Assembly (NCBI GenBank): GCA_963714015.1
Contig: OY970223.1
Location: 1,216,001 to 1,280,000, forward strand
Direction: 5' to 3'
Source: Vulcanimicrobiota bacterium
Lineage (GTDB): Bacteria; Vulcanimicrobiota; Vulcanimicrobiia; Vulcanimicrobiales; Vulcanimicrobiaceae
Length of the DNA stretch: 64,000 nt
How positions within the stretch are numbered: position 1 is the stretch's first letter; each line of letters opens with the position of its first letter. Under the pieces are notes generated by a model. The model was not told the origin of the DNA and did no database searches. It saw nothing but the letters and a program-made list of their open reading frames with translations. The position numbers were made by a program, and so were the translations under genes. Shown here in pieces: positions 1 to 64,000 of this stretch.

Positions 1-1125
1 GCGTCCTTCGGCTGCAAAGGCTTTGAGCGTCAGCGCCACCGGTTTGTCGCTGCCGTCGGCGCGAATCATGCCGAAGCTCATTTCGTGGTCGGCCCGGTCG
101 AACGGCGGCGTATCCGCCAAGCTTGCATCGTAGTTTGCCCAATTCCACCAGAAAGCGCCCAGAGCACCGCGCCGGTGCAGCCGCTCCAGCACTCGGCGGC
201 AGTAGTTCGCCATCTCGTCCTCAGTCAAACACGCGTAAGGCGCAGCGTTTGATGGAATGCGCGAGGCGTCCGGGGGCGGATCGCCCGGAAGCGGTTGGCG
301 ATCGTAAGGCGAGACCGTACCCGGTGGACACGTCGGATTTCCAAATTCGTTGAAGAGTACCGGTTTGCCGGACATCGATTGCCAGAGCTGACAAAGAAAC
401 GGCACGATTTCCGGATCGGTACGGCCGCGCGAAAGTTCGCCGTAGACGGAATATCCGTGCATGACGGCGCACTCGTGCGGCGCGCAGAACGACGATGGGC
501 GAATGCCGCGATCGTCGGTGATATCCTCGCCGTGTGTGCCGGCTAAGCAGCCCACGCCGGAAACCTCGCGCAGATCGTCGGTGAGCGCACGCGACCACTC
601 CGCCGCATCTTGTGGACTTGGGGCGCTTCGCACGTTGCTGAATTCGTTTCCGAGATCCCAAAGATAAAGCGCGGGATGCCGGCACGCCCGCTCGCCGATC
701 GATCGAACTTGAAACCGCAGCGCGTCCCGTAGCGGCTCGACGTAAAAGTCGCCTGCGCCCCAAGGTAACTGCACGCCGCCTGCTCCGAACGTCCGGAAGC
801 GGCCGTGCGGCCGCGACTTGTCCAGCGCCCACTCCGGCAGAAAATTTACGCCGCTCATGTGCCCGGTGAAGAACGTCGGCATCCCGCGCAGGCCCGCAGC
901 GGCGAGGGCGTCCATGAACGCGTCGAACCGGCGCAGCATCTGCGGGTCCATGCGCTGCGGTTCGGGCTGAAAGTCGTCCCACATGATGAAAAACCGCACC
1001 ACCGGCAGCCCCAAATCGCGAATGTGCGCGAAGTCCTCACGCAATTCGCCGAGGTCGAAGCGTTCCCACATGTACATGGCGCTGCGGCGCGGCCAGTAGT
1101 TGACGCCCAGCAGAAACGTGTCCAT
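1..1125 (-). CDS. Glycoside hydrolase, GH5-like (clan GH-A; mannanase/cellulase type); runs off the window start
   Basis: Not in ORF track (no stop in window). Manual translation from ATG 1125: MDTFLLGVNYWPRRSAMYMW...; in-frame WDLGNEF (acid/base), VLFNEFG (nucleophile), GAFWWNWANY. Confidence 0.85.
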   Translation of the reverse strand, partial: MDTFLLGVNYWPRRSAMYMWERFDLGELREDFAHIRDLGLPVVRFFIMWDDFQPEPQRMDPQMLRRFDAFMDALAAAGLRGMPTFFTGHMSGVNFLPEWALDKSRPHGRFRTFGAGGVQLPWGAGDFYVEPLRDALRFQVRSIGERACRHPALYLWDLGNEFSNVRSAPSPQDAAEWSRALTDDLREVSGVGCLAGTHGEDITDDRGIRPSSFCAPHECAVMHGYSVYGELSRGRTDPEIVPFLCQLWQSMSGKPVLFNEFGNPTCPPGTVSPYDRQPLPGDPPPDASRIPSNAAPYACLTEDEMANYCRRVLERLHRRGALGAFWWNWANYDASLADTPPFDRADHEMSFGMIRADGSDKPVALTLKAFAAEGR

Positions 1126-1184
1126 ACCCGCCGTTTCCCCATTGCACAGGCTTGTCATGCGCGTGACGTCGAAGCAAGCGCGCG

Positions 1185-1673
1185 ATGGAAGATGCGCAAA
1201 AACCTCTGGTCGGCATCATCATGGGCAGCGTTTCGGACATGGAAACCATGTCTGCCGCACGGGACATGCTGGAAGATCTGCAGATTCCGTTCGAGATCAA
1301 CGTGATCTCGGCTCACCGCACGCCCGATGAAATGTTCCGCTATGCCGAACAAGCGCAGCAGCGGGGGATCAAAGTGATCGTCGCGGGTGCAGGCGGCGCG
1401 GCGCATTTGCCGGGGATGACGGCGGCGAAGACGCTGCTGCCGGTCATCGGCGTTCCCGTCCAGTCTAAGACGCTGAAGGGCATCGACTCACTGCTCTCGA
1501 TCGCGCAAATGCCGAAGGGCGTTCCGGTTGCGACGGTTGCGATCGGCGGCGCAGCGAACGCCGCACTGCTCGCCGCGCGAATCCTTGCATTGGGCGACTC
1601 GGAAATTGAAGGCCGTTTGAATGCGTACGCCGCCAAAATGCACGATGAAGTCGTCGCGATAGCGCTGCAGTGA
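1185..1673 (+). CDS. purE: N5-carboxyaminoimidazole ribonucleotide mutase
   Basis: [44 protein letters not shown] motifs. Confidence 0.97.
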
Positions 1674-2822
1674 TCTCGACGATCGGCGTAATCGGCGGCG
1701 GTCAGCTCGGGACGCATGCTGACGATCGACGCCAAACGAATGGGCTACGACGTCATCACGCTCGATCCTCAGCCGCGTTCGCCCTGCGGCCAAGTCGCCG
1801 ACGAACAGATCGTCGCGGCTTACGACGACTTCGAGGCTATCGACGAATTGGGGCGCCGTACCGACATCGTCACCTACGAATTCGAGAACATTGCGATCGA
1901 GTCGATAGTTCGCTTGGAGAAGGACGGCTACGGCGTTACGCCGGGCAGCGACGTGCTTGGCATCACCCAAGATCGACTGCTCGAAAAGCAGTTCGTGCGC
2001 TCGTGCGGCATCCCGGTCACCGAATTCCAAAAAGTCGACGACGTTGCCGAGTCGCGTACTGCGCTCGCGCGCGTCGGCTCTCCCGCTATTTTCAAAACGG
2101 TGCGGGGCGGATACGACGGCAAAGGCCAGTGGCGGGTTACGAGCGCACGCGAAGCAGAACAGGCGGTCGAGCAGGCGCGCGGAGCGCCGCTGATCGCCGA
2201 GCAGTTCGTGCCCTTCGCCTGCGAAATCAGCGTCATCTGCACGCGCAACGTGCGCGACGAAACCGTTACGTACCCTCCCGCCGAGAATATTCACGACCAC
2301 GGCATTCTGGCGATGTCCATCGTTCCGGCACGCGTGGATGCACGCGTGGCGCAGCAAGCCCGCGACTATGCTGAGCAGATTGCCGCCGCACTCCGGATCG
2401 TCGGAACCTTTTGCGTCGAGTATTTCGTCACCAAGGACGGCGGACTGCTCGTAAACGAGATCGCGCCGCGCCCGCACAACAGCGGGCACTACACGATCGA
2501 CGCGGCAGTCTGCTCCCAATACGAACAGCACGTGCGCGCTATCTGCGGCCTTCCGCTCTCGCCGCCGCAGCTGTTGCGCAACGCGATCATGGTCAATATC
2601 CTCGGAACCGGCACGGGTAACCATCTGGACGGAACGAGCGAGCTCCTTGCAGATCCCTCGATCGTGCTGCATATGTATGGGAAAAAGCATGCCGTCAACC
2701 GGCGGAAGATGGGGCATTTCACGATGCTTTTTCAGGAACCGATCTCGGAGGAGTCGATTGGCCGCGCGCGCGCCGCGCACGATTTGCTGCGGTGGGTCGA
2801 ATATGCGCCTGCTCGTTGTTGA
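1670..2822 (+). CDS. purK: N5-CAIR synthase (ATP-grasp), split by a +1 frameshift near 1710
   Basis: [14 protein letters not shown] then [11 protein letters not shown] in next frame; [32 protein letters not shown]; follows purE. Confidence 0.93.
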
Positions 2823-3477
2823 AGACGACCTGCGCCTATGCGACGTCCTGCGCAGAGGCCTGTGCGAACAGGGCCACGTGGTAGACGTCGCGCACGACGG
2901 CGTCGACGGAGAACGCTGGGCATCAGAAGCGGGTTACGATGCGATATTGCTCGACGTCAATCTCCCCAAGCGGGATGGTTTGAGCGTCGTACGCGCGCTC
3001 CGCGCGCACAGCATCGCAACGCCGGTGCTGATCCTCACCTCCCGTGACACGGCACAAGACGTCATCGAAGGGCTCGACGCGGGAGCGGACGATTATCTGC
3101 GAAAACCGTTTATATTCGGCGAACTCGAAGCGCGGCTGCGCACGATTCTGAGGCGCGGCGCCCGTGAGACGCTCGACGCCGAATTGCGAGTCGCCGACGT
3201 GCGGTTCAATCTGAGTTCGCGGCGCATAAGCCGCGGCTCGCGCGAGATCGACCTGACCGCACGCGAAAGCGCATTTCTGGAGTACTTCATGCGCAACGCC
3301 GGACGTCTGCTCACCAGACCGATGATCGAGGACGCCCTCTTCGATCGGGAGAGTGAGACGGTTTCGAACGTCGTTGAAGTATACGTCAGCCGCGTGCGTT
3401 CGAAGCTGACGGCCGGCGGCGAACCGCAGCTCCTGCACACCGTGCGCGGCGCCGGCTACCGCTTCGAAGCGCGATGA
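2803..3477 (+). CDS. OmpR/CusR-family response regulator
   Basis: [38 protein letters not shown] at 2803 within ORF 2647..3477. Confidence 0.95.
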   Translation: MRLLVVEDDLRLCDVLRRGLCEQGHVVDVAHDGVDGERWASEAGYDAILLDVNLPKRDGLSVVRALRAHSIATPVLILTSRDTAQDVIEGLDAGADDYLRKPFIFGELEARLRTILRRGARETLDAELRVADVRFNLSSRRISRGSREIDLTARESAFLEYFMRNAGRLLTRPMIEDALFDRESETVSNVVEVYVSRVRSKLTAGGEPQLLHTVRGAGYRFEAR

Positions 3478-4694
3478 ATCGTCCGCGCCTGAGCGCCGCC
3501 TATGCGGCTTTCATGTTCGCGGGATTGCTCATCTTTGCAGCGGCCGCGGTCGTCTCGATCGATCGCACGCTGCGATCGACGCTCGATTCGCGGCTTTCTA
3601 CCGAAGCGAACGCGACGGGCGCATTCATCGACGTCAAACACGGCGCCATCGCAATCGACAGCGACGATCGCAAGCAGTTTCTCTCCGTGCTGAGCGTAGC
3701 GAGCAACGGCGTCGTGCTCGACCGCTCCGGCAACGTATTGCTCTCCAGCAGCGCCAATGCTCCGGCTGCAGTTCGCGCACTGGGAGCCGATTCGGGCGGT
3801 TACTACACCGTCGGCAGCGGCGACACGGCACTCAGGGCTTTCGCCGCGCCGATGTCCGCGGACGGTAAACGGATTGGAACCGTCGTCATTTGGCGAAGCG
3901 TTGGCTGGATTGGCGAAACCGATCGCGAATCCGCGACTGCTTTCGCCGCGGCGGCATTGGTGATCGCGGTGCTCGCGTTGCTGGCCGGCGATCGCGTAAC
4001 CCGCCGCGCACTCGACGACGCCTTTCAACGCCAGCGCCGTTTCACCGCGGACGCCTCGCACGAACTGCGCGCACCGCTTGCCGTGATTCGCGCGGAGTCC
4101 GACCTGGCTTTGCGACGTGAACGCGATCCCAGCGAGTATCGTGCGGCGATCCAAACGATCGCGGCGGAAACCGATCGCATGGAGGGTCTCATCGGCGATC
4201 TGCTTTCCGCGGCGCGCGCGGAGAGCGGAAGGTTCAAACGCGAGCGCACCGACTTGTCCGCGATAGTGACTCGGGTCTCGGAGCGGCTGCGTTCGACACT
4301 CGCGGCAAAGCAGAGCGCGATCGGCGTCGACGTTCCGAGTGCCGCATACGTCCTGGCAGACGAAAAAGCACTCGAGCGAGCGATCATGGCTGTGGGGCAT
4401 AATGCCGTGCAGCACGTTCCTAAAGGCGGGCGCGTGCAAATGGAACTGCGCAAAGACGGGGCATGGTTCGAGGTCGAGGTTCAGGATTCGGGTCCCGGGT
4501 TCACTGCGTCGGCCCTAGCGCACGCCTTCGATCGTTTTTGGAGAGAGGGAAGCGCCGTTCACGAACCAGGCACCGGCCTGGGACTGGCGATCGCAAAGTC
4601 CATCGTGGAGTCGTGCGGGGGGCAAATCCGGCTTACGAACCAACCCGATGGCGGCGCCCGCGTGCTCATGCGTCTGCCGGCCAGTTCAGGCTAG
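3474..4694 (+). CDS. Sensor histidine kinase
   Basis: Two TM segments, ADASHELRAPL H-box, DSGPG and GTGLGLAI boxes; ATGA overlap with regulator. Confidence 0.95.
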   Translation: MNRPRLSAAYAAFMFAGLLIFAAAAVVSIDRTLRSTLDSRLSTEANATGAFIDVKHGAIAIDSDDRKQFLSVLSVASNGVVLDRSGNVLLSSSANAPAAVRALGADSGGYYTVGSGDTALRAFAAPMSADGKRIGTVVIWRSVGWIGETDRESATAFAAAALVIAVLALLAGDRVTRRALDDAFQRQRRFTADASHELRAPLAVIRAESDLALRRERDPSEYRAAIQTIAAETDRMEGLIGDLLSAARAESGRFKRERTDLSAIVTRVSERLRSTLAAKQSAIGVDVPSAAYVLADEKALERAIMAVGHNAVQHVPKGGRVQMELRKDGAWFEVEVQDSGPGFTASALAHAFDRFWREGSAVHEPGTGLGLAIAKSIVESCGGQIRLTNQPDGGARVLMRLPASSG

Positions 4695-4766
4695 GGTCAG
4701 ATTCCTACCGTACGATCCCGCATATGATCTTGGTCAGGGAACAGCGGTTCCTTAGGAGCTGAGCCG

Positions 4767-7700
4767 ATTAACATTTCCGGCTTGGGACTGAGGCACGAAA
4801 AAACGATCGTCTTCCTCGTCGCAGTCCTCACTGTTTTGGGCGTCTACGCGTACACGACGATCCCGGCGAGCATCTTTCCGACGATGACGTTCGCGCGCAT
4901 CGACGTCGTCGCGAATTCGGGGAATTTGCCGCCGGAGCAGATTCGCGTAGCCGTCGCACTCCCGCTGGAACGCGCTTTTCAAGGTTTGCCCGCGGTTACG
5001 CGCGTCTTGACGACCGATGGACAAGGCAACGCGGAGTTCGTCGTCGAGTTCGATCCGAAGAGCAGCGTGCAAACGGATCTGACGTACGTCGATCAGGCGG
5101 TCTCGCAAGTTCGCGGTTCGTTGCCGCCCCAGACGGACGTCGAGTCGAATATCATCAATCCGAACAGCGAGCCGATCGTCTCGTACGCGCTGACGTCGAA
5201 CTCCATGTCGCAAACGCTGCTCTCCGAGCTGGCGACGCAATCGATGGTACCTCGATTTTACGGTGCGCCGGGGCTTGCCCGCGTGACCGTCGCGGGCGGA
5301 GCGCAGCGCGAGTTTCACGTTACGCTCAATCCAAGCGCGCTCGCGCAGTATGGGCTCACCGCGAGCGGCGTCGATCAGGCGCTGTCCCAAGCCACCACGG
5401 TAACGGCACTGGGTCTTCAGAGCGAGCACTATCAGCGTAACGTCGTGGTATTGGATGCGGATATCCGGACGGCGGGACAGCTCGGGCGGGTTACGGTGCC
5501 GACGTCGCAAAAGACCGCCGTGCCGCTTTCCGCTCTGGGAACAGTGACGCTCGGCATCGCGCCGCTGACCGATCAAGTGAGCTTCGATGCGCATCACGCC
5601 GTCATTCTCAGTTTTTACGCGCTTCCGGGAGCCGATGCAGTGAAGATGGCGGACGGAATCGCGCAGCGCGCGAGCCCACTCGAGGCTGCATTGCCTGCGG
5701 GGACGCGGCTGATCCGGTTTTGGGATCAGACGACGCTGGTGAAGGATTCGCAGGCCTCGCTGCGCGACGCGATTCTGCTCGGCGCGCTGCTTGCCATTCT
5801 CGTGATATACTTATTTCTGCGCAACCTGCGCATGACGTTGGTCGCGGCAATCGTGATTCCGATTGCCATGTCAATCGCCATCTTCGTCATTGGGCAGGCG
5901 GGCGAGACGCTGAATTTGATGAGCGTGGGCGGTTTGGCAATTGCCGTCGGCCTCATCATAGATGACGCAATCGTGGTCATCGAGAACATCGCCCGTATCC
6001 ATCATCAGAATGCGGGAATGCCGATGCGCGACGTGGTTGCCGTAGCGATGGCGCAAATCGGGCCGGCGATGATCGCCTCAACCACGACGACGGTCGTCGT
6101 CTTCCTTCCCCTCGCGCTGCTCTCGGGAGTGAGCGGATTCTTTTTCCGCGCACTCGCAATGACGCTGGCATCGGCGCTCGTCGTTTCATTGCTGCTCGCG
6201 CTTTTCGTCGCACCGGTATTGGCAAAGTGGCTCGTGCGTCCGCAGGATGAAGACGTCGAAGATCACGGGTTGATCGCCGGCGCGCTGGCGCGATACGAAC
6301 CGCTGCTGCGCTGGGCGCTGAATCACCGGCCGCAGATGTACGCCGCATCGGTTGCGGTGCTCGTCGTCACGGTGTTGCTGCTCTCACACATGCCCAGCGA
6401 TTTTCTTCCGAAACTGGACGAGGGACAGTTCGAGATCGGCTATCAATTGCCGGTTGGAACGACGCTCGCGGCGACCGACGCGGCTGCAACCCTCATGGAA
6501 CGGATTATCAAAGCCGATCCGGCCGTCGTTGCCGTCGGGAGATGGACCGGTATCGACACGAACGGCTATTCTCCCACACCGCAGAACGCCGGTGCCATTC
6601 GCGTGCGGCTAAAAGCCCCAAGCCGGCGCGCAAGCTACGACGCCGTGAGCGCTCGTCTGCGCGATCGACTCACCGCGGCGGTCCCTTCCGCGCAATACGA
6701 CTTTCATCAAATTCTCGAAGACATGATTAACGACGTTTCCGGCGCCCCCGCTCCGCTCGAAATTTCGGTGCGGGGACCGGATCAAGCGCAGCTGGTGCGG
6801 ATTGCGTCGACCCTTTCCGGCAAAGTCAGCGACGTTCCCGGCGTGTCGGACGTGTTTTCCGGCGTCGTCTATACGGACCCCACGATTCGAGTTGCGCCGC
6901 AGCTGCGGCAGCTCGCAGCGATCGGTATGCAGCCCTCGGAGTTCGGCGAAGCCGTTTCGGCGCAGCAGCAGGGCACGGTTGCGGCGGACGTGCCGGGGCA
7001 ATACCAAATGGTGCCTGTCCGGGTTACCGTCGATGGCCAGGGCAATTTGAGCGAACAGCATGTAGTAACACCCGGCGGTGTCGCGGCGCTGCAAACGATC
7101 GCGCAAGTGCAGCATGCGGGCCTGGCCTCGACCGTCTACGAAGAGAACGGTGAACGCATGTTGCGCATCACCGGAACGATAACGGGAAATCTCTCGAGCG
7201 TGGTCTCGCGCGTGCAAGCAGCGATTGCCGCGGCGGGCGTTCCGCCGGGCTACAGTACGTCGATCGGCGGCGAATATCAAGAACAGCAGCAGTCGTTCAA
7301 AGAATTCGCGGCCGTCGTCGGCATTGCGGTTGCGCTCGTGTTCGGGGTCGTGCTCGCGACTTTCAAATCTTACCGGCTGCCGCTGGTCATTCTCACCGCG
7401 ATACCGCTCGCGCTGATCGGCGTGGCGCTCGGCCTGTTCATCACCGGCACGCCCTTTAACGTCTCCTCGTTCATGGGACTTCTGCTGCTGGTCGGGATCG
7501 TCGTGAAGAACGGTATTCTGCTCGTCGACGTCGCGAATCAAAGGCGGATCGATGGTGACGACGTCGTCACCGCGCTGGTCGTTGCGGGAAAGATGCGCTT
7601 GCGTCCCATCGTCATGACGACGTTCGCCGCCATCGGCGGTTTGCTGCCGCTGGCGCTTGGCATCGGTCCCGGCGCTGCAATGGAACGACCCCTCGCGATT

Positions 7701-7796
7701 GCGGTTATTGGAGGCCTCTCGACGGCGACCGCCTTTACGCTCGTGGTGATTCCCGTGCTGTATTCTGGAATCGCCGTCAAGCGGCGAGCCGTATGA
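4767..7796 (+). CDS. RND efflux permease (CusA/CzcA/AcrB family)
   Basis: ~1000 aa, GLIIDDAIVVIENI, GIVVKNGILLVD, RLRPIVMTT; start either ATT 4767 (RBS AGGAG 4754-4758) or TTG 4782. Confidence 0.93.
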   Translation: MNISGLGLRHEKTIVFLVAVLTVLGVYAYTTIPASIFPTMTFARIDVVANSGNLPPEQIRVAVALPLERAFQGLPAVTRVLTTDGQGNAEFVVEFDPKSSVQTDLTYVDQAVSQVRGSLPPQTDVESNIINPNSEPIVSYALTSNSMSQTLLSELATQSMVPRFYGAPGLARVTVAGGAQREFHVTLNPSALAQYGLTASGVDQALSQATTVTALGLQSEHYQRNVVVLDADIRTAGQLGRVTVPTSQKTAVPLSALGTVTLGIAPLTDQVSFDAHHAVILSFYALPGADAVKMADGIAQRASPLEAALPAGTRLIRFWDQTTLVKDSQASLRDAILLGALLAILVIYLFLRNLRMTLVAAIVIPIAMSIAIFVIGQAGETLNLMSVGGLAIAVGLIIDDAIVVIENIARIHHQNAGMPMRDVVAVAMAQIGPAMIASTTTTVVVFLPLALLSGVSGFFFRALAMTLASALVVSLLLALFVAPVLAKWLVRPQDEDVEDHGLIAGALARYEPLLRWALNHRPQMYAASVAVLVVTVLLLSHMPSDFLPKLDEGQFEIGYQLPVGTTLAATDAAATLMERIIKADPAVVAVGRWTGIDTNGYSPTPQNAGAIRVRLKAPSRRASYDAVSARLRDRLTAAVPSAQYDFHQILEDMINDVSGAPAPLEISVRGPDQAQLVRIASTLSGKVSDVPGVSDVFSGVVYTDPTIRVAPQLRQLAAIGMQPSEFGEAVSAQQQGTVAADVPGQYQMVPVRVTVDGQGNLSEQHVVTPGGVAALQTIAQVQHAGLASTVYEENGERMLRITGTITGNLSSVVSRVQAAIAAAGVPPGYSTSIGGEYQEQQQSFKEFAAVVGIAVALVFGVVLATFKSYRLPLVILTAIPLALIGVALGLFITGTPFNVSSFMGLLLLVGIVVKNGILLVDVANQRRIDGDDVVTALVVAGKMRLRPIVMTTFAAIGGLLPLALGIGPGAAMERPLAIAVIGGLSTATAFTLVVIPVLYSGIAVKRRAV

Positions 7797-9002
7797 TTTC
7801 AGCGCTGGCGCTTTCGGTGACCATGTTTGCCGGCTTACCGCTTGCACAGGCGCAGTCGCGCGCGCTGCAGGGATCGCCGGACGTGCAAATCGCGCTCGCT
7901 AAAGTCGACGAAGCGCAAGCGCTCTACGATCAGGCACGCAGCTGCGTTCGGCCCATCGATCGTCGGTAATTACGTGGAAGGGCCGCAAGGTGCGCCGCAA
8001 GGAACGATCGCGCAGCGGCTTACCACGGTCGGTGCTTCCGTCACGCTCGGCGATCTGATCGCGCATTCGCCCGTCGTTGCGCAGGCTTACTCCGCGTTTC
8101 GCGCCGCTTCTTTCGATTACCAGAATGCGATACGGATGGAGCGCATCAACGTGATTCATCTTTATTTCGCCGCTCTCTCCGCCAATGCGGCCTCGAATGC
8201 ACGCGAGCAGCAACTCTCGAGCGCGCAGGCACAATTGCGGGCGGCGCAACTGCGTTTCAACGCCGGGGATGCGCCGCATCTCGACGTCGTGCGCGCGGAT
8301 GTTGCGCTCGCGCAAGCGCAGGCGTCGCTCGCGACGGCGCAGGCGGACCGCCGCAATGCCTATCAGGCGTTGGAAGCCGAAGCCGGATCGAACGATGCAG
8401 AACTGGCGCGTTTGACGCAGGCCGCGCCGAATGCGCTTGCAGTGCAGGTGCCGAATTCCGGAGCGGCGACCGTTGCAGCACTGGCCAATCGTCCGGAAAT
8501 TGCGTCGGCGCGCGAGAACGTGCAAGCCGAAGAACGGGCCGTGCAAGTGGCTCGGCGTGGCGGGCTTCCGGTTCTGACGTTGACCGGCGGTATGACCAGC
8601 GGTTCGGATTCCGGCTATCCGGTCTCGGGGCCCTCCGCAACGGCGAATTTGAGTTTTCCGATCGGCGGAGCCGCTCACGCGCGCGTGACGGCAGAAGAAG
8701 CGCGGCTCGCGCAAGCGCGCGCTCAGCTCGGCAAGGAGACGCGCGACATCTCGCTCGAGGCCGCATCGGCGGCGCGCACCTACGCCGCGCAGCAGACGGC
8801 GCTTCAGGCAGCCGATCGCGCTTTGACGGAAGCAAGTGCCGAATTGCACGCAACGCAGATTGGTTATGCGAGCGGTGCCAGTTCGAGTTTGGACGTCGAG
8901 ACGGCACGGACAACGTATACGCAGGCGTTACTCGGTCAAATTTCCGCGACCTATGCGATGGCGGAAGCCGGCGCGACGCTGCAGCTGTTGACCGGTCGAT
9001 GA
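7793..9002 (+). CDS. TolC-family outer-membrane efflux protein, +1 frameshift near 7941
   Basis: ATG 7793 overlaps RND stop and encodes a signal peptide (MISALALSVTMFAG...); joins ORF 7827..9002 with AQLRFNAG, ALANRPEI, GYASGASSSLDV. Confidence 0.85.
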
Positions 9003-10237
9003 GAGGAGCGTTGTTGGGTAACCGACGTTGGTGGATTGCCGCTGCAATTGCAGCACTGGCAGTCGTTGTCATCGTTCTCGTTCGGCGGCATGGTGAGCCG
9101 GTCGATACCGCAGCAACGACGGCTCCGGACGTGAAACTCGCCACCGTTCGCACGGGTGAGTACGCCGTCATGTTGCGTGAAGCAGGGCATGTCGGCGAAC
9201 CGGCGGGGACGGTCACGAAACCTGCATTTGCGGTGGCGGGAATTTTGCAGACGGTGTTCGTGCACGTCGGCGAGAGCGTTTCGCAAGGAGCACCGATCGC
9301 GGAGCTCGATACGCGAGCCCTCTCCTTGGATGCGCAGCAAGCGCAGGCAGAAGCCGCTGCCGCGCAGGCAAGCTATGCCGGCGGTGCAGTACCGGCGGCA
9401 CAGCTCACCGGCGCGCAAGCCAATGCGCGCGCCGCGCAGGAGCGGGCGCAAGCGGACGAGGCGCAGGTCGCACGCGAACGGCGGCTCTACGCCGCCGGCG
9501 TCTCCGCGCTCAAAGACGTCCAAGCCGCACAGGCGCAGCTCGCGGCGGATCGCGCCGCGGCAAGCGTCGCAGCAGCCGATGCGCGCGCGGCAGCATCGCA
9601 GCCTCAAGTAGTCGGTGCGCAGGCTCAGGCGGCTCAAGCTCGTGCGGCGGCGGCACAGCATATGCTCGATCAAGGGACGCTGCGCGCGCCGGTTTCGGGA
9701 GTCGTCACGGCGGTTTACAAACGCCCCGGCGAATCCGTCGACCCGACCACGCCCGTGCTCGCCATCGGTCCGTCCCAGCAAAACGTAGCGACTCTGGACG
9801 TGCCCTCGGGCGACGCGCAGCAGATCGCCCAAGGGAATCCGGTCACACTGACGATTGACGGCATGTCCGAGCGCGGAGAAGGCGTCGTAACGGCGGTCGT
9901 GCCGTCGGTGGATCCGGCGACGCAGAACGCGACAGTCGTCGTGTCCGGCGTTCCGGCGGGGTCAGTCGCCGGAAGCGCCGCCCAGGCGCAGATCGTGGTG
10001 GCGCACGTTCGCGGCACGCTCATTCCGGAAAATGCGATCGTTCAAGATCCGCAGTCGGGCGAGAACGTCGTCTTTGTGCAGCAGCGGCAGTCCGACGGCA
10101 GCGTGAAGTTCGCGCAGCGCGCGATAACCGTTCTTCACGAAGACGGAACGACCGCGGACGTGTCGGGGCTCTCGCCGGGCCAGCGCGTCGCCGCGCAAGG
10201 CGCGTTCTCACTGCTCGCGCCTGCGGGCGGCGACTAA
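8999..10237 (+). CDS. RND periplasmic adaptor (membrane fusion protein)
   Basis: N-terminal TM, VGESVSQGAPIAELD, coiled coil, LRAPVSGVV, GLSPGQRV. Confidence 0.93.
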   Translation: MRGALLGNRRWWIAAAIAALAVVVIVLVRRHGEPVDTAATTAPDVKLATVRTGEYAVMLREAGHVGEPAGTVTKPAFAVAGILQTVFVHVGESVSQGAPIAELDTRALSLDAQQAQAEAAAAQASYAGGAVPAAQLTGAQANARAAQERAQADEAQVARERRLYAAGVSALKDVQAAQAQLAADRAAASVAAADARAAASQPQVVGAQAQAAQARAAAAQHMLDQGTLRAPVSGVVTAVYKRPGESVDPTTPVLAIGPSQQNVATLDVPSGDAQQIAQGNPVTLTIDGMSERGEGVVTAVVPSVDPATQNATVVVSGVPAGSVAGSAAQAQIVVAHVRGTLIPENAIVQDPQSGENVVFVQQRQSDGSVKFAQRAITVLHEDGTTADVSGLSPGQRVAAQGAFSLLAPAGGD

Positions 10238-10254
10238 TTCACAGATTCGACGGG

Positions 10255-11175
10255 CTATTTCCCGGTGTAGGTAAATCCCTGGACGAAGTCGGGGCCGGAC
10301 GTCGAGCCCCACTCGACCCATAGGCGTCCGGTCTTGGGGTCAACGCCCACGTTATGCATTTCATCGTGCACGTGACGGTACGCAACCCGTACCGGATTGC
10401 CGGTTGCCGGGATGCGGTAGAGCGCGATGCCGCCATTCGCCGCGCAGGCGAGCTGCTGGCGCTGCTGGTCCAGCGAGCACTGATCGACGCGCGGCGGCAG
10501 CGACGTCGTTCCAATCCGCTTGCCGTCCAACGTATAAACGCTCAGTACGCCGGTTCCGCCCACGAGCAGCGTGCGGTACGCATCATCGAACTGCAGCGGA
10601 TGGTTGTTTTTGATGTCCGGCGTCTTAATCGTTCGCACGACCTTCAGCGAATTCGGATCGATCACTGCGATCTCGCTCGCACGAGCGACGTTTTGATACA
10701 GCATGTGCGTCTGCGGATCGATCGCGAGAAACTCCGGCTTCACGCCGGGCAGCGCAATGGTCTTCACCCATTTAAACGTCGTCGTGTCGATGACGAAGAT
10801 CTTCGTGCCGTCATCTTCGTCGCCATAAATGCGGTGATATTTCGCATCGTACGCAATTGCGTCGACCGGTCCGCTGACGCTGACCCGGCGGATCTCTTTC
10901 ATGGTCACCGGATTCACTTCGGAGAGCGCCTTGTCGTCGCCGTCGCCCGTGTACACGTTTCCGGTTGCCTCGTTCACGGCGGAACCGGCCATCGGGCCGA
11001 CCTTCACCTGACCGAGCACTTTGCCCGTATCCGCGTTGACGATCAGCAGCGCGTTGTTGCCGTCCCCGTGGGCCGCGTAGACGCGCCGGCGCAGCGCATC
11101 GACGCTAACATAGTCGAATCCGTGTCCGACCGTAGCCGTCACCGGCTGCGGCGGAACAAAAGGAAGAATTGGCAT
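10255..11175 (-). CDS. YncE/YVTN-type beta-propeller protein
   Basis: GFDYVSVD..RRVYAAH and repeated xIxVIDxxT blades; RBS AAAGGA upstream. Confidence 0.8.
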   Translation of the reverse strand: MPILPFVPPQPVTATVGHGFDYVSVDALRRRVYAAHGDGNNALLIVNADTGKVLGQVKVGPMAGSAVNEATGNVYTGDGDDKALSEVNPVTMKEIRRVSVSGPVDAIAYDAKYHRIYGDEDDGTKIFVIDTTTFKWVKTIALPGVKPEFLAIDPQTHMLYQNVARASEIAVIDPNSLKVVRTIKTPDIKNNHPLQFDDAYRTLLVGGTGVLSVYTLDGKRIGTTSLPPRVDQCSLDQQRQQLACAANGGIALYRIPATGNPVRVAYRHVHDEMHNVGVDPKTGRLWVEWGSTSGPDFVQGFTYTGK

Positions 11176-11205
11176 TCGATAAGTCCTTTCTACAGAAGTT
11201 CTAGG

Positions 11206-12894
11206 CTACGGCTTACCGCCGGTCGCTCTTGCGCGAAATCCTTTGGGCGGGATGTTCTCGCTGGGAATCGCTGCCGGCGTAATCCCGAGCGAGGCACAGT
11301 TCATCGTGGTCGGAATGCGATTGACGACGCCGGCGGGGATCTCCGCGGCGGCTGCCGGAATCGCAGGTTTCGCGCCGGCTAAACGTTCGGGGTCGAATGC
11401 GCCGAAGAGGTTCGTAATGGCCGGATTAGCGTCGCGCGGGCCTTCGGGCATAACCGGCCGCTCGTCCGGCAGCGTAGAGAGCGGCGGCGTACCGAACACT
11501 GCTTCGGCAAACTTCACCACGGAAGCCGTGTCGCCGGCGTCGTGCACGACGACCCCCGATTTTGCGTATGGCGAGATAATCAACATCGGAACGCGAGGAC
11601 CGTCGCCGCACGCATGACCGTCGGAGCAGCGTTCGAAGTTGGGCGGCGGAACGTGATCGTAATAACCGCCCCCGTCGTCCCAAGCAATGACGATCGCGGA
11701 ATCTTTCCAGTATTTGCTGCGGGCGATCGCGTTTACGAACGTCGCGACGAACGCTTCACCGACTTCGTGATCCGAATCGCTCACGCCGGGATGATCGTCG
11801 TCACCGTAGGTGTGCGACTGTACGACCGGGTCGTCGTCGACGGGTCTCCATCCGAATGAGTTACGATCGCTGCCTTTGATGTAAAAAATGCCGCGTGAGG
11901 GAAGCGTGCCGTTTTGCAATTGACTGAGCATCAGCTTGAGCGGATGCTCGTTGTTCCAAAACACCGCATTCTTGCGCAGATAACCAAAGTATTGCGGACC
12001 GTTGTGATGGGTCACGTAACCGGCGTCGGCGGGCACATCCGGACCATTGTAACCTTCCTGATACCAGCCCCAAGGAATGGGGGCCCGGCCGCTGCGCGAG
12101 GCCGCCGCCAGGTCTTGGCGTACACCCGCGGTGTCGGCACTTGCGGCCGCGTCCGATTTTCCGCCCAGCGTAAGCATCAGCGTTGCGTAACGCTGGTCGA
12201 TCTGCAACGTCTTGTCGGCTTCGCCGCTTTCGTACGGCCCGAATGCCGGGTCGGCGTCTTGGTAAATCGGGTCGCCGACGCTCTTCGGATTCTTTGCGCG
12301 ATCGGCGGGGAAACGCGCCGCTTGACTCTGTCCGTCCTGCGCGGCAATGATTTCAACGTTGTTCGGCGTGGACGGTCCCGCAAGCGCTTGAAAGAAATGA
12401 TCGAACAACGTGAACGTCTTCGCGTATTTCCACAAGTAGGGCAGCGTGCCGCAGTCGTAGTGCGACATCGTCAGCAGACCGACCGCCTCGGCGCCGGACG
12501 AGTCGTATTCTTTCGCGGACGACTTTTCTTGCGCGGCCACAAACTGATCCATCGCACCGCCGTTCATCTTGGCCTCGACGACCTCACGGGCTTGCGACGG
12601 ACCCGACGTATCGGGGTCCGTGATGCGGAACGGCGTCACCCACTGCTTTCCAATGGGATCGTACTGGCGAAACCCGTGCGCGCGGGCAAGCGCAGTCGTC
12701 AGATTCTCGGCTCCGGGATACGTGCCGAAGTAATTGTCGAACGTGTGGTTCTCCTGATAGATCACGAAGACGTGTTTGATGCGCGACCGCACGAGTGAGG
12801 CGTCGGGTGTTGAAGGCGCGGCAGCGTAGAGTTGGCCGGAGCAAGCGCATAGCAAAGACGAGCACAGAAGCGGCAGAAGTGTACGCAACGTCAT
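11206..12894 (-). CDS. Phosphoesterase/phospholipase C-family lipoprotein (alkaline phosphatase superfamily)
   Basis: Lipobox LCAC; IKHVFVIYQENHTFDNYFG, GPSTPN, WDDGGGYYDHV, GPRVPMLIISPY. Confidence 0.92.
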   Translation of the reverse strand: MTLRTLLPLLCSSLLCACSGQLYAAAPSTPDASLVRSRIKHVFVIYQENHTFDNYFGTYPGAENLTTALARAHGFRQYDPIGKQWVTPFRITDPDTSGPSQAREVVEAKMNGGAMDQFVAAQEKSSAKEYDSSGAEAVGLLTMSHYDCGTLPYLWKYAKTFTLFDHFFQALAGPSTPNNVEIIAAQDGQSQAARFPADRAKNPKSVGDPIYQDADPAFGPYESGEADKTLQIDQRYATLMLTLGGKSDAAASADTAGVRQDLAAASRSGRAPIPWGWYQEGYNGPDVPADAGYVTHHNGPQYFGYLRKNAVFWNNEHPLKLMLSQLQNGTLPSRGIFYIKGSDRNSFGWRPVDDDPVVQSHTYGDDDHPGVSDSDHEVGEAFVATFVNAIARSKYWKDSAIVIAWDDGGGYYDHVPPPNFERCSDGHACGDGPRVPMLIISPYAKSGVVVHDAGDTASVVKFAEAVFGTPPLSTLPDERPVMPEGPRDANPAITNLFGAFDPERLAGAKPAIPAAAAEIPAGVVNRIPTTMNCASLGITPAAIPSENIPPKGFRARATGGKP

Positions 12895-13177
12895 CTCCTC
12901 AATGTGTCATCGGAACCTGAACGGCATATTAACTGAGCCGGCTGCGAACGCATGCCGATTTCGCAATTTAAATCGACGTTCTACGGGCCGGCGGGGCGGC
13001 CCGTACAGGTCCTTCAACTTCAAACTGGGCGAAGAGCGTCTAATGGCTAACCGGATTGCGTTGTTCTGTTGCACATCGACACCATACGCACCGTGCCCTG
13101 ACGCGTTGGCGAGAGCTTGCCGAACGGCATAACGCGTGCTAACATTTCGACACACCGGCCTTGGTTAGGGGACGCTG

Positions 13178-13912
13178 ATGTCGCGATTCCTTTTTGCTCT
13201 AGCGTGTGCTTTGGGATTGGCGCTGACGGCATGCGGCGGGAGCTCTAACGGCACCGTGAGCCCGGGAACGAAGCCTTCAGGCAACGGTTCGGGAGGCTCG
13301 ACTGCGGCGTTTTTGAGCATCGCACCCACGAGCATTCCCTTTGTGCCTAGTCACCACGAACAGGCATCATTTACTGTATCGGGCGCAGTGCTGCCCGTTA
13401 CCGTCAACGTTTCAAACCCCGATCTATTCGACCTCAGCGCTCCTAGTCAAAACGGGGCATCACTCACTTACACCGTTACGATTGTGGCAGGTTCGCAGGC
13501 TCCAGCTACCATTTCCCTCCGGGATTCGTCCGGAGCGAAGGGAACCGTGAGCGTCATCACGCCGGACTGTCCGATTCCTCCGCCGAATATTTTCGAAGCT
13601 TTTCCCCCAAATCAGTCAACCGGACAAAACCCAACCTCGATTTATTTCGCCGTTAATAACGCCTATTCGCAAGAATTTGCGCCAGGGCTTACGTTGCGAA
13701 TGTTCGATGGAAACGGTAATGTTTCGTATGGGTCCACATTGATGCCCGCTGCTTCATTGCCGAAAGGCTCCGCAAGTCCGCCGCCGGGATATTCTATCTA
13801 TTTCAGCGCCGCCGCGCCGGCGCTCACTCCTTCAACGACATACTACGCGCAGGTCATAAGCAAAGCTTACCCATGTCTGGATCCAATGGTTACCGCAACG
13901 TTCTCTACGTGA
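13178..13912 (+). CDS. Hypothetical lipoprotein, Ser/Thr/Pro-rich, beta-sandwich-like
   Basis: Signal peptide with LTAC-GG lipobox; RBS AGGGG; visibly more AT-rich than flanks. Confidence 0.7.
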   Translation: MSRFLFALACALGLALTACGGSSNGTVSPGTKPSGNGSGGSTAAFLSIAPTSIPFVPSHHEQASFTVSGAVLPVTVNVSNPDLFDLSAPSQNGASLTYTVTIVAGSQAPATISLRDSSGAKGTVSVITPDCPIPPPNIFEAFPPNQSTGQNPTSIYFAVNNAYSQEFAPGLTLRMFDGNGNVSYGSTLMPAASLPKGSASPPPGYSIYFSAAAPALTPSTTYYAQVISKAYPCLDPMVTATFST

Positions 13913-13997
13913 CGTGAAGGCCGGGCTGTCGTTTAGCGAACTGAACCCCGACTCTCTTGAATCGGGGTGCTATTTGGCCACCTAACGGAGAACCGTT

Positions 13998-15161
13998 CTA
14001 GTCTTCGAAGCGTAAGCTCGCCGGTTTTGGCGGGATCTCCGTATAAGCCATCGGACGATCCCACCAATCATGAGCGCGCCGGCGGATCTGCTCCGGCGTG
14101 GGCTCGGGCGGCTTTTTCAACTGCAGCGCCAGATCGTACGCATCGGCGTACCGGTCGATCATACGTTCCACTGAGAACTCGTCCTCGACGCGCTTGCGGC
14201 ATGCGGCGCGATCGAGACGCGCCAGTTCGGGAACGCGCGCCGCGGCATCCTCGACCGAATCGCAGACGAACCCCGTAACGCCGTCGACGACGACCTCCGG
14301 AACGGAGCCCATATTCGCGCCGATCACCGGTGTGCCGCAAGCCATTGCTTCAACCATCGTCAGGCCGAAGCGTTCGGGACGCGTCGTCATGTGCACGAGC
14401 GCGAGCGCATTGGTGAGCAGCTCGTCTCTTTCCCGGCGGCGCACTTCACCCAAGAATTGAATCTGCTCGCCGTCGATGTGCGGCTCGACTTGCGTGTGAA
14501 AGTACGCGTCGTCTTGGGGAATCGCTGCAATTTTCAGTTGTTTGCCCGAGCGTTTGGCGATTTCGATGGCCAAATGCGTGCCCTTCTCGGGGTGGAAGCG
14601 TCCAAGGAAGACGAGATACTCGCCTGCCTTTGAACTAAACGTGAACTCCTGCGGGTCGATCCCGTTATACGTCGTCGCCAAATACGACAGTCCCGGATCG
14701 CGATCGGCGTCGCTTATGGAGCAGTAGAAGCTGCGATTGGCGCAAGCATAGTACGCTGCGAGTATCTGCGGGCTTGAAAAACCGTGCACGGTCGTGAGCA
14801 TCGGCGGCGATGCGCAAGCCATTGCGTACGTCATCGGCTTCCAGTCGAAGTTGTTGTGGATCAAGTCGAAGTCGCCGGCCCGCTCCATCAGACGCGCGAT
14901 GTGCAGCGCCGAGAATACCTCAGCATTCAGCGCCGGATCTTCCGCAATGCCTACCGAGACGACGGATTCCAGACGTCCTTCGAACTGCGAATTGCCCGGC
15001 GCGAAGAGCGTGACGTCGGCGCCCCTGCGCCGCATGCCGTCGGCGATGTTGAAGGCGATTTGCTCCCACGGTCCATATCCGGGAGGCGGAACGGGCCACG
15101 TGATCGGAGCCAATACGGCGAGGCGAAGTCCCTGCAAACTCACGGCAGGGGCTTTACCCAA
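13998..15161 (-). CDS. Glycosyltransferase family 4
   Basis: VPPPGYGPWE, FLGRFHPEKG, ERFGLTMVEAMACGTPVI. Confidence 0.93.
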   Translation of the reverse strand: MGKAPAVSLQGLRLAVLAPITWPVPPPGYGPWEQIAFNIADGMRRRGADVTLFAPGNSQFEGRLESVVSVGIAEDPALNAEVFSALHIARLMERAGDFDLIHNNFDWKPMTYAMACASPPMLTTVHGFSSPQILAAYYACANRSFYCSISDADRDPGLSYLATTYNGIDPQEFTFSSKAGEYLVFLGRFHPEKGTHLAIEIAKRSGKQLKIAAIPQDDAYFHTQVEPHIDGEQIQFLGEVRRRERDELLTNALALVHMTTRPERFGLTMVEAMACGTPVIGANMGSVPEVVVDGVTGFVCDSVEDAAARVPELARLDRAACRKRVEDEFSVERMIDRYADAYDLALQLKKPPEPTPEQIRRRAHDWWDRPMAYTEIPPKPASLRFED

Positions 15162-15171
15162 TTCACCACCC

Positions 15172-16044
15172 TCAAACGAATTGCGACGTCAAAAGCTGCA
15201 GCTTACGCTCCGACTCAGAACCGGGTTCCGCGGTATACACGATGAGCCGCATATCCGGAAAGTCCGGCACGAAGAGCGTCGTGTGATCCAGGATCATCTC
15301 GCCGACTTGAGGATGAAAGAACTGCTTCATCCCCTGCGTGGCATCGCAAACGTCGTGCTGCGCCCACCAGCGCCGAAAGTGTTCGCTTTGCGCCTGCAGC
15401 TCGGAGATCAGCACGCGAAACTTGGCGTCGTCCGGATAACGCGCCGCCACCGAGCGCACTTGAGCGACGATGTTCGGACCGATGGCCTCCCATTGCGGAT
15501 GACGTTGCCGCGACTTCGCGTTCATGAAGAACGACCAAAGCATGTTGCGCGGAACTTCTTCGTCCTGCGGCATGTAGCAAAGCGTCGCGCGCCAAGAGCG
15601 GTTGAAAGCGAGCAGATCCCAGCGGCGTCCGCGAATGTACGCCGGCGCAGGATTGAGCGCGTCCAGCGTGCGTCGCAGCACCTCGCTCACGATCTCGTCG
15701 GGGGCGTCCTGGGTCTCCGGAATTTGGTGACCTGCCAGCGTGAACAAATGTCGCCGTTCGGTTTGCGTGAGGCGCAGCGCTCGCGCAATCGCCTCCAGCA
15801 CGTCGCTCGAAACGTTGATCGGCAAACCTTGTTCGAGACGCGTGTACCACGTCGATCCCATGTTGGCGAGAAGGGCGACTTCCTCGCGGCGCAACCCCGG
15901 CGTGCGTCGGCGCGGTCCTTCTAGTAGACCTACGTCCGAGGGCGCGAGACGCGCTCGCCGCGTGCGGAGAAAGTCGCTTAGCTCCTCACGCCGGTCCGCG
16001 TCCCCCATCGGGACGTTCAGTCCTAGATTCGTGTTTTCTGCCAA
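15172..16044 (-). CDS. MmyB-family (XRE HTH + PAS-like) transcriptional regulator
   Basis: ELSDFLRTRRARL, RRRTPGLRREEVALLA, WYTRLEQG, FRRWWAQHDV; TTG start 16044 with GGAGG RBS (alternative ATG 16008). Confidence 0.92.
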   Translation of the reverse strand: MAENTNLGLNVPMGDADRREELSDFLRTRRARLAPSDVGLLEGPRRRTPGLRREEVALLANMGSTWYTRLEQGLPINVSSDVLEAIARALRLTQTERRHLFTLAGHQIPETQDAPDEIVSEVLRRTLDALNPAPAYIRGRRWDLLAFNRSWRATLCYMPQDEEVPRNMLWSFFMNAKSRQRHPQWEAIGPNIVAQVRSVAARYPDDAKFRVLISELQAQSEHFRRWWAQHDVCDATQGMKQFFHPQVGEMILDHTTLFVPDFPDMRLIVYTAEPGSESERKLQLLTSQFV

Positions 16045-16186
16045 TTCGATGCCTCCCCGAAGAGCGCGGCCAGGTAGGGGACCACTCGCAGTACTAGGAT
16101 AAAAGCGGTCTCGTCGTAGTATCCTGTAGCGGCTATCATAGCACCTAGGGCGCAGATCGTCTACGCGTCCAGGAGATTCCCACTCG

Positions 16187-17755
16187 ATGCAAACCGCAGT
16201 GCGCACGCCGTTGCGCGCCGAGTTTCCCATTGCTAAAAGGCCGCCGCATCTGCACGCCGTCGTCCCGGCCTCGCTGGTGGAGTACGGCGCGCGGCGCATC
16301 ATCGTCGTCGCCGGCGTCATGCTGGCGGCGCTGCTGCAGACCATCGACACGACGATCGTCAACGTCGCGCTGCCCACGATCCAAGGCAATCTCGGCGCTT
16401 CAGTCGACGAGGGGGCTTGGGTGGTTACCGCCTACGTCATCGCCAACGTCGTGGTCATTCCGCTGGCGCCTTGGCTGCAGCGGCGGTTCGGGCGCAAGAA
16501 CTACTTCATCGTCTCCATTATCGGATTCACCGCGGCCTCTATGCTCTGCGGTCTGGCGACCAGCTTGCCGAGCCTCATTCTGTTCCGAATCGTCCAGGGC
16601 GCGTTCGGCGGCGGACTGCTCTCGACGGCGCAACTGATTCTGCGCGACACGTTTCCGGCCGAGCAGCTGGGCACGAGCCAGTCGATCTTTGCTTTCGCGA
16701 CGATCATCGGTCCGTCGGTCGGACCGACACTCGGCGGGATCATCACCGACAACGCGTCGTGGCCCTGGGTCTTCGACATCAATCTGGTTCCCGGCGCCGC
16801 CGCCGTGGTGATCCTGTGGTTCTTTCTGCGGGATCACACCAAACCGCAGCGCGAGAACGTGGATGCAGTCGGAATCGGGCTGCTCATAGTGACCGTAGCA
16901 TCGCTGCAGTTCGTGCTCGATCAGGGCCAGCAGTACGACTGGTTTTCCGATTCGCGAATCGTTTTCTGTTCCTTTACGGCGATTGCCGGCGCCATAGCCT
17001 TCGTTTGGTGGGAGCTCACCGTCTCCTCGCCAGTCGTCGATCTGCGCGTGCTGCGTCATCGCCCCGTCGTCGTGGCTTCGCTCGTCGCCGTCGCGAATGC
17101 CGTCAGTGTCTTCGGCGTCGGCTTGCTGCTGCCGCAGTGCACGATCGATCTGCTCGGGTTCACGTCGACGCAGGCCGGTATGCTCATCGGTGCGCGCGCC
17201 CTGCCGATAGCACTGCTTACGATTCCGATTGGACGAATCGCCAACGCGAAAGGCATCGATTTGCGCGTAATGATCGGCGGCGGACTCTTCATTGCGGGAC
17301 TCGGCGCGCTTTGGGTTTCTCAAACGCTCACGATGCAGACCGACTTCGACTCGCTGGTGTTGCCGCTGATGTTCTGCGGGTTCGGCATCGCATTTATCTA
17401 CTCGCCGCTTCTGGTTGCAACGCTCCGATCCGTGCCTCCCACTGAGGGTCCCAAAGTGGCTGCGTTTCTGATTCTTGCGCTCCAACTGGGCGGTTCGGCG
17501 TCGATCGCGTCGCTCGTCGCCCTTGCGGATCGCCGCACCCAGCTGCATCAGAGCCAATTGGCGGCGCAAGCGACGCTGAGCCGGCCGCAGATTGCAGCGT
17601 TCCTTTCCTCGCATCCGGTCGCCGATCTCTATCACCTGATCGCTTCGCAATCTGCCGTCATGGCCTACGCCGACGTGCTGTTTGCCGCAGGCTGCATTGC
17701 GGTCGTTTTTTCACCCTTCGTCTCTTTGCTTACTCAGAAAGGATCTGCACGATGA
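16187..17755 (+). CDS. DHA2 (EmrB/QacA) family MFS efflux transporter
   Basis: IDTTIVNVALP, WVVTAYVIA, RIVQGAFGG, GPTLGG, GQQYDWF; divergent from MmyB regulator. Confidence 0.94.
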   Translation: MQTAVRTPLRAEFPIAKRPPHLHAVVPASLVEYGARRIIVVAGVMLAALLQTIDTTIVNVALPTIQGNLGASVDEGAWVVTAYVIANVVVIPLAPWLQRRFGRKNYFIVSIIGFTAASMLCGLATSLPSLILFRIVQGAFGGGLLSTAQLILRDTFPAEQLGTSQSIFAFATIIGPSVGPTLGGIITDNASWPWVFDINLVPGAAAVVILWFFLRDHTKPQRENVDAVGIGLLIVTVASLQFVLDQGQQYDWFSDSRIVFCSFTAIAGAIAFVWWELTVSSPVVDLRVLRHRPVVVASLVAVANAVSVFGVGLLLPQCTIDLLGFTSTQAGMLIGARALPIALLTIPIGRIANAKGIDLRVMIGGGLFIAGLGALWVSQTLTMQTDFDSLVLPLMFCGFGIAFIYSPLLVATLRSVPPTEGPKVAAFLILALQLGGSASIASLVALADRRTQLHQSQLAAQATLSRPQIAAFLSSHPVADLYHLIASQSAVMAYADVLFAAGCIAVVFSPFVSLLTQKGSAR

Positions 17756-18109
17756 TTCCATCCGAAGCCATTCCGTCGTGCCGCGAGTCTGCTCGTTGCG
17801 CTGCTGGAGTTCGCCGACGGCGATCCGGCGCCGCGCCGCCACGCCGCTCACGTCTACCGCGCTTATCTGCATGCGCTGCGCGCCGAATCATCCACTGCGC
17901 GGGAGCGTCGCTGGAAGCGCTTCGTCAACGCGCTGGCCGCGCACATCGGCTATGCGGGCGACTCAAACGCGAACGCTTCCATCCTTCACGAAATGGTTGC
18001 CGAGAACGCGGATCTTCTGGAAACTTCTACACTGTGGCGTTTTCGTATGCCAGCACGACTTGACGCGCATGCTCTATCGCGTCTTGCCGGAGCTGCGGCG
18101 GGTCGATGA
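17752..18109 (+). CDS. Possible small hypothetical protein, frameshifted near 17773
   Basis: ATGA overlap with MFS stop; removing one C gives MIPSEAIRRAASLLVALLEFADGDPAPRRHAAHVYRAYLHAL... with GC3-rich codons; 3' end uncertain (overlaps WYL gene). Confidence 0.4.
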
Positions 18110-18983
18110 CCCGCACGCACGCGCCCCACGAAGCAACGCTTGAGAGCGCCATCCGGTACTCCGGAAATCTGACGCAGAGCGTCTTTCCATGCGGTTCTTC
18201 CCGCAGGACGTCGACGTCGCTGTAGGCGGTCATCGTAACCATTTCGACCCATTCGGTTGGAACGAATACGATGGCTTCGCAGGCGTTCACCGTACGCTCG
18301 ACCGCGCTCATCGAGGAACGCCAGTGCTGCTCCAAATCAAAGTCCGCCGGACGCTGGAACACCGTGATCAGCATTTCCACCTCGACGATGCGATCGACGC
18401 GGAACGAACGCATGTCGCCGCCCGGCTCACGCGCGATTAAATACCAGATCCCGGCTTTGGAGACGAGGCCGAACGGATCCGCGATACGGTTCGTCGAGTT
18501 TCCCGCGCGGTCGCGGTAGGCGATCCGCAACTGGCGGTCGTCCCAGACGGCGCGCCGCAATTCTGCAAGAACGGGCGCGGGCTGCGCGGTGCGATACCAC
18601 TTATTGTGATCGAGAAAGATGCGCTGACGGGCTTGCTCGGCGGCGCGGCGCTGCAGCTCGGGTAATGCGCCGGAGAGCTTGACCAGGGCGTCGCGATGTC
18701 CGGTGACGCCCAGTTCGGAGAGAGGATCGGCGGCTGCGAGAAAGAGCGCGTGCAATTCGTCGGTGTTGAAACGCGTGATCGCTTGGCGATACCCCTCGGC
18801 CAATGCGATTCCGCCGTTGCTTCCGCGTTCCGCATACACCGGAACGCCCGCAGCACCCAAGCTGTCGGCGTCGCGATAAACCGTGCGCTTCGATACTTCC
18901 AATGCGCCCGCAAGCTCGCGCGCGCTGCGCGGACTACGCGCCTGCAGCATCAGCAGCATCGATAGGAGTCTGTCGGATTTCAT
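18027..18983 (-). CDS. YafY/PafB-like HTH-WYL-WCX transcriptional regulator
   Basis: MKSDRLLSMLLMLQ, ELAGALEVSKRTVYRD, DPFGLVSKAGIWYL, RSFRVDRI. Confidence 0.95.
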   Translation of the reverse strand: MKSDRLLSMLLMLQARSPRSARELAGALEVSKRTVYRDADSLGAAGVPVYAERGSNGGIALAEGYRQAITRFNTDELHALFLAAADPLSELGVTGHRDALVKLSGALPELQRRAAEQARQRIFLDHNKWYRTAQPAPVLAELRRAVWDDRQLRIAYRDRAGNSTNRIADPFGLVSKAGIWYLIAREPGGDMRSFRVDRIVEVEMLITVFQRPADFDLEQHWRSSMSAVERTVNACEAIVFVPTEWVEMVTMTAYSDVDVLREEPHGKTLCVRFPEYRMALSSVASWGACVRVIDPPQLRQDAIEHARQVVLAYENATV

Positions 18984-19318
18984 TTTGAAAGGCGCTCCGG
19001 CCTAGCCTCCGCGCCCCCCACGCTAAAGCGCGGGGCCCCCATCACCGTGGCGCGCGCACGATTCGTTCTTACGGAAGCCTCCCCGTGGGCGCGCCGAACA
19101 AAGATTTGTGCAACTCGCTCCGGCCTAGCCTCCGCGCCCCCCACGCTAAAGCGCGGGGCCCCCATTTCCGTGGCGCGCGCACGATCCGTTCTTACGCGAG
19201 CCTCCCCGTGGGCGCGCCGAACAAAGATTTGTGCAACTCGCTCCGGCCTAGCCTCCGCGCCCCCCCCGCTAAAGCGCGGGGCCCCCATTTCCGTGGCGCG
19301 CGCACGATCCGCGATCAT
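18980..19318 (-). CDS. Repeat-encoded 112-aa ORF (41-aa repeat), ATGA-coupled to both neighbours
   Basis: ATG 19318 overlaps the HMG-CoA lyase TGA; its TGA (18982-18980) overlaps the WYL ATG; MIADRARATEMGAPRFS...ERLSK. Confidence 0.45.
   Translation of the reverse strand: MIADRARATEMGAPRFSGGGAEARPERVAQIFVRRAHGEARVRTDRARATEMGAPRFSVGGAEARPERVAQIFVRRAHGEASVRTNRARATVMGAPRFSVGGAEARPERLSK
18993..19311. repeat. Tandem repeat, 123-bp period, about 2.6 copies (starts 18993, 19116, 19239), REP/BIME-like hairpins
   Basis: CGCTCCGGCCTAGCCTCCGCGCCCCCCACGCTAAAGCGCGGGGCCCCCAT... recurs three times with few substitutions; 73-bp block x3 and 50-bp linker x2. Confidence 0.97.
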
Positions 19319-20220
19319 CCCGCGGCGCGCTCCATGGCTTGAAAAGCTTTGCTGGTCAGCTCGTGATCCAAAACGCCCGCGATGAAGCGCGAGGCTGCGC
19401 GAACTTTCGTCAAATCGACGCCGGTCCGGATCTGCATGCCGTGCAGCATGTACAGCAGGTCTTCGGTGCCGAGATTTCCGGTGGCTCCGGGCGCGTAGGG
19501 GCAACCGCCCAGACCACCGCTGCTGGAGTCGAAGATTTCGATGCCGTGCTGAAGGGCGGCGTACACGTTTGCAAGCGCCGTCCCACGCGTGTCGTGAAAG
19601 TGCATGGCGAGCTTCGAGATCGGAATCTCTTGCCGCAGAAGCGGAACGAGCTCGTCAACCTGCGAGGGAACGCCCACACCGATGGTGTCCCCGATCGAAA
19701 TTTCGTCGCAGCCGAGGTCTAAGAGCCGCCGCGCGACCTGCGCAACCATCACGGGCTCGATTCGATCTCCGAAGGGCGAACCGAAAGCCGTGGACACGTA
19801 ACCGCGCACCCACATGTCGTTTTCCTTCGCGTTGCGCACGACGTCGCGAAACGTTTCGATCGACTGGTCGATCGTCATGTTGATATTGCGGCGGGTGAAC
19901 TCTTCGGATGCCGCCGTAAATACGCCGATAGCGTCTGCACCGGCGGCTTTCGCGCGCTCTAATCCTTTGACGTTCGGTGCGAGTACGGGATAGCGCACGC
20001 CGGAGCGCCGGTCGATCTTCGAAAAGACTTCCGCCGCGTCCGCGAGCTGCGGAATCGCCTTTGGGCTCACGAACGACGTCGTCTCGATCAGCGGCAGTCC
20101 GGATTCGGACAGCATGTCGATGTAGCGCACTTTATCGGCGGTCGAAACGACGGTGTGCTCGTTCTGAAGTCCGTCGCGCGGGCCCATCTCGCAAACCCGG
20201 ACGGCTGTTGGCAGACTCAT
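19315..20220 (-). CDS. Hydroxymethylglutaryl-CoA lyase (LiuE/HmgL-like)
   Basis: EMGPRDGLQNE, SFVSPKAIPQLAD, HFHDTRG, GGLGGCPYAPGATGN; ATG at 20220. Confidence 0.96.
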   Translation of the reverse strand: MSLPTAVRVCEMGPRDGLQNEHTVVSTADKVRYIDMLSESGLPLIETTSFVSPKAIPQLADAAEVFSKIDRRSGVRYPVLAPNVKGLERAKAAGADAIGVFTAASEEFTRRNINMTIDQSIETFRDVVRNAKENDMWVRGYVSTAFGSPFGDRIEPVMVAQVARRLLDLGCDEISIGDTIGVGVPSQVDELVPLLRQEIPISKLAMHFHDTRGTALANVYAALQHGIEIFDSSSGGLGGCPYAPGATGNLGTEDLLYMLHGMQIRTGVDLTKVRAASRFIAGVLDHELTSKAFQAMERAAG

Positions 20221-21008
20221 TGCCGGACGGGTTCGACGGCGGGCTGGGGCTGTGCTCCCAAGAAACGCGTCACAGCGCGCAGCGTCACCGGCCAAACCCG
20301 GTCGTTCGCCAAAAATCCTTTGCTGAGCATGATGAAACGGTCGAAGTGACCGATGATGTTCATGTGGTTGGCGTGCGGCCCCGAGATGTAGTGGGCCGGT
20401 ATCCGGCTGCCCAGCGAGGCGGAGTCGGCCCACACGAGGCCGTCGTTGTCGCCGCCGCGCGAAGGAATCATTCCGGCGATCGACAGGAGGCGCACGCTCT
20501 TGGGGCCGACCCAGGGCTCGCGGTCGAGCACCCAGTCGCGCCACCCGCGTGGCGTCAGTTCCCAATGGCCGCCGGTTCCGTTCAGCCACCGCATGAACGG
20601 TGAATAGAGATCCATGTCGCCAAAGGCTTTGTCCGGAATGCGCAGCATCGCATAAATTTGCGGAAGGGCGTAGGTTTGCACGCCCCAATTCGGGGTCGCG
20701 ATCATGATGGAGTGACTGACGTCATGCGCCCGGTGTTCGTAACGCCGCAGAAATCCGCGCACGACTAGTCCCCCGAGCGAGTATCCGAGCAGCACGATGG
20801 GAAATTGGCGTCCCTCACCTTTGAGCCGGTCGATGAACGCGCAGAACCGGTCGATACGCTCGCTCAGCGTGTCGTTGAACTCGCCGAACGTGAGCGAATT
20901 GATTCCGTAGTGATCGAGGCCGGGAACTTGCGCGGTGCCGCGGCGGAGCAAATCGAAATGCTCGGGCGGCTCGTTGTAGCCCGGAACCATAATAATGGTC
21001 AGGCTCAT
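20217..21008 (-). CDS. Alpha/beta hydrolase (esterase/lipase-like)
   Basis: GYSLGG nucleophile elbow, IATPNWG, NDGLV, NH; overlaps both neighbours. Confidence 0.8.
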   Translation of the reverse strand: MSLTIIMVPGYNEPPEHFDLLRRGTAQVPGLDHYGINSLTFGEFNDTLSERIDRFCAFIDRLKGEGRQFPIVLLGYSLGGLVVRGFLRRYEHRAHDVSHSIMIATPNWGVQTYALPQIYAMLRIPDKAFGDMDLYSPFMRWLNGTGGHWELTPRGWRDWVLDREPWVGPKSVRLLSIAGMIPSRGGDNDGLVWADSASLGSRIPAHYISGPHANHMNIIGHFDRFIMLSKGFLANDRVWPVTLRAVTRFLGAQPQPAVEPVRQ

Positions 21009-22906
21009 TGCAAGTCGATGAGCGGCGCATCGGCGCCCACGATATCCCCCACCTTGACGTGCAGCGCGCCTACCTTACCATCGGAGGACGCCTCGATGCG
21101 GTGCTCCATCTTCATGGCCTCCAGAACGATCAGCAGATCGCGCGTCTGGACCGCCGCGCCCGGCTCGACGGCGATTTTCACGATCTTTCCCGGCATCGGC
21201 GAGGCGATTCGGCCCGGACCCGCGCCGGAAGCGTGCGAGCTGTTCGCATCGACCGACGGCGGCGGCGCAAACCGCAGATGCCACGTTCGTCCATCTCGAT
21301 CGACCGTTACGCCGCCCGCCGCGACCCGAGCTGTCGAGTTTGGCGCATCGATGCGCACTTCGCCGGTAAAGTCGCCCTCGAGACGCCACACTGCCGGATC
21401 GGATGTGGCCGTTGCCTCCGATGCGATGCGCTTTCCGGCCGACTCGAGCGCGATCGGAACGCCCACTCCGCCGATGCGCCAAGGCGCGCGGCGTTCGCGC
21501 AGCAGCGCGGCAGCGGCCTCTGCGAAAATTTCTTTGGGAACCTGCGCGGGTTTTGAAAAGATCGTCTCGTCCAGATGTTCGTTAAGGAAGCTCGTCGGCG
21601 TGTCACCCGCGCGGTAGTGCGGTTCGCGCGCGATCCACAGCAAGAGCGGAACGTTGGAACGGATGCCGTCTATCGCAAAATCAGCTAGTGCCGTCTCCAA
21701 TCGGGCGATTGCGGCTATGCGATCCTCGCCCCAAACAATCAATTTTGCGAGCATCGGGTCGTAGTAGACCGACACTTCACTGCCGGTCTCGACGCCTGCG
21801 TCGACCCGAATGCCCGGACCTTCGGGCGGCTTCCACACCTCGATCGTTCCGGTCGAGGGAAGCATATGGTTCGCGGGATCTTCCGCATAGATGCGCGTTT
21901 CGATCGACCATCCGCGGGGCCGCGCTTCGCGTTGCTCGAGCGTCAAACGTTCGCCCTGCGCGATGCGCAGCTGCCAGTGTACCAAATCCACTCCGTACGC
22001 CAGTTCCGTAACGGGGTGCTCCACTTGCAGACGCGTGTTCATCTCGAGAAAATAGAACGTGCCGTCTTCGTCGAGCATGAACTCGCACGTGCCGGCGTTC
22101 ACGTAGTCGACCGATTTTGCGGCGCGCACGGCAGCGGCGCCCATCTCGTCGCGCAGCTCCGGCGTGAGTGCGACCGAAGGCGCCTCTTCGACGATTTTCT
22201 GATGCCGGCGCTGAATCGAGCACTCGCGCTCACCCAAGTGAAGGACGTTGCCGTGCGCGTCCGCGAGAATCTGGAATTCGATGTGCCGCGGACGGCGCAA
22301 GTAGCGTTCCAAGAGCACAGCGTCGCTGCCGAAGGCCGCGAGCGCTTCCCGTTTGGCTGCTTCGAGCGCTTCGTCGAACTGACCGATCGCCTCGACGACA
22401 CGCATACCCCGGCCGCCGCCTCCGGCGCTCGCTTTGATGAGCAGCGGAAAGCCGACGTCGTGCGCCTCTTTGCGAAGACGCGCGGGCGATTGATCGTCAC
22501 CGTCATATCCGGGCACCACCGGCACGTCGAACCGGCGCACGCGGCGCTTCGCTTCGATTTTGCTGCCCATCGCCTCCATCGACTCCGGCGAAGGTCCCAC
22601 GAAGGTCAATCCGGCATCGCGAACGGCGCTCGCGAATTGCGCGCGCTCCGAAAGGAACCCGTAGCCCGGATGCACCGCGTCGGCGCCGAGCGACTTGGCG
22701 GCCGCAACGACGGCCTCGACGTTCAAGTACGACTCCGCAGCTTGAGGCGGTCCGACGCACGCGGCCGCTTCCATGAATTTCAGGTGGTAAGAACGCGCGT
22801 CCGCCTGTGAGTAGATGCCGACCGGCGTAATACCCATCTCTCGTGCGCCGCGCGCGACTCGCACCGCGATTTCGCCCCGGTTGGCGATCAGCAGCCGGCG
22901 AATCAT
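21005..22906 (-). CDS. Biotin carboxylase + biotin carrier, 3-methylcrotonyl-CoA carboxylase alpha-like
   Basis: LIANRGEIA, HPGYGFLSE, GGGGRGMR, EMNTRLQVEHPVTE, EAMKM. Confidence 0.95.
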   Translation of the reverse strand: MIRRLLIANRGEIAVRVARGAREMGITPVGIYSQADARSYHLKFMEAAACVGPPQAAESYLNVEAVVAAAKSLGADAVHPGYGFLSERAQFASAVRDAGLTFVGPSPESMEAMGSKIEAKRRVRRFDVPVVPGYDGDDQSPARLRKEAHDVGFPLLIKASAGGGGRGMRVVEAIGQFDEALEAAKREALAAFGSDAVLLERYLRRPRHIEFQILADAHGNVLHLGERECSIQRRHQKIVEEAPSVALTPELRDEMGAAAVRAAKSVDYVNAGTCEFMLDEDGTFYFLEMNTRLQVEHPVTELAYGVDLVHWQLRIAQGERLTLEQREARPRGWSIETRIYAEDPANHMLPSTGTIEVWKPPEGPGIRVDAGVETGSEVSVYYDPMLAKLIVWGEDRIAAIARLETALADFAIDGIRSNVPLLLWIAREPHYRAGDTPTSFLNEHLDETIFSKPAQVPKEIFAEAAAALLRERRAPWRIGGVGVPIALESAGKRIASEATATSDPAVWRLEGDFTGEVRIDAPNSTARVAAGGVTVDRDGRTWHLRFAPPPSVDANSSHASGAGPGRIASPMPGKIVKIAVEPGAAVQTRDLLIVLEAMKMEHRIEASSDGKVGALHVKVGDIVGADAPLIDLQ

Positions 22907-23688
22907 GCGATCCAGTTCGCGCTGCGGCGTTCCAAGAAAGCGCGCAGACCTTCTTGACCTTCGGCGGAAGTTCGCTGCCGCGCTATCGCTTCTGCGGTAA
23001 CCTCCAGCGATTCGTCATACGGTGTTTGGCGAACGCCGTGGATCAACGCTTTGGCGGCAGCGGCAGCAGACGGCCCTGCCGTTAGAACCTCGCGGACGAT
23101 CCGCTCCAGACAGACGTCCAGGGTATCGCCGACCACGACTTCGTGCACCAGTCCGATGGCTTGCGCGCGTTTGGCTTCGAAGCGCTCCCCCGTCAAAAAC
23201 AATGCTCGCGCATTGGAAACGCCGATCTTCGCGAGCACGAACGGTGAAATGACCGCCGGAATGATCCCGAGCTTGACCTCAGTAAAACCGAAGATCGCAT
23301 CGGAGCTCGCTATTGCAATATCGCATACCGCCGCGAGTCCGGCTCCCCCACCCAGCGCAGCGCCGTGAATGCGCCCGATAACCGGCTTCGGGCAACGATC
23401 GATCGTGCGGAACATGCGCGACATCGCTTCGGCGTCGGCGACGTTCCGATCGAAGTCCAGCTCCAGCGAATCTTTCATCCACGAGATGTCCGCGCCGCCG
23501 CAGAAAACTTTGCCCTCGCCCGATAGGACGATGGCGCGAACTTGCTCCTCCTCGCCCAGCCGGCGGAAGACTTGAGTCAATGCGGCGATGAGCTCGGCGT
23601 TGAAGGCGTTGCGAACCTCGGGGCGGCTGAGCCGCACGCGGGCGACGGAGCCTTCCATCTCGCATTGTAGTGAGGTAGCATTGGTCAT
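22903..23688 (-). CDS. Enoyl-CoA hydratase, methylglutaconyl-CoA hydratase-like
   Basis: RPEVRNAFN, FCGGAD, GAALGGGAGL, EVKLGIIPAVISP; liu context. Confidence 0.93.
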   Translation of the reverse strand: MTNATSLQCEMEGSVARVRLSRPEVRNAFNAELIAALTQVFRRLGEEEQVRAIVLSGEGKVFCGGADISWMKDSLELDFDRNVADAEAMSRMFRTIDRCPKPVIGRIHGAALGGGAGLAAVCDIAIASSDAIFGFTEVKLGIIPAVISPFVLAKIGVSNARALFLTGERFEAKRAQAIGLVHEVVVGDTLDVCLERIVREVLTAGPSAAAAAKALIHGVRQTPYDESLEVTAEAIARQRTSAEGQEGLRAFLERRSANWIA

Positions 23689-23757
23689 GGCCCGGCGACG
23701 TTCGCGCCGGGGCCGGGCCTTTCATCCGGGACATCCCGGCGAGCGTATTACCTTAGT

Positions 23758-24561
23758 ATGGAAGAGCGTAAGATCGTCTACCGCCATTCGAGCGCCACGC
23801 GGATCACGCACTGGGTGTTTTTCATTGCGTTTCTTGCGCTGGTCAGCAGCGGGCTGCAGATCTTCAACGCCGCGCCGTATCTGGATGCTTCCGACAAGAC
23901 CAATCCATCGCACCGAGTGCTGCAGATAGGATCGCCTTCGGACGGCGTCGGGACCACCACCATTTTCGGACACACGTTCACCACGACGCGATGGCTGGGT
24001 TGGACCGACGACGGAATGGGCGGGCAAGGCCCGCGGGCGTTTCCGGGGTGGATCACGATTCCGTCATACCAGGATCTTGCCGACGGGCGCCGGTGGCATC
24101 TCTTCTTTGCGTGGTTCATGATTCTGTGCGGCGTTGCGTACGTCGTTGCGGGACTAGCGCGACGCGATCTGCGCCAGTTGATCCTGCGTCCTGCCGACGT
24201 TCCAAAGATTTTGCCGATGCAGCTCTATTATCTACGCTTGCGCAAGGAAGCGCCCCAGCACGGCAAATACAATCCGCTGCAGAAGACGGCATATACGCTG
24301 GTGCTTTTTGTTTTCGCGCCGCTGATCGTACTGAGCGGCCTTGCGTTGTCGCCCGGCTTCGACGCCTGGATGCCTTGGCTGGTGCATCTGCTGGGCGGAC
24401 GGCAATTTGCGCGGACGTGGCATTTTGCGGCGATGATCGCGCTCATCGGGTTCTTCGTCACGCACGTCCTTTTGGTCGCGACCACCGGCGCATGGAATCA
24501 CGTGCGCTCGATGGTCACGGGGCGCTATCGTCTGAGCTCGCACGACGGAGTCGGCATATGA
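23758..24561 (+). CDS. Cytochrome b/b6 membrane protein (YdhU-like)
   Basis: RITHW, RRWHLFFAW, KYNPLQK, ARTWHF. Confidence 0.9.
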   Translation: MEERKIVYRHSSATRITHWVFFIAFLALVSSGLQIFNAAPYLDASDKTNPSHRVLQIGSPSDGVGTTTIFGHTFTTTRWLGWTDDGMGGQGPRAFPGWITIPSYQDLADGRRWHLFFAWFMILCGVAYVVAGLARRDLRQLILRPADVPKILPMQLYYLRLRKEAPQHGKYNPLQKTAYTLVLFVFAPLIVLSGLALSPGFDAWMPWLVHLLGGRQFARTWHFAAMIALIGFFVTHVLLVATTGAWNHVRSMVTGRYRLSSHDGVGI

Positions 24562-25298
24562 AGCGGCGGCTCTTTTTGGCGAGCAGCCTTTCGGCCGCGC
24601 TCGCTTCTTGTTCGCAGATCGGCACCAAATTGAATGACAACGGCGGTTTTCATCGCGCGCTCGAGAGTGCCGAATGGGTCAATCAGCGGCTCATCGGCAC
24701 GCGCGGCCGCGCGCGCGAATACGGGCCGGCGGACATCTCCAAGGATTTTCCGATAAACTCACTTCCCACGCCGAAAGATTCTCAATACTCGGATTTGGCT
24801 CGCGACGGATTCCATTCGTTCCGTTTAGTCGTGGATGGTGCCGTAGAGCATCCGCTTTCGCTGCCGCTTGCGCAGCTTCAGCACATGATGGACGTTTCGG
24901 AGATCACGCGTCACGACTGCGTCGAAGGCTGGAGCGTCGTCGCGCAGTGGCAAGGGGTGCGACTGGCAGACCTGATCGCGCTCGCTCGGCCGCGCCCGAA
25001 CGCGCGTTTTGCGGTCTTCCACACCTTCGACGTCGATCAGCAAGGCGCGCCGTACTATGAAAGCCTCAGTTTAACGCAGGCCGCGCATCCGCAGACGCTC
25101 CTGTCGCTGCGCCAAAACGGCAAGCCGATCGAGGTCGATCGCGGCGCGCCGGTCCGTTTGACGGTACCGACGCAGCTAGGCTACAAGAGCGCGAAATGGG
25201 TCAGGCGTATCGAGATCGCCGATTCGATGCACGCTCTGTACGGCGGCAAGGGCGGCTATTGGGAAGATCAGGGCTACGAGTGGTACGCGGGGATTTGA
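24558..25298 (+). CDS. Molybdopterin-dependent oxidoreductase (sulfite oxidase/MsrP-like)
   Basis: Twin-Arg-like MKRRLFL...ASC; TRHDCVEGWS, GAPVRL, LGYKSAKW, GGYWEDQGY. Confidence 0.92.
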   Translation: MKRRLFLASSLSAALASCSQIGTKLNDNGGFHRALESAEWVNQRLIGTRGRAREYGPADISKDFPINSLPTPKDSQYSDLARDGFHSFRLVVDGAVEHPLSLPLAQLQHMMDVSEITRHDCVEGWSVVAQWQGVRLADLIALARPRPNARFAVFHTFDVDQQGAPYYESLSLTQAAHPQTLLSLRQNGKPIEVDRGAPVRLTVPTQLGYKSAKWVRRIEIADSMHALYGGKGGYWEDQGYEWYAGI

Positions 25299-25324
25299 CG
25301 TGCAGTCTCAGCTGCCGCTACAGC

Positions 25325-26215
25325 CTACGACCGTAACGATCTCGGCTTGCTCAATGCAATCCATACGCCCGCGATAACCAGTGCCGCGCCGAAGGTTTCA
25401 CGCAAACCGAACGCTTCGCCGCCCGCAAAGACTCCCACGAGGACCGCGATCACCGGAATGATCAATGCGCTTAGGCCGACGATCCACGCGGCGATGCGAT
25501 GCAGCAGCCACAAATTTGCGAAGAACGCCACGCCGCTTCCGAGCACGGCCAAGTAAAGAATGGCGCCGGCGGACGCCACCGAAGCGGCGCGTGCCGGATT
25601 TGGGTGTTCGATGAGAATGCCGGCGATCGCCACCGCAGTTCCCGCAAGCAGCATGGCCGGCGGAAGCGTTACCAGCGGGTCGTGATGGGAATGCCGTTTG
25701 GCGTAGACGTTTGCGAAGGCCGAAGAACAAGCCGCCGCCACGGCTGCCAGCGCGTACCAGATGGATCCCTGCAGTGAGGCGGAGAGCGAGATTGCAAAGA
25801 CGCCGGTAAAGGCGAGCAATCCGCCTATCCAAATCCTCGGCGTAGTACGTTCGCCAATCAGATAATGACCGAACGCGAACATGAAGAAGGGCAACACGCC
25901 GAAGAGCACGGCCGTCAAACCGGACCCGACATGAGTCTCGGCGACATACGTGAGTATGTAATTCAACCCGAAAAGAAAGCAGCCCAGAATCGCGACCAGC
26001 TTCCACGGTACGTCTTTCGGCGCGCGAAGCTTTCCGCTCATTGCGGCCGCAGCGTACATAAGGAGTCCGGCGATCACGAAACGCACTCCCGCGCCGGAGA
26101 TTGGCGGAACGTAACGCAGGCTGATCTTGATGCCCAGCCAGGTAGTGCCCCAAATGCCGCACATAAGCGCATAGGCTCCAACGATCCCGGCTCGGGCCTT
26201 CAGGGAGTCGCGCAT
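25325..26215 (-). CDS. EamA/DMT family transporter
   Basis: IWGTTWLGIK, about 10 TM segments, YLAVLGS. Confidence 0.9.
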   Translation of the reverse strand: MRDSLKARAGIVGAYALMCGIWGTTWLGIKISLRYVPPISGAGVRFVIAGLLMYAAAAMSGKLRAPKDVPWKLVAILGCFLFGLNYILTYVAETHVGSGLTAVLFGVLPFFMFAFGHYLIGERTTPRIWIGGLLAFTGVFAISLSASLQGSIWYALAAVAAACSSAFANVYAKRHSHHDPLVTLPPAMLLAGTAVAIAGILIEHPNPARAASVASAGAILYLAVLGSGVAFFANLWLLHRIAAWIVGLSALIIPVIAVLVGVFAGGEAFGLRETFGAALVIAGVWIALSKPRSLRS

Positions 26216-26232
26216 CGGATTCCTTATTAGCC

Positions 26233-26262
26233 TTGACAGTCCCGCCGGGCCTGTGCTTTGAT
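26233..26262 (+). promoter_or_regulatory. Sigma70-type promoter for leader-aroH-tyrA
   Basis: TTGACA 26233-26238; extended -10 TGcTTTGAT 26254-26262. Confidence 0.6.
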
Positions 26263-26271
26263 CGCCGGTAC

Positions 26272-26337
26272 ATGCACGGCGTACTTTCGCAGTCGTATTC
26301 GTATGCCTATTACCGGCCGCTTCGCGGAGCCGGTTGA
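26272..26337 (+). CDS. Tyr-rich leader peptide MHGVLSQSYSYAYYRPLRGAG
   Basis: 21-codon ORF with 4 Tyr in 6 codons directly upstream of tyrosine-pathway genes and a terminator. Confidence 0.8.
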   Translation: MHGVLSQSYSYAYYRPLRGAG

Positions 26338-26369
26338 GCGCTCATTGCAGTAACGGCTTACGTTTTTGC

Positions 26370-26407
26370 AAGAAGCCTCGCCGGTTCCGGCGGGGTTTTT
26401 TCGTTTT
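26370..26407 (+). terminator. Attenuator terminator hairpin
   Basis: GCCTCGCCGG-TT-CCGGCGGGGT followed by T-run, 14 nt before aroH ATG. Confidence 0.8.
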
Positions 26408-26420
26408 GAAGAGGGACTCG

Positions 26421-26804
26421 ATGAATCAACTCAAGGTGCGAGGCATTCGCGGTGCGGTCACCGTGGAGGAAAACGTGCCCGAACAGATCGGCGCCGCCAC
26501 GAAGCGGCTGCTCTCGGAAATGATCGGCCGCAACGCGATTGAGACCGCCGACATTGCCTCGGTGCTGTTCAGTCTGACTCCGGATCTGCAGTCCGCCTTT
26601 CCGGCGCTCGCGGCGCGCGAAATGGGTTGGGTTCACGTGCCGATGCTGCACTTCAGCGAGATCGCGGTACCGGGAGCTATGGCGCGCGTGGTGCGCGTAT
26701 TGATGCACGTGAACACCGTGCGCGGACAACAGGAGATCGAACACGTCTACCTTGACGGAGCGGCGGCCTTGCGCCCCGATCTCTCGCGGCCGGTTGGTTC
26801 GTGA
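26421..26804 (+). CDS. aroH: Chorismate mutase, AroH type
   Basis: VRGIRGAVTV, FPALAAR, HVYLDGAAALRPDL; ATG 26421. Confidence 0.94.
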   Translation: MNQLKVRGIRGAVTVEENVPEQIGAATKRLLSEMIGRNAIETADIASVLFSLTPDLQSAFPALAAREMGWVHVPMLHFSEIAVPGAMARVVRVLMHVNTVRGQQEIEHVYLDGAAALRPDLSRPVGS

Positions 26805-27577
26805 GCGTGACGGGCACCATTGGGATCCTCGGCACCGGGCTGATCGGCGGATCGATAGGGCTGCGCGCGCGTGAAATCGGCATGCGCGTTCTGGGCTGCG
26901 ATGCCGACGCGGAGGCGGCGCGTGAAGCGCGGCAGCGCGAAATCGTAGATCAGCTTGCGGACAGGAGCGAGATCTACGGGTCGTGCGATACAGTCGTGCT
27001 CGCCATGCCTGCTGCTGCGGCGGTACGCGAGTTGCAATCACTAGATCGCACTCAGGTTTCGCGCGTTTCGTTGATTATCGACGTCGCCTCGGTGAAAACG
27101 CCGGTTGTCGAAGCTGCGCGCGGAATCGCGTCCTTCGTTGCGACGCACCCGATGGCGGGAAATGCCGGAAGCGGCCCTCATGCCGCCGACGCTGCAATCT
27201 TTGACGGCGCGACGTGGGCATACGTTGCGCAGCAAGACGAAAAAGTGACGCAGCGGGCGGTGGAGTTCATTGCCTCGATGGGAGCGCACCCGGTGCCGGT
27301 TGACGCGCAGCAGCACGACGCAATCGTTGCCTTCACCTCTCACATGCCGCAGGTCTTCGCATGGCTCTTTGCCGAGCGGTTCACGCAACTGGACTCCGAA
27401 ATTGCCGAGGCGCTGTGCGGTCCCGTCGCGCGTGAATTGCTGCGCATAGGCCGCACGCGCCCGGCGTTCTGGAACGACGTGCTCGAGCTCAACGCGGAAA
27501 ACTTGAGCCGCGAGCTGCGCCGGGCGGCTGGAGCACTCGACGAAGCAGCGGCAGATTACATTCTGAAAACGCCGTAA
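26801..27577 (+). CDS. tyrA: Prephenate/arogenate dehydrogenase
   Basis: [33 protein letters not shown]. Confidence 0.92.
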
Positions 27578-29142
27578 CGCGTATGTTCGATGGGTGCGTG
27601 CGCCGCTGCGTCCAGTCCCATCGCGATAACTTTGCGCGTGTCGAGGGGATCGATGATACCGTCGTCCCACAAGCGCGCGGTCGAGTAATACGGGCTTCCC
27701 TCGTGCTCGTACTTCTCGAGAATCGGACGTTCGAACTCGGCTTTTTGCTCCGCCGTCATCTCGCCTTTGACCGTTGAGAGCACGCCGGCGGCTTGCGGTC
27801 CGCCCATGACCGAGATGCGCGCGTTCGGCCACATCCACAATTGTCGCGGCGAATACGCGCGCCCGCACATGCCGTAATTCCCCGCGCCGAAGCTTCCGCC
27901 GATCACGACCGTGAATTTCGGGACCTCAGCGCAGGCCACGGCGGTGACGAGTTTGGCGCCGTCTTTGGCGATGCCGCCGTTCTCGTACTGCTTGCCGACC
28001 ATAAAGCCGGTGATGTTCTGCAGAAAGAGCAACGGCGTGCCGCGCTGGGTGCAAAGCTCGATGAAGTGCGCTCCCTTGAGCGCGCTCTCGCTGAACAGAA
28101 TCCCATTGTTCGCGATGACGCCGACGGGGTGTCCTTCGATGCGCGCAAAACCGGTCACGAGCGTCGTGCCGTAGCGCGCTTTGAATTCATGAAACTCCGA
28201 TGCGTCGACCAGACGCGCGATGACCTCGCGCACGTCGTACCCGATTCTGCTGTCGGCCGGGATGATGCCGTAAATGTCGCGCGGATCGTATTTCGGCGCT
28301 CGCGCCTCGCAGGAATCCCATTGCCGCGGAAGCTCGCGATGCAGGTTCGCAACAATGGATCGCACCAGGGCCAGCGCATGCTCGTCGTCTTCCGCGAAAT
28401 GATCGGCAACCCCGGATATCCGCGTGTGCACGTCGGCGCCGCCCAGTTCTTCGGCGGTGACTTCCTCGCCGGTCGCGGCCTTGACCAGCGGCGGACCGCC
28501 TAGGAAGATCGTTCCGTTACCCTTAACGATGATCGCCTCGTCGGACATGGCCGGAACGTACGCTCCTCCCGCCGTGCACGAACCCATAACGGCAGCGATC
28601 TGCGGGATTTTTTTACCCGACATGCGCGCCTGGTTGTAAAATATCCGTCCGAAGTGATCGCGATCGGGAAACACCTCAGCCTGCAGCGGCAAAAACGCAC
28701 CGCCCGAATCCACCAAATAGATGCACGGCAAATGGTTTTGCTCCGCAATCTCTTGCGCGCGAAGGTGTTTCTTTACCGTCATCGGGTAGTATGTGCCGCC
28801 TTTGACCGTTGCATCGTTTGCAACGATGATGCAGTGCTGGCCTTCGATTGCGCCGATCCCGGTAATCATGCCGGCGGCGGGCGCATCGTCACGGTACATC
28901 CCGTTGGCTGCAAGGGCGGAGAGCTCCAGGAAATCCGAAGCGGGATCCACGAGCCGATCGATGCGTTCGCGCGCGGTGAGCTTGCCTCGCTTGCGGTGCT
29001 TGGCAACCGCGTCGGGTCCGCCCCCGTTGCGGACTGACGCCAAACGTTCGCGCAGGTCCGCGACGAGGCGGTTCATGCGCTCGAAGTTTCGATCGAAATC
29101 GCCGTCTTGCGGGTTCAGGCGTGTCGGTAGAACGGAAATCAC
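27556..29142 (-). CDS. 3-methylcrotonyl-CoA carboxylase beta (carboxyltransferase)
   Basis: [54 protein letters not shown] end. Confidence 0.96.
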
Positions 29143-29207
29143 GCTGGCCGCGTTCTTTTTCAGACGGCTTTAACCCCGTTTGGGCGGAGGTTCGATAGAC
29201 TAACGAT

Positions 29208-30699
29208 ATGGCGACCGCGCAGATTCCTCACACCGACGTTGCCGGCATGACTCGTCCCGCCGGCCGGCTCGATTTGGCCGCCGCGCTGGAACCGTACAAC
29301 GGCCCATGGAACCGCCGGTTGGCCGCACATCTTCTGCGGCGGGCGGGCTTCGGTGGAACCAACGGACGAGATCGGCAGTCTTGCGGCAAAGCCCGTGCAC
29401 GTCGCCGTCGATTCGGTGCTGGGCTTGCCCTCGGCCGAGGGCATCGACGCACCGCCCGACCTGTATAGTTTGGCTGCTGCGATCGCACAGTATTTTCCGA
29501 ACGGGCGTCCTCAGGACGTCGACGACATGACGCGCCGGAAAATCAACCAGCAGATTCGGCTGAACGAGCGCGACTCGATTGCCTCGCTGCAAAACTGGTG
29601 GCTGAACCGCATGCTGACCACGCCGGCGCCGCTGCAGGAGAAGATGACCTTTTATTTTCACGGTCACTTCACGACGGCGGCAATCCAAAAGGGCGTCGAT
29701 CCGCTGATGGTCTTCAACCAGAATCAACTCTTCCGGCAGTACGCGCTTGGAAATCTGCGCGAGCTCACCTGGGCCGTCTCGACCGACCCCGCGATGCTGA
29801 TATACTTGGACAACGCAACCAACGTCGCGAAGCATCCGAACGAGAATTATGCTCGCGAACTGATGGAGCTTTTCACGCTGGGCGTCGATCACTACACGGA
29901 ACAGGACGTTCGGGAAGCAGCGCGCGCCTGGAGCGGCTGGATCGTGAACCGTAAGACCGGACAGGCGCGTTTCGCGCCTCGCCGGCATGACGACGGTACG
30001 AAGACGTTCTTAGGGCAAACCGGCAATTGGAGCGGCCAAGACATCGTCGACATCATCTATCGCCAGCCGGCGTGCGCCGAGTTCTGGGCGAACAGTCTTC
30101 TGAACTTCTTCGTGTACAACAATCCCGAACCGGAACTGGTCACCGCGGTTTCGGGCTTGATTCGTTCGCACGACTACGAGCTGCATCCGGTCATGTCGAC
30201 GCTTCTGCGCAGCAATCTGTTCTTCTCGCCGCGCGCGTATCGTGCATTGGTGAAGAGTCCCGTCGAGTTTCTCGTCGGTACGTATAAAGCGTTCGGCGTT
30301 CCTCAGATCGGCGATCAGGGTCAGCGCGCGTTGAATCAGATGGGCCAGGTGCTCTTTAATCCTCCGAACGTCGCGGGCTGGCCGGGCGGCGCCAATTGGC
30401 TGACGAGTCAAACGCTGATAGCGCGTCAAAATTTCGTCGCCGGTCTCGTCAACTCGCCCGCAATGAGCGACGCAGGTTGGATAGCCCAGGTTCCGATGAA
30501 CGCTGCGGCCGCCGCATCGACGATCGTGCAGAACGTTCTGATCGGCGATGCTTCACGGCAAGATCTCCTGCAGCTGACCGACTATCTGAACGGCGCAAAC
30601 ACCTCCGCACTGGGAGTGCTCTCGGCGGAAAACTACCAAGAACGCGTGCGCGGCGCGGCCTACCTGACGACGGCGATGCCGGCGTATCAACTGGGGTAA
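29208..30699 (+). CDS. DUF1800 protein, +1 frameshift near 29360
   Basis: AAHLLRRAGFG then LQEKMTFYFHGHF, DPAMLIYLDN, PNENYARELMELFTLG, PPNVAGW. Confidence 0.9.
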
Positions 30700-30705
30700 A
30701 AGTTC

Positions 30706-31926
30706 ATGAAACGATCGGGATTTCTCGCCGGTGCTCTGAGCGGACTGGCCGTCGTGGCAAACACTCATCACGTCTTTGCGCGAGCGCTCGCCGATTCGCC
30801 GCTCCCGGGTCTGCCGGGCAGTGAAGACCGGTGCCTCGTGCTGATAAATCTGCAGGGCGGGAACGACGGTTTGAACTGCATCGTGCCCTACGGTGATCCG
30901 CAATACTACACCGTACGCCCGACCATCGGCGTTCCGCAGAGCGCCGTACTGTCCATCGACAAACAGATCGGCTTTAATCCGGCGATGCAGTCGTTGAAGG
31001 CAATGTACGACAAAGGAATGGTCGCCGTCGTTCAGGGTGTCGGATACCCGAATCCCGATCATTCGCACTTCCGTTCCACGGAGATTTGGCAGACCGCGGC
31101 TCCCGATCGTTACGAACATACGGGCTGGTTGGGCCGGTATTTGGACGACGCCGGGTTGCCCAAAGACAATCTTTTCAACGGCATCGCGATCTCGCAGGTT
31201 CTGCCCGAGGTTCTGGTGGCCAATCATACGGACGTGCCTGCAATCGCGCAGGTGCACGGGTACGGTCTGGTGAGCGACCGCAACAGCGCCGCCCGCAGTG
31301 TCTATTCAAATCTGCTCGCAGACAGCCGCTTGCCTTTTACGTCGCCGTACTTGGCTCACGTGGCGGAGATCGAAGATCATGCCCAACGCGGATCGGAAGA
31401 ACTTCCCAAACTCATTGCCGGCTACAAACCCGCCGGAGCGTATCCGGCAACGCCGCTGGGCCGGAGCCTATCCCTCGCCGCGCAGATCATCGGCAGCAAC
31501 GTGCGCACCCGCGTGCTCTACGTGGCGCACGGTTCCTTCGACACGCACATCAGCCAAAAGGCTACGCAAGATCGTTTACTCGGGGAGTTCAGCGACGCGA
31601 TGAAGGCGTTTTACGACGACCTCGCCGCTCACGGCAGCGATAAGCGCGTTTTGACCATGACGTTTTCGGAATTCGGCCGGCGGATCGAGGAGAATGCAAG
31701 CCGGGGAACCGATCATGGGGAAGCGTCCCCGCTCTTTCTAGTCGGCGGCGGGGTAAAGGGCGGGGTCTACGGCACATATCCCGATTTGAGCAAAACGAGT
31801 ATCGGCAACGTCGGCTTCACGACCGACTTCCGAAACGTTTACGCCACGGTGCTCGAGCGGTGGCTCTCAAGGCCTTCGCAGACCGTACTCCAAGGCCGGT
31901 TCAACCAGTTGTCCATGCTTGCTTAG
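30706..31926 (+). CDS. DUF1501 protein
   Basis: LQGGNDGLN, SHFRSTEIW, GWLGR, SEFGRR, GTDHG; usual partner of DUF1800. Confidence 0.93.
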   Translation: MKRSGFLAGALSGLAVVANTHHVFARALADSPLPGLPGSEDRCLVLINLQGGNDGLNCIVPYGDPQYYTVRPTIGVPQSAVLSIDKQIGFNPAMQSLKAMYDKGMVAVVQGVGYPNPDHSHFRSTEIWQTAAPDRYEHTGWLGRYLDDAGLPKDNLFNGIAISQVLPEVLVANHTDVPAIAQVHGYGLVSDRNSAARSVYSNLLADSRLPFTSPYLAHVAEIEDHAQRGSEELPKLIAGYKPAGAYPATPLGRSLSLAAQIIGSNVRTRVLYVAHGSFDTHISQKATQDRLLGEFSDAMKAFYDDLAAHGSDKRVLTMTFSEFGRRIEENASRGTDHGEASPLFLVGGGVKGGVYGTYPDLSKTSIGNVGFTTDFRNVYATVLERWLSRPSQTVLQGRFNQLSMLA

Positions 31927-32080
31927 AGCTCACGTCACCAAGTCCGCCATCTCGACGCAGGGCGGTCCCAACCGTATGCCAAATGACCTGCACTGCTGCG
32001 CTCGGAATTGATTGGTATGGGGCTCATCGACCATCTCACCGTCTGCGCCCAACCGGCCGAGTTTTTTTAGAAGACGGAAG

Positions 32081-32102
32081 TTCGAATAGCCGCCTATTCG
32101 AA
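32081..32102. promoter_or_regulatory. Candidate operator, perfect inverted repeat TTCGAATAG-N4-CTATTCGAA
   Basis: 9-bp arms, 28 bp upstream of a PadR-family gene. Confidence 0.5.
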
Positions 32103-32130
32103 ACTCGTGTGACGGGATGAGTGAGAACGT

Positions 32131-32517
32131 ATGGCAGTTGCGGTCGACACGGGCCGGGAGGGTGGACTCCCCCCAAAGGGCACACCGAAGAATTATCTGG
32201 TAGCTTGGCTGCTGGTAATGCTCAAAGAGCAGAACCTTCACGGCTACGAGATTATGAAAGAACTCAAAGCCAGGTTCGACGTTATCGCGGATCCGGGAAC
32301 GGTTTACCGGGCGCTGCGGCAGCTGGAACGCGATGGTTATATCTCGTCGTGGTGGGACCCGAAAGACCAAGGACCCGCCCGCCGCATCTACACGCTCACC
32401 GAAGACGGCAATGCGGCGCTTGCCGTTTGGGGTGCGGCTTTGGAACAGTACCGCACGAACTTGGACGCCTTTTTCTCGTTATATGCGAGCGGCTGGCCGC
32501 GGATAGGCGGAAAGTAG
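32131..32517 (+). CDS. PadR-family regulator, PhaQ-like
   Basis: PKNYLVAWLL, LHGYEI, GTVYRALRQLE, GPARRIYTLT, LDAFFSLY. Confidence 0.88.
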   Translation: MAVAVDTGREGGLPPKGTPKNYLVAWLLVMLKEQNLHGYEIMKELKARFDVIADPGTVYRALRQLERDGYISSWWDPKDQGPARRIYTLTEDGNAALAVWGAALEQYRTNLDAFFSLYASGWPRIGGK

Positions 32518-32547
32518 TTCCAAACGCCGGTGCGAACCGGCGTTTCA

Positions 32548-33342
32548 ATGATCACCGTACTCTTTTTGGGGACAGGCGGAGCGCGCTTCGTCGTGGCGCG
32601 CCAATTCCGCGCGTCAGGCGGGATGTGGATGCACTTCGGAAGCACGCAAATCCACGTCGATCCCGGACCGGGCGCACTCGTCCGCGCGCTCTCGAACGTT
32701 CCGCCGTGTAACCCGCGCGAACTCGCCGGCATCGTACTCTCGCACAAGCACCTGGATCACTCCAACGACGTGAACGTGATGATCGAAGCGATGACCTCCG
32801 GCGGCTTTCGGCGACGCGGCGTGCTGCTCGCTCCACGCGATGCCGTTGAGGATGAGCCGGTCGTGTTTCCGTACGCACAGCGATTCGTAGAGCGCCTGGA
32901 GATTTCGCGCGAACGAAGCGGGCCTTATGCAATCGGCGAAGTGGAGGTGCGCACGTCAATCAAACACCTCCACGCGGTCGAGACGTATGGAATGCATTTC
33001 ACTTACCGGGGGCGCACGATTTCGTACATGCCTTGCGGGCGCTACTTCGAGGGATTGGCTGAGGACTATCGCACTCATTCACCGGATGTCCTCATCGTCA
33101 ACGTGCTGAGGTACCGCGACGGCATGGACGTCGACCATTTGACGTTCGAAGACGCGCGCAACGCCGTCCGCACGATTTCGCCCAAGGTTTGCGTGCTGCA
33201 GCATTTCGGGACCAAGATGCTCGAGCAAAGCCCCACGCGTTTGGCCGCGGAATTGCAGGAGCGGATTGGCATTCGAACGATAGCGGCGCGCGACGGCTTG
33301 CTGCTCGACGTCGAGACGGAGGTCGAAGCCGTTGCCGGTTGA
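32548..33342 (+). CDS. MBL-fold metallo-hydrolase
   Basis: FLGTGG, VDPGPG, SHKHLDH, HFG. Confidence 0.9.
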   Translation: MITVLFLGTGGARFVVARQFRASGGMWMHFGSTQIHVDPGPGALVRALSNVPPCNPRELAGIVLSHKHLDHSNDVNVMIEAMTSGGFRRRGVLLAPRDAVEDEPVVFPYAQRFVERLEISRERSGPYAIGEVEVRTSIKHLHAVETYGMHFTYRGRTISYMPCGRYFEGLAEDYRTHSPDVLIVNVLRYRDGMDVDHLTFEDARNAVRTISPKVCVLQHFGTKMLEQSPTRLAAELQERIGIRTIAARDGLLLDVETEVEAVAG

Positions 33343-33757
33343 GTTCGTGCGTGCCAGCACCGAACAAGTGGAGTCGTTCGTCCGCCTCACGGAGCGCGAG
33401 GCACTCAAGAGCCTGTTCGAATTCAGCGTGATCTGGCACGAGCAGCGGCACGATCTGGCCGCGTTAGAGGGCACGACGATGGTCGCGCTCGCACAGATTC
33501 GCATTGCGGCCTCGCTCGCGCACGTCGAGCATGTGGTCGTGCTGCCGGAACACCGGGGCAAACGTATCGGGCGAGAGTTGCTCGAGCACGCCGCCGGCGC
33601 CGCGAGCTATTACAACTGCCACAAGATGACGGCGCTCGTCCCGCACAAGAGTACGGCTCAGACGTTCTTTGAACGTTGCGGCTATCGCGAGGAGGCGGTA
33701 CTCCCACAGCACACGTTCAAGCTCGACATGGCCGTGCTGCGCAAATTTCTGCTTTGA
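33332..33757 (+). CDS. GNAT acetyltransferase
   Basis: VLPEHRGKRIGRELL, FFERCGY. Confidence 0.88.
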   Translation: MPVEFVRASTEQVESFVRLTEREALKSLFEFSVIWHEQRHDLAALEGTTMVALAQIRIAASLAHVEHVVVLPEHRGKRIGRELLEHAAGAASYYNCHKMTALVPHKSTAQTFFERCGYREEAVLPQHTFKLDMAVLRKFLL

Positions 33758-33760
33758 TCG

Positions 33761-34843
33761 CTACGGCATGCGAATCTTGCGTCCAGGTTGAGGGCGGCGA
33801 GCAGCGGGCGCGCCCACACGGTGCCAACCGCCTTGGCCCCGGCGCGCTTTGCGGGAGCCGTTGTACAGATAAACTGCTCCGCTACCCGTGCTGGCCGTTA
33901 CGACGGGTCCGCCGCCGCCGTAGGTAGCTTGCGCGTCGGTCGAAGTTCCGGTGACGCTGCCCTGCCGATCGAAGCCGTCGAAGATCTTGCCGCCTGCGCT
34001 GTGCGCGCCAATCTGCACACCGCCGCTGCCCACGCCAATCGCGACGTTGCCGTTCTGCGATTCGAAGCGCGCCACGCCCGGTGAGAACGTCCCATCGTCG
34101 TACGCAACGTTTCCGTTGATGCTGCTGACTTCGATCTGCTGGGCGGTGCAGTGTTCGAAAATCACGTTTCCGACCGCAGTCCGCGCGCGAACCCGATCGA
34201 ACGTTGAATTCGAAACGCGGATTCGTCCGCGTCCGGCCTCAAGGTACGCCGCGCCGCTGACGTCGTCGGCGAGAATTGGGCCGTTGCGGATTCTGCCGAC
34301 GAAGCTGCCGCCGTGGTAGCCCTGAACTTGAATCTGACCACGCCCGACTACGGCCAGCAGTAATGCGGTATTGTTCGGGATCGTCAGCGTGACCGCGGCG
34401 TTTTGATCGCCGCCGCGCACGAGCACACCGTCATGTTCGCCTTGCGAGAGCGAGTTCACGGCAAAATCTTCAGGCGGCAGTTTGAGCGGTCCATTCGGCG
34501 CTAAAATCGTCGTCTCGAAGATCGGAATATCGCCGCCGCGCAGCTGATTGCGAACCACGGGAGGCGCGAAGTGCTGCGCGTTCACGGGAGCGCTCGACGT
34601 GACGTGGACTTGCGGCTGATCCCAAGTGCGTACGGTGAGTGTTCCGGACTGCATCTGCATGCGCACTACTGCGGCTGGACCGACGGGCATCGTCAGGTCG
34701 GTGCCGCTGTCCGCGCGCGCCGGCGACCACCCAAGCGCAAACGCAAAGAGAGCGGCTGCCGCCGCCCCTGCGAGCCCTCTTACGCTCGGACTGTCCACAG
34801 GTTCATTGTACGGCCCGCGGTGCGGCAAGCCATGAAAATTCAA
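33761..34843 (-). CDS. Secreted DUF4097-like beta-strand repeat protein
   Basis: Signal peptide (..ARA-D); repeated TxxGxV units. Confidence 0.65.
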   Translation of the reverse strand: MNFHGLPHRGPYNEPVDSPSVRGLAGAAAAALFAFALGWSPARADSGTDLTMPVGPAAVVRMQMQSGTLTVRTWDQPQVHVTSSAPVNAQHFAPPVVRNQLRGGDIPIFETTILAPNGPLKLPPEDFAVNSLSQGEHDGVLVRGGDQNAAVTLTIPNNTALLLAVVGRGQIQVQGYHGGSFVGRIRNGPILADDVSGAAYLEAGRGRIRVSNSTFDRVRARTAVGNVIFEHCTAQQIEVSSINGNVAYDDGTFSPGVARFESQNGNVAIGVGSGGVQIGAHSAGGKIFDGFDRQGSVTGTSTDAQATYGGGGPVVTASTGSGAVYLYNGSRKARRGQGGWHRVGAPAARRPQPGRKIRMP

Positions 34844-36240
34844 TGAATTTGGGGCAGCTCTATACGGAAGAGCGCGCCCCCTGCGGCCGGACGCTCCGCC
34901 TCAACCGTGCCGCCGTGAATTCGCGCGATGGATCTGACGATTGCCAATCCTAAACCGGTTCCCGGAACCTCGCGGCTGCGAGACTTGTCGGTGCGGTAAA
35001 AACGGTTAAAAACGTGTAAAAGCTCGTCGCGATCGATTCCCGGGCCGGTGTCCTGCACTTCGACGATGCCCTTGCTTCCGTTGCCCCGGACGCGCACCGT
35101 AACCGAGCCTTCCGGCGTAAATTTGATCGCGTTGTCGATCAGGTTAGTAATCATCTGGCGCACCAGTGCCGGGTCGCCTTCGACGATTGGCGACTCCTCA
35201 GCGGCCTCGACGTTGAGTGCAAGTCCTTTGTCTCTCGCGCGCTGCGCTGCACCGTGTGCGGCGTCTTTGGCAATCGCGGCAAGCGACAGCGGCTCTTTCG
35301 GAATGGCGTCCCCCGAGTCAGCCTTTGCGAGCGTAAGCATGCCGCCGACCATGTTGGCGAGCGACGTCGTCTCGTCGATGATCGTCTGCAGACTCTCCTT
35401 GCGAACGGCTTCGTCTTTATCGCCCCAGCGGGCGAGCATCTGCGCGTTCGCATTGATCGAAGTCAGCGGAGTCTTCAACTCGTGTGATGCATCGGAGATG
35501 AACTGACGCTCACGCGCAAAGGCTTCTTCGAGGCGGGCAAGCAAGTCGTCGAAACTTTCCGCCAGATGACCGATTTCGTCTTTGCGTCCGTTCCACCGTA
35601 GCCGCCGATGCAGGCCTTCCGAACCGATTTCGTGCATCGCGCGCGCCAATTCGTTGATTGGGTTCGTCGCTTGCGAGGCGAGCAAGTAGGAAAGGAGAGC
35701 CACAGCAAGCGCCGCCGCGCCCAAGATCACCAGTATCGAGAATTCCGTCTGGCGAAAAGCGCTGTTGAGCTGGTCGAGCGGTTCGGCGATCTGCACGATT
35801 GCCGCGTGCGTACCGGTTGCCAGCAGCGCGCTGTAGACCAAAAACGGCCGTGCTTGCACGGTTACCTCGCGCGTGCTCGTCTGGCTCTTTGCGTTCGTTC
35901 CGCTCGGTCCGAACGTATGGATCGAACCCATGTTGAAGCTGGTTGCGAGCGGGTACCCGCGAGGGTCGTCGACCTCGATGTACGTGGTGGGGGAGGCCCA
36001 GCGCTCCAGGTTATCGGGATTCTCGAGTTCGAGCAGCGGATCGCCGTTGCCGGTAAAGGTGAACGCGTTCGAGGGTGCGGTGGTGCGTTCGATGTCCTGC
36101 ATGGTCGTGATCGCGCGCTGCTGCGCTTGATCGCGCAAAATTTGCTCGAAGCGCAGTGTGATCGCGAGGCCCAGCGCGGCGATGACGACGATGAGGAGAA
36201 GCGCGTACCAAAGCGCGATTCGCCACCGCAGCGAAGTCAT
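34840..36240 (-). CDS. HAMP-domain sensor histidine kinase
   Basis: DEIGHLAESF, DASHELKTPL, NLIDNAIKF, GTGLGLAI. Confidence 0.95.
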   Translation of the reverse strand: MTSLRWRIALWYALLLIVVIAALGLAITLRFEQILRDQAQQRAITTMQDIERTTAPSNAFTFTGNGDPLLELENPDNLERWASPTTYIEVDDPRGYPLATSFNMGSIHTFGPSGTNAKSQTSTREVTVQARPFLVYSALLATGTHAAIVQIAEPLDQLNSAFRQTEFSILVILGAAALAVALLSYLLASQATNPINELARAMHEIGSEGLHRRLRWNGRKDEIGHLAESFDDLLARLEEAFARERQFISDASHELKTPLTSINANAQMLARWGDKDEAVRKESLQTIIDETTSLANMVGGMLTLAKADSGDAIPKEPLSLAAIAKDAAHGAAQRARDKGLALNVEAAEESPIVEGDPALVRQMITNLIDNAIKFTPEGSVTVRVRGNGSKGIVEVQDTGPGIDRDELLHVFNRFYRTDKSRSREVPGTGLGLAIVRSIARIHGGTVEAERPAAGGALFRIELPQIH

Positions 36241-36249
36241 GAGCAGCGC

Positions 36250-36939
36250 CTAATCCTTGATAGTATAGCCGATGCCGCGGACTGTCGTGATCAGTTTGTC
36301 GTCGAAACCCTCGTCGATTTTACCGCGCAGATACCGGATGTACACGTCGATCAAGTTTGAGTCGCCCAGGAAATCGCTCCCCCAGACGCCGTTAAAGAGC
36401 TCGTCGCGCGAGTGCACCTTGTTGCGGTGAAGCAGGAGGTATTCCAATAGGGCGTATTCTTTTGCCGTCAAGTTGATGAGCTTGCCGCCGCGGACGACCT
36501 CGTGCCGGTCGCGATCCATCACCAAATCGCGATACTCGATGACGCTGCGCGCCGGTTCTTTGTCGCGCAGACGCGCGCGCACCCGCGCCAGCAGCTCTTC
36601 GGTCGCGAACGGCTTGGTCAGGTAGTCATCGGCACCCAGATCGAGTCCGGAGACGCGATCCGGCACGCGGTCCTTGGCCGTGAGCATGATAATCGGCACG
36701 CGGCTTTTGGCGCGCACGCGCTTGCACACTTCCAATCCGTCCATGCGCGGAAGCATCAAATCCAAAATAATGAGATCGGGCTCTTTGAGCGCTCTCTCCA
36801 GTCCGGTCAATCCATCCCGAGCGGATTCTACGGCGTAGCCTTCGTGCTCGAGCTCGAGTTGCAGCACGCGGCTGATCGCCGCATCGTCCTCGATAACCAA
36901 AATGCGATGCGGCTGCGTTTGCGCGGGGCTGGTTCTCAT
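36250..36939 (-). CDS. OmpR-family response regulator
   Basis: ILVIEDD, LDLMLP, GADDYLTKPF, DVYIRYLR. Confidence 0.95.
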   Translation of the reverse strand: MRTSPAQTQPHRILVIEDDAAISRVLQLELEHEGYAVESARDGLTGLERALKEPDLIILDLMLPRMDGLEVCKRVRAKSRVPIIMLTAKDRVPDRVSGLDLGADDYLTKPFATEELLARVRARLRDKEPARSVIEYRDLVMDRDRHEVVRGGKLINLTAKEYALLEYLLLHRNKVHSRDELFNGVWGSDFLGDSNLIDVYIRYLRGKIDEGFDDKLITTVRGIGYTIKD

Positions 36940-36948
36940 GCCATAGGG

Positions 36949-37320
36949 TTATCGACGGCTCGCTCGCAAAGCCCCCGCAACCGGCGTTAAATTCAACTGA
37001 GAAATCCAAAGTACGAGACCGCCGCCCAATGCGGTCCAGAATAGGAAATCGGGACGCGCAAACGTCGCAAGCGCAGCGGCGAGGTAGATCTTCAGGGTAG
37101 CAAAGGCGGGCAGAGAGCCTCCGTGCGTCGAGAGCACCGCGACCCAGGCGAGCAGCGCACAGAACGCGCCGAGAACCCAAACTTCCCACGGCTTGACCGG
37201 CATCGGCGTACGATAGATCGTGGCCGCCAAAATCGACGACCGCAAATCGGCGGGCGGCTCTTCCAATTCCAGCCCGAAGAGCGCGCGCTCCAGTTCCTCG
37301 TCCGTTTCGTAGGGTTTCAT
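36949..37320 (-). CDS. Small membrane protein, probable anti-sigma factor
   Basis: EEPPADLRSSILA then two TM segments; ATGA-coupled to ECF sigma. Confidence 0.65.
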   Translation of the reverse strand: MKPYETDEELERALFGLELEEPPADLRSSILAATIYRTPMPVKPWEVWVLGAFCALLAWVAVLSTHGGSLPAFATLKIYLAAALATFARPDFLFWTALGGGLVLWISQLNLTPVAGALRASRR

Positions 37321-37907
37321 TTTGATACTCCCGCGGCGTCCTCGCTCAGCATGCGCCGCAATTGTTCCTTGGCTCTAAATAAATGCGTCTTTACCGTACC
37401 CATCGGAATCCCCAGGACTTGGGCGATCTCTTCGTATTGGCGCCCCTGTAAATGATACAACGTAATTACTGTACGATATTTCTCCGGAAGGGCCTCGATT
37501 GCGGCGCGAAGCCTTCGGGCCTCGTCCTCGGCAATCGCCTGCGAATCCGGTCCGGCCGCCGGGTCGGCCCGCTCCGGCATCTCTTCGTTCGAGTATCGCC
37601 GCCGGCGCGAAAGACGATCGCAGCAGGCGTGGTACGTTATCGCAAAGATCCAGGTCGAGAATTTGTTACCCGGTTTGAAGGTGCGCAGGCTCCGGTAGGC
37701 TTTGAAGAAGGCCTCCTGAGCGGCGTCCCGGGCCTCTTCCTGATCCCGAAGCGTCCGGTAGGCGAGGTGGTAGACTGCGCGGTCGTAACGCTCGACCAGT
37801 GTGCCGAAGGCATCCGGGCGCCCCGCCAGGGCGGCTGCAACAAGAGCCTGGTCATCGTCATCGTCGGCCGGGTGAATGAGCGGTGCCTCCAATAGCGCTG
37901 CAGCCAC
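37317..37907 (-). CDS. ECF sigma-70 factor (SigW/RpoE-like)
   Basis: AFGTLVERY, DAAQEAF, FSTWIFAI, YEEIAQVLGIPMGTVKTHLFRA; GTG start 37907. Confidence 0.93.
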   Translation of the reverse strand: MAAALLEAPLIHPADDDDDQALVAAALAGRPDAFGTLVERYDRAVYHLAYRTLRDQEEARDAAQEAFFKAYRSLRTFKPGNKFSTWIFAITYHACCDRLSRRRRYSNEEMPERADPAAGPDSQAIAEDEARRLRAAIEALPEKYRTVITLYHLQGRQYEEIAQVLGIPMGTVKTHLFRAKEQLRRMLSEDAAGVSK

Positions 37908-37915
37908 ATCACACC

Positions 37916-37941
37916 TACGCGCAGCCGCACGGCAATGTTTC
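37916..37941 (-). promoter_or_regulatory. ECF (SigW-type) promoter of the sigma gene
   Basis: GAAAC-N17-CGTA, 8 nt before GTG. Confidence 0.7.
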
Positions 37942-38013
37942 GCCATCGAAGCCCTTGGGGCTCCCCAATACATTCGAACGGCGGCGGGTCGGCGCGAGGC
38001 CGGGTTCCCCCGC

Positions 38014-38038
38014 GAAACATCGCTCAGGTCACGGCGTA
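38014..38038 (+). promoter_or_regulatory. ECF (SigW-type) promoter of the DUF4097 operon
   Basis: GAAAC-N16-CGTA, 8 nt before ATG. Confidence 0.7.
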
Positions 38039-38046
38039 GATAGGGC

Positions 38047-38976
38047 ATGCGGTACTCGAGAACGGGCATCATCATCGCCCTCGTCGGCGCCGAGATCTTC
38101 ATCGCCGGCGCCATCCTGGCTGCCTTGGGCGGTCACGGCAACTGGGCCTTCGGCTCGACCGGCATGCACACGGTTTCATTTGCGCCGCGCACGTTCGATC
38201 CGATCGATGCCGGCTCGACCCCGCACGTGCAGATCGACGACGCGGATTCGACCGTCACCGTGAGCGTGTCCAGCGACGGACTCGTTCACGTTTGGGACAA
38301 CACACGCTTCGGCGGAGCGATCTTCGCAAAGAATTCGCCGCCGCAATTGCAGGTGGAGCGCACGCCGGACGGCGCGCGGATCTATCGGCCTTCCGGCGAT
38401 AATGACTGGTTCAATCTGGGCTGGTCCGATCGGAAGATCTCCGTAGCGGTTCCCGCAAACGCAACGCTCGAGATCGTATCTTGCGCGGGAGCGGACATTT
38501 CGGGTCTGAACGGATCGATTCGCGCGCATTCCGACGACGGAGACGTAAGCGCGCGCGATCTACGCGGCGATGCGGATCTGTCGTCCGACGACGGCGGTAT
38601 CGCTGTGGCGGGAATGAACGCGCGTAGTCTTTCGGTTTCAACCAGCGACGGCGACGTGAATCTGCGCGACATCCAAGTGGACAGTCTTGACGGATCCACG
38701 AACGACGGCGACATAACGGCGTCCGGGTTGAAAGTCGCCGGCGGCAGTCTGAAGACGAGCGATGGTTCGGTTGAAGTCGCGCTCGGCGGCACGAATCTTT
38801 TGGTACACGCGCACACCGACGACGGCAGCGTCTCGTTCGACGGCCGCAAGGTTTCGACGAGCGACGACGATGACGATTCGTCAAGCGGCGACTATAAAAT
38901 GGGCAGCGGCGGCGGAACGCTGGAGGTCGCCTCAAATGACGGTAATATTCATATCAGCACGAACGGAGTCCAATGA
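38047..38976 (+). CDS. DUF4097 family beta-strand repeat protein
   Basis: N-terminal TM; repeated (S/T)xDGD(V/I) units. Confidence 0.85.
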   Translation: MRYSRTGIIIALVGAEIFIAGAILAALGGHGNWAFGSTGMHTVSFAPRTFDPIDAGSTPHVQIDDADSTVTVSVSSDGLVHVWDNTRFGGAIFAKNSPPQLQVERTPDGARIYRPSGDNDWFNLGWSDRKISVAVPANATLEIVSCAGADISGLNGSIRAHSDDGDVSARDLRGDADLSSDDGGIAVAGMNARSLSVSTSDGDVNLRDIQVDSLDGSTNDGDITASGLKVAGGSLKTSDGSVEVALGGTNLLVHAHTDDGSVSFDGRKVSTSDDDDDSSSGDYKMGSGGGTLEVASNDGNIHISTNGVQ

Positions 38977-39611
38977 CCATGTTATTAGCCAGCGGCAGCG
39001 ATGATTTTGTCGGCGCCATCGCAATCCTCGCGTTCATCGGGTTGCCGATAGCATATGCGATGGTCAATCGCATGCTTGCTCATCAAGAGCGAATGGAGAT
39101 GCTGCGGCGCGGAATGGTTCCGCCGCCCGATCCGAAGTGGGCCAAGAAGGCCGCCAAACGCGGCTGGTACGCGCAGGCTCCGTATACGGCAGCGCCGCCT
39201 CCGCCAGCGGGTCCGCCTCCGGGTTGGAACCTGGACGCCCAAAATCAAGCGGACTGCCATTTGCGTAAAGGGATCACGCTGGCATGCATCGGCTTCGCAC
39301 TGCTGATCGGTCTCTCGTTCATCGACAACTTGACCGGCACGCCGGGACCGTGGCTGCTTGGCGGATTGATACCGCTGTTCGCCGGAATCGCTCAAATCAT
39401 CATCGCTTTGGCGTCCGGTGCGCGACTCGGACCGGCCGGCGCCCCTTGGAACGATCGTGGAGTCCACGTTCAACAGCCCGGCCCGCAGTACCAGGAACAG
39501 ACTGCCGCCTACAGCAGCGGCCCTCGCGATGTGACTCCGGGCCCCTACGCCTGGCGTCCCGGCCCCACCACAGAACTCGAGCCGGGCCCTCGCCCGCCTG
39601 ACAAGCGCTGA
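38973..39611 (+). CDS. Membrane protein, DUF6249-like
   Basis: TM, HQERMEMLRRG, LRKGITL..G..L, GLIPLFAG; Pro-rich linkers. Confidence 0.7.
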   Translation: MTMLLASGSDDFVGAIAILAFIGLPIAYAMVNRMLAHQERMEMLRRGMVPPPDPKWAKKAAKRGWYAQAPYTAAPPPPAGPPPGWNLDAQNQADCHLRKGITLACIGFALLIGLSFIDNLTGTPGPWLLGGLIPLFAGIAQIIIALASGARLGPAGAPWNDRGVHVQQPGPQYQEQTAAYSSGPRDVTPGPYAWRPGPTTELEPGPRPPDKR

Positions 39612-39632
39612 GATCAAGGCCCTAAGCAAAAG

Positions 39633-39666
39633 AAAAAACCGGTCGCCGCAGCGGCCGGTCTTTTTT
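39633..39666. terminator. Bidirectional intrinsic terminator
   Basis: A-run, ACCGGTCGC-CGCA-GCGGCCGGT, T-run, between convergent genes. Confidence 0.8.
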
Positions 39667-39692
39667 CATGAACTATCCAGCAATCGGAGGGT

Positions 39693-39833
39693 TCACTTAC
39701 AGCTGACCAGGGCGATTGCCCATCCAGCCGCAGTTCTTGTCCGGACGAGATAGCCGTCCGAGGTCCGGTCATAGACTTGGTAGCCCGCTCTTAGCGCGTC
39801 GGCTAGCGATTTGAAGACCATGAGACCTGCCAT
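39693..39833 (-). CDS. 46-aa hypothetical protein MAGLMVFKSLADALRAGYQVYDRTSDGYLVRTRTAAGWAIALVSCK
   Basis: Below ORF-track cut-off; strong RBS AAAGGAGGG, AT-rich upstream region, downstream terminator. Confidence 0.8.
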   Translation of the reverse strand: MAGLMVFKSLADALRAGYQVYDRTSDGYLVRTRTAAGWAIALVSCK

Positions 39834-39965
39834 TTTGTGGACCCTCCTTTCCTTTTTTCTAACTTCTATACCCTATAACGGCTTTTGTCGTAAAGAAGTT
39901 CAGTCTATTGTCGCAACTTAGATTAAAAATTGCGTTACGGAAGTATGTCGGGATGGTTGCGAGAA

Positions 39966-40799
39966 ATGCCGAACGACATGCAAGCGCTTACGCCGGCGAC
40001 CGTGCACGAAGCTCGCGTACTCGACAGGACGGAGCTTGCACCCGGCGTGGTCCTCCTTGGTTTTCACGCTCCGGAACTCGCCGGCGTGACAAAACCTGGA
40101 CAATTCGTCATGGTCGTTCCGCCCGGCGGTGAACGTGCCGCGACGGCGCTCGGCGTCTATGAAGCGCAGGGCGATCGGGCCAGCGTGCTTTTTTTCGTCT
40201 GCGGGCATCGGACTCGTGAACTTGCAGAATTGAGCTGCGGCGATCATGTTACCGTTTTTGGTCCTCTCGGTAATGGTTTCACACTTTCCGGCATAAGTCA
40301 CGCGGCGATAGTTGCAGGAGGCGTGGGTATTGCGTCTGTGCTACTTCCGGCCCAGTCCCTAGTACAAAAGGACAGCCGCGTCCAGTTGTACTACGGGGCG
40401 CGCACTGCAGAATTGCTCGTCGAAAAGGATCGCTTTGCCGCCGAAGGGTGCGAAGTCATTTGCGCGACGGATGACGGATCGCACGGGCACCACGGATATG
40501 TCACGCATGCGCTTGCCGCCGCGCACGAGCGGCCGCAGATGATTTTGGCGTGCGGCCCCTCGCCGATGCTGCGCGCAGTTGCCTACGTCGCCCGCGAATT
40601 CGGGATTCCCGCGCAGCTCTCACTTGAAGAGACCTTCGCGTGCGGCGTCGGCGGGTGTTGGGGCTGCGTCGTCGCGCTCGATCGCTCCAGCGCGCAAGCG
40701 CCTGGGTTTCCCCCGCCGCGCGCCGGCGGCAGCGACGTCGTCTATGCGCGCATCTGCAGGGAAGGCCCGGTGTTCTGGGCGCACGAGCTGCGATGGTAA
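39966..40799 (+). CDS. pyrK: Dihydroorotate dehydrogenase electron-transfer subunit
   Basis: PGQFVM, GPLGNGF, AGGVGIA, ACGPSPML, CGVGGCWGC, RICREGPVF; exact start uncertain. Confidence 0.9.
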   Translation: MPNDMQALTPATVHEARVLDRTELAPGVVLLGFHAPELAGVTKPGQFVMVVPPGGERAATALGVYEAQGDRASVLFFVCGHRTRELAELSCGDHVTVFGPLGNGFTLSGISHAAIVAGGVGIASVLLPAQSLVQKDSRVQLYYGARTAELLVEKDRFAAEGCEVICATDDGSHGHHGYVTHALAAAHERPQMILACGPSPMLRAVAYVAREFGIPAQLSLEETFACGVGGCWGCVVALDRSSAQAPGFPPPRAGGSDVVYARICREGPVFWAHELRW

Positions 40800-41755
40800 C
40801 GACTGCAGTCGATCTATCGGTTCGCATCGGCAAGCTCGAGCTGGATTTTCCGACGCTCATGGGCAGCGGATGTTATGGATCCGGCGAGGAGTTTGCTCCG
40901 TTCGTCGACCTGGCAAGCATCGGCGGTGTCGTGCTCAAGAGCGTTACGCGCTTGCCCCGTCTCGGCAATCAGACGCCGCGTTTGGTGCATACGCCGGCAG
41001 GGATGCTCAACGCGATCGGATTGCAAAATCCCGGCATTGAATACTACTTGGAACACGAGGTCGCCAAGTTCAAGTCGCGTCCTTGCAAAGTCGTGGGAAG
41101 CGTCGCGGGGTTCTCGGTCGACGATTACGCTTACGTTGCCGAGCGATTAGCCGCGCGCGACGAGATTCACGCGATCGAAGTGAACATCTCGTGTCCGAAC
41201 GTGGCGTCGGAAGGCGAGACGTTTGCTTGCGATCCCAATCTGACCGCGCGGGTGGTCCGGGAAGTGCGCAGCGTGACGGACAAAACGCTGATCGTCAAGC
41301 TCTCGCCCAACGTCACCGATATCGCAACGATCGCTTGCGAAGCCGAGCGCGCGGGCGCAGATGCGCTTGCGGTCATCAATACCGTTCGCGGCATGGCTAT
41401 CGACGTTCAGACGTGGAAGCCGCGGCTCGGCAACGTCACCGGCGGCCTCTCCGGTCCCGCCATTCGCCCGATCGCGGTGCTCGCAGTGTACGAAGTTGCG
41501 CGCGCGGTGAAGGTTCCAATCGTCGGACAAGGCGGCATCGAAACGCTATCGGACGCATTGGAGTTTTTTTTGGCCGGCGCTACGGCGATCTCGATCGGAA
41601 CCGCCAACTTCACCGACCCGCGCATTCCCGTGCGGATCGCGGCCGAGTTGCGCGCGTATTTGGCAGCGCGCGGACTGCACTCGCTGCGCGATATTGCCGG
41701 CAAAGCAAACGTCGGTTTCGCCAGCCCATACCAATACGAGGGCGATGAAGGATGA
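40793..41755 (+). CDS. pyrD: Dihydroorotate dehydrogenase, class 1B
   Basis: MLNAIGLQNPG, EVNISCPNV, VKLSPNVTD, GGLSGPAIRP. Confidence 0.96.
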   Translation: MVTTAVDLSVRIGKLELDFPTLMGSGCYGSGEEFAPFVDLASIGGVVLKSVTRLPRLGNQTPRLVHTPAGMLNAIGLQNPGIEYYLEHEVAKFKSRPCKVVGSVAGFSVDDYAYVAERLAARDEIHAIEVNISCPNVASEGETFACDPNLTARVVREVRSVTDKTLIVKLSPNVTDIATIACEAERAGADALAVINTVRGMAIDVQTWKPRLGNVTGGLSGPAIRPIAVLAVYEVARAVKVPIVGQGGIETLSDALEFFLAGATAISIGTANFTDPRIPVRIAAELRAYLAARGLHSLRDIAGKANVGFASPYQYEGDEG

Positions 41756-42475
41756 GCGCGCGTCTCGTCGTTGCGCTCGACGTTCCGGACCCCGGCCGCG
41801 CCGAAGCGCTGATCGATCGGCTTTATGAGCTCGATTTGATCTACAAGGTCGGATTAGAATCGCTTTACGGCTACGGGGAACGGATCTTTTCATATCTGGA
41901 AGCGCGCGACGTCCGCCATTTCATCGACGCGAAAGTTCACGACATTCCGCGTACTGCCGCCGCTGCGGTAGCGCAGCTGGTTCGTCACGGCACGCACATC
42001 GTCAACGTTCACGCGCTCGGAGGAACGGCGATGATGGGCGCTTGCATCGAATCGGTAAAGCAGCGCTCGGCCGAGCTGCCGTATGCCGGTCCCCCACGTA
42101 TTCGCGGTGACGATTTTAACGAGCATGACGCAGCACGATCTGGCCGAGGTAGGTTTGGACGGCAACGCTGAAAAGAACGCGTCGCGCCTAGCGCAGCTCG
42201 CGCGTGACGCCGGCTGTTCCGGCGTCGTTTGCAGCGCCCGCGAAGTTCGCGCGATTAAGGAGTGCGTGGGATCCGATTTCCTGACGCTTACGCCGGGGAT
42301 CCGTCCTGCCGGCACCGCCCATGGGGATCAGGTGCGCGTTACGACTCCGGCCGATGCGGTACGCGCGGGCTCCGATTATCTGGTCGTGGGACGGCCGATC
42401 GTGGAGGCCACCGATCCGCTGGCGGCTGCGAAGGCAATCCTGAGCGAAATGAACGAAGCACCGCTCTCATGCTGA
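41752..42475 (+). CDS. pyrF: Orotidine-5'-phosphate decarboxylase, +1 frameshift near 42079
   Basis: VVALD, DAKVHDIPRT, then AVTILTSM, TPGIRP, DQVRVTTP, YLVVGRPI in next frame. Confidence 0.93.
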
Positions 42476-43038
42476 ATGTGAACCTCGAACGCGAGCTCAA
42501 AGAACGCGGTGCGCTGCTCGGCGGGCACTTCAAATTGAGCTCGGGACGGCACAGCAACCGGTTCATCCAAAAGTTTCGAATCCTCGAAGATCCGTCGATC
42601 GTCGAACCGGTCGCGCGTGGGATTGCGGATGCATTTCGCGCAGAGCGCCCCTCAATCGTAGTCAGCGCGGCCGTGGGCGGCATCATCCTTGGTTACGAAG
42701 TCGCGCGCGCTCTGGGCACCAAAGCGATCTTCGTGGAGAAGGAGGGCGGCGTGCCGGTGCTTCGGCGCAGTTTCCACCTCAGTGCGAACGATCGCGTACT
42801 GGTCGTCGAGGACGTCGTCACGACCGGCGGTTCGGTCAAAGAAGTTCTCGGCGTCGTCGCTCAGACCGGCGCGCGGACGATCGGCGTCGGCGCGATCGTC
42901 AAACGCGGGGACGCTGATTTCGGCTTGAAGACGCATGCGCTGCTCGAAATGCCCATCGTGTCTTACGATCCCGCGGAGTGCCCGCAGTGTGCAGCCGGCG
43001 AGCCGATCGGCGATCCCGGCTCCCGCAGAGCGAAGTGA
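42469..43038 (+). CDS. pyrE: Orotate phosphoribosyltransferase
   Basis: GHFKLSSGRHS, VLVVEDVVTTGGS, PGSR end. Confidence 0.95.
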   Translation: MLNVNLERELKERGALLGGHFKLSSGRHSNRFIQKFRILEDPSIVEPVARGIADAFRAERPSIVVSAAVGGIILGYEVARALGTKAIFVEKEGGVPVLRRSFHLSANDRVLVVEDVVTTGGSVKEVLGVVAQTGARTIGVGAIVKRGDADFGLKTHALLEMPIVSYDPAECPQCAAGEPIGDPGSRRAK

Positions 43039-43508
43039 CTGCCAAGGCCGGCGTCACGATTCGCGAGGGCCGGCTCGACGACCGCCCATTCGTGCGCAGC
43101 CTCGGGCACCGCACCATTGCGGACTCGGTGGCCGCGTTCCGGCATTTCAATGCGGCGATGCTGGCCGCGAGCTACGACGGGCTGCTCGAATTCGTCTTTG
43201 CGCAGCCGCACGTCTTGCTGGTGGCGGAACGGGAAGGCCAACTTTTGGGTTTCGCACTCATGCTGACTTCGATGCCCGACGAGGTTACTCGCATGCCGCA
43301 AGGCTTCATCGCGTACATGGCGGTGGAAACTTCCGCCCGGCGCTGCGGTATTGCCAACCAGCTGCTTTCGGCCGCCGAAGAGGAAGCGCGGCGAATGGGG
43401 CTGCCGTATATGGGATTGATGGTCACCGAAGACAACGCTGCCGCGCTCAGGCTTTACGAGCGTTCCGGTTTCCTGACGGAGCGGCGTTTGCTGTGCAAGC
43501 CGCTCTAA
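43035..43508 (+). CDS. GNAT acetyltransferase
   Basis: ARRCGIANQLL, NAAALRLYERSGF; GTG overlaps pyrE stop. Confidence 0.88.
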   Translation: MTAKAGVTIREGRLDDRPFVRSLGHRTIADSVAAFRHFNAAMLAASYDGLLEFVFAQPHVLLVAEREGQLLGFALMLTSMPDEVTRMPQGFIAYMAVETSARRCGIANQLLSAAEEEARRMGLPYMGLMVTEDNAAALRLYERSGFLTERRLLCKPL

Positions 43509-44644
43509 CCGAGAGCAGCCGGCGGCGGGTCTGGATTGCCGCCGGAGCGCTGATTTTTTTAGCGCTCGCGCTGATCTTTTTCACGCACATCCCGAAGACG
43601 GTGGCGATCTTCGTCACGGCTGCATTCGTGGCATCGGCGGTCGCGCCGGTCGTCGCGTGGCTCGAAGAACACCGTTTGCCGCGCGCGTGGGCGATTACCG
43701 CAGTCTACACGCTTTTGATCCTGTTCACGATCGTGCTGCTCGTGATCGTGGTGCCGATGAGCGTGGTGCAGTCGCAGCTGCTCATCGCCAATACACCGGC
43801 GTATTTGCACGCTGCTCAAGCATGGGCCATCGGCGCACAAGCGGCACTTCGCGCGCGTTTCCCGCAGGCCAACATTCCGCCCCAGTTGCTGAACATTCAA
43901 TCGTTCGGCGCCCAGCGGGTGAGCGAGATCCTCTCGGTGACGATCGCTTCACTCGGCGCCTTTGCGATCAACATCGCGACCGGGCTGTTCATCGCTTTTT
44001 CCGCGCTGACGCTTTCGTTTTTCTTTTTGCTCAACCATGAGGGACTTGCGCAAGGCTTCGCCGGGTTCTTCCCGCCCAGCAAGCGCGCGATGGCGCGAAG
44101 ACTTTCGACCGAAGCCGTGGGCGTCTTCGGCGGTTACATCGCCGGACAGGTGATCGTCAGTCTCATCACGGGCGTGGTCATCGGCGTGGTAACGGCGATT
44201 TTCGGGTTCAAGTTCGCGTTGTTGATAGGCATTTTGAGCGCGATCGGCTATGCGATCCCGATCATCGGCATGATCGTGGTGCAGCTCATCGCGCTGATGC
44301 TTTCCGCGCCGCAAGGGTTGTTCGTCGTCGTGATGGTTCAGGCGGTGATGTTCGCGATGGCTCGGGTGAGCGACAGCGTGCTGGTCCCGAAGATCATGGG
44401 CGGAACGGTCGGCGTCTCGCCGATTACCGTGATGTTTGCCGTATTCGCGGGCGGCGAACTCTTCGGTTTACCGGGATTGATCTTGGGAATCCCCGCGGCG
44501 GCGATTGCCCGGCTCCTGTGGCGCTATTTTCTGGGCCCTTGGCTGCACGGGCAGATCGACTCCGTCGACGACCATCGGCCCGAACCGCCGGCGATGATGG
44601 AAGATCCCGTCATCGAGCCGATCGTCGTGGTCGAACGCAGTTGA
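43493..44644 (+). CDS. AI-2E (PerM) family transporter
   Basis: PVVAWLE, GGYIAGQ, LVPKIMG..VGVSP, GGELFGLPGLILGIP. Confidence 0.9.
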   Translation: MQAALTESSRRRVWIAAGALIFLALALIFFTHIPKTVAIFVTAAFVASAVAPVVAWLEEHRLPRAWAITAVYTLLILFTIVLLVIVVPMSVVQSQLLIANTPAYLHAAQAWAIGAQAALRARFPQANIPPQLLNIQSFGAQRVSEILSVTIASLGAFAINIATGLFIAFSALTLSFFFLLNHEGLAQGFAGFFPPSKRAMARRLSTEAVGVFGGYIAGQVIVSLITGVVIGVVTAIFGFKFALLIGILSAIGYAIPIIGMIVVQLIALMLSAPQGLFVVVMVQAVMFAMARVSDSVLVPKIMGGTVGVSPITVMFAVFAGGELFGLPGLILGIPAAAIARLLWRYFLGPWLHGQIDSVDDHRPEPPAMMEDPVIEPIVVVERS

Positions 44645-44949
44645 AGCGATTCCTCTCGGAGCCGCTCGAACCAATCTTCGGCGGCCCGTCCGCCGGCCCA
44701 CTTTATAGAGCGGGCGGCCATATGGAACCACTCCTGCCCGCAGCGTTTCGCCGGCAACACGAAAGACTGGACGTCGGCACCGTTTTGAAGACGTGGCGTT
44801 CGACGAAAGAGGACCGCGGGGACGTGTACCTCAAGCGGCACTGGTTCGAGTTTGAAACCAGCGCAAGCCGCAAAGCGGTTGTGTATTTCGATCGCGCCGC
44901 GCGCCGCGGCGGTCCGCATTGGTTTCTGTTTTCTTTAGAAGACGCGTAG
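44641..44949 (+). CDS. Small hypothetical protein (DUF6504-like)
   Basis: TTG 44641 overlaps upstream stop; KRFLSEPLEP, RHWFEF, VYFDR, WFLFS. Confidence 0.6.
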   Translation: MKRFLSEPLEPIFGGPSAGPLYRAGGHMEPLLPAAFRRQHERLDVGTVLKTWRSTKEDRGDVYLKRHWFEFETSASRKAVVYFDRAARRGGPHWFLFSLEDA

Positions 44950-44950
44950 A

Positions 44951-45826
44951 GTGGAATATTTGCTTTTCGACGTATTCGCGGAGCGGCCGTTCCAAGGCAA
45001 TCAGCTCGCAGTCTTTCCGGATCCGGGCGGGCTGGGCGACGGCGCGATGCAGCGTCTGGCAAACGAATTGAACCTTGCGGAGAGTATCTTCCTCACGCGC
45101 ACCGGCAACGACGCGAGGCCGGCGTCCGTGCGCATCTTTACGCCTGCGCGCGAAGTGCTCTTTGCGGGGCATCCGACGGTTGGAGCGACGATCGCCATTG
45201 CGGACGTTCTCAAGTGGGTGCCCCAATCCGTCACCGAGTTCGTGTTGGAAGAACGCGTCGGCGACGTCGCCGTGCGAGTGGAACGATCGGGCGAGACGAC
45301 CGCGTGGCTGCGCACGCCGCCCGTCGACTTTCGCAAGACCTTCGACCGCAGCCTCGGCGCGGCGGCGCTGAGTCTGCCGAGCGAGCGCGTGCGGTCCGAT
45401 CTTCCCGTGCAAATCGTCAGCGCCGGAAACCCGTTTCTCTACGTTCCGCTCGTTGACGCGCAGGCGGTCGACGCGGCCGCATTGGACGTGCGAGCTCTCG
45501 GCAAATTCCTCACCAAATCGGATGATATCGTCGGCGTCTTTCTTTTCGCTCAGACGGAGCGCGGCACGTACAGCCGCATGTTTGCGCCGATGTCGGGCAT
45601 CGCGGAAGATCCCGCGACGGGGAGCGCCACCGGACCGCTCTACGCGTTCCTATTCCAAAACGGCGCCTTGAAAACTCCGGACGCTTGGTTTATCGCCGAG
45701 CAGGGCGTGAAGCTCGGCCGGCGCAGCGTTTTGCACGTGCGCGTGAACGCTGCCGGAGATCGTTTGGAATCGATCGACGTCGGAGGCGCCGCAATCCACG
45801 TGGGCGACGGCCGAATCAGCGTATAG
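44951..45826 (+). CDS. PhzF family isomerase
   Basis: DVFAERPFQGNQLAV, ELNLAES, FAGHPT, EDPATGSA, EQG..GR.S. Confidence 0.94.
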   Translation: MEYLLFDVFAERPFQGNQLAVFPDPGGLGDGAMQRLANELNLAESIFLTRTGNDARPASVRIFTPAREVLFAGHPTVGATIAIADVLKWVPQSVTEFVLEERVGDVAVRVERSGETTAWLRTPPVDFRKTFDRSLGAAALSLPSERVRSDLPVQIVSAGNPFLYVPLVDAQAVDAAALDVRALGKFLTKSDDIVGVFLFAQTERGTYSRMFAPMSGIAEDPATGSATGPLYAFLFQNGALKTPDAWFIAEQGVKLGRRSVLHVRVNAAGDRLESIDVGGAAIHVGDGRISV

Positions 45827-45832
45827 CCGGGA

Positions 45833-47521
45833 CTACATCGTTTCGGGCGCGCTGACGCCCATCATCGCGAGTGTGCGCGCCAGCACCGTCTTGGTAGCCA
45901 GACAGAGTCCAAGCCTGGCCAAGCGCACCGGTCGATCGTCCACCAGAATCCGGCACTCATGATAGAACTGATGGAAGTCGGAGGCGATGTCGCGCGCATA
46001 ACGCGCGAGCCGGTGCGGCGCCAGATTATCCACGACGTTTTGCACGATGCGCGGAAGTTCGGTCAGCCGCCGCGCCAGCGCAATCTCCGAATCGTGCGTA
46101 AGCGCTTCAAGCGTTTGACCGGCTCGTGCGGCTAAAATGTCGGTCCCGTCGGCATTTTTGAAGACCGATTCGATGCGCGCATGACCGTACTGGACGTAGT
46201 AGACGGGATTGTCGTTAGTCTGCTCCTTTGCCAGCTCCAAGTCGAACGTCAGCGGCGACTCGGGCGAGAGCATGATGAAGAAGAACCGTGCCGCGTCGAC
46301 GCCGACTTCATCGATGATCTCGTCGAGCGTAACGATTTGGCCTGCGCGCTTGCTCATGCTCACCACTTCATTGCCGCGCATAAGCGTGATCTGCTGCGCA
46401 ATGAGCACCTCGAGGCGATCGCGATCGTAGCCGAGGGCTTCAGCCAATCCTTTGAGCCGCCCGATGTATCCGTGATGATCCGGACCGAGAATATCGATGA
46501 CTTTGTCCGCGCGCTGAAGCTTCTCGTAATGATAAGTCACGTCGTTGCTGAAGTACGTGGGCCGTCCGTCGCGGCGGATCAGCACGCGGTCCTTGTCGTC
46601 CCCATAATCGGTTGCGCGAAAGAACAGCGCGCCGTCTTCCGCAAACGTGTGGCCGAGTTCCGTCAAGCGCGCGATGCCCGCTTTGATGCGGCCGCTGTCG
46701 TGCAGCTCTTTCTCGCTCTGCCACAAATCGAAGCGCACGCCGAACCGATCGACGGTGCGCTGCTGCTCGGCGACTAGCGTATCGCGCCCGAATTTGGCGA
46801 CTGCGGGAAGCCAAACGTCTTCGTTCTCGTGCAGCCAGCGATCGCCGTCGCGCTGCACGAGCGCGCGCGCGATGGGGATGAGATATTCGCCCGGATACGC
46901 CTCTTCGGGCAGCTGATGCTCCGGTTCGTAGATTTGCCGGTAGCGCGCGTACAGCGAGCGCCCCAGGGTATCGAGCTGGCCGCCGGCGTCATTGACGATC
47001 CATTCGACGAAGACCTCATAGCCGCAGTAGCGCAGCGCTTTGGCGAGGGTGTCGCCGATGCTGCACGTGCGGCCTTGCACGACCACCAGCGGACCGGTGG
47101 GATTTGCGCTGCCGAACTCGAGCGAGATGCGCGCGTTCTTCTTTTCCGCTTGCCCGAATGCGGCGCCGTCGCGCATGATGCGCGCGATCATCGATTGCCA
47201 TACCGCCGGCGCCAGGCGTAGATTGATGAATCCCGCCGTCGGCGTCATGGCGGAAAAGAGATCGCGCAAGTTCGGATTGCGCTCGCCGACGGTTGCCAGG
47301 AGCGCGCCGGCAACTTCTTGCGGAGAGCGTTTCGCGAACTTGGCCAGCGAAAATGCGGCATTGGTGGCAAAGTCGCCGAACTCCGGACGCCGAGGCGCCT
47401 CAAAGCCTACCGAAACGTCCGCAGCTTGCGGATAGAGCTCGGCCGCGGCATCGCGCAGCGCTGCGGCAAACGCCGCTAACGCCGAATCAGGCAGCACGGG
47501 CTCAGTGGTGGTACGGCTCAT
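45833..47521 (-). CDS. argS: Arginine--tRNA ligase
   Basis: FGDFATN, EFGSANPTGPL, DDKDRVL, MSKRAG, NPVYYVQYGHAR, GVSAPETM. Confidence 0.97.
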   Translation of the reverse strand: MSRTTTEPVLPDSALAAFAAALRDAAAELYPQAADVSVGFEAPRRPEFGDFATNAAFSLAKFAKRSPQEVAGALLATVGERNPNLRDLFSAMTPTAGFINLRLAPAVWQSMIARIMRDGAAFGQAEKKNARISLEFGSANPTGPLVVVQGRTCSIGDTLAKALRYCGYEVFVEWIVNDAGGQLDTLGRSLYARYRQIYEPEHQLPEEAYPGEYLIPIARALVQRDGDRWLHENEDVWLPAVAKFGRDTLVAEQQRTVDRFGVRFDLWQSEKELHDSGRIKAGIARLTELGHTFAEDGALFFRATDYGDDKDRVLIRRDGRPTYFSNDVTYHYEKLQRADKVIDILGPDHHGYIGRLKGLAEALGYDRDRLEVLIAQQITLMRGNEVVSMSKRAGQIVTLDEIIDEVGVDAARFFFIMLSPESPLTFDLELAKEQTNDNPVYYVQYGHARIESVFKNADGTDILAARAGQTLEALTHDSEIALARRLTELPRIVQNVVDNLAPHRLARYARDIASDFHQFYHECRILVDDRPVRLARLGLCLATKTVLARTLAMMGVSAPETM

Positions 47522-47963
47522 TACGCGCGATCTTCGCCGCTCGGTAGAGTTGTTCCAGCACGATTGCGCGTGCCCACTCGTGCAGGAAGGTGAGCCGCGA
47601 AAGCGACCACACGAAATCGGCACGGCGGCGCAACGAGTCCGCCGCTCCGTAGGTTCCCGCAATGGCGAATGTCATGCGCCGAGTCCCCGCGTTGCCGACC
47701 GCTGCAACGCGGCGGCTGAGCTGCTCGCTCGATAGTTCCTCTCCTTCCCGATCGAGCAGCCAAAAGCAGTCGTCGTCGTGCAAAAGTTTGAGAATCCGTT
47801 CGCTTTCTTCGGCCATGGCCGCAGCCGGGTGCGTTCCGGCCGATGCTTTTACTTCGGCGATTTCCAAGGGGTAGTACGGCCCCAGCCTGCTCCGGAAATC
47901 GTTGCAAGCTGCGGCGACGTAACGCTCGCGCACCTTGCCGACGGCGATGATTCGCAGTTGCAT
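47502..47963 (-). CDS. rlmH: 23S rRNA pseudouridine-1915 N3-methyltransferase
   Basis: IIAVGK, WSLSRLTFLH, LEQLYRA..I..EPYHH. Confidence 0.93.
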   Translation of the reverse strand: MQLRIIAVGKVRERYVAAACNDFRSRLGPYYPLEIAEVKASAGTHPAAAMAEESERILKLLHDDDCFWLLDREGEELSSEQLSRRVAAVGNAGTRRMTFAIAGTYGAADSLRRRADFVWSLSRLTFLHEWARAIVLEQLYRAAKIARNEPYHH

Positions 47964-48011
47964 TCGCAGGCCTTTCGCAACGCGCGTGCGCGCGTCCGGG
48001 TTGATCCGTAT

Positions 48012-48590
48012 GTGGCGCAGCAGATGGGGCTGTTCGGAGCCGGTCCGAGGGTTTACGCCGACGACGAGACCGGCTCGATTGCATACTACCCGGCACTGTA
48101 CTCGGCGGCCGAGAGCGCGGATCTCTTCGATTTTCTCGAACGTTCGCTGCCTTGGGCGCATGAGACGATGTGGATGTACGACCGCACCGTCGCCGTGCCT
48201 CGCCTCATTGCGCGATTTGCGTCGGGCGATCCCATGCCGCAAGAGCTCGCGCAGGTCCAGGACCGGGTCGAGAGCTTTCTGGACGTGGCCTTCACCGCGC
48301 TCTCCGTTCAGTATTATCGCAACGAACTCGACAGCGTCGCTTGGCACAGCGATCACACCGAGGATCTCATCGAACTTCCGGTCGTCGCACTCGTCAGTTT
48401 GGGTGCCGCGCGCGAAATGCAGGTACGCAGCAAAGCTCGTCCCCGCCGCTCGTTTTCGCTCGATCTCGAGCCCGGCAGCCTCTTTGTGATGAGCGGCCGC
48501 GCACAGGATTTTTGGGAGCATCACGTTCCAAAATTGCGGCGCCCCACGCGGCCGCGCATCAGTGTAGCGCTGCGTCAGCGTAGAACGTAG
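48012..48590 (+). CDS. AlkB-like 2OG-Fe(II) dioxygenase
   Basis: MYDRTVAVPRL, YYRNELDSVAWHSD, WEHHVPK, RISVALR. Confidence 0.9.
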   Translation: MAQQMGLFGAGPRVYADDETGSIAYYPALYSAAESADLFDFLERSLPWAHETMWMYDRTVAVPRLIARFASGDPMPQELAQVQDRVESFLDVAFTALSVQYYRNELDSVAWHSDHTEDLIELPVVALVSLGAAREMQVRSKARPRRSFSLDLEPGSLFVMSGRAQDFWEHHVPKLRRPTRPRISVALRQRRT

Positions 48591-49444
48591 CGCCGGCCCC
48601 GCCGCGCTTCGATACAGCCGTTCAGCTCGAGTATCGAAAGCGATGCAAGGACCGGTGCCGCTTGCGCTTGGGATCGCTCGAGAAGTGCGTCGAGTGTCGT
48701 CTCTCCTGCGGCCAGAATCTCCAGGATGCGAAGCTGCAGCGGATCCTCGGCAACCGGCCGCAGCGGTTCGGACATTCGTTGCGCTGGAACGTTCAAGCGT
48801 AAATCGTCGAGCACGTCCTGCGCGCTGCGGGCGAGGATCGCGCCGTCGCGGATTAGCGCATGGCATCCGGCGACATGCTTCCGGTCGACGTCGCCGGGGA
48901 CGGCGAAAACCGGAATGCGCCCCGCAGCCCAGCTTGCCGTATTGAGCGCGCCGCTTCGGGCGGGAGCTTCGATGACGACGACGGCGTCGACCAGGGCGGC
49001 GACCACGCTGTTGCGCGCCAGGAACTGGAACGGTTGTGCGTGGTGCTCCGGAGGATAGGGCGAAATCACGGCTCCGCCGGCCCCGAGCATCCGTTCCGCT
49101 ATGCCGATGTTGCGGCTTGGAAAGAAGGCGGCATGGCCGCCTCCCAGCACGCCGAGGGTGAACGAGCCCGCCTCCAGCGCGCCCTCGTGAGCGGCGGCGT
49201 CAATGCCTAAGGCGAGCCCGGAGACGATGCAGCAGCCCGCCGCTCCCAGTGCGCTCGCGAATTCACGCGCTTGGCGCTTTCCGTAAGCCGTGGCGCCGCG
49301 GGTCCCAACGATGGCGACTGCTGGTAAGCGCAGGCCCTCTAAGCTTCCGCACACCCAAATTTCACGGAAAGCGACGTTGCCGGCCGGGCGCTCGCCGCGC
49401 GCGGCGACCAAGGCGTCCCAAGGCAGAGGCAGGGGCGATTCCAT
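48575..49444 (-). CDS. dprA: DNA-processing protein DprA (short N-terminus)
   Basis: AIVGTR, VSGLALGIDAAAH, FLARN, EAPARSGALNT, C-terminal wHTH; start uncertain. Confidence 0.92.
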   Translation of the reverse strand: MESPLPLPWDALVAARGERPAGNVAFREIWVCGSLEGLRLPAVAIVGTRGATAYGKRQAREFASALGAAGCCIVSGLALGIDAAAHEGALEAGSFTLGVLGGGHAAFFPSRNIGIAERMLGAGGAVISPYPPEHHAQPFQFLARNSVVAALVDAVVVIEAPARSGALNTASWAAGRIPVFAVPGDVDRKHVAGCHALIRDGAILARSAQDVLDDLRLNVPAQRMSEPLRPVAEDPLQLRILEILAAGETTLDALLERSQAQAAPVLASLSILELNGCIEARRGRRYVLR

Positions 49445-49568
49445 CACCGGCCCCATCACGCTCGTCCACGAGGAAACCAAGGGGGAAACTCACCGGCACC
49501 TGTGAATACCCCGCGCACACCAGCCCCGGTGAGGGTACCCCGCCGCCGGAGTTTCGAAGGAGTCAAAT

Positions 49569-49718
49569 GTGGCAGCAGAAGCCTACTGTGTGAAGTGCAA
49601 GACCAAGCGTCAGATTAAAGACGCCGTGCAAATCACGATGAAAAACGGTCGTCCGGCTACCGAGGGCAAATGCCCGGAGTGCGGGACCAAGATGTTCAAA
49701 ATCGGCGCCGCGAGCTGA
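49569..49718 (+). CDS. 49-aa Zn-ribbon protein, DUF5679-like
   Basis: Not in ORF track; AEAYCVKCKTKR...MKNGRPATEGKCPECGTKMFKIG; RBS AAGGAG. Confidence 0.85.
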   Translation: MAAEAYCVKCKTKRQIKDAVQITMKNGRPATEGKCPECGTKMFKIGAAS

Positions 49719-49742
49719 GATTCGCCCCCAGCCGCAGGTTTC

Positions 49743-49780
49743 GTCGCCGATGAGCAGTGCTCTCGGCGACTTGTTTTTTT
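49743..49780 (+). terminator. Intrinsic terminator
   Basis: GTCGCCGA...TCGGCGAC followed by TTGTTTTTTT. Confidence 0.75.
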
Positions 49781-49829
49781 GCGCCGGGTTCCCTAGTGCC
49801 TTATAATGGGGGCACCCACAAGATGTGGG
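49779..49829 (+). promoter_or_regulatory. Sigma70 promoter of nrdR operon plus candidate NrdR box
   Basis: TTGCGC-N17-TATAAT (49779-49807); palindrome CCCACA-AGA-TGTGGG (49815-49829). Confidence 0.6.
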
Positions 49830-49857
49830 CCGATCGCAGCCAGGGAGCTCACCCCAT

Positions 49858-50310
49858 TTGATTTGCCCGACATGCCGGAAGAACGAGACCCGCGTGGTGG
49901 ATTCGCGCGACGACGAGAACGTCGTGCGCCGCCGCCGCGAATGCCTCGATCCGCGCTGCAAACACCGCTTCACCACGTACGAGCGGATGGAAGCGCCGCG
50001 ATTGTTCGTCGTCAAGAAGGATGGTCGCCGGGAACAGTTCAGCCGGGAGAAGATCCTCGCCGGCCTGCGCCGGGCATGCGAGAAGCGTCCGGTCTCCGAG
50101 TCTCAGATGGAGGCGATCGCGGCAGGACTGGAGCGCGAGCTCTTCGCGCGTGGTGAGAGCGAAGTGCCGTCCACGACGATCGGCGAGAAGTTGATGGAAG
50201 CGCTGCGGAACCTGGACAAGGTAGCCTATATTCGCTTTGCGAGCGTCTACCGGCAATTTCGCGACGTCGAAAGCTTTCAGGAAGAATTGGCAACGCTGCT
50301 CTCCAAGTGA
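49858..50310 (+). CDS. nrdR: Transcriptional repressor NrdR
   Basis: CPTC, VVDSR, RRRREC, RFTTYE, ATP cone, VAYIRFASVY. Confidence 0.96.
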   Translation: MICPTCRKNETRVVDSRDDENVVRRRRECLDPRCKHRFTTYERMEAPRLFVVKKDGRREQFSREKILAGLRRACEKRPVSESQMEAIAAGLERELFARGESEVPSTTIGEKLMEALRNLDKVAYIRFASVYRQFRDVESFQEELATLLSK

Positions 50311-50316
50311 GCCGCG

Positions 50317-50811
50317 ATGCGGCCTGCCGTTACGGTATCCTTGAAGCGTTTGCCCGAGGGTGAGGGTCTTGACGTGCCGCTCTACATGAGCGCGCACGCC
50401 GCCGGCGCCGATTTGTTTGCCGCCGTTTCCGGCGATCTCACGCTGTTTCCCGGTGCGCGTGCCTTGATTCCGACCGGGTTCTCCATAGCCTTGCCGGACG
50501 GATTCGAAGCACAGATTCGGCCGCGCAGCGGTCTGGCGTATCGCAACGGCGTTACCTGTCTGAATTCGCCGGGAACCATCGACGCGGACTATCGCGGCCC
50601 GCTCTGCGTGCTGCTCGCCAACCTCGGCTCCGAGCCGTACGTCGTCCATCGCGGCGATCGTATCGCTCAATTGGTTGTCGCTCCCATTGCGCGGGCACAT
50701 TTTCAGATAGTGGACGAATTGAACGAAACGGCGCGCGCGGCCGGCGGCTTCGGCAGCACCGGAATCGGCACGGATGTCAGTCTCTCCGGCGCCCGCGGGG
50801 ACGCAACGTGA
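50317..50811 (+). CDS. dut: dUTP diphosphatase
   Basis: [37 protein letters not shown]. Confidence 0.97.
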
Positions 50812-51785
50812 AAGTTTACGTCGTCGGCGCCGGTGCGGTGGGCACGTATTTGGGCGACGTGCTGCAGTCGATCAACGTGGAGGTGACGTACGCTCCGCGC
50901 GACATCGAGCGCGTTTCACCGATCGACGCCGACGTGGCGATCGTGGCGGTCAAGGCCTATGACACCGAAGGCGCGATCGAGACGCTGCGCAAGGGAATCG
51001 CATATCCCGAAAAGTGCGTCTTCGTGACGCCGCAGAACGGCGTGGGCAACGAAGAGAAGATCGCGGCGGCGTTCGGAGCGGACAGCGTGGTCGCCGCGGC
51101 GCTCACCACGCCGGTCGACCGGGGTCGTAACCACGGTCACGGGATACCCGCCAAAGAGGGCGGCCTGGCGTTCGCGCCGATGGGGCAGAACGCGTATAAC
51201 TGGCTTACCGCGACGTTTGCGAGCAGCGGCATGAAGGTTCAGGTCGTCAACGATTGGCGCGCGCTCAAGTGGTCGAAGCTCGCGCTGAACGTCGTGGCAA
51301 ACGCCAGCTGCGCGATCCTCAACGTGCTTCCCAACCGTCTCGTCCACTTTGAAGAGATCTTCACGCTCGAGATTCGCGCGATCCGAGAAGTGCGCGCGGT
51401 GATGCAGGCAATGAACGTCACGCCGATCGATCTGCCGCGCTATCCCGTGCGGGCGCTTCAGGGCATCGCAACGCTGCCCAGCCCGATTGCGCGCCGTCTG
51501 CTGGCAGGCCGCGTAGCCGGTGCTCGAGGTACCAAGCCGCCCTCACTGCTGACCGACCTGCGCGCCGGAAAGGCGCAGACCGAGGTAGACTTTCTGAACG
51601 GGGCCGTCGCATGCGCCGGCCGCGACAATAACGTTCCCGTCCCCGTGAATGCCGTCTATTCCCGCGTTTTGGACGACATCGCCCACATGCCGCAATTGTG
51701 GGCGAAATATCGCGAGCGGCCTGATACGCTGGCGATGGAAGTGGAAGCCGAGGTCAAGCGCACTCGCGCGCTTGCCCGCAGCTGA
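50808..51785 (+). CDS. Ketopantoate reductase family (PanE/ApbA)
   Basis: [41 protein letters not shown]. Confidence 0.85.
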
Positions 51786-51804
51786 TTTCAAAGCGAGGTA
51801 AAGC

Positions 51805-52684
51805 GTGCGGCACCCGGACGTAAATGAGACGATCGAAGGCTGGTGGATTCTTCACCGCATGTTCGCGGTCGACCGGCGCCGTTGGAGCGAGCTTCCGGAG
51901 CAAGCACAGGCGGAAATCACTCGTGAAGCGGCGGACGCGCTTCACCAGATGAAAGAAGCCTGCCGACGGCGACGCCGGTTTGGTACAGCTGCTCGGACAC
52001 AAAGCGGATCTGATGCTCACGCACTACGCGCAGAGTTACGAGGGCTTGGCGCGCGCGCAGATGCAATTTGATCGCTGCGAACTCAACGAGTACCTGGAGC
52101 CGCGGGACTCCTACGTCTCCGTGCTGGAGTTAGGCCTCTACGAGGCAACCGGCAAGATCCACGCCGCACTTCAGGATCGCGATTTGAAACGTTTCTCCCC
52201 CGAATGGAATGCGGCGTTCGATGAACTGCTGCAAGAGCAGGCGACGCATCCCCGCAACGCGGCTAGACTAACGGCGCGAATACCCCAGCGCCGCTACGTT
52301 TGCTTCTATCCTATGGATAAGAAACGCGACGGATCCGACAACTGGTACACGCTTCCGTTCGAAGACCGGGCGCGTCTGATGCTGGACCACGGCAAGATCG
52401 GACGATCGTTTCACGGTCTTGTGACTCAAGTGATCAGCGGATCGATCGGCTACGACGATTATGAGTGGGGCGTCGATCTTTACGCGGACGACCCGCTCGT
52501 CTTCAAGAAGCTGATTTACGAGATGCGCTTCGACGAGGCAAGCGCGCGATACGCCGCATTCGGTCCCTTTTTCACCGGCGTGCAGTTCTCAATCGCGCAC
52601 TCTCGACGTATCTCTCGGGACGCAGTGTACCGGCCCTTGTGGAACCGGAGGCCGCGACCGTCTGAGCAACTGCGAGATGCGTGA
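51805..52684 (+). CDS. chdC: Coproheme decarboxylase (ChdC/HemQ), +1 frameshift near 51960
   Basis: TIEGWWILH, LGHKADL, SYVSVLELG.Y, CFYPMDKKR, NWY.LP, HG.IGR, EWGV, YEMRFDE.SARY. Confidence 0.88.
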
Positions 52685-53141
52685 AGCGCTCGACGAGGAC
52701 GTCTCGTATATCGTCGCTCTCTTCAAACGCGCGCACGTGTCCGAATTCATGAACGTCCCAAGCCGCGATATGGTGCTGGCGTCAATCGAACATCCGAGCG
52801 CCGAGAACTACATCATCGAAAGTCATGGCGAGCCTTTCGGAAACTTCGTGCTGCGCAACCAAGGCTTCTTGATCGAGTTCTTGGCATTGGCGGTGTCGCA
52901 GCCGCAGGCGGGCGCGGGAACGTTCGCATTGCGCTGGGGCGCCCGCCGGGCATTCGAGGATCTCGGAGCGCATCGCGTCTACTTGGAAGTGCGCGAAGAT
53001 AACTCCGTTACGCGCCGTTTGGTGGAACGGCTGGGCTGGGTTCAAGAAGCGCTCTTTCGCGACGGATTTCAAGACGAGCGCACCGGCGAATTTCGAAACC
53101 TTTGCGGGTACGGCATGCTGCGCGCCGAGTACCGAGCCTAG
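52677..53141 (+). CDS. GNAT (RimJ/RimL-like) acetyltransferase
   Basis: AFEDLGAHRVYLEVREDN, ERLGWVQE. Confidence 0.82.
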   Translation: MREALDEDVSYIVALFKRAHVSEFMNVPSRDMVLASIEHPSAENYIIESHGEPFGNFVLRNQGFLIEFLALAVSQPQAGAGTFALRWGARRAFEDLGAHRVYLEVREDNSVTRRLVERLGWVQEALFRDGFQDERTGEFRNLCGYGMLRAEYRA

Positions 53142-53145
53142 GAAA

Positions 53146-53624
53146 GTGAAGTCTGTACTTTCTGCGTCATGGAATCGCCGTCGACGCCCAGGATTTTGCA
53201 GGCAGCGACTTCGACCGGCCGCTGACCAAGGAAGGCCGAGAGAAGATGGCCTGCGAGGCCGGAGCGATCGCAGTCTCTGAATCTCGGCTTGGACGCAATT
53301 ATGACAAGCCCGCTGCTGCGCGCTCGTCAAACGGCAGAATCGGTGGCCGGCGAACTCGGCATGGAGAAAGATCTGCGCATCGACGATCGTTTAGATCCCG
53401 GCTTCGAGGGCCGCCGTTTGTTGGAAATGCTGCAAGAGCATGCCGGCTGTGACGCACTGATGATCGTCGGCCACGAACCTAGTATGAGTACGGTTCTGAG
53501 TGGACTGATTGGCGGCGGGAGCATCGATCTGAAGAAGGGCGGTCTTGCGTGCGTGGAGCTGACGGATCGTTCGCTCGCGCGCGGGACGCTGCAATGGCTG
53601 GTCTCGCCGAAGATCCTGATCTGA
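53146..53624 (+). CDS. sixA: Phosphohistidine phosphatase SixA, two apparent +1 frameshifts (about 53152 and 53273)
   Basis: LYFLRHGIA, DFDRPLT.EG, TSPLLRARQTA, IVGHEP, LKKGG, recovered across three frames. Confidence 0.82.
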
Positions 53625-53647
53625 CCGTACCGGTGGACGGCTCGCTT

Positions 53648-54058
53648 TTAAGTTCGTGCGGCTTCGAGGCTCGGCCGGTAGGTTCCGAAAGACCACAGAT
53701 TTCCTTCGACATCCCGGCATGAATAGTCGCGCGAACCATACTCCTGATCCGTAAGCGGGCGGACGATCTCGGCTCCCGCCGCCGTTGCTCGCGCAAAGTG
53801 CGCGTCCGCATCCGGAACGCAGACGTAGATCGCAGCCGTTACGCCCCCGGCCTGCGCCGGGCTCATAATCTCTAGGCTGGTTCCTTCCCGGATGCTTCCG
53901 AGCATCAGTACGGAATCGCCGTAGCGCAGCTCCGCATGTTCGACGTACTGCGCGGTTTCATAGACCGCCAGCTTCTCGAAGCCGAATGCCTCGCAAAGCC
54001 ACCTAATTGCTTTTTTGGCGTCTTTGTACCTGAGCGCCGGAAACATCGTTTGAGCCAT
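53648..54058 (-). CDS. VOC/glyoxalase family protein
   Basis: PALRYKDA..AI.WL.EAFGF, HAELRYG, DQEYGSR, D.EGNLWSFGTY; RBS AAGGAG. Confidence 0.92.
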   Translation of the reverse strand: MAQTMFPALRYKDAKKAIRWLCEAFGFEKLAVYETAQYVEHAELRYGDSVLMLGSIREGTSLEIMSPAQAGGVTAAIYVCVPDADAHFARATAAGAEIVRPLTDQEYGSRDYSCRDVEGNLWSFGTYRPSLEAART

Positions 54059-54212
54059 GTAGTAATCTCCTTTGGCACAGTTCCACGACTCCGCGCAAAG
54101 CATCGCCCGGAGCCGGCGACCAGCGGCCGACCGTCCAGGAATCGCGCATTCTCTCAACGCGCTCAATGCTGAACATTGCATCCGAAGAGTTCGCCGCCGC
54201 AGGCGCAAATGA

Positions 54213-56792
54213 CTACTCGTAGCGCAGCGCGCCGACCGGATCCATTCGCGCTGCTCGGGACGCCGGTATGATTGCTGCCGCGACCGTGCAAGCGACCAGC
54301 GCGAGCACGACGAGCGCGAACGTCAACGGATCGAGGACGGAGGTTTCGAAAAGAATTCCCGACAGCGCACGCGTGAACAATGCTGCTAGGACGATGCCGA
54401 AGGCGATCCCTAAGGCGCTCTGCCGCAATGCCCCGCCAATCACATCGCGCAATAGATCAGCGGATTGAGCTCCGATCGCTCGGCGAATCCCCAGTTCGTG
54501 CGTTCGCCGTTCGACACCATAAGCGCATACGGCGTAGACCCCGGAGATTGCTAGGATCAATGCGAGCAAAGCGAAGAATCCGAACAGCTCGACAAGTATC
54601 TGCGCCTTGAACGCGTCTCGTGCGAAGAGTTCGCGGTACGAGGAAATCATGGGCGGCGCAAGCTCAGGATCTACCCGCGCGAAGGCTTTGTCGATGGCTT
54701 TTGATGACGGTGAAAGACCGTCCGAGAGCCGCAGCAAGAAGCCTCCGGCAAACGGTGCTTGCGCAAGCGGCAAGTAAGCCCGGGCCTGGGCTGGACCGCT
54801 GAACGAATCACGTGTGTCCGCGACGACGCCGACAATAGCATTTCCACGTTGCGGCGCATCTCCGTCTTCCGGCATGACGCGTCGTCCGAGCACGTCCGTC
54901 GTTCCGAAGAAAGCGCGAGCGAACGTTGCGCTCACGATCATTACCGGCCGGTCAAAGGCGCCGTCCGAATCGAGAAAGTACCGGCCGCGGACCAGCGGAA
55001 TTCGCAGCGTCTGGAAAAATTGCGGTTCTACGAACGATATAGGCGCGTCTCGCAGCTTCTCAACCCCTGCAGGGGTTGCAAAGCCGGTGGAATTCACCTG
55101 TCCGGAAAACGGAGCATCCGTCGATGCGGCCACTTTTACAACGCCTGGGAGCAACGCCAAACGATTTTCGAGGCGACGGACGCCGGTTTTAGGCAGGCCG
55201 TCCGTTTGTACCCAGTACGTGTTCTGCCCATCGAATCCGACGTCGACGTGCGTCAGCGCTAAGAAGCTTCGGAACAGAAGGCCGGCGGGAATTGACAGTG
55301 CCACTGCCAGGGTGATTTCGGCCACGAGGAGCCCGGCTCGGATCCTTCCGGTGAAGGCGGCGCTCGTGGATCTGCTAGAGGAATGCAGCGACGTGGCGGC
55401 GTTGCGGCGACGCGCGAGCGCCGGGAGCGTTCCGGTGAAGAACGCCACGACGACCACCAGAGCTGCGGAGTACGAGAACATTCGTCCGTCGATCGCGACG
55501 TCTTGCCAACGCGGCAAATGCGAGGCGCCCATTTGAGCAAAGAAAGAAAGCGTGAGCTGTCCCAGCATCAAACCGCAGGCACAGCCGAGGGCCGTCAGCA
55601 GCCCCGACTCAACAGTGGCTTGAACGATAAGGCGCGACGATGATGCGCCCAGTGCGGAGCGGATCGCAAATTCTCCTTGACGAGCTGCGGTGCGGCCGAG
55701 CTGCAGATTTGCGACGTTCACGCAAGCAACGAGCAGCACGATGCCGGCTGCTGCGTACAATAGCCACAGCAGCAGTCTTAGCGGCGCCGTAATGCGCTCG
55801 AGCAGTGGGGTTACTACAGTGCCGACAAACCCACCCTCGTGATTGCCGGGCCGCAGCCGTGTGCTTCGCTTTAGTATGCGATCGAGGTCTCTGCGCGATT
55901 GCGCCGGATTAACATTCTGCTTCAAACGCGCGATCACGGAGTAGTTGAAGCTTCCCGGAGCAAGAGCCTCGCGATCGTGAGTTGGAATCGGGAGCCATAC
56001 TTCCGTCGGAATCATTCCCCAGTTGTCCGGTGCATCGGTGTTGGGTACGATGCCGACCACGCGATAACGGCCGTCCACACTATGGGGACCACGAGCTCCG
56101 TAATCGATGCTGTTCAACAGAATGCTTCGTTTGAGTATGCCGGGATCGGCGCCGAACGACTCGCGCCAGAGCCCTTCCGAAATGACGGCGCGGTTCGTCC
56201 CCATATCGGCCGCCGTAAACGTACGGCCTAACTCGGCATGGATGCTCAGCAAAGAAAAGAAGTTCGGATCGATCTGCCGTCCTACCAACTCCCGAGGCGT
56301 TCCTGCTCCGATAATCGTGTACCCCGTGGAGCGCGATAGGGATACGGAATCAAGGGTGACGTTGTCGCGCTGAATATCCCGAAAATCCGGATAGGGCAAC
56401 TGAGGCGATGGACCGTGGCGAAGGGTTTCGTTGATAAAAACCAATCGGTCCGCGTCCGGATAGGGCAGCGGTCGCAACAGGACGTTCGCCACGATGCTCG
56501 CAATCGCGACGTTGACGCCCACCGCGACTGCGATCGTTCCAACGGCGACGATGGTGAAGAGCGGCGTTTTGGCAAAAGATTTCACTGCAAAGCGCAGGTC
56601 GCGGACGATCGCTTCACCATGCAATTGCATGCCGGCACCGAAAACGTTCCAACACGTGCGCAAAAGCGGCAGCGGTTTATGCCGCGAAGCATCGAGGTCG
56701 TGTTCCAGCTCCTCGCCGAAGTGTTCGCGAAACTCGCGCGGACAAAACATCAGCGCGATGTGCAGCAGCCACGGCGGCTTGATGCCGATCAC
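54213..56792 (-). CDS. Duplicated MacB/FtsX-type ABC permease (ADOP-like)
   Basis: DLRFA.K...KTP.F, LLRPLPYPDADRLV, LLVACVNVANL, ELGIRRAIGA, PASRAARMDP..ALRYE; GTG overlaps PadR stop. Confidence 0.92.
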   Translation of the reverse strand: MIGIKPPWLLHIALMFCPREFREHFGEELEHDLDASRHKPLPLLRTCWNVFGAGMQLHGEAIVRDLRFAVKSFAKTPLFTIVAVGTIAVAVGVNVAIASIVANVLLRPLPYPDADRLVFINETLRHGPSPQLPYPDFRDIQRDNVTLDSVSLSRSTGYTIIGAGTPRELVGRQIDPNFFSLLSIHAELGRTFTAADMGTNRAVISEGLWRESFGADPGILKRSILLNSIDYGARGPHSVDGRYRVVGIVPNTDAPDNWGMIPTEVWLPIPTHDREALAPGSFNYSVIARLKQNVNPAQSRRDLDRILKRSTRLRPGNHEGGFVGTVVTPLLERITAPLRLLLWLLYAAAGIVLLVACVNVANLQLGRTAARQGEFAIRSALGASSSRLIVQATVESGLLTALGCACGLMLGQLTLSFFAQMGASHLPRWQDVAIDGRMFSYSAALVVVVAFFTGTLPALARRRNAATSLHSSSRSTSAAFTGRIRAGLLVAEITLAVALSIPAGLLFRSFLALTHVDVGFDGQNTYWVQTDGLPKTGVRRLENRLALLPGVVKVAASTDAPFSGQVNSTGFATPAGVEKLRDAPISFVEPQFFQTLRIPLVRGRYFLDSDGAFDRPVMIVSATFARAFFGTTDVLGRRVMPEDGDAPQRGNAIVGVVADTRDSFSGPAQARAYLPLAQAPFAGGFLLRLSDGLSPSSKAIDKAFARVDPELAPPMISSYRELFARDAFKAQILVELFGFFALLALILAISGVYAVCAYGVERRTHELGIRRAIGAQSADLLRDVIGGALRQSALGIAFGIVLAALFTRALSGILFETSVLDPLTFALVVLALVACTVAAAIIPASRAARMDPVGALRYE

Positions 56793-57145
56793 GCTTTTCC
56801 CGTGGACGGTAAAAACCGGCGTGAACGCGCCAACCGTACCAGCGACTCCAAGCGTGCCGATTCGGCTTCGGCAATGCGACGGCCGCGAGGCGTCAGACGG
56901 TAGAACCGCCGGCGTTCGTCGCCGTCGCGGCCTTCGACCTCGACAATCCATCCGTCGGCGAGCATCTGTTTGAGCTTCTGATACAGCGTTCCGGCAAGGA
57001 TTTCAACGGCGCCGCGGGTCGAGGCTTCGACTTCCTTGATGATGCTGTAGCCGTGCCGCTCGCCGTCGCCCAGCGCAAGCATGATGTGAAATGCCGGAGT
57101 GCTTAGTGGAAGCACCGATTCAATGTGAGTCTGCCGTTTGGCCAT
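56789..57145 (-). CDS. PadR-family regulator (ADOP-associated)
   Basis: FHIMLAL..GERHGY, GTLY, RRRFYRLTPRG. Confidence 0.92.
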   Translation of the reverse strand: MAKRQTHIESVLPLSTPAFHIMLALGDGERHGYSIIKEVEASTRGAVEILAGTLYQKLKQMLADGWIVEVEGRDGDERRRFYRLTPRGRRIAEAESARLESLVRLARSRRFLPSTGKA

Positions 57146-57163
57146 AGCACCTTCGTAATTCAC

Positions 57164-57187
57164 AACTATAGTTCATGTAACTATAGT
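57164..57187. promoter_or_regulatory. Candidate PadR operator AACTATAGTT-CATGT-AACTATAGT
   Basis: Two ACTATAGT palindromes forming a larger near-palindrome just upstream of padR. Confidence 0.6.
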
Positions 57188-57250
57188 GCTCCCGAATACG
57201 AAATGTCAATCGACGGCATGAATGGGGAGTTTACGAAAGAAGAGCGCGCC

Positions 57251-57793
57251 ATGGACCCGATGGATTGGCTGCACCGCGTCGGCGCGTGGCGCGAGTTCTA
57301 CATTTTCACGGGCACCGCGGCCTCAACGCTCATGGGCCTGATGTTCGTCGTCATGTCCCTTGCGCAACGTTCGCTCATGACCGAACAAGGACGCGGCGCC
57401 ATCGGCGCATTCTTTACGCCCATCGTCATATTCTTCGCAACCGAAATGGCGGTGTCCATGCTGCTGCTCATTCCGGCGATTTCGCCGCTGTGGCTGGGCG
57501 TGGGTCTTGGCATCGCCGGTCTCTTTGGGACGGCGTACATGCTTATGAGAGGCGCCCACGCGCGTTGGAAACGACGCTGGGATCTGGACGTCGACGACTG
57601 GGTTTGGTATTTTGCGCTTCCCGCCCTGAGTTATCTCGTACTCATCGCGGGTGCGATCTTGGTGTTGAACTCTTCGTCGTTCGGGCTTTACGGCGCGGCG
57701 CTCGTTATGGGCGCGTTGCTGTTAATCGGCGTGCGAAATGCTTGGGACTTGGTGGTCTTTACCTTGCTGCGCCACGAATCCGAAGGGTCGTAA
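57251..57793 (+). CDS. Hypothetical multi-pass membrane protein
   Basis: W.EFY...GTAASTLMGLMFV.MS, DWVWY, GVRNAWDL; about 5 TM segments. Confidence 0.8.
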   Translation: MDPMDWLHRVGAWREFYIFTGTAASTLMGLMFVVMSLAQRSLMTEQGRGAIGAFFTPIVIFFATEMAVSMLLLIPAISPLWLGVGLGIAGLFGTAYMLMRGAHARWKRRWDLDVDDWVWYFALPALSYLVLIAGAILVLNSSSFGLYGAALVMGALLLIGVRNAWDLVVFTLLRHESEGS

Positions 57794-57815
57794 TCCGGCT
57801 ACCTTGTCCGGCGCT

Positions 57816-58181
57816 CTAGAGAAAACTGTGTGCATCTTCCTTCGCGGAGCACCCGCCGACTCGAATCACGCGAGCCCCGGGTTGTTCGGGGAGCTGCCCA
57901 GCGGGCATGATAGTGAAAAGCTCGTCCAGGCCGGTCACTGAGAAAATCCGCCGAACGCTGAAGCTGGCGCCGAAGAGGGGAATCGGATGGCGGAATCCCG
58001 CGTCGAGGCGCATGCGGCGCAGTCTCACGAGCGCATTCAAGAGCGTAGAATCCAGGTATGCCAGCCGGGCCAAACACACTTGAATGTCGGGCAATCGGGC
58101 AGCCGCCTCCACGGCATCGGAAATCTCCCGGCTTTGGAAGACGTCGATCTCACCCGCAAATTCTACGAGGGTCATCTCCAT
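57816..58181 (-). CDS. STAS-domain (anti-anti-sigma) protein
   Basis: GEIDV, YLDST.L..L, VRRIFSVTGLDELF. Confidence 0.8.
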   Translation of the reverse strand: MEMTLVEFAGEIDVFQSREISDAVEAAARLPDIQVCLARLAYLDSTLLNALVRLRRMRLDAGFRHPIPLFGASFSVRRIFSVTGLDELFTIMPAGQLPEQPGARVIRVGGCSAKEDAHSFL

Positions 58182-58351
58182 GGGACACGACTATAACACT
58201 GTTGTTACGTAGCATCAAGACGCCGAAAAAGTAAACGTTTGCGGCTTTCTTTTTTGCCGGTTCGGCGACTCTGCAGCAGCGGTACAGGTGAGTAGTCGGC
58301 GTCAACGAACGGCTTTCGATCCTTTCTGCCTAGATTCAGGAGGATATCGTC

Positions 58352-58627
58352 GTGCCGAGATTTATGGTCGAACGAACCTTTCCCGATGGACTGCACGTTC
58401 CGTCGAACCCCACCGGCGCGGACGCCTGCCTCACCGTCGTCGGCAAGAACGCCGGCGAGGGGGTCACATGGGTACATTCTTACGTTTCCAACGACAAGCG
58501 CAAGACGTACTGCATCTACGACGGTCCCACCGAGGGCGCGATCCGCGAGGCGGCGACGCTCAACGGTTTACCAATCGACACCGTCACGCAGGTCTCTGTT
58601 CTCGATCCGTACTTTTATCACGAATAG
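58352..58627 (+). CDS. DUF4242 family protein
   Basis: MPRFMVERTFP, VTWVHSYVS.DK.KTYCIYDGP, LDPYFY; RBS AGGAGG. Confidence 0.88.
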   Translation: MPRFMVERTFPDGLHVPSNPTGADACLTVVGKNAGEGVTWVHSYVSNDKRKTYCIYDGPTEGAIREAATLNGLPIDTVTQVSVLDPYFYHE

Positions 58628-58681
58628 CGCCCCTCCTCGACGGCACAAGGGGGCTGTTTTGCCGGGTCGTATTGTTGAAGT

Positions 58682-60256
58682 ATGCCATACGCCGATCCGG
58701 CGCGTTCCGCTTATTGCGCTGCGCGGCATCTGCTGCGTCACGCGGGAAACGCGCTCGAGCTCCGGCGCAATCCACTCGTTTGCGCGTCCGTAGACCGGGA
58801 GCTTAGCGATCCGCGTCTCGTAAGCGTCGTCCAAGCCAAGATCGATCGCGCTTTCGCGGCGATGGATCAAAATCCGGCTGCGTTCAGTGTGCGCCGGCGG
58901 TCTCGACATGCCGCCATTCTGCTCCGGTGCGACGTATTCCGGGAGCCGCGCCGAACGGTCGCCCGGGCGCTGACTCTTTCGCTGCCGCAGTTCGAACGCG
59001 AACGCCGAGCGGCGATGACGCGCTTTCTCGAATCTTTTCAGCGGTCCGGAACCGGCGGCGAAGCCATGGTCGACTCCGTACGCACCGGCTTGGCGCGGAC
59101 CGTGCGCGATCGCGCCGTGCGACTTGCGGACTCGGGCCATCGTCAATCCGCATTGACGCTGCTCGACGACGTCGTACGCAATGCCGGCCCGATGCAAAAG
59201 GTGCAGTCGCTCATCCGGGTTGCTGAAATCGAAGCGGGCGATCACGCGGTGCATCGCGCCAAGGCGGCGCTGAGGTCGGCAGCAACGGTGCTGCAAGGAG
59301 ATTCGCTCACTTCGGAGGAGTCCGGCCGTCTTTGGCTCGCGCATGAAGCGGCCGCACTACGTGTTTGCGCCGTGGAGCATGGGCCGCAAGCGGCTGCGCA
59401 GTCGATTCTCGAACGCCGCAGCTTGCCGCCCAGTGCCGAGAGCATCGCACTGCTCGTATCGCAAGCAGAAGTCCTCGACGCCTGCGGCATGGCGAAGGCT
59501 TGCCGTCCTTTCGTTTCCCAAGCGCTCGAACTCGTCCCCGCCGTGCCTGAAATCGAGCCGGCGACCGGCGTAGATCTTGCGGTTCTGAAAAGTCAGCTGA
59601 ACTTTTGGCTCGATCCATCGGCCAACGGGCGGGCCGGTCTCGACGAAGCGATCTCGATTGCGCGAGGGGCCGGGTATGCCGGACGAGCTGTATTCATGGA
59701 ACTCTCGGCTTTGGGCGGCCGATGGGCTGCAACGAATGCTCCGGAGACGCGGCGCAAGTATCGCGCCCTTTTGGAGCACATCAGGCGTTACGGGGAGATG
59801 CCGCGCGAGACGCGGTTCGTCGCATACTGGGATGCCGCGGACGTCGAGTGCGGTCTAGGCGATCCTTGGCGTGCCGCTGAGGCCGCGCGAAACGCTCTGG
59901 CTCTTGCTCCGAACCCGCAGCGAGCATTGCTGATGAAAGCGCTCCTGGCCAGGGCCTACGCTCGCGGGCGGCGGCTCGCCATGAGCGAGCGAATTGCTCT
60001 GGAGGTTATCGAGGACCGGGATGCCGGGCGATCGGGAATGGCCGTTTTCTCGGCGAAACGCACCCTCGCGTACCTGGCTTCACTCGGACACCGCCCGAGG
60101 GAGGCTTGGCAGCACCTAAGCGACGCCCGCGAACTGGCACCGCGCTATGGAACGGCGCGGGCAGCTGCCGACCTCGAGCAAACGCTCACAAAATTCAGGC
60201 GGCAAACGGCGCCTTCCGTTTCCATCGTTTTTCGATCGCCGGAACCGTCGGTCTAG
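58682..60256 (+). CDS. Hypothetical protein, putative N-terminal HTH plus TPR-like helical repeats
   Basis: 524-aa Ala/Arg/Leu-rich ORF; RHAAILLRCD...TVARALTLSLPQFERERRAA; repeated A...AL.LA helices. Confidence 0.6.
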   Translation: MPYADPARSAYCAARHLLRHAGNALELRRNPLVCASVDRELSDPRLVSVVQAKIDRAFAAMDQNPAAFSVRRRSRHAAILLRCDVFREPRRTVARALTLSLPQFERERRAAMTRFLESFQRSGTGGEAMVDSVRTGLARTVRDRAVRLADSGHRQSALTLLDDVVRNAGPMQKVQSLIRVAEIEAGDHAVHRAKAALRSAATVLQGDSLTSEESGRLWLAHEAAALRVCAVEHGPQAAAQSILERRSLPPSAESIALLVSQAEVLDACGMAKACRPFVSQALELVPAVPEIEPATGVDLAVLKSQLNFWLDPSANGRAGLDEAISIARGAGYAGRAVFMELSALGGRWAATNAPETRRKYRALLEHIRRYGEMPRETRFVAYWDAADVECGLGDPWRAAEAARNALALAPNPQRALLMKALLARAYARGRRLAMSERIALEVIEDRDAGRSGMAVFSAKRTLAYLASLGHRPREAWQHLSDARELAPRYGTARAAADLEQTLTKFRRQTAPSVSIVFRSPEPSV

Positions 60257-60320
60257 GGGTCGCCCCGGCCCAGCGATAAGGGCATGATATTCCGCCATTT
60301 CCTCCCTAGGAGAACCGACC

Positions 60321-61567
60321 GTGCGCAACCGTCCCCTGCCCTCGAGCGTCGCCGTTAGTCTGACGCTCGTCGCGCTTCTCGCAGGCTGTTCGCAGCTGCA
60401 AGGCTCGCGCGACTTGCCCCCTTCCGGCTCTATGCAATCGAACGCGACTCGCGCCCAGAACACTGCGGCGCTGCTCAAAGAACCGAAGTCACCATTCGAT
60501 CTGCTCGAATTGCAACTTGCCGGCAAGCTGCCGGCGCCGGTACCGCCGCAAACGCTGCGTTACAGTCTGCAGCAGTGGAAGCTCGACCGGCCGAAGCTGG
60601 CATTCCACGCGGGAGCCAAGGTCGGGCTTTGGGCGTCCGATACCAACTTCAATTATCTCTTGGGTCAGGACGCCACGGGACTGAATACGGTCACCGCCAT
60701 CGACGCGTCAGCTGAATCAGCTGCTTTGCGCCGATAGCGCTCAAGGTAGATCATCAACAGAACCTGTGGGTCGGCTGCGAACTCATTTCGCAAAGCGGCA
60801 ACAACGGCGTCGTACAGGAATACAGCAGCGCTGGCACTTTTGAAAAGCAGTTTCTGCCGGCTTGCCCCACCCCGGTGAAGCAGTGCGGATCCTTCAACGG
60901 CTACGGGTACGACAGCGGGGTCGACTCGCAAGGCGACGTGTTCGCTTCCCTCAACTTGTACAGCATTGAAATATGCAACCCCAGTTGCGTGAGCAGTCTA
61001 GGCGCCGGTTTCGAATGGTGGCCGAAAGGCAAACAGACCGCCGTGCCCAAGTTGATCTCCGCGGGCACGAGTTGCAGCCCGATCTGCGGCGTCGGTTTCA
61101 TGGACGTCGACACCAGCGGAAATCTCTGGTTCACTTTCAGCGGATACGATAAAAACAACAACTACGGATTCGGCCTGGGTAAGATCGTGAATCCGACGAC
61201 GAAGCCTTCTCTGAGGATAGTCGAACCTATCGGCACGTACGGGTTCTTCGGCGGCGTATACGTCAGCGGCGGCGGCAGCACCCTGAACGTGGTCGATCAG
61301 AAATCGCGCACGATCCTGCAGTACCACCTGCCGCTGCTTCAAAAAGGCGCGCCGTTCAACGTGCTCGGCCCGATTCCGCAAAACGCGTTCGGCGTAGGCG
61401 ATCCGATATCGGGCGGATTCAATAAGCTGGACGAAAAGATCGCTGTTGGGGATTCCGGCGGCTGGCTCGATCTTGGATCCGTTTCGACGAACAAATGGTC
61501 CGGCGTTGCCAGTCCGAATTTTTATAGCGGCATCGAAGGCGCGGCTTATACGCCATCGGATAAGTAA
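60321..61567 (+). CDS. Secreted Cys-rich lipoprotein, NHL/beta-propeller-like, frameshift near 60715
   Basis: LAGC lipobox, RBS AGGAG; PIALKVDHQQNLWV, VDSQGDVF, VDTSGNLWF blades; frame of ORF 60875 stays open back to about 60722. Confidence 0.7.
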
Positions 61568-61582
61568 CGCAGTCCGGCATCG

Positions 61583-63121
61583 TTATGCGGCGCGCGTGTC
61601 CAAGCGCTCCAGACTGCGATAGTGGATCGCCTCAGCGACGTGTTCTGCGGTAATAGCCTCGGCGCCGGCTAAGTCCCCAATCGTGCGCGCCGCGCGAGCG
61701 ATGCGATCCAGTGCCCGGGCCGAAAACTGTCGGCGTGATGCGGCCCGGGCGAGCAGGTCCATCGCTGCGCCGTCGAGGCCGCAGAACGTCCTAACGGCGT
61801 TGCCCGGTATTTCGGCGTTGCAGCTAATCCCCGTTCCGGCAAAGCGTTTGCGCTGCCGTTCTCGTGCGGCAACGACGCGTTCGCGAATCGCCGCCGAACG
61901 TTCGGCCGGCTGGGGCCGCACCATATCGTCGAAGGCGACCCGCGCCACTTCTATCTGCAAATCGATGCGATCGAGCAACGGTCCGGACAACTTGGAGACG
62001 TACTTCGCAACGGCGGCGTCGTCGCAGCGGCATTCGGCAAATCGAGCGCCGCGATAACCGCACGGACACGGGTTCATCGACGCGACGAGCATAAAACGCG
62101 CCGGATACGTGAACGTGCCGGCCGCGCGAGCGATCGTGACGACGCCTTCTTCGAGCGGCTGGCGCATGACCTCAATCGACGCACGCGTGAACTCGGGCAG
62201 CTCGTCCAAAAACAGCACGCCGTTGTGCGCCAGACTGATCTCTCCCGGCTTTACGGCAGAACCGCCGCCTACCAAAGCCACTTGGCTGATAGTATGATGC
62301 GGGAATCTGAACGGGCGCGCGCGGACGATGCCGGGCGCGGATCCGAGCAGTCCGGCGACGCTGTAAATCTTCGTGACCTCCAACGCTTCGTTTGCCGTCA
62401 TCGGCGGAAGTATCGAGGGCAGACGCCTGGCGAGCATCGTCTTGCCGCATCCCGGCGGTCCGACGAACAACACGTTGTGCCCCCCGGCCGCGGCTATCTC
62501 CAGCGCGCGCTTTGCGTCGCTCTGACCTCTTACGTCGGCAAAGTCACCGAAATAAAACTGTTCCGAGCTCGCGATATCCGGAGTTCGCGTTTCAATCCGC
62601 CACTGAGGGCCGTTTCCGAGGAGCACCGCCACGGCCGACTGCAGCGAATCTACGGCATACAGATCGATGCCTTCGACGAGCGCGGCTTCTTCGGCGTTGC
62701 CGGCGGGCACGATCAGTTTTGTGAAACCTGCGTTCCGGGCGCCGAGCACCATCGGCAAAATGCCGTTCAGCGGGCGAAGGCTGCCGTCGAGCGCGAGTTC
62801 GCCGAGCGCCGTGAAGCTTTGCAGCACCAGCCGATCGATTTGCTCGTCGATCGCCATCAATGCCAGGGCGATGGGAAGATCGAATCCCGGTCCTTCCTTG
62901 CGAACGTCGGCCGGTGAAAGGTTGATCAGCAGCCGTCCGGCCGGATATGCAAAGCCTGAATTGAATATGGCCGAGCGGACGCGGTCGCGCGACTCGTTCA
63001 GTGCGCGATCCGGTAAACCGATAATGCCCAGAGCCGGCGATCCGGGAGAACTGTCGGCTTCGACGCGAACGATATAGCCGTCGATGCCGAGCATTGCGGC
63101 TGAGAAAGCAAGTGAAAGCAC
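61583..63121 (-). CDS. comM: YifB/ComM Mg-chelatase-like AAA ATPase
   Basis: GLPD.A..ESRDRV, INLSPAD.RKEG, GPPGCGKTMLA, PGEISLAHNGVLFLDE, NPCPCG, SGPLLDRID. Confidence 0.93.
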   Translation of the reverse strand: MLSLAFSAAMLGIDGYIVRVEADSSPGSPALGIIGLPDRALNESRDRVRSAIFNSGFAYPAGRLLINLSPADVRKEGPGFDLPIALALMAIDEQIDRLVLQSFTALGELALDGSLRPLNGILPMVLGARNAGFTKLIVPAGNAEEAALVEGIDLYAVDSLQSAVAVLLGNGPQWRIETRTPDIASSEQFYFGDFADVRGQSDAKRALEIAAAGGHNVLFVGPPGCGKTMLARRLPSILPPMTANEALEVTKIYSVAGLLGSAPGIVRARPFRFPHHTISQVALVGGGSAVKPGEISLAHNGVLFLDELPEFTRASIEVMRQPLEEGVVTIARAAGTFTYPARFMLVASMNPCPCGYRGARFAECRCDDAAVAKYVSKLSGPLLDRIDLQIEVARVAFDDMVRPQPAERSAAIRERVVAARERQRKRFAGTGISCNAEIPGNAVRTFCGLDGAAMDLLARAASRRQFSARALDRIARAARTIGDLAGAEAITAEHVAEAIHYRSLERLDTRAA

Positions 63122-63308
63122 GTCACTCTTTACCGACAGGCGAGGACGCGAACAAGACAAAACCGCCACCGGGGCTCGCTCGGCTTGCTTGCCGCGGACA
63201 CTCGCTCGGCCGGTTGGGAGACAGGTTCTCCACATCCCTCACAGGACGCAGGGGCCACCTGTGGATAGCTTAAAGCCCCGTGCGAACGCTTCCTAAGGAG
63301 CAACAACG

Positions 63309-64000
63309 TTGAAGAATTTCCGCTTGCCGGCCGCACTGGCGGCCGCCGGTCTGCTGCTGGCCTCATGTTCGGGCAACTCGTCGGGCTCGAGCTCTTCAAG
63401 CCCGGGATCAAACGGAACCGCGCCGGCCGGCCCCGGCAGTAAAACCATTGGGGTCTCGATACAGGACACTGAGGCGCAGTTCTACCAGCAGATGCAAGCC
63501 GGGATGCAGGCGGAAGCTAAGAAGTTTGGTTACCGGTTGATCGTCGTGGACGCAAATCGCGACAACGCACGTCAGCAGTCACAAGTCGAAGACTTTATCT
63601 CCCGGCACGTCGACGCGATTTTGCTGACGCCCTTCGATTCACAAGCAATCGGCAGCGCTATAGCCGAAGCTGAATGGTGCGAAAATCCCGGTGTTCACCG
63701 CGGATATTGCAAGCACCAGTAAGCAGGGCCACGTGATCTCGCATGTTGCTTCGAACAACGTGCAGGGCGGCGAACAGGCCGGAATGCTGATGTGCAAGGC
63801 GATCGGAAATAGCGGCAGCGTAGCAATTCTCGACGAGCCGGAAGTGACCAGCGTGCAGGATCGCGTCAAGGGCTTCAAGATGGCGCTCGCGCAGCATTGC
63901 CCGAACGTTAAGGTCGTGGCCGATACTGATTCGGGTGGTACGCGCACGAAGGCAAGCAACGACATGAGCGACATTCTTCAGGCGCATCGCGATCTCAAAG
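63309..64000 (+). CDS. Sugar ABC substrate-binding lipoprotein (RbsB-like), partial, +1 frameshift near 63672
   Basis: LASC lipobox, QVEDFI...VDAI, then KIPVFTAD, HVASNNVQGG, DRVKGF in next frame. Confidence 0.88.

Follow-up and report, generated by a model that had tools for sequence, protein, structure and literature searches.

The 123-bp-period repeat that fills the junction between an HMG-CoA lyase-like gene (hmgL) and a WYL regulator gene in the window, i.e. the whole 64,000-nucleotide stretch analysed, is likely to have arisen by tandem amplification of an element that belongs to a dispersed repeat family. This element appears to be non-autonomous, placed at the junctions of co-directional genes, able to preserve the translational coupling of its neighbours, and similar in kind to the MIRUs, mycobacterial interspersed repetitive units reportedly described by Supply et al. 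in 1997. The main proposal of the preliminary description, a non-autonomous element that targets ATGA operon junctions, agrees with the multi-copy nature of the repeat, its placement on start codons, its ATGA flanks and the empty sites found in relatives.

All features of the locus are on the minus strand. The upstream gene, hmgL (19315..20220; Pfam HMGL-like, E 6.6e-49), ends with a TGA at 19317-19315; its start at 20220 was inferred from the N-terminus MSLPTAVRV..., which gives a product of 301 aa (the homologue in the related genome L019 has 307 aa). The downstream gene (18027..18983 in the ORF list) codes for a 318-aa regulator with HTH_11 and WYL domains (Pfam E-values 1.2e-13 and 1.5e-21). 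Between the two genes TRF detected a single array at 18993-19311 (period 123, 2.6 copies, 96% matches), whose phase is 123 + 123 + 73 nt, in accordance with the three 73-bp blocks and two 50-bp linkers described previously. Units A (19189..19311) and B (19066..19188) consist of a block and a linker, unit C (18993..19065) is the start-proximal block; all three were delimited by TRF, phase and nhmmer, and unit A, which matches model positions 28-105, is without the 5' Box 1. A single assembly underlies the number of copies given for this locus; no contig from three public DNA runs spanned the array, and an exact-match scan of metagenome contigs for its 5' and 3' junctions gave no match.

The 5' module of the unit, Box 1 (GGCGCGCCCACGGGGAGGC), is conserved across loci and is found here at 19077..19095, with a second copy at 19200-19218. 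The hairpin CCCCGCGC-TTTA-GCGTGGGG occurs three times in the array, the hairpin ACAAATCTTTGT twice, both times in the 50-nt linkers. The copies of the hairpin P2 are at 19262..19281, 19139..19158 and 19016..19035; in the first one a G replaces a T, resulting in a G.G mismatch or a shifted register. The hairpin P3 (GGCGC-GGA-GGC-TAG-GCC-GGA-GCGCC, 18991..19015) is intact only in the start-proximal unit, the outer stem being broken in the copies at 19237-19261 and 19114-19138 because their 3' ends read GCGAG. The GGAG in the 3' part of P3 resembles a Shine-Dalgarno (SD) sequence, it lies 11 nt upstream of the WYL ATG, and the 3' end of the 16S rRNA has CCTCC. P3 is separated from the start codon by the A/U-rich tail TTTCAAA (18984..18990; family consensus CCTTTYAAAATG). 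The minus strand of the 18900-19400 segment contains only two ATGA sequences, which flank the array as had been noted: at 19318-19315 the hmgL stop overlaps the ATG of an open frame, and at 18983-18980 the WYL start overlaps the stop of the same frame. Translation confirmed that this frame (18980..19318), previously described as a 112-aa ORF reaching from the stop of hmgL to the start of WYL, comprises 112 sense codons counted from the ATG at 19318 and terminates with the TGA inside the second ATGA. We call it the relay ORF; the bridging frames differ at other loci.

The array is not a solitary repeat. The genome-wide search suggested for the 73-bp block revealed a multi-copy family: nhmmer found 42 units in 25 loci of the host genome, dispersed and in gene-sense orientation, and the covariance model R1 gave 46 matches. 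Of 60 other Baltobacteraceae genera, 39 had matches to the same model, as against none of 79 genomes from 20 other families of the phylum (Eremiobacterota); the repeat family is specific to the Baltobacteraceae lineage, it was found only there among the genomes searched. An Rfam scan of positions 18500-19800 yielded no match at E <= 1. The unit length is about 110-131 nt, and the number of copies per locus varies from 1 to 5 (the rplF junction, for example, has one unit in genome G000 and three in G007). The host genome has nine arrays of 1.8-4.8 copies each, which would have grown through local duplication. In three of the nine the period (131, 110 and 127) is not a multiple of 3, so the idea that a change in copy number keeps the frame fails as a rule for the family.

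The placement of the copies is far from random, as a check proposed in the preliminary description had anticipated. The distance between the end of the element and a start codon is -2 to +3 nt at 20 of the 25 loci, and every copy next to a gene has that gene's orientation; of the 21 start-proximal copies in relatives, 15 have their end 0-2 nt from a start. The occupied junctions, identified with Pfam, are between co-directional operon genes: fabZ>lpxA, dciA>gyrB, atpH>atpA, sufS>sufU, fliG>fliH, pbpA>pknB, rplB>rpsS, rpsQ>rplN, rplX>rplE, rpsH>rplF and map>rpmJ. About 20 unrelated genes, including the WYL gene, are downstream of an element. Apart from one convergent pair (genome positions 2740121-2740283) the units follow each other head to tail, in one orientation. 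Two other interpretations of sequences near the starts were discarded. As a general ribosome-binding motif GGAGCGCC was not convincing (378 occurrences vs. 336 expected, with ~5 extra degenerate copies beside starts), and the TAAAAT tail was not retained as a promoter or leaderless start because its -10-like hexamer shares nucleotides with the ATG.

Comparison with related genomes revealed junctions from which the element is absent. The hmgL>WYL junction is empty in L019 (ctccATGAaatcc) and in G002 (cccTGATGAaatcgg), where the two ATGA sequences of the host have a single ATGA or a TGATGA, respectively, as counterpart; this is the ordinary overlap that removal of the element had been predicted to restore. 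At rpsQ>rplN the genes overlap by GTGA in G002 and by ATGA in G016, and the host genome has ATGA-64 nt-ATGA. Similarly, pbpA>pknB has NTGA overlaps in G001, G002 and G008 and ATGA...ATGA in the host. The dciA>gyrB, atpH>atpA and T2SSE>F junctions are empty in congeners or relatives, and G002 has empty rplB>rpsS, rpsQ>rplN, rplX>rplE, rpsH>rplF, hmgL>WYL, pknB and gyrB junctions. The arrays at the hmgL, gyrB and T2SS junctions are 88% alike; the gyrB and T2SS junctions are empty in both congeners, the hmgL junction in G002 and L019. We count these arrays as support for recent spread. The ancestral junctions of rplB>rpsS, rplX>rplE and rpsH>rplF are of the TAATG or TAA-N-ATG type, and, judged from these sequences, the 5' (A)TGA found there cannot be a simple target duplication.

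The ATGA flank and the open frame are over-represented in the family, as scoring of both had been expected to show. The upstream stop is within an ATGA at 8 of 18 loci in the host genome (binomial P 1e-3) and at 11 of 18 loci in relatives (P 2e-6), against a genome-wide background of 312 of 2436 long ORFs (12.8%). The gap is spanned by ORFs linked stop to start in a chain at 10 of 18 own loci (3.67 expected from shuffles, P 1.3e-4) and at 13 of the 18 in relatives (shuffles 5.2, P 6e-6). It must be added that these P-values overstate the case because the loci are homologous, some of them orthologous. Two of the chains, in the 161-kb (aroE-like) array and at pbpA>pknB, are linked by ATGA throughout. 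Of the own and relatives' loci, 13 of 36 have no bridging chain; these are 5 of the 18 loci in relatives, and murA>mreB, sufS, fliF, fliG>fliH, flgE, rplX, rpsH, map and rpmE in the host.

We propose the following model. The element, in gene-sense orientation, fills the junction of two co-directional genes. Its 5' side starts at or beside the upstream stop, often between the A and the TGA of an ATGA, and its 3' side comprises P2, P3 with the GGAG, the sequence CCUUUYAAA and then exactly the start codon of the downstream gene. At the locus studied here, insertion would have split the ancestral stop-start overlap of hmgL and the WYL gene, leaving an ATGA on both sides. We infer that the array is transcribed, its frame translated and coupling maintained: ribosomes terminating on hmgL would restart at the overlapping AUG, translate the 112-codon frame and thereby melt P2 and P3, stop at the UGA overlapping the start codon of WYL, and re-initiate on that codon. 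The outcome of this relay would be a non-polar insertion; the construction of the element is such that passage of ribosomes through it is probable. The tail could serve as a fallback, it has stops in both non-gene frames beside the AUG in addition to the SD-like GGAG; even copies with an interrupted frame could thus deliver or recruit ribosomes.

The structural data can also be explained by assuming that P2-P3 and the tail are a host cis-regulatory RNA, a conserved structured translation-initiation region, which either acts as a gate hiding the SD until an upstream ribosome or a factor opens it, or as a stabiliser or processing site between the cistrons. Both the ATGA flanks and the open frames would then be by-products. 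Several observations are in line with this explanation. P2 and P3 covary across loci, as the covariance check suggested in the preliminary description has now established: 96.5% of the cells pair, and 27 cells changed on both sides, compared to 9.1 +/- 2.2 in shuffles (none of 500 reached 27) and to at most 4 in slid controls. The covariation in the inner stem of P3 is GC/CG 9:7 and CG/UA 11:5. There are five G.U pairs on the sense strand vs. one G.U-capable position on the other strand, and the GGAG of P3 is 11 nt before the AUG, the 16S tail having CCTCC. The covariation is equally a point in favour of the proposed model. A point against that model is that fold energies differed little from those of shuffled sequences, with no distinction between the strands (mean z -1.1 sense, -1.6 antisense). 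The same junctions are filled in different genera with locus-specific variants in common (rplF in G000 and G007, fliH in G000 and G009, rpmJ and rpsS in G000 and G001), and the 3' 60 nt of such same-junction copies are 0.80-0.85 identical, compared to 0.57-0.61 at 4-fold sites (0.80 vs. 0.57 in the case of rplF). The P2 stems of the two rplF copies differ, yet both can pair. The higher conservation of the 3' part relative to 4-fold sites points to constraint at the level of the host, not to a merely tolerated parasite. However, presence of the element varies within one genus, as shown by the empty junctions of G002, 21 of the 60 other genera have no match, the downstream genes share no common function, the copy number ranges from 1 to 5, and Rfam has no matching family. 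Moreover, a role of RNA structure alone does not predict that 5' ATGA sequences and bridging ORFs are enriched. We consider a cis-regulatory RNA rather unlikely, noting that it can coexist with a MIRU-like element as a later development: the element may have been recruited to serve as a structured region of initiation.

Other classes of repeats appear to fit less well. MITEs such as Correia/NEMIS and ERIC are about 100-150 nt long, have imperfect terminal inverted repeats, are co-transcribed with their neighbours and are polymorphic for presence or absence. The family described here is similar in length, in its imperfect GGCGCYC...GRGCGCC ends and in its presence/absence polymorphism; in the consensus fold the GGCGC...GCGCC ends form three pairs, one of them covarying. 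The Box 1 motif pointed to no related autonomous IS, the family occurs in one orientation only, and its insertion point is set by the start codon and not by a TA or TNA target. A REP or REPIN unit is a short palindrome of about 20-65 nt, typically arranged in inverted pairs. The GC-rich hairpins with compensatory changes, and their dispersed, multi-copy occurrence, would be compatible with a REP/REPIN- or IS200/IS605-type element that a Y1 (RAYT/TnpA) transposase moves in single-stranded form, a kinship and a partner that had been suggested at the outset. This suggestion was not borne out. The single-contig host genome has no match to PF01797 (Y1 transposase), although the control search was positive in 6 of 14 named genomes. 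In the family PF01797 occurs in 5 of 61 Baltobacteraceae genomes, uncorrelated with the element: the Y1-bearing G016 and G069 lack the element, whereas its richest carriers (G000, G009, G015 and G017) have no Y1 gene. A search for an autonomous partner by the Box 1 motif found none, Box 1 being confined to copies of the element. In addition, the units are 110-131 nt long, strictly gene-sense and located on start codons, mostly neither at 3' ends nor in inverted pairs. We regard Y1-driven movement as extremely unlikely. According to an excerpt of PMC3184786, REPs are GC-rich hairpin repeats, often situated between genes of one operon, which can stabilise the upstream mRNA. The likeness of our family to REP/BIME and REPIN sequences lies in such hairpins between genes of the same operon; it differs from them by the absence of a Y1/RAYT gene, by much longer, modular units, by its strict gene-sense orientation and contact with the start codon, and by the bridging ORFs.

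We also asked whether the array could have been produced by the assembly or could code for a real repeat protein of 112 aa; these two possibilities, taken jointly, appear very unlikely. The open 112-codon frame, and an array copy number at this locus without read-level support, would be consistent with the one or the other, but there are nine arrays of the family in the host genome, and arrays are found in other assemblies too, such as the three units before rplF in G007. The six nucleotide differences between the units fall in four codons (G/V, R/S, D/N and E/V) and all four are non-synonymous, as had been noticed earlier; other loci use other frames or none; and a Pfam search with both 112-aa ORFs, sense and antisense, gave nothing above the cut-off (best 23 bits, cut-off 27 bits). 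As judged by its sequence, the relay ORF is not a protein gene. Finally, the alternative originally offered, a tunable RNA/ssDNA structure array linked to the WYL protein, is barely credible, be it as ligand or as operator of the WYL domain: adjacency is all that speaks for it, while about 20 unrelated genes are preceded by the same element, and there is none upstream of the WYL homologues of L019, G002, G009 and G015. The connection with WYL is incidental.

It is instructive to compare the family with MIRUs, which its design appears to match; the comparison is one of design, not of sequence homology, and Rfam contains no MIRU family. According to PMC12548453, MIRUs insert at start codons and have a -4-coupled ORF; PMC3184786 lists tetranucleotide direct repeats, imperfect terminal inverted repeats and GC-rich inverted repeats among their features. 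As far as these descriptions go, both families are dispersed, non-autonomous intergenic repeats within operons that also form tandem arrays, both sit on start codons with an ORF stop overlapping the gene start (-4, ATGA), and both have inverted repeats, imperfect at the termini and GC-rich inside. They share also the 4-nt direct repeats of filled vs. empty sites, which in our family are seen at hmgL>WYL, rpsQ>rplN and pbpA>pknB (ATGA...ATGA vs. a single NTGA in relatives) and are ambiguous at the TAATG-type junctions. The two differ in host (Eremiobacterota vs. Actinomycetota) and in unit length (110-131 nt vs. about 40-100). Further differences are the two clearly covarying hairpins, the fixed 3' module with the SD-like GGAG in a hairpin, the A/U tail and stops in both off-frames, and the lack of a continuous relay at about a third of the loci. 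The same excerpt of PMC12548453 mentions, beside MIRUs, synthetic bicistronic design (BCD) leaders, in which, so far as described there, a short leader ORF contains the SD for the gene that follows and terminates at that gene's start codon, and ribosomes unfold local structure and deliver initiation; BCD leaders are engineered, whereas the present family is natural, repeated and probably mobile.

At the level of search results, the literature contained no description of such an element in Eremiobacterota or outside mycobacteria, and MIRUs, as portrayed in the excerpts cited, were the only example found of start-codon-homing, ribosome-relaying repeats. A second, large family of MIRU-like design, in an uncultured non-actinobacterial phylum, suggests that the design is a general solution, which may have evolved repeatedly to insert DNA in packed operons without polarity. 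With its many filled/empty site pairs and covarying hairpins, the family is a natural test set, well suited to studying the rules of termination-reinitiation and target choice. A more speculative idea, which we find doubtful, is that the element is a portable, structure-gated coupling module co-opted by the host lineage. If so, P3 would act as a gate by hiding the SD, and the downstream gene would be translated only by ribosomes arriving via the relay frame. Copy number and frame continuity would function as a dial that heritably sets how much downstream protein is made relative to upstream protein (WYL regulator per HMG-CoA lyase in the present case), and the spread of the element would be start-codon-directed, by microhomology at ATGA and without a dedicated transposase. 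The family also presents a hazard for annotation: several upstream genes run into the element, and spurious ORFs of at least 100 aa span the arrays.

The array between hmgL (HMG-CoA lyase-like) and the WYL gene belongs to a new family of MIRU-like junction repeats. It lies at 18980-19318 and is built as the preliminary description stated: on the minus strand hmgL ends in ...GCG GGA TGA (stop at 19317-19315), the WYL gene starts with the ATG at 18983-18981, and the 331 nt between them represent 2.6 copies of a 123-nt unit (TRF: 18993-19311, 96% matches) in the phase 123 + 123 + 73 nt. ATGA occurs on this strand exactly twice in 18900-19400, once at each array border, and from the first ATG a frame stays open for 112 codons, to a stop inside the second ATGA. 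Six nucleotides in four codons differ among the three units, and all four codon changes are, likewise as described, non-synonymous. Pfam found HMGL-like in the upstream neighbour, HTH_11 and WYL in the downstream one. Two antisense ORFs cross the array on the plus strand (19047-19385, 112 aa; 19085-19342, 85 aa); both are probably spurious, a product of the G+C-rich repeat, and an annotation could mistake them for genes.

The repeat is multi-copy: in the genome, one 3.56-Mb contig with 60.9% G+C, a single unit matched many places by BLAST, and iterated nhmmer found 42 units at 25 loci. The element carries Box 1, hairpins P2 and P3 (the latter holding GGAG) and an A/U-rich tail, which is followed in most loci by the start codon. 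TRF detected nine tandem arrays of the element in the whole genome, at 161 kb (period 131 nt, 1.8 copies), 524 kb (123 nt, 2.9), 707 kb (129 nt, 3.0), 799 kb (110 nt, 4.8), 950 kb (127 nt, 1.9), 1234 kb (123 nt, 2.6), 2286 kb (123 nt, 2.3), 2436 kb (129 nt, 3.0) and 2759 kb (126 nt, 1.9); six of the nine periods are divisible by three. Units inside one array are 91-100% identical, those of separate loci at most 88-89%, and the linker differs. A distinct array (L018, genome 1505126-1505428; period 125 bp, 2.4 copies) has a P2-like hairpin, CCCCCCGCACGC-TAA-GCGCGCGGGG, in another sequence context, and possibly represents another repeat family, related to this one.

The copies are placed non-randomly with respect to gene junctions. 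The element ends, in the minus-strand sense of the window, with ...GGGGGGCGCGGAGSCTAGGSCGGAGCGCC-TTTYAAA-ATG, and in 20 of the 25 loci an ORF starts -2 to +3 nt from the model end; all gene-adjacent copies have the orientation of their gene, and in most loci the element is the entire spacer. Of the remaining five, mreB lies at +11 and has a GGAG of its own, another locus is at +18, a further one is doubtful, and two are convergent copies adjoining tRNA-like sequence, without a gene. The convergent pair (L014, genome 2740121-2740283) consists of one full copy and one 31-nt fragment beside a tRNA-like 3' end as well as a terminator-like hairpin; no other copies were found to break the start-codon rule. 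Pfam analysis of 57 ORFs around the loci named the junctions fabZ-lpxA, dciA-gyrB, atpH-atpA, murA-mreB, T2SS-E-T2SS-F, hmgL-WYL, sufS-sufU, unnamed gene-fliG, fliG-fliH, flgE-flbD, rplB-rpsS, rpsQ-rplN, rplX-rplE, rpsH-rplF, map-rpmJ, pbpA-pknB and rpmE-prfA; a purP-like, an antiporter/nuo-like and an aminotransferase gene are also preceded by the element. In the map-rpmJ spacer a 3-unit array (L011:12660-12948, genome 2286726-2287014) stands where infA sits in four relatives (G002, G008, G016, G030); an infA homologue, 54% identical, is encoded elsewhere, at genome 2604412-2604681.

Junctions without the element, of the kind the preliminary description had proposed to look for, exist in relatives. 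At hmgL-WYL, gggATGA-[331 nt]-ATGAaatcc in the genome under study (G000) corresponds to a 4-nt overlap, ...ctccATGAaatcc, in L019, a Candidatus Baltobacteraceae MAG with the nearest WYL homologue among named records (71% identity), and to cccTGATGAaatcgg in the same-genus G002. At rpsQ-rplN, ccaaATGA-[64 nt]-ATGAttc stands against ccaaGTGAtcc (G002) and gaaATGAtcc (G016). The pbpA-pknB site, ggATGA-[array]-ATGAtcg with ATGA also at the internal unit junctions, has overlaps TTGA (G001) and GTGA (G002, G008) in relatives. For dciA-gyrB the filled form is TAAcattcaATGA-[3 units]-GTGAgtaac, where the 5' border seems to hold the old start codon; relatives have spacers of 11 nt (G001) and 0 nt (G002) or an ATGA overlap (G004). 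At T2SS-E-F the old start ATGGTAAAC is at the 5' border and repeated at the internal junction (ATGGTAGAC), and both congeners have ATGGTAA overlaps. The atpH-atpA junction, TGAtATGA-[element]-ATGAtc, is filled in G001, lacks the element in G008 and G004, is an ATGA overlap in G016, and keeps a 27-nt remnant (...ggagcgccttactacATG) in G002 (L070); this spacer is just two element ends, TAGtatgaacacact|ggagcgccttactacATG, and looks like a former copy after internal deletion. At rplB-rpsS, rplX-rplE and rpsH-rplF relatives have TAATG or TAA-N2-3-ATG, and the 5' border in G000 reads (A)TGA, which cannot be plain target duplication.

The 5' ATGA is a hallmark of the element. The upstream stop lies within ATGA in 8/18 own loci and 11/18 evaluable loci of relatives, against 312 of 2436 long ORFs (12.8%) genome-wide, true overlaps included (binomial tails 1e-3 and 2e-6). 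A-enrichment at the fourth CDS position, described as general in the source (PMC5850271), is a caveat for the 3' ATGA and irrelevant to the 5' one. Open frames also exceed chance. We defined bridging chains as ORFs that lead from the stop of the upstream gene to the start of the downstream one, every ORF beginning -4 to +12 nt from the preceding stop, and compared them with dinucleotide-preserving shuffles of the interior, borders and tail being kept. Chains were present at 10/18 own loci (3.67 expected) and 13/18 loci of relatives (5.2 expected), with Poisson-binomial P values of 1.3e-4 and 6e-6. Since the loci share homology and some are orthologues, the evidence is at most as strong as these values indicate. 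The chains range in form from one ORF (hmgL-WYL, 112 codons; dciA-gyrB, 129 codons) to ATGA-44-ATGA-26-ATGA (161-kb array) and ATGA-86-ATGA-42-ATGA (pbpA-pknB); 13 of the 36 loci have none. Beside the AUG the tail carries a stop in each non-gene frame (TAA in TTTTAAAATG, TGA in ATGA), and TAG triplets in P2 and P3 close the gene's own frame. At L017:2994-3109 (nuo/antiporter-like) and L005:3001-3132 (753 kb) the upstream gene's frame crosses the element and terminates at the following start codon or beyond it, therefore the element encodes a C-terminal extension there.

RNAalifold on A1, an alignment of 17 loci, gave P2 as CCCC-NNNN / NNNN-GGGG, P3 as GGCGC-GGA-[GSY-NAG-RSC]-GGA-GCGCC, and a short closing helix of Box 1 with the mid box. 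In the 19 consensus pairs 96.5% of cells pair; both-sided changes number 27 vs 9.1 +/- 2.2 in shuffles (0/500 reach 27) and at most 4 in slid controls. The sense strand has five G.U pairs; just one C.A would become G.U on the opposite strand. Fold energies are ordinary for the composition (mean z -1.1 sense, -1.6 antisense). The 3' GGA(G) of P3 is 11 nt upstream of the AUG, the 16S rRNA 3' end being ...CACCTCCTT, and in the window array the outer P3 stem is intact in the start-proximal unit only.

The element can be compared with MIRU, which a 2011 review (PMC3184786) describes as 40-100 bp long and present in 40-50 copies, with sites that occur empty or filled, direct repeats of four nucleotides, imperfect TIRs, GC-rich inverted repeats in the interior and ORFs overlapping neighbouring genes. 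Another source (PMC12548453) has MIRUs inserted at start codons, with an ORF coupled at -4. Our element has each of these design features, and the likeness meant here is one of design; it differs in being longer, in occurring in another phylum and in its fixed, covarying 3' module. The literature searched names no such element in Eremiobacterota. The family, the empty sites, the ATGA and the chains support the main proposal of the preliminary description, a non-autonomous junction element that would relay coupling; judged from sequence, it is probably transparent to translation by way of its relay frame and an initiation module that it carries itself, and was possibly co-opted by the host. Two other suggestions did not hold. 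The hairpins had been likened to REP/IS200-IS605 ones, with a RAYT/TnpA(Y1) gene as something to look for, and we reject a REP/RAYT origin: no Y1 transposase was found in G000 by a search whose control was positive in 6/14 named genomes, and in the family Y1 occurs in only 5/61 genomes (G016, G062, G069 (unpublished), G075, G077), without relation to element counts. The array had also been tied to the WYL protein; since the Pfam neighbour list spans about 20 unrelated downstream genes, of which WYL is one, this reading is rejected too. Box 1 is confined in the genome to element copies and a 30-bp tandem before fliG, thus no autonomous partner is evident. That tandem (L009:2852-2990, genome 1950426-1950546) is five copies of Box 1 alone (GGCGCCCTCGGGGAGTGAACGAATCTCCCC), upstream of the element.

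The hmgL, gyrB and T2SS arrays form one subfamily (Box 1 with CCCACGGGG, 88% alike), and all three junctions are empty in same-genus relatives; at rpsS, a small sample, 22/36 4-fold sites are identical between G000 and G001. This fits spread inside the G000 lineage after its split from congeners. Same-junction copies in different genomes bear signs of constraint at the level of the host. They have locus-specific variants in common: GAAGCGCCGTTAGAT at rpmJ and GCAGCTCAGAG at rpsS (G000, G001), GCAGCGCC at fliH (G000, G009) and GCTTAGAGC at rplF (G000, G007). The last 60 nt of the rplF and rpsS copies are 0.80-0.85 identical vs 0.57-0.61 at 4-fold sites, those of the other four pairs 0.64-0.70. 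The P2 stems of the two rplF copies differ in sequence and keep their pairing, which suggests selection on structure in place, or gene conversion.

By BLAST the unit was found in 14/24 other genomes of the family and in 0/16 of two sister families. The covariance model R1, built from A1, matched in 39/60 other genera of the family, with the highest count, 46, in G000; in a phylum-wide sample it matched 39/61 genomes of this family and 0/79 of 20 other families. The BLAST tally and the tally by genera take in G010, G021, G023, G046 and G047 (flagged unpublished), and no specific claim rests on these alone. Among 21 start-proximal copies of relatives (20 loci), 15 end 0-2 nt and four 4-11 nt from the start codon, and two are without an ORF. 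The element itself had no match in G008, where another GC-rich repeat of about 100 nt (L057; …gagcggccgagtggc…cggggggccgtgccgccccgtttt…) lies just before the rpmJ and rpsM starts; a second type of element apparently occupies sites of the same kind.
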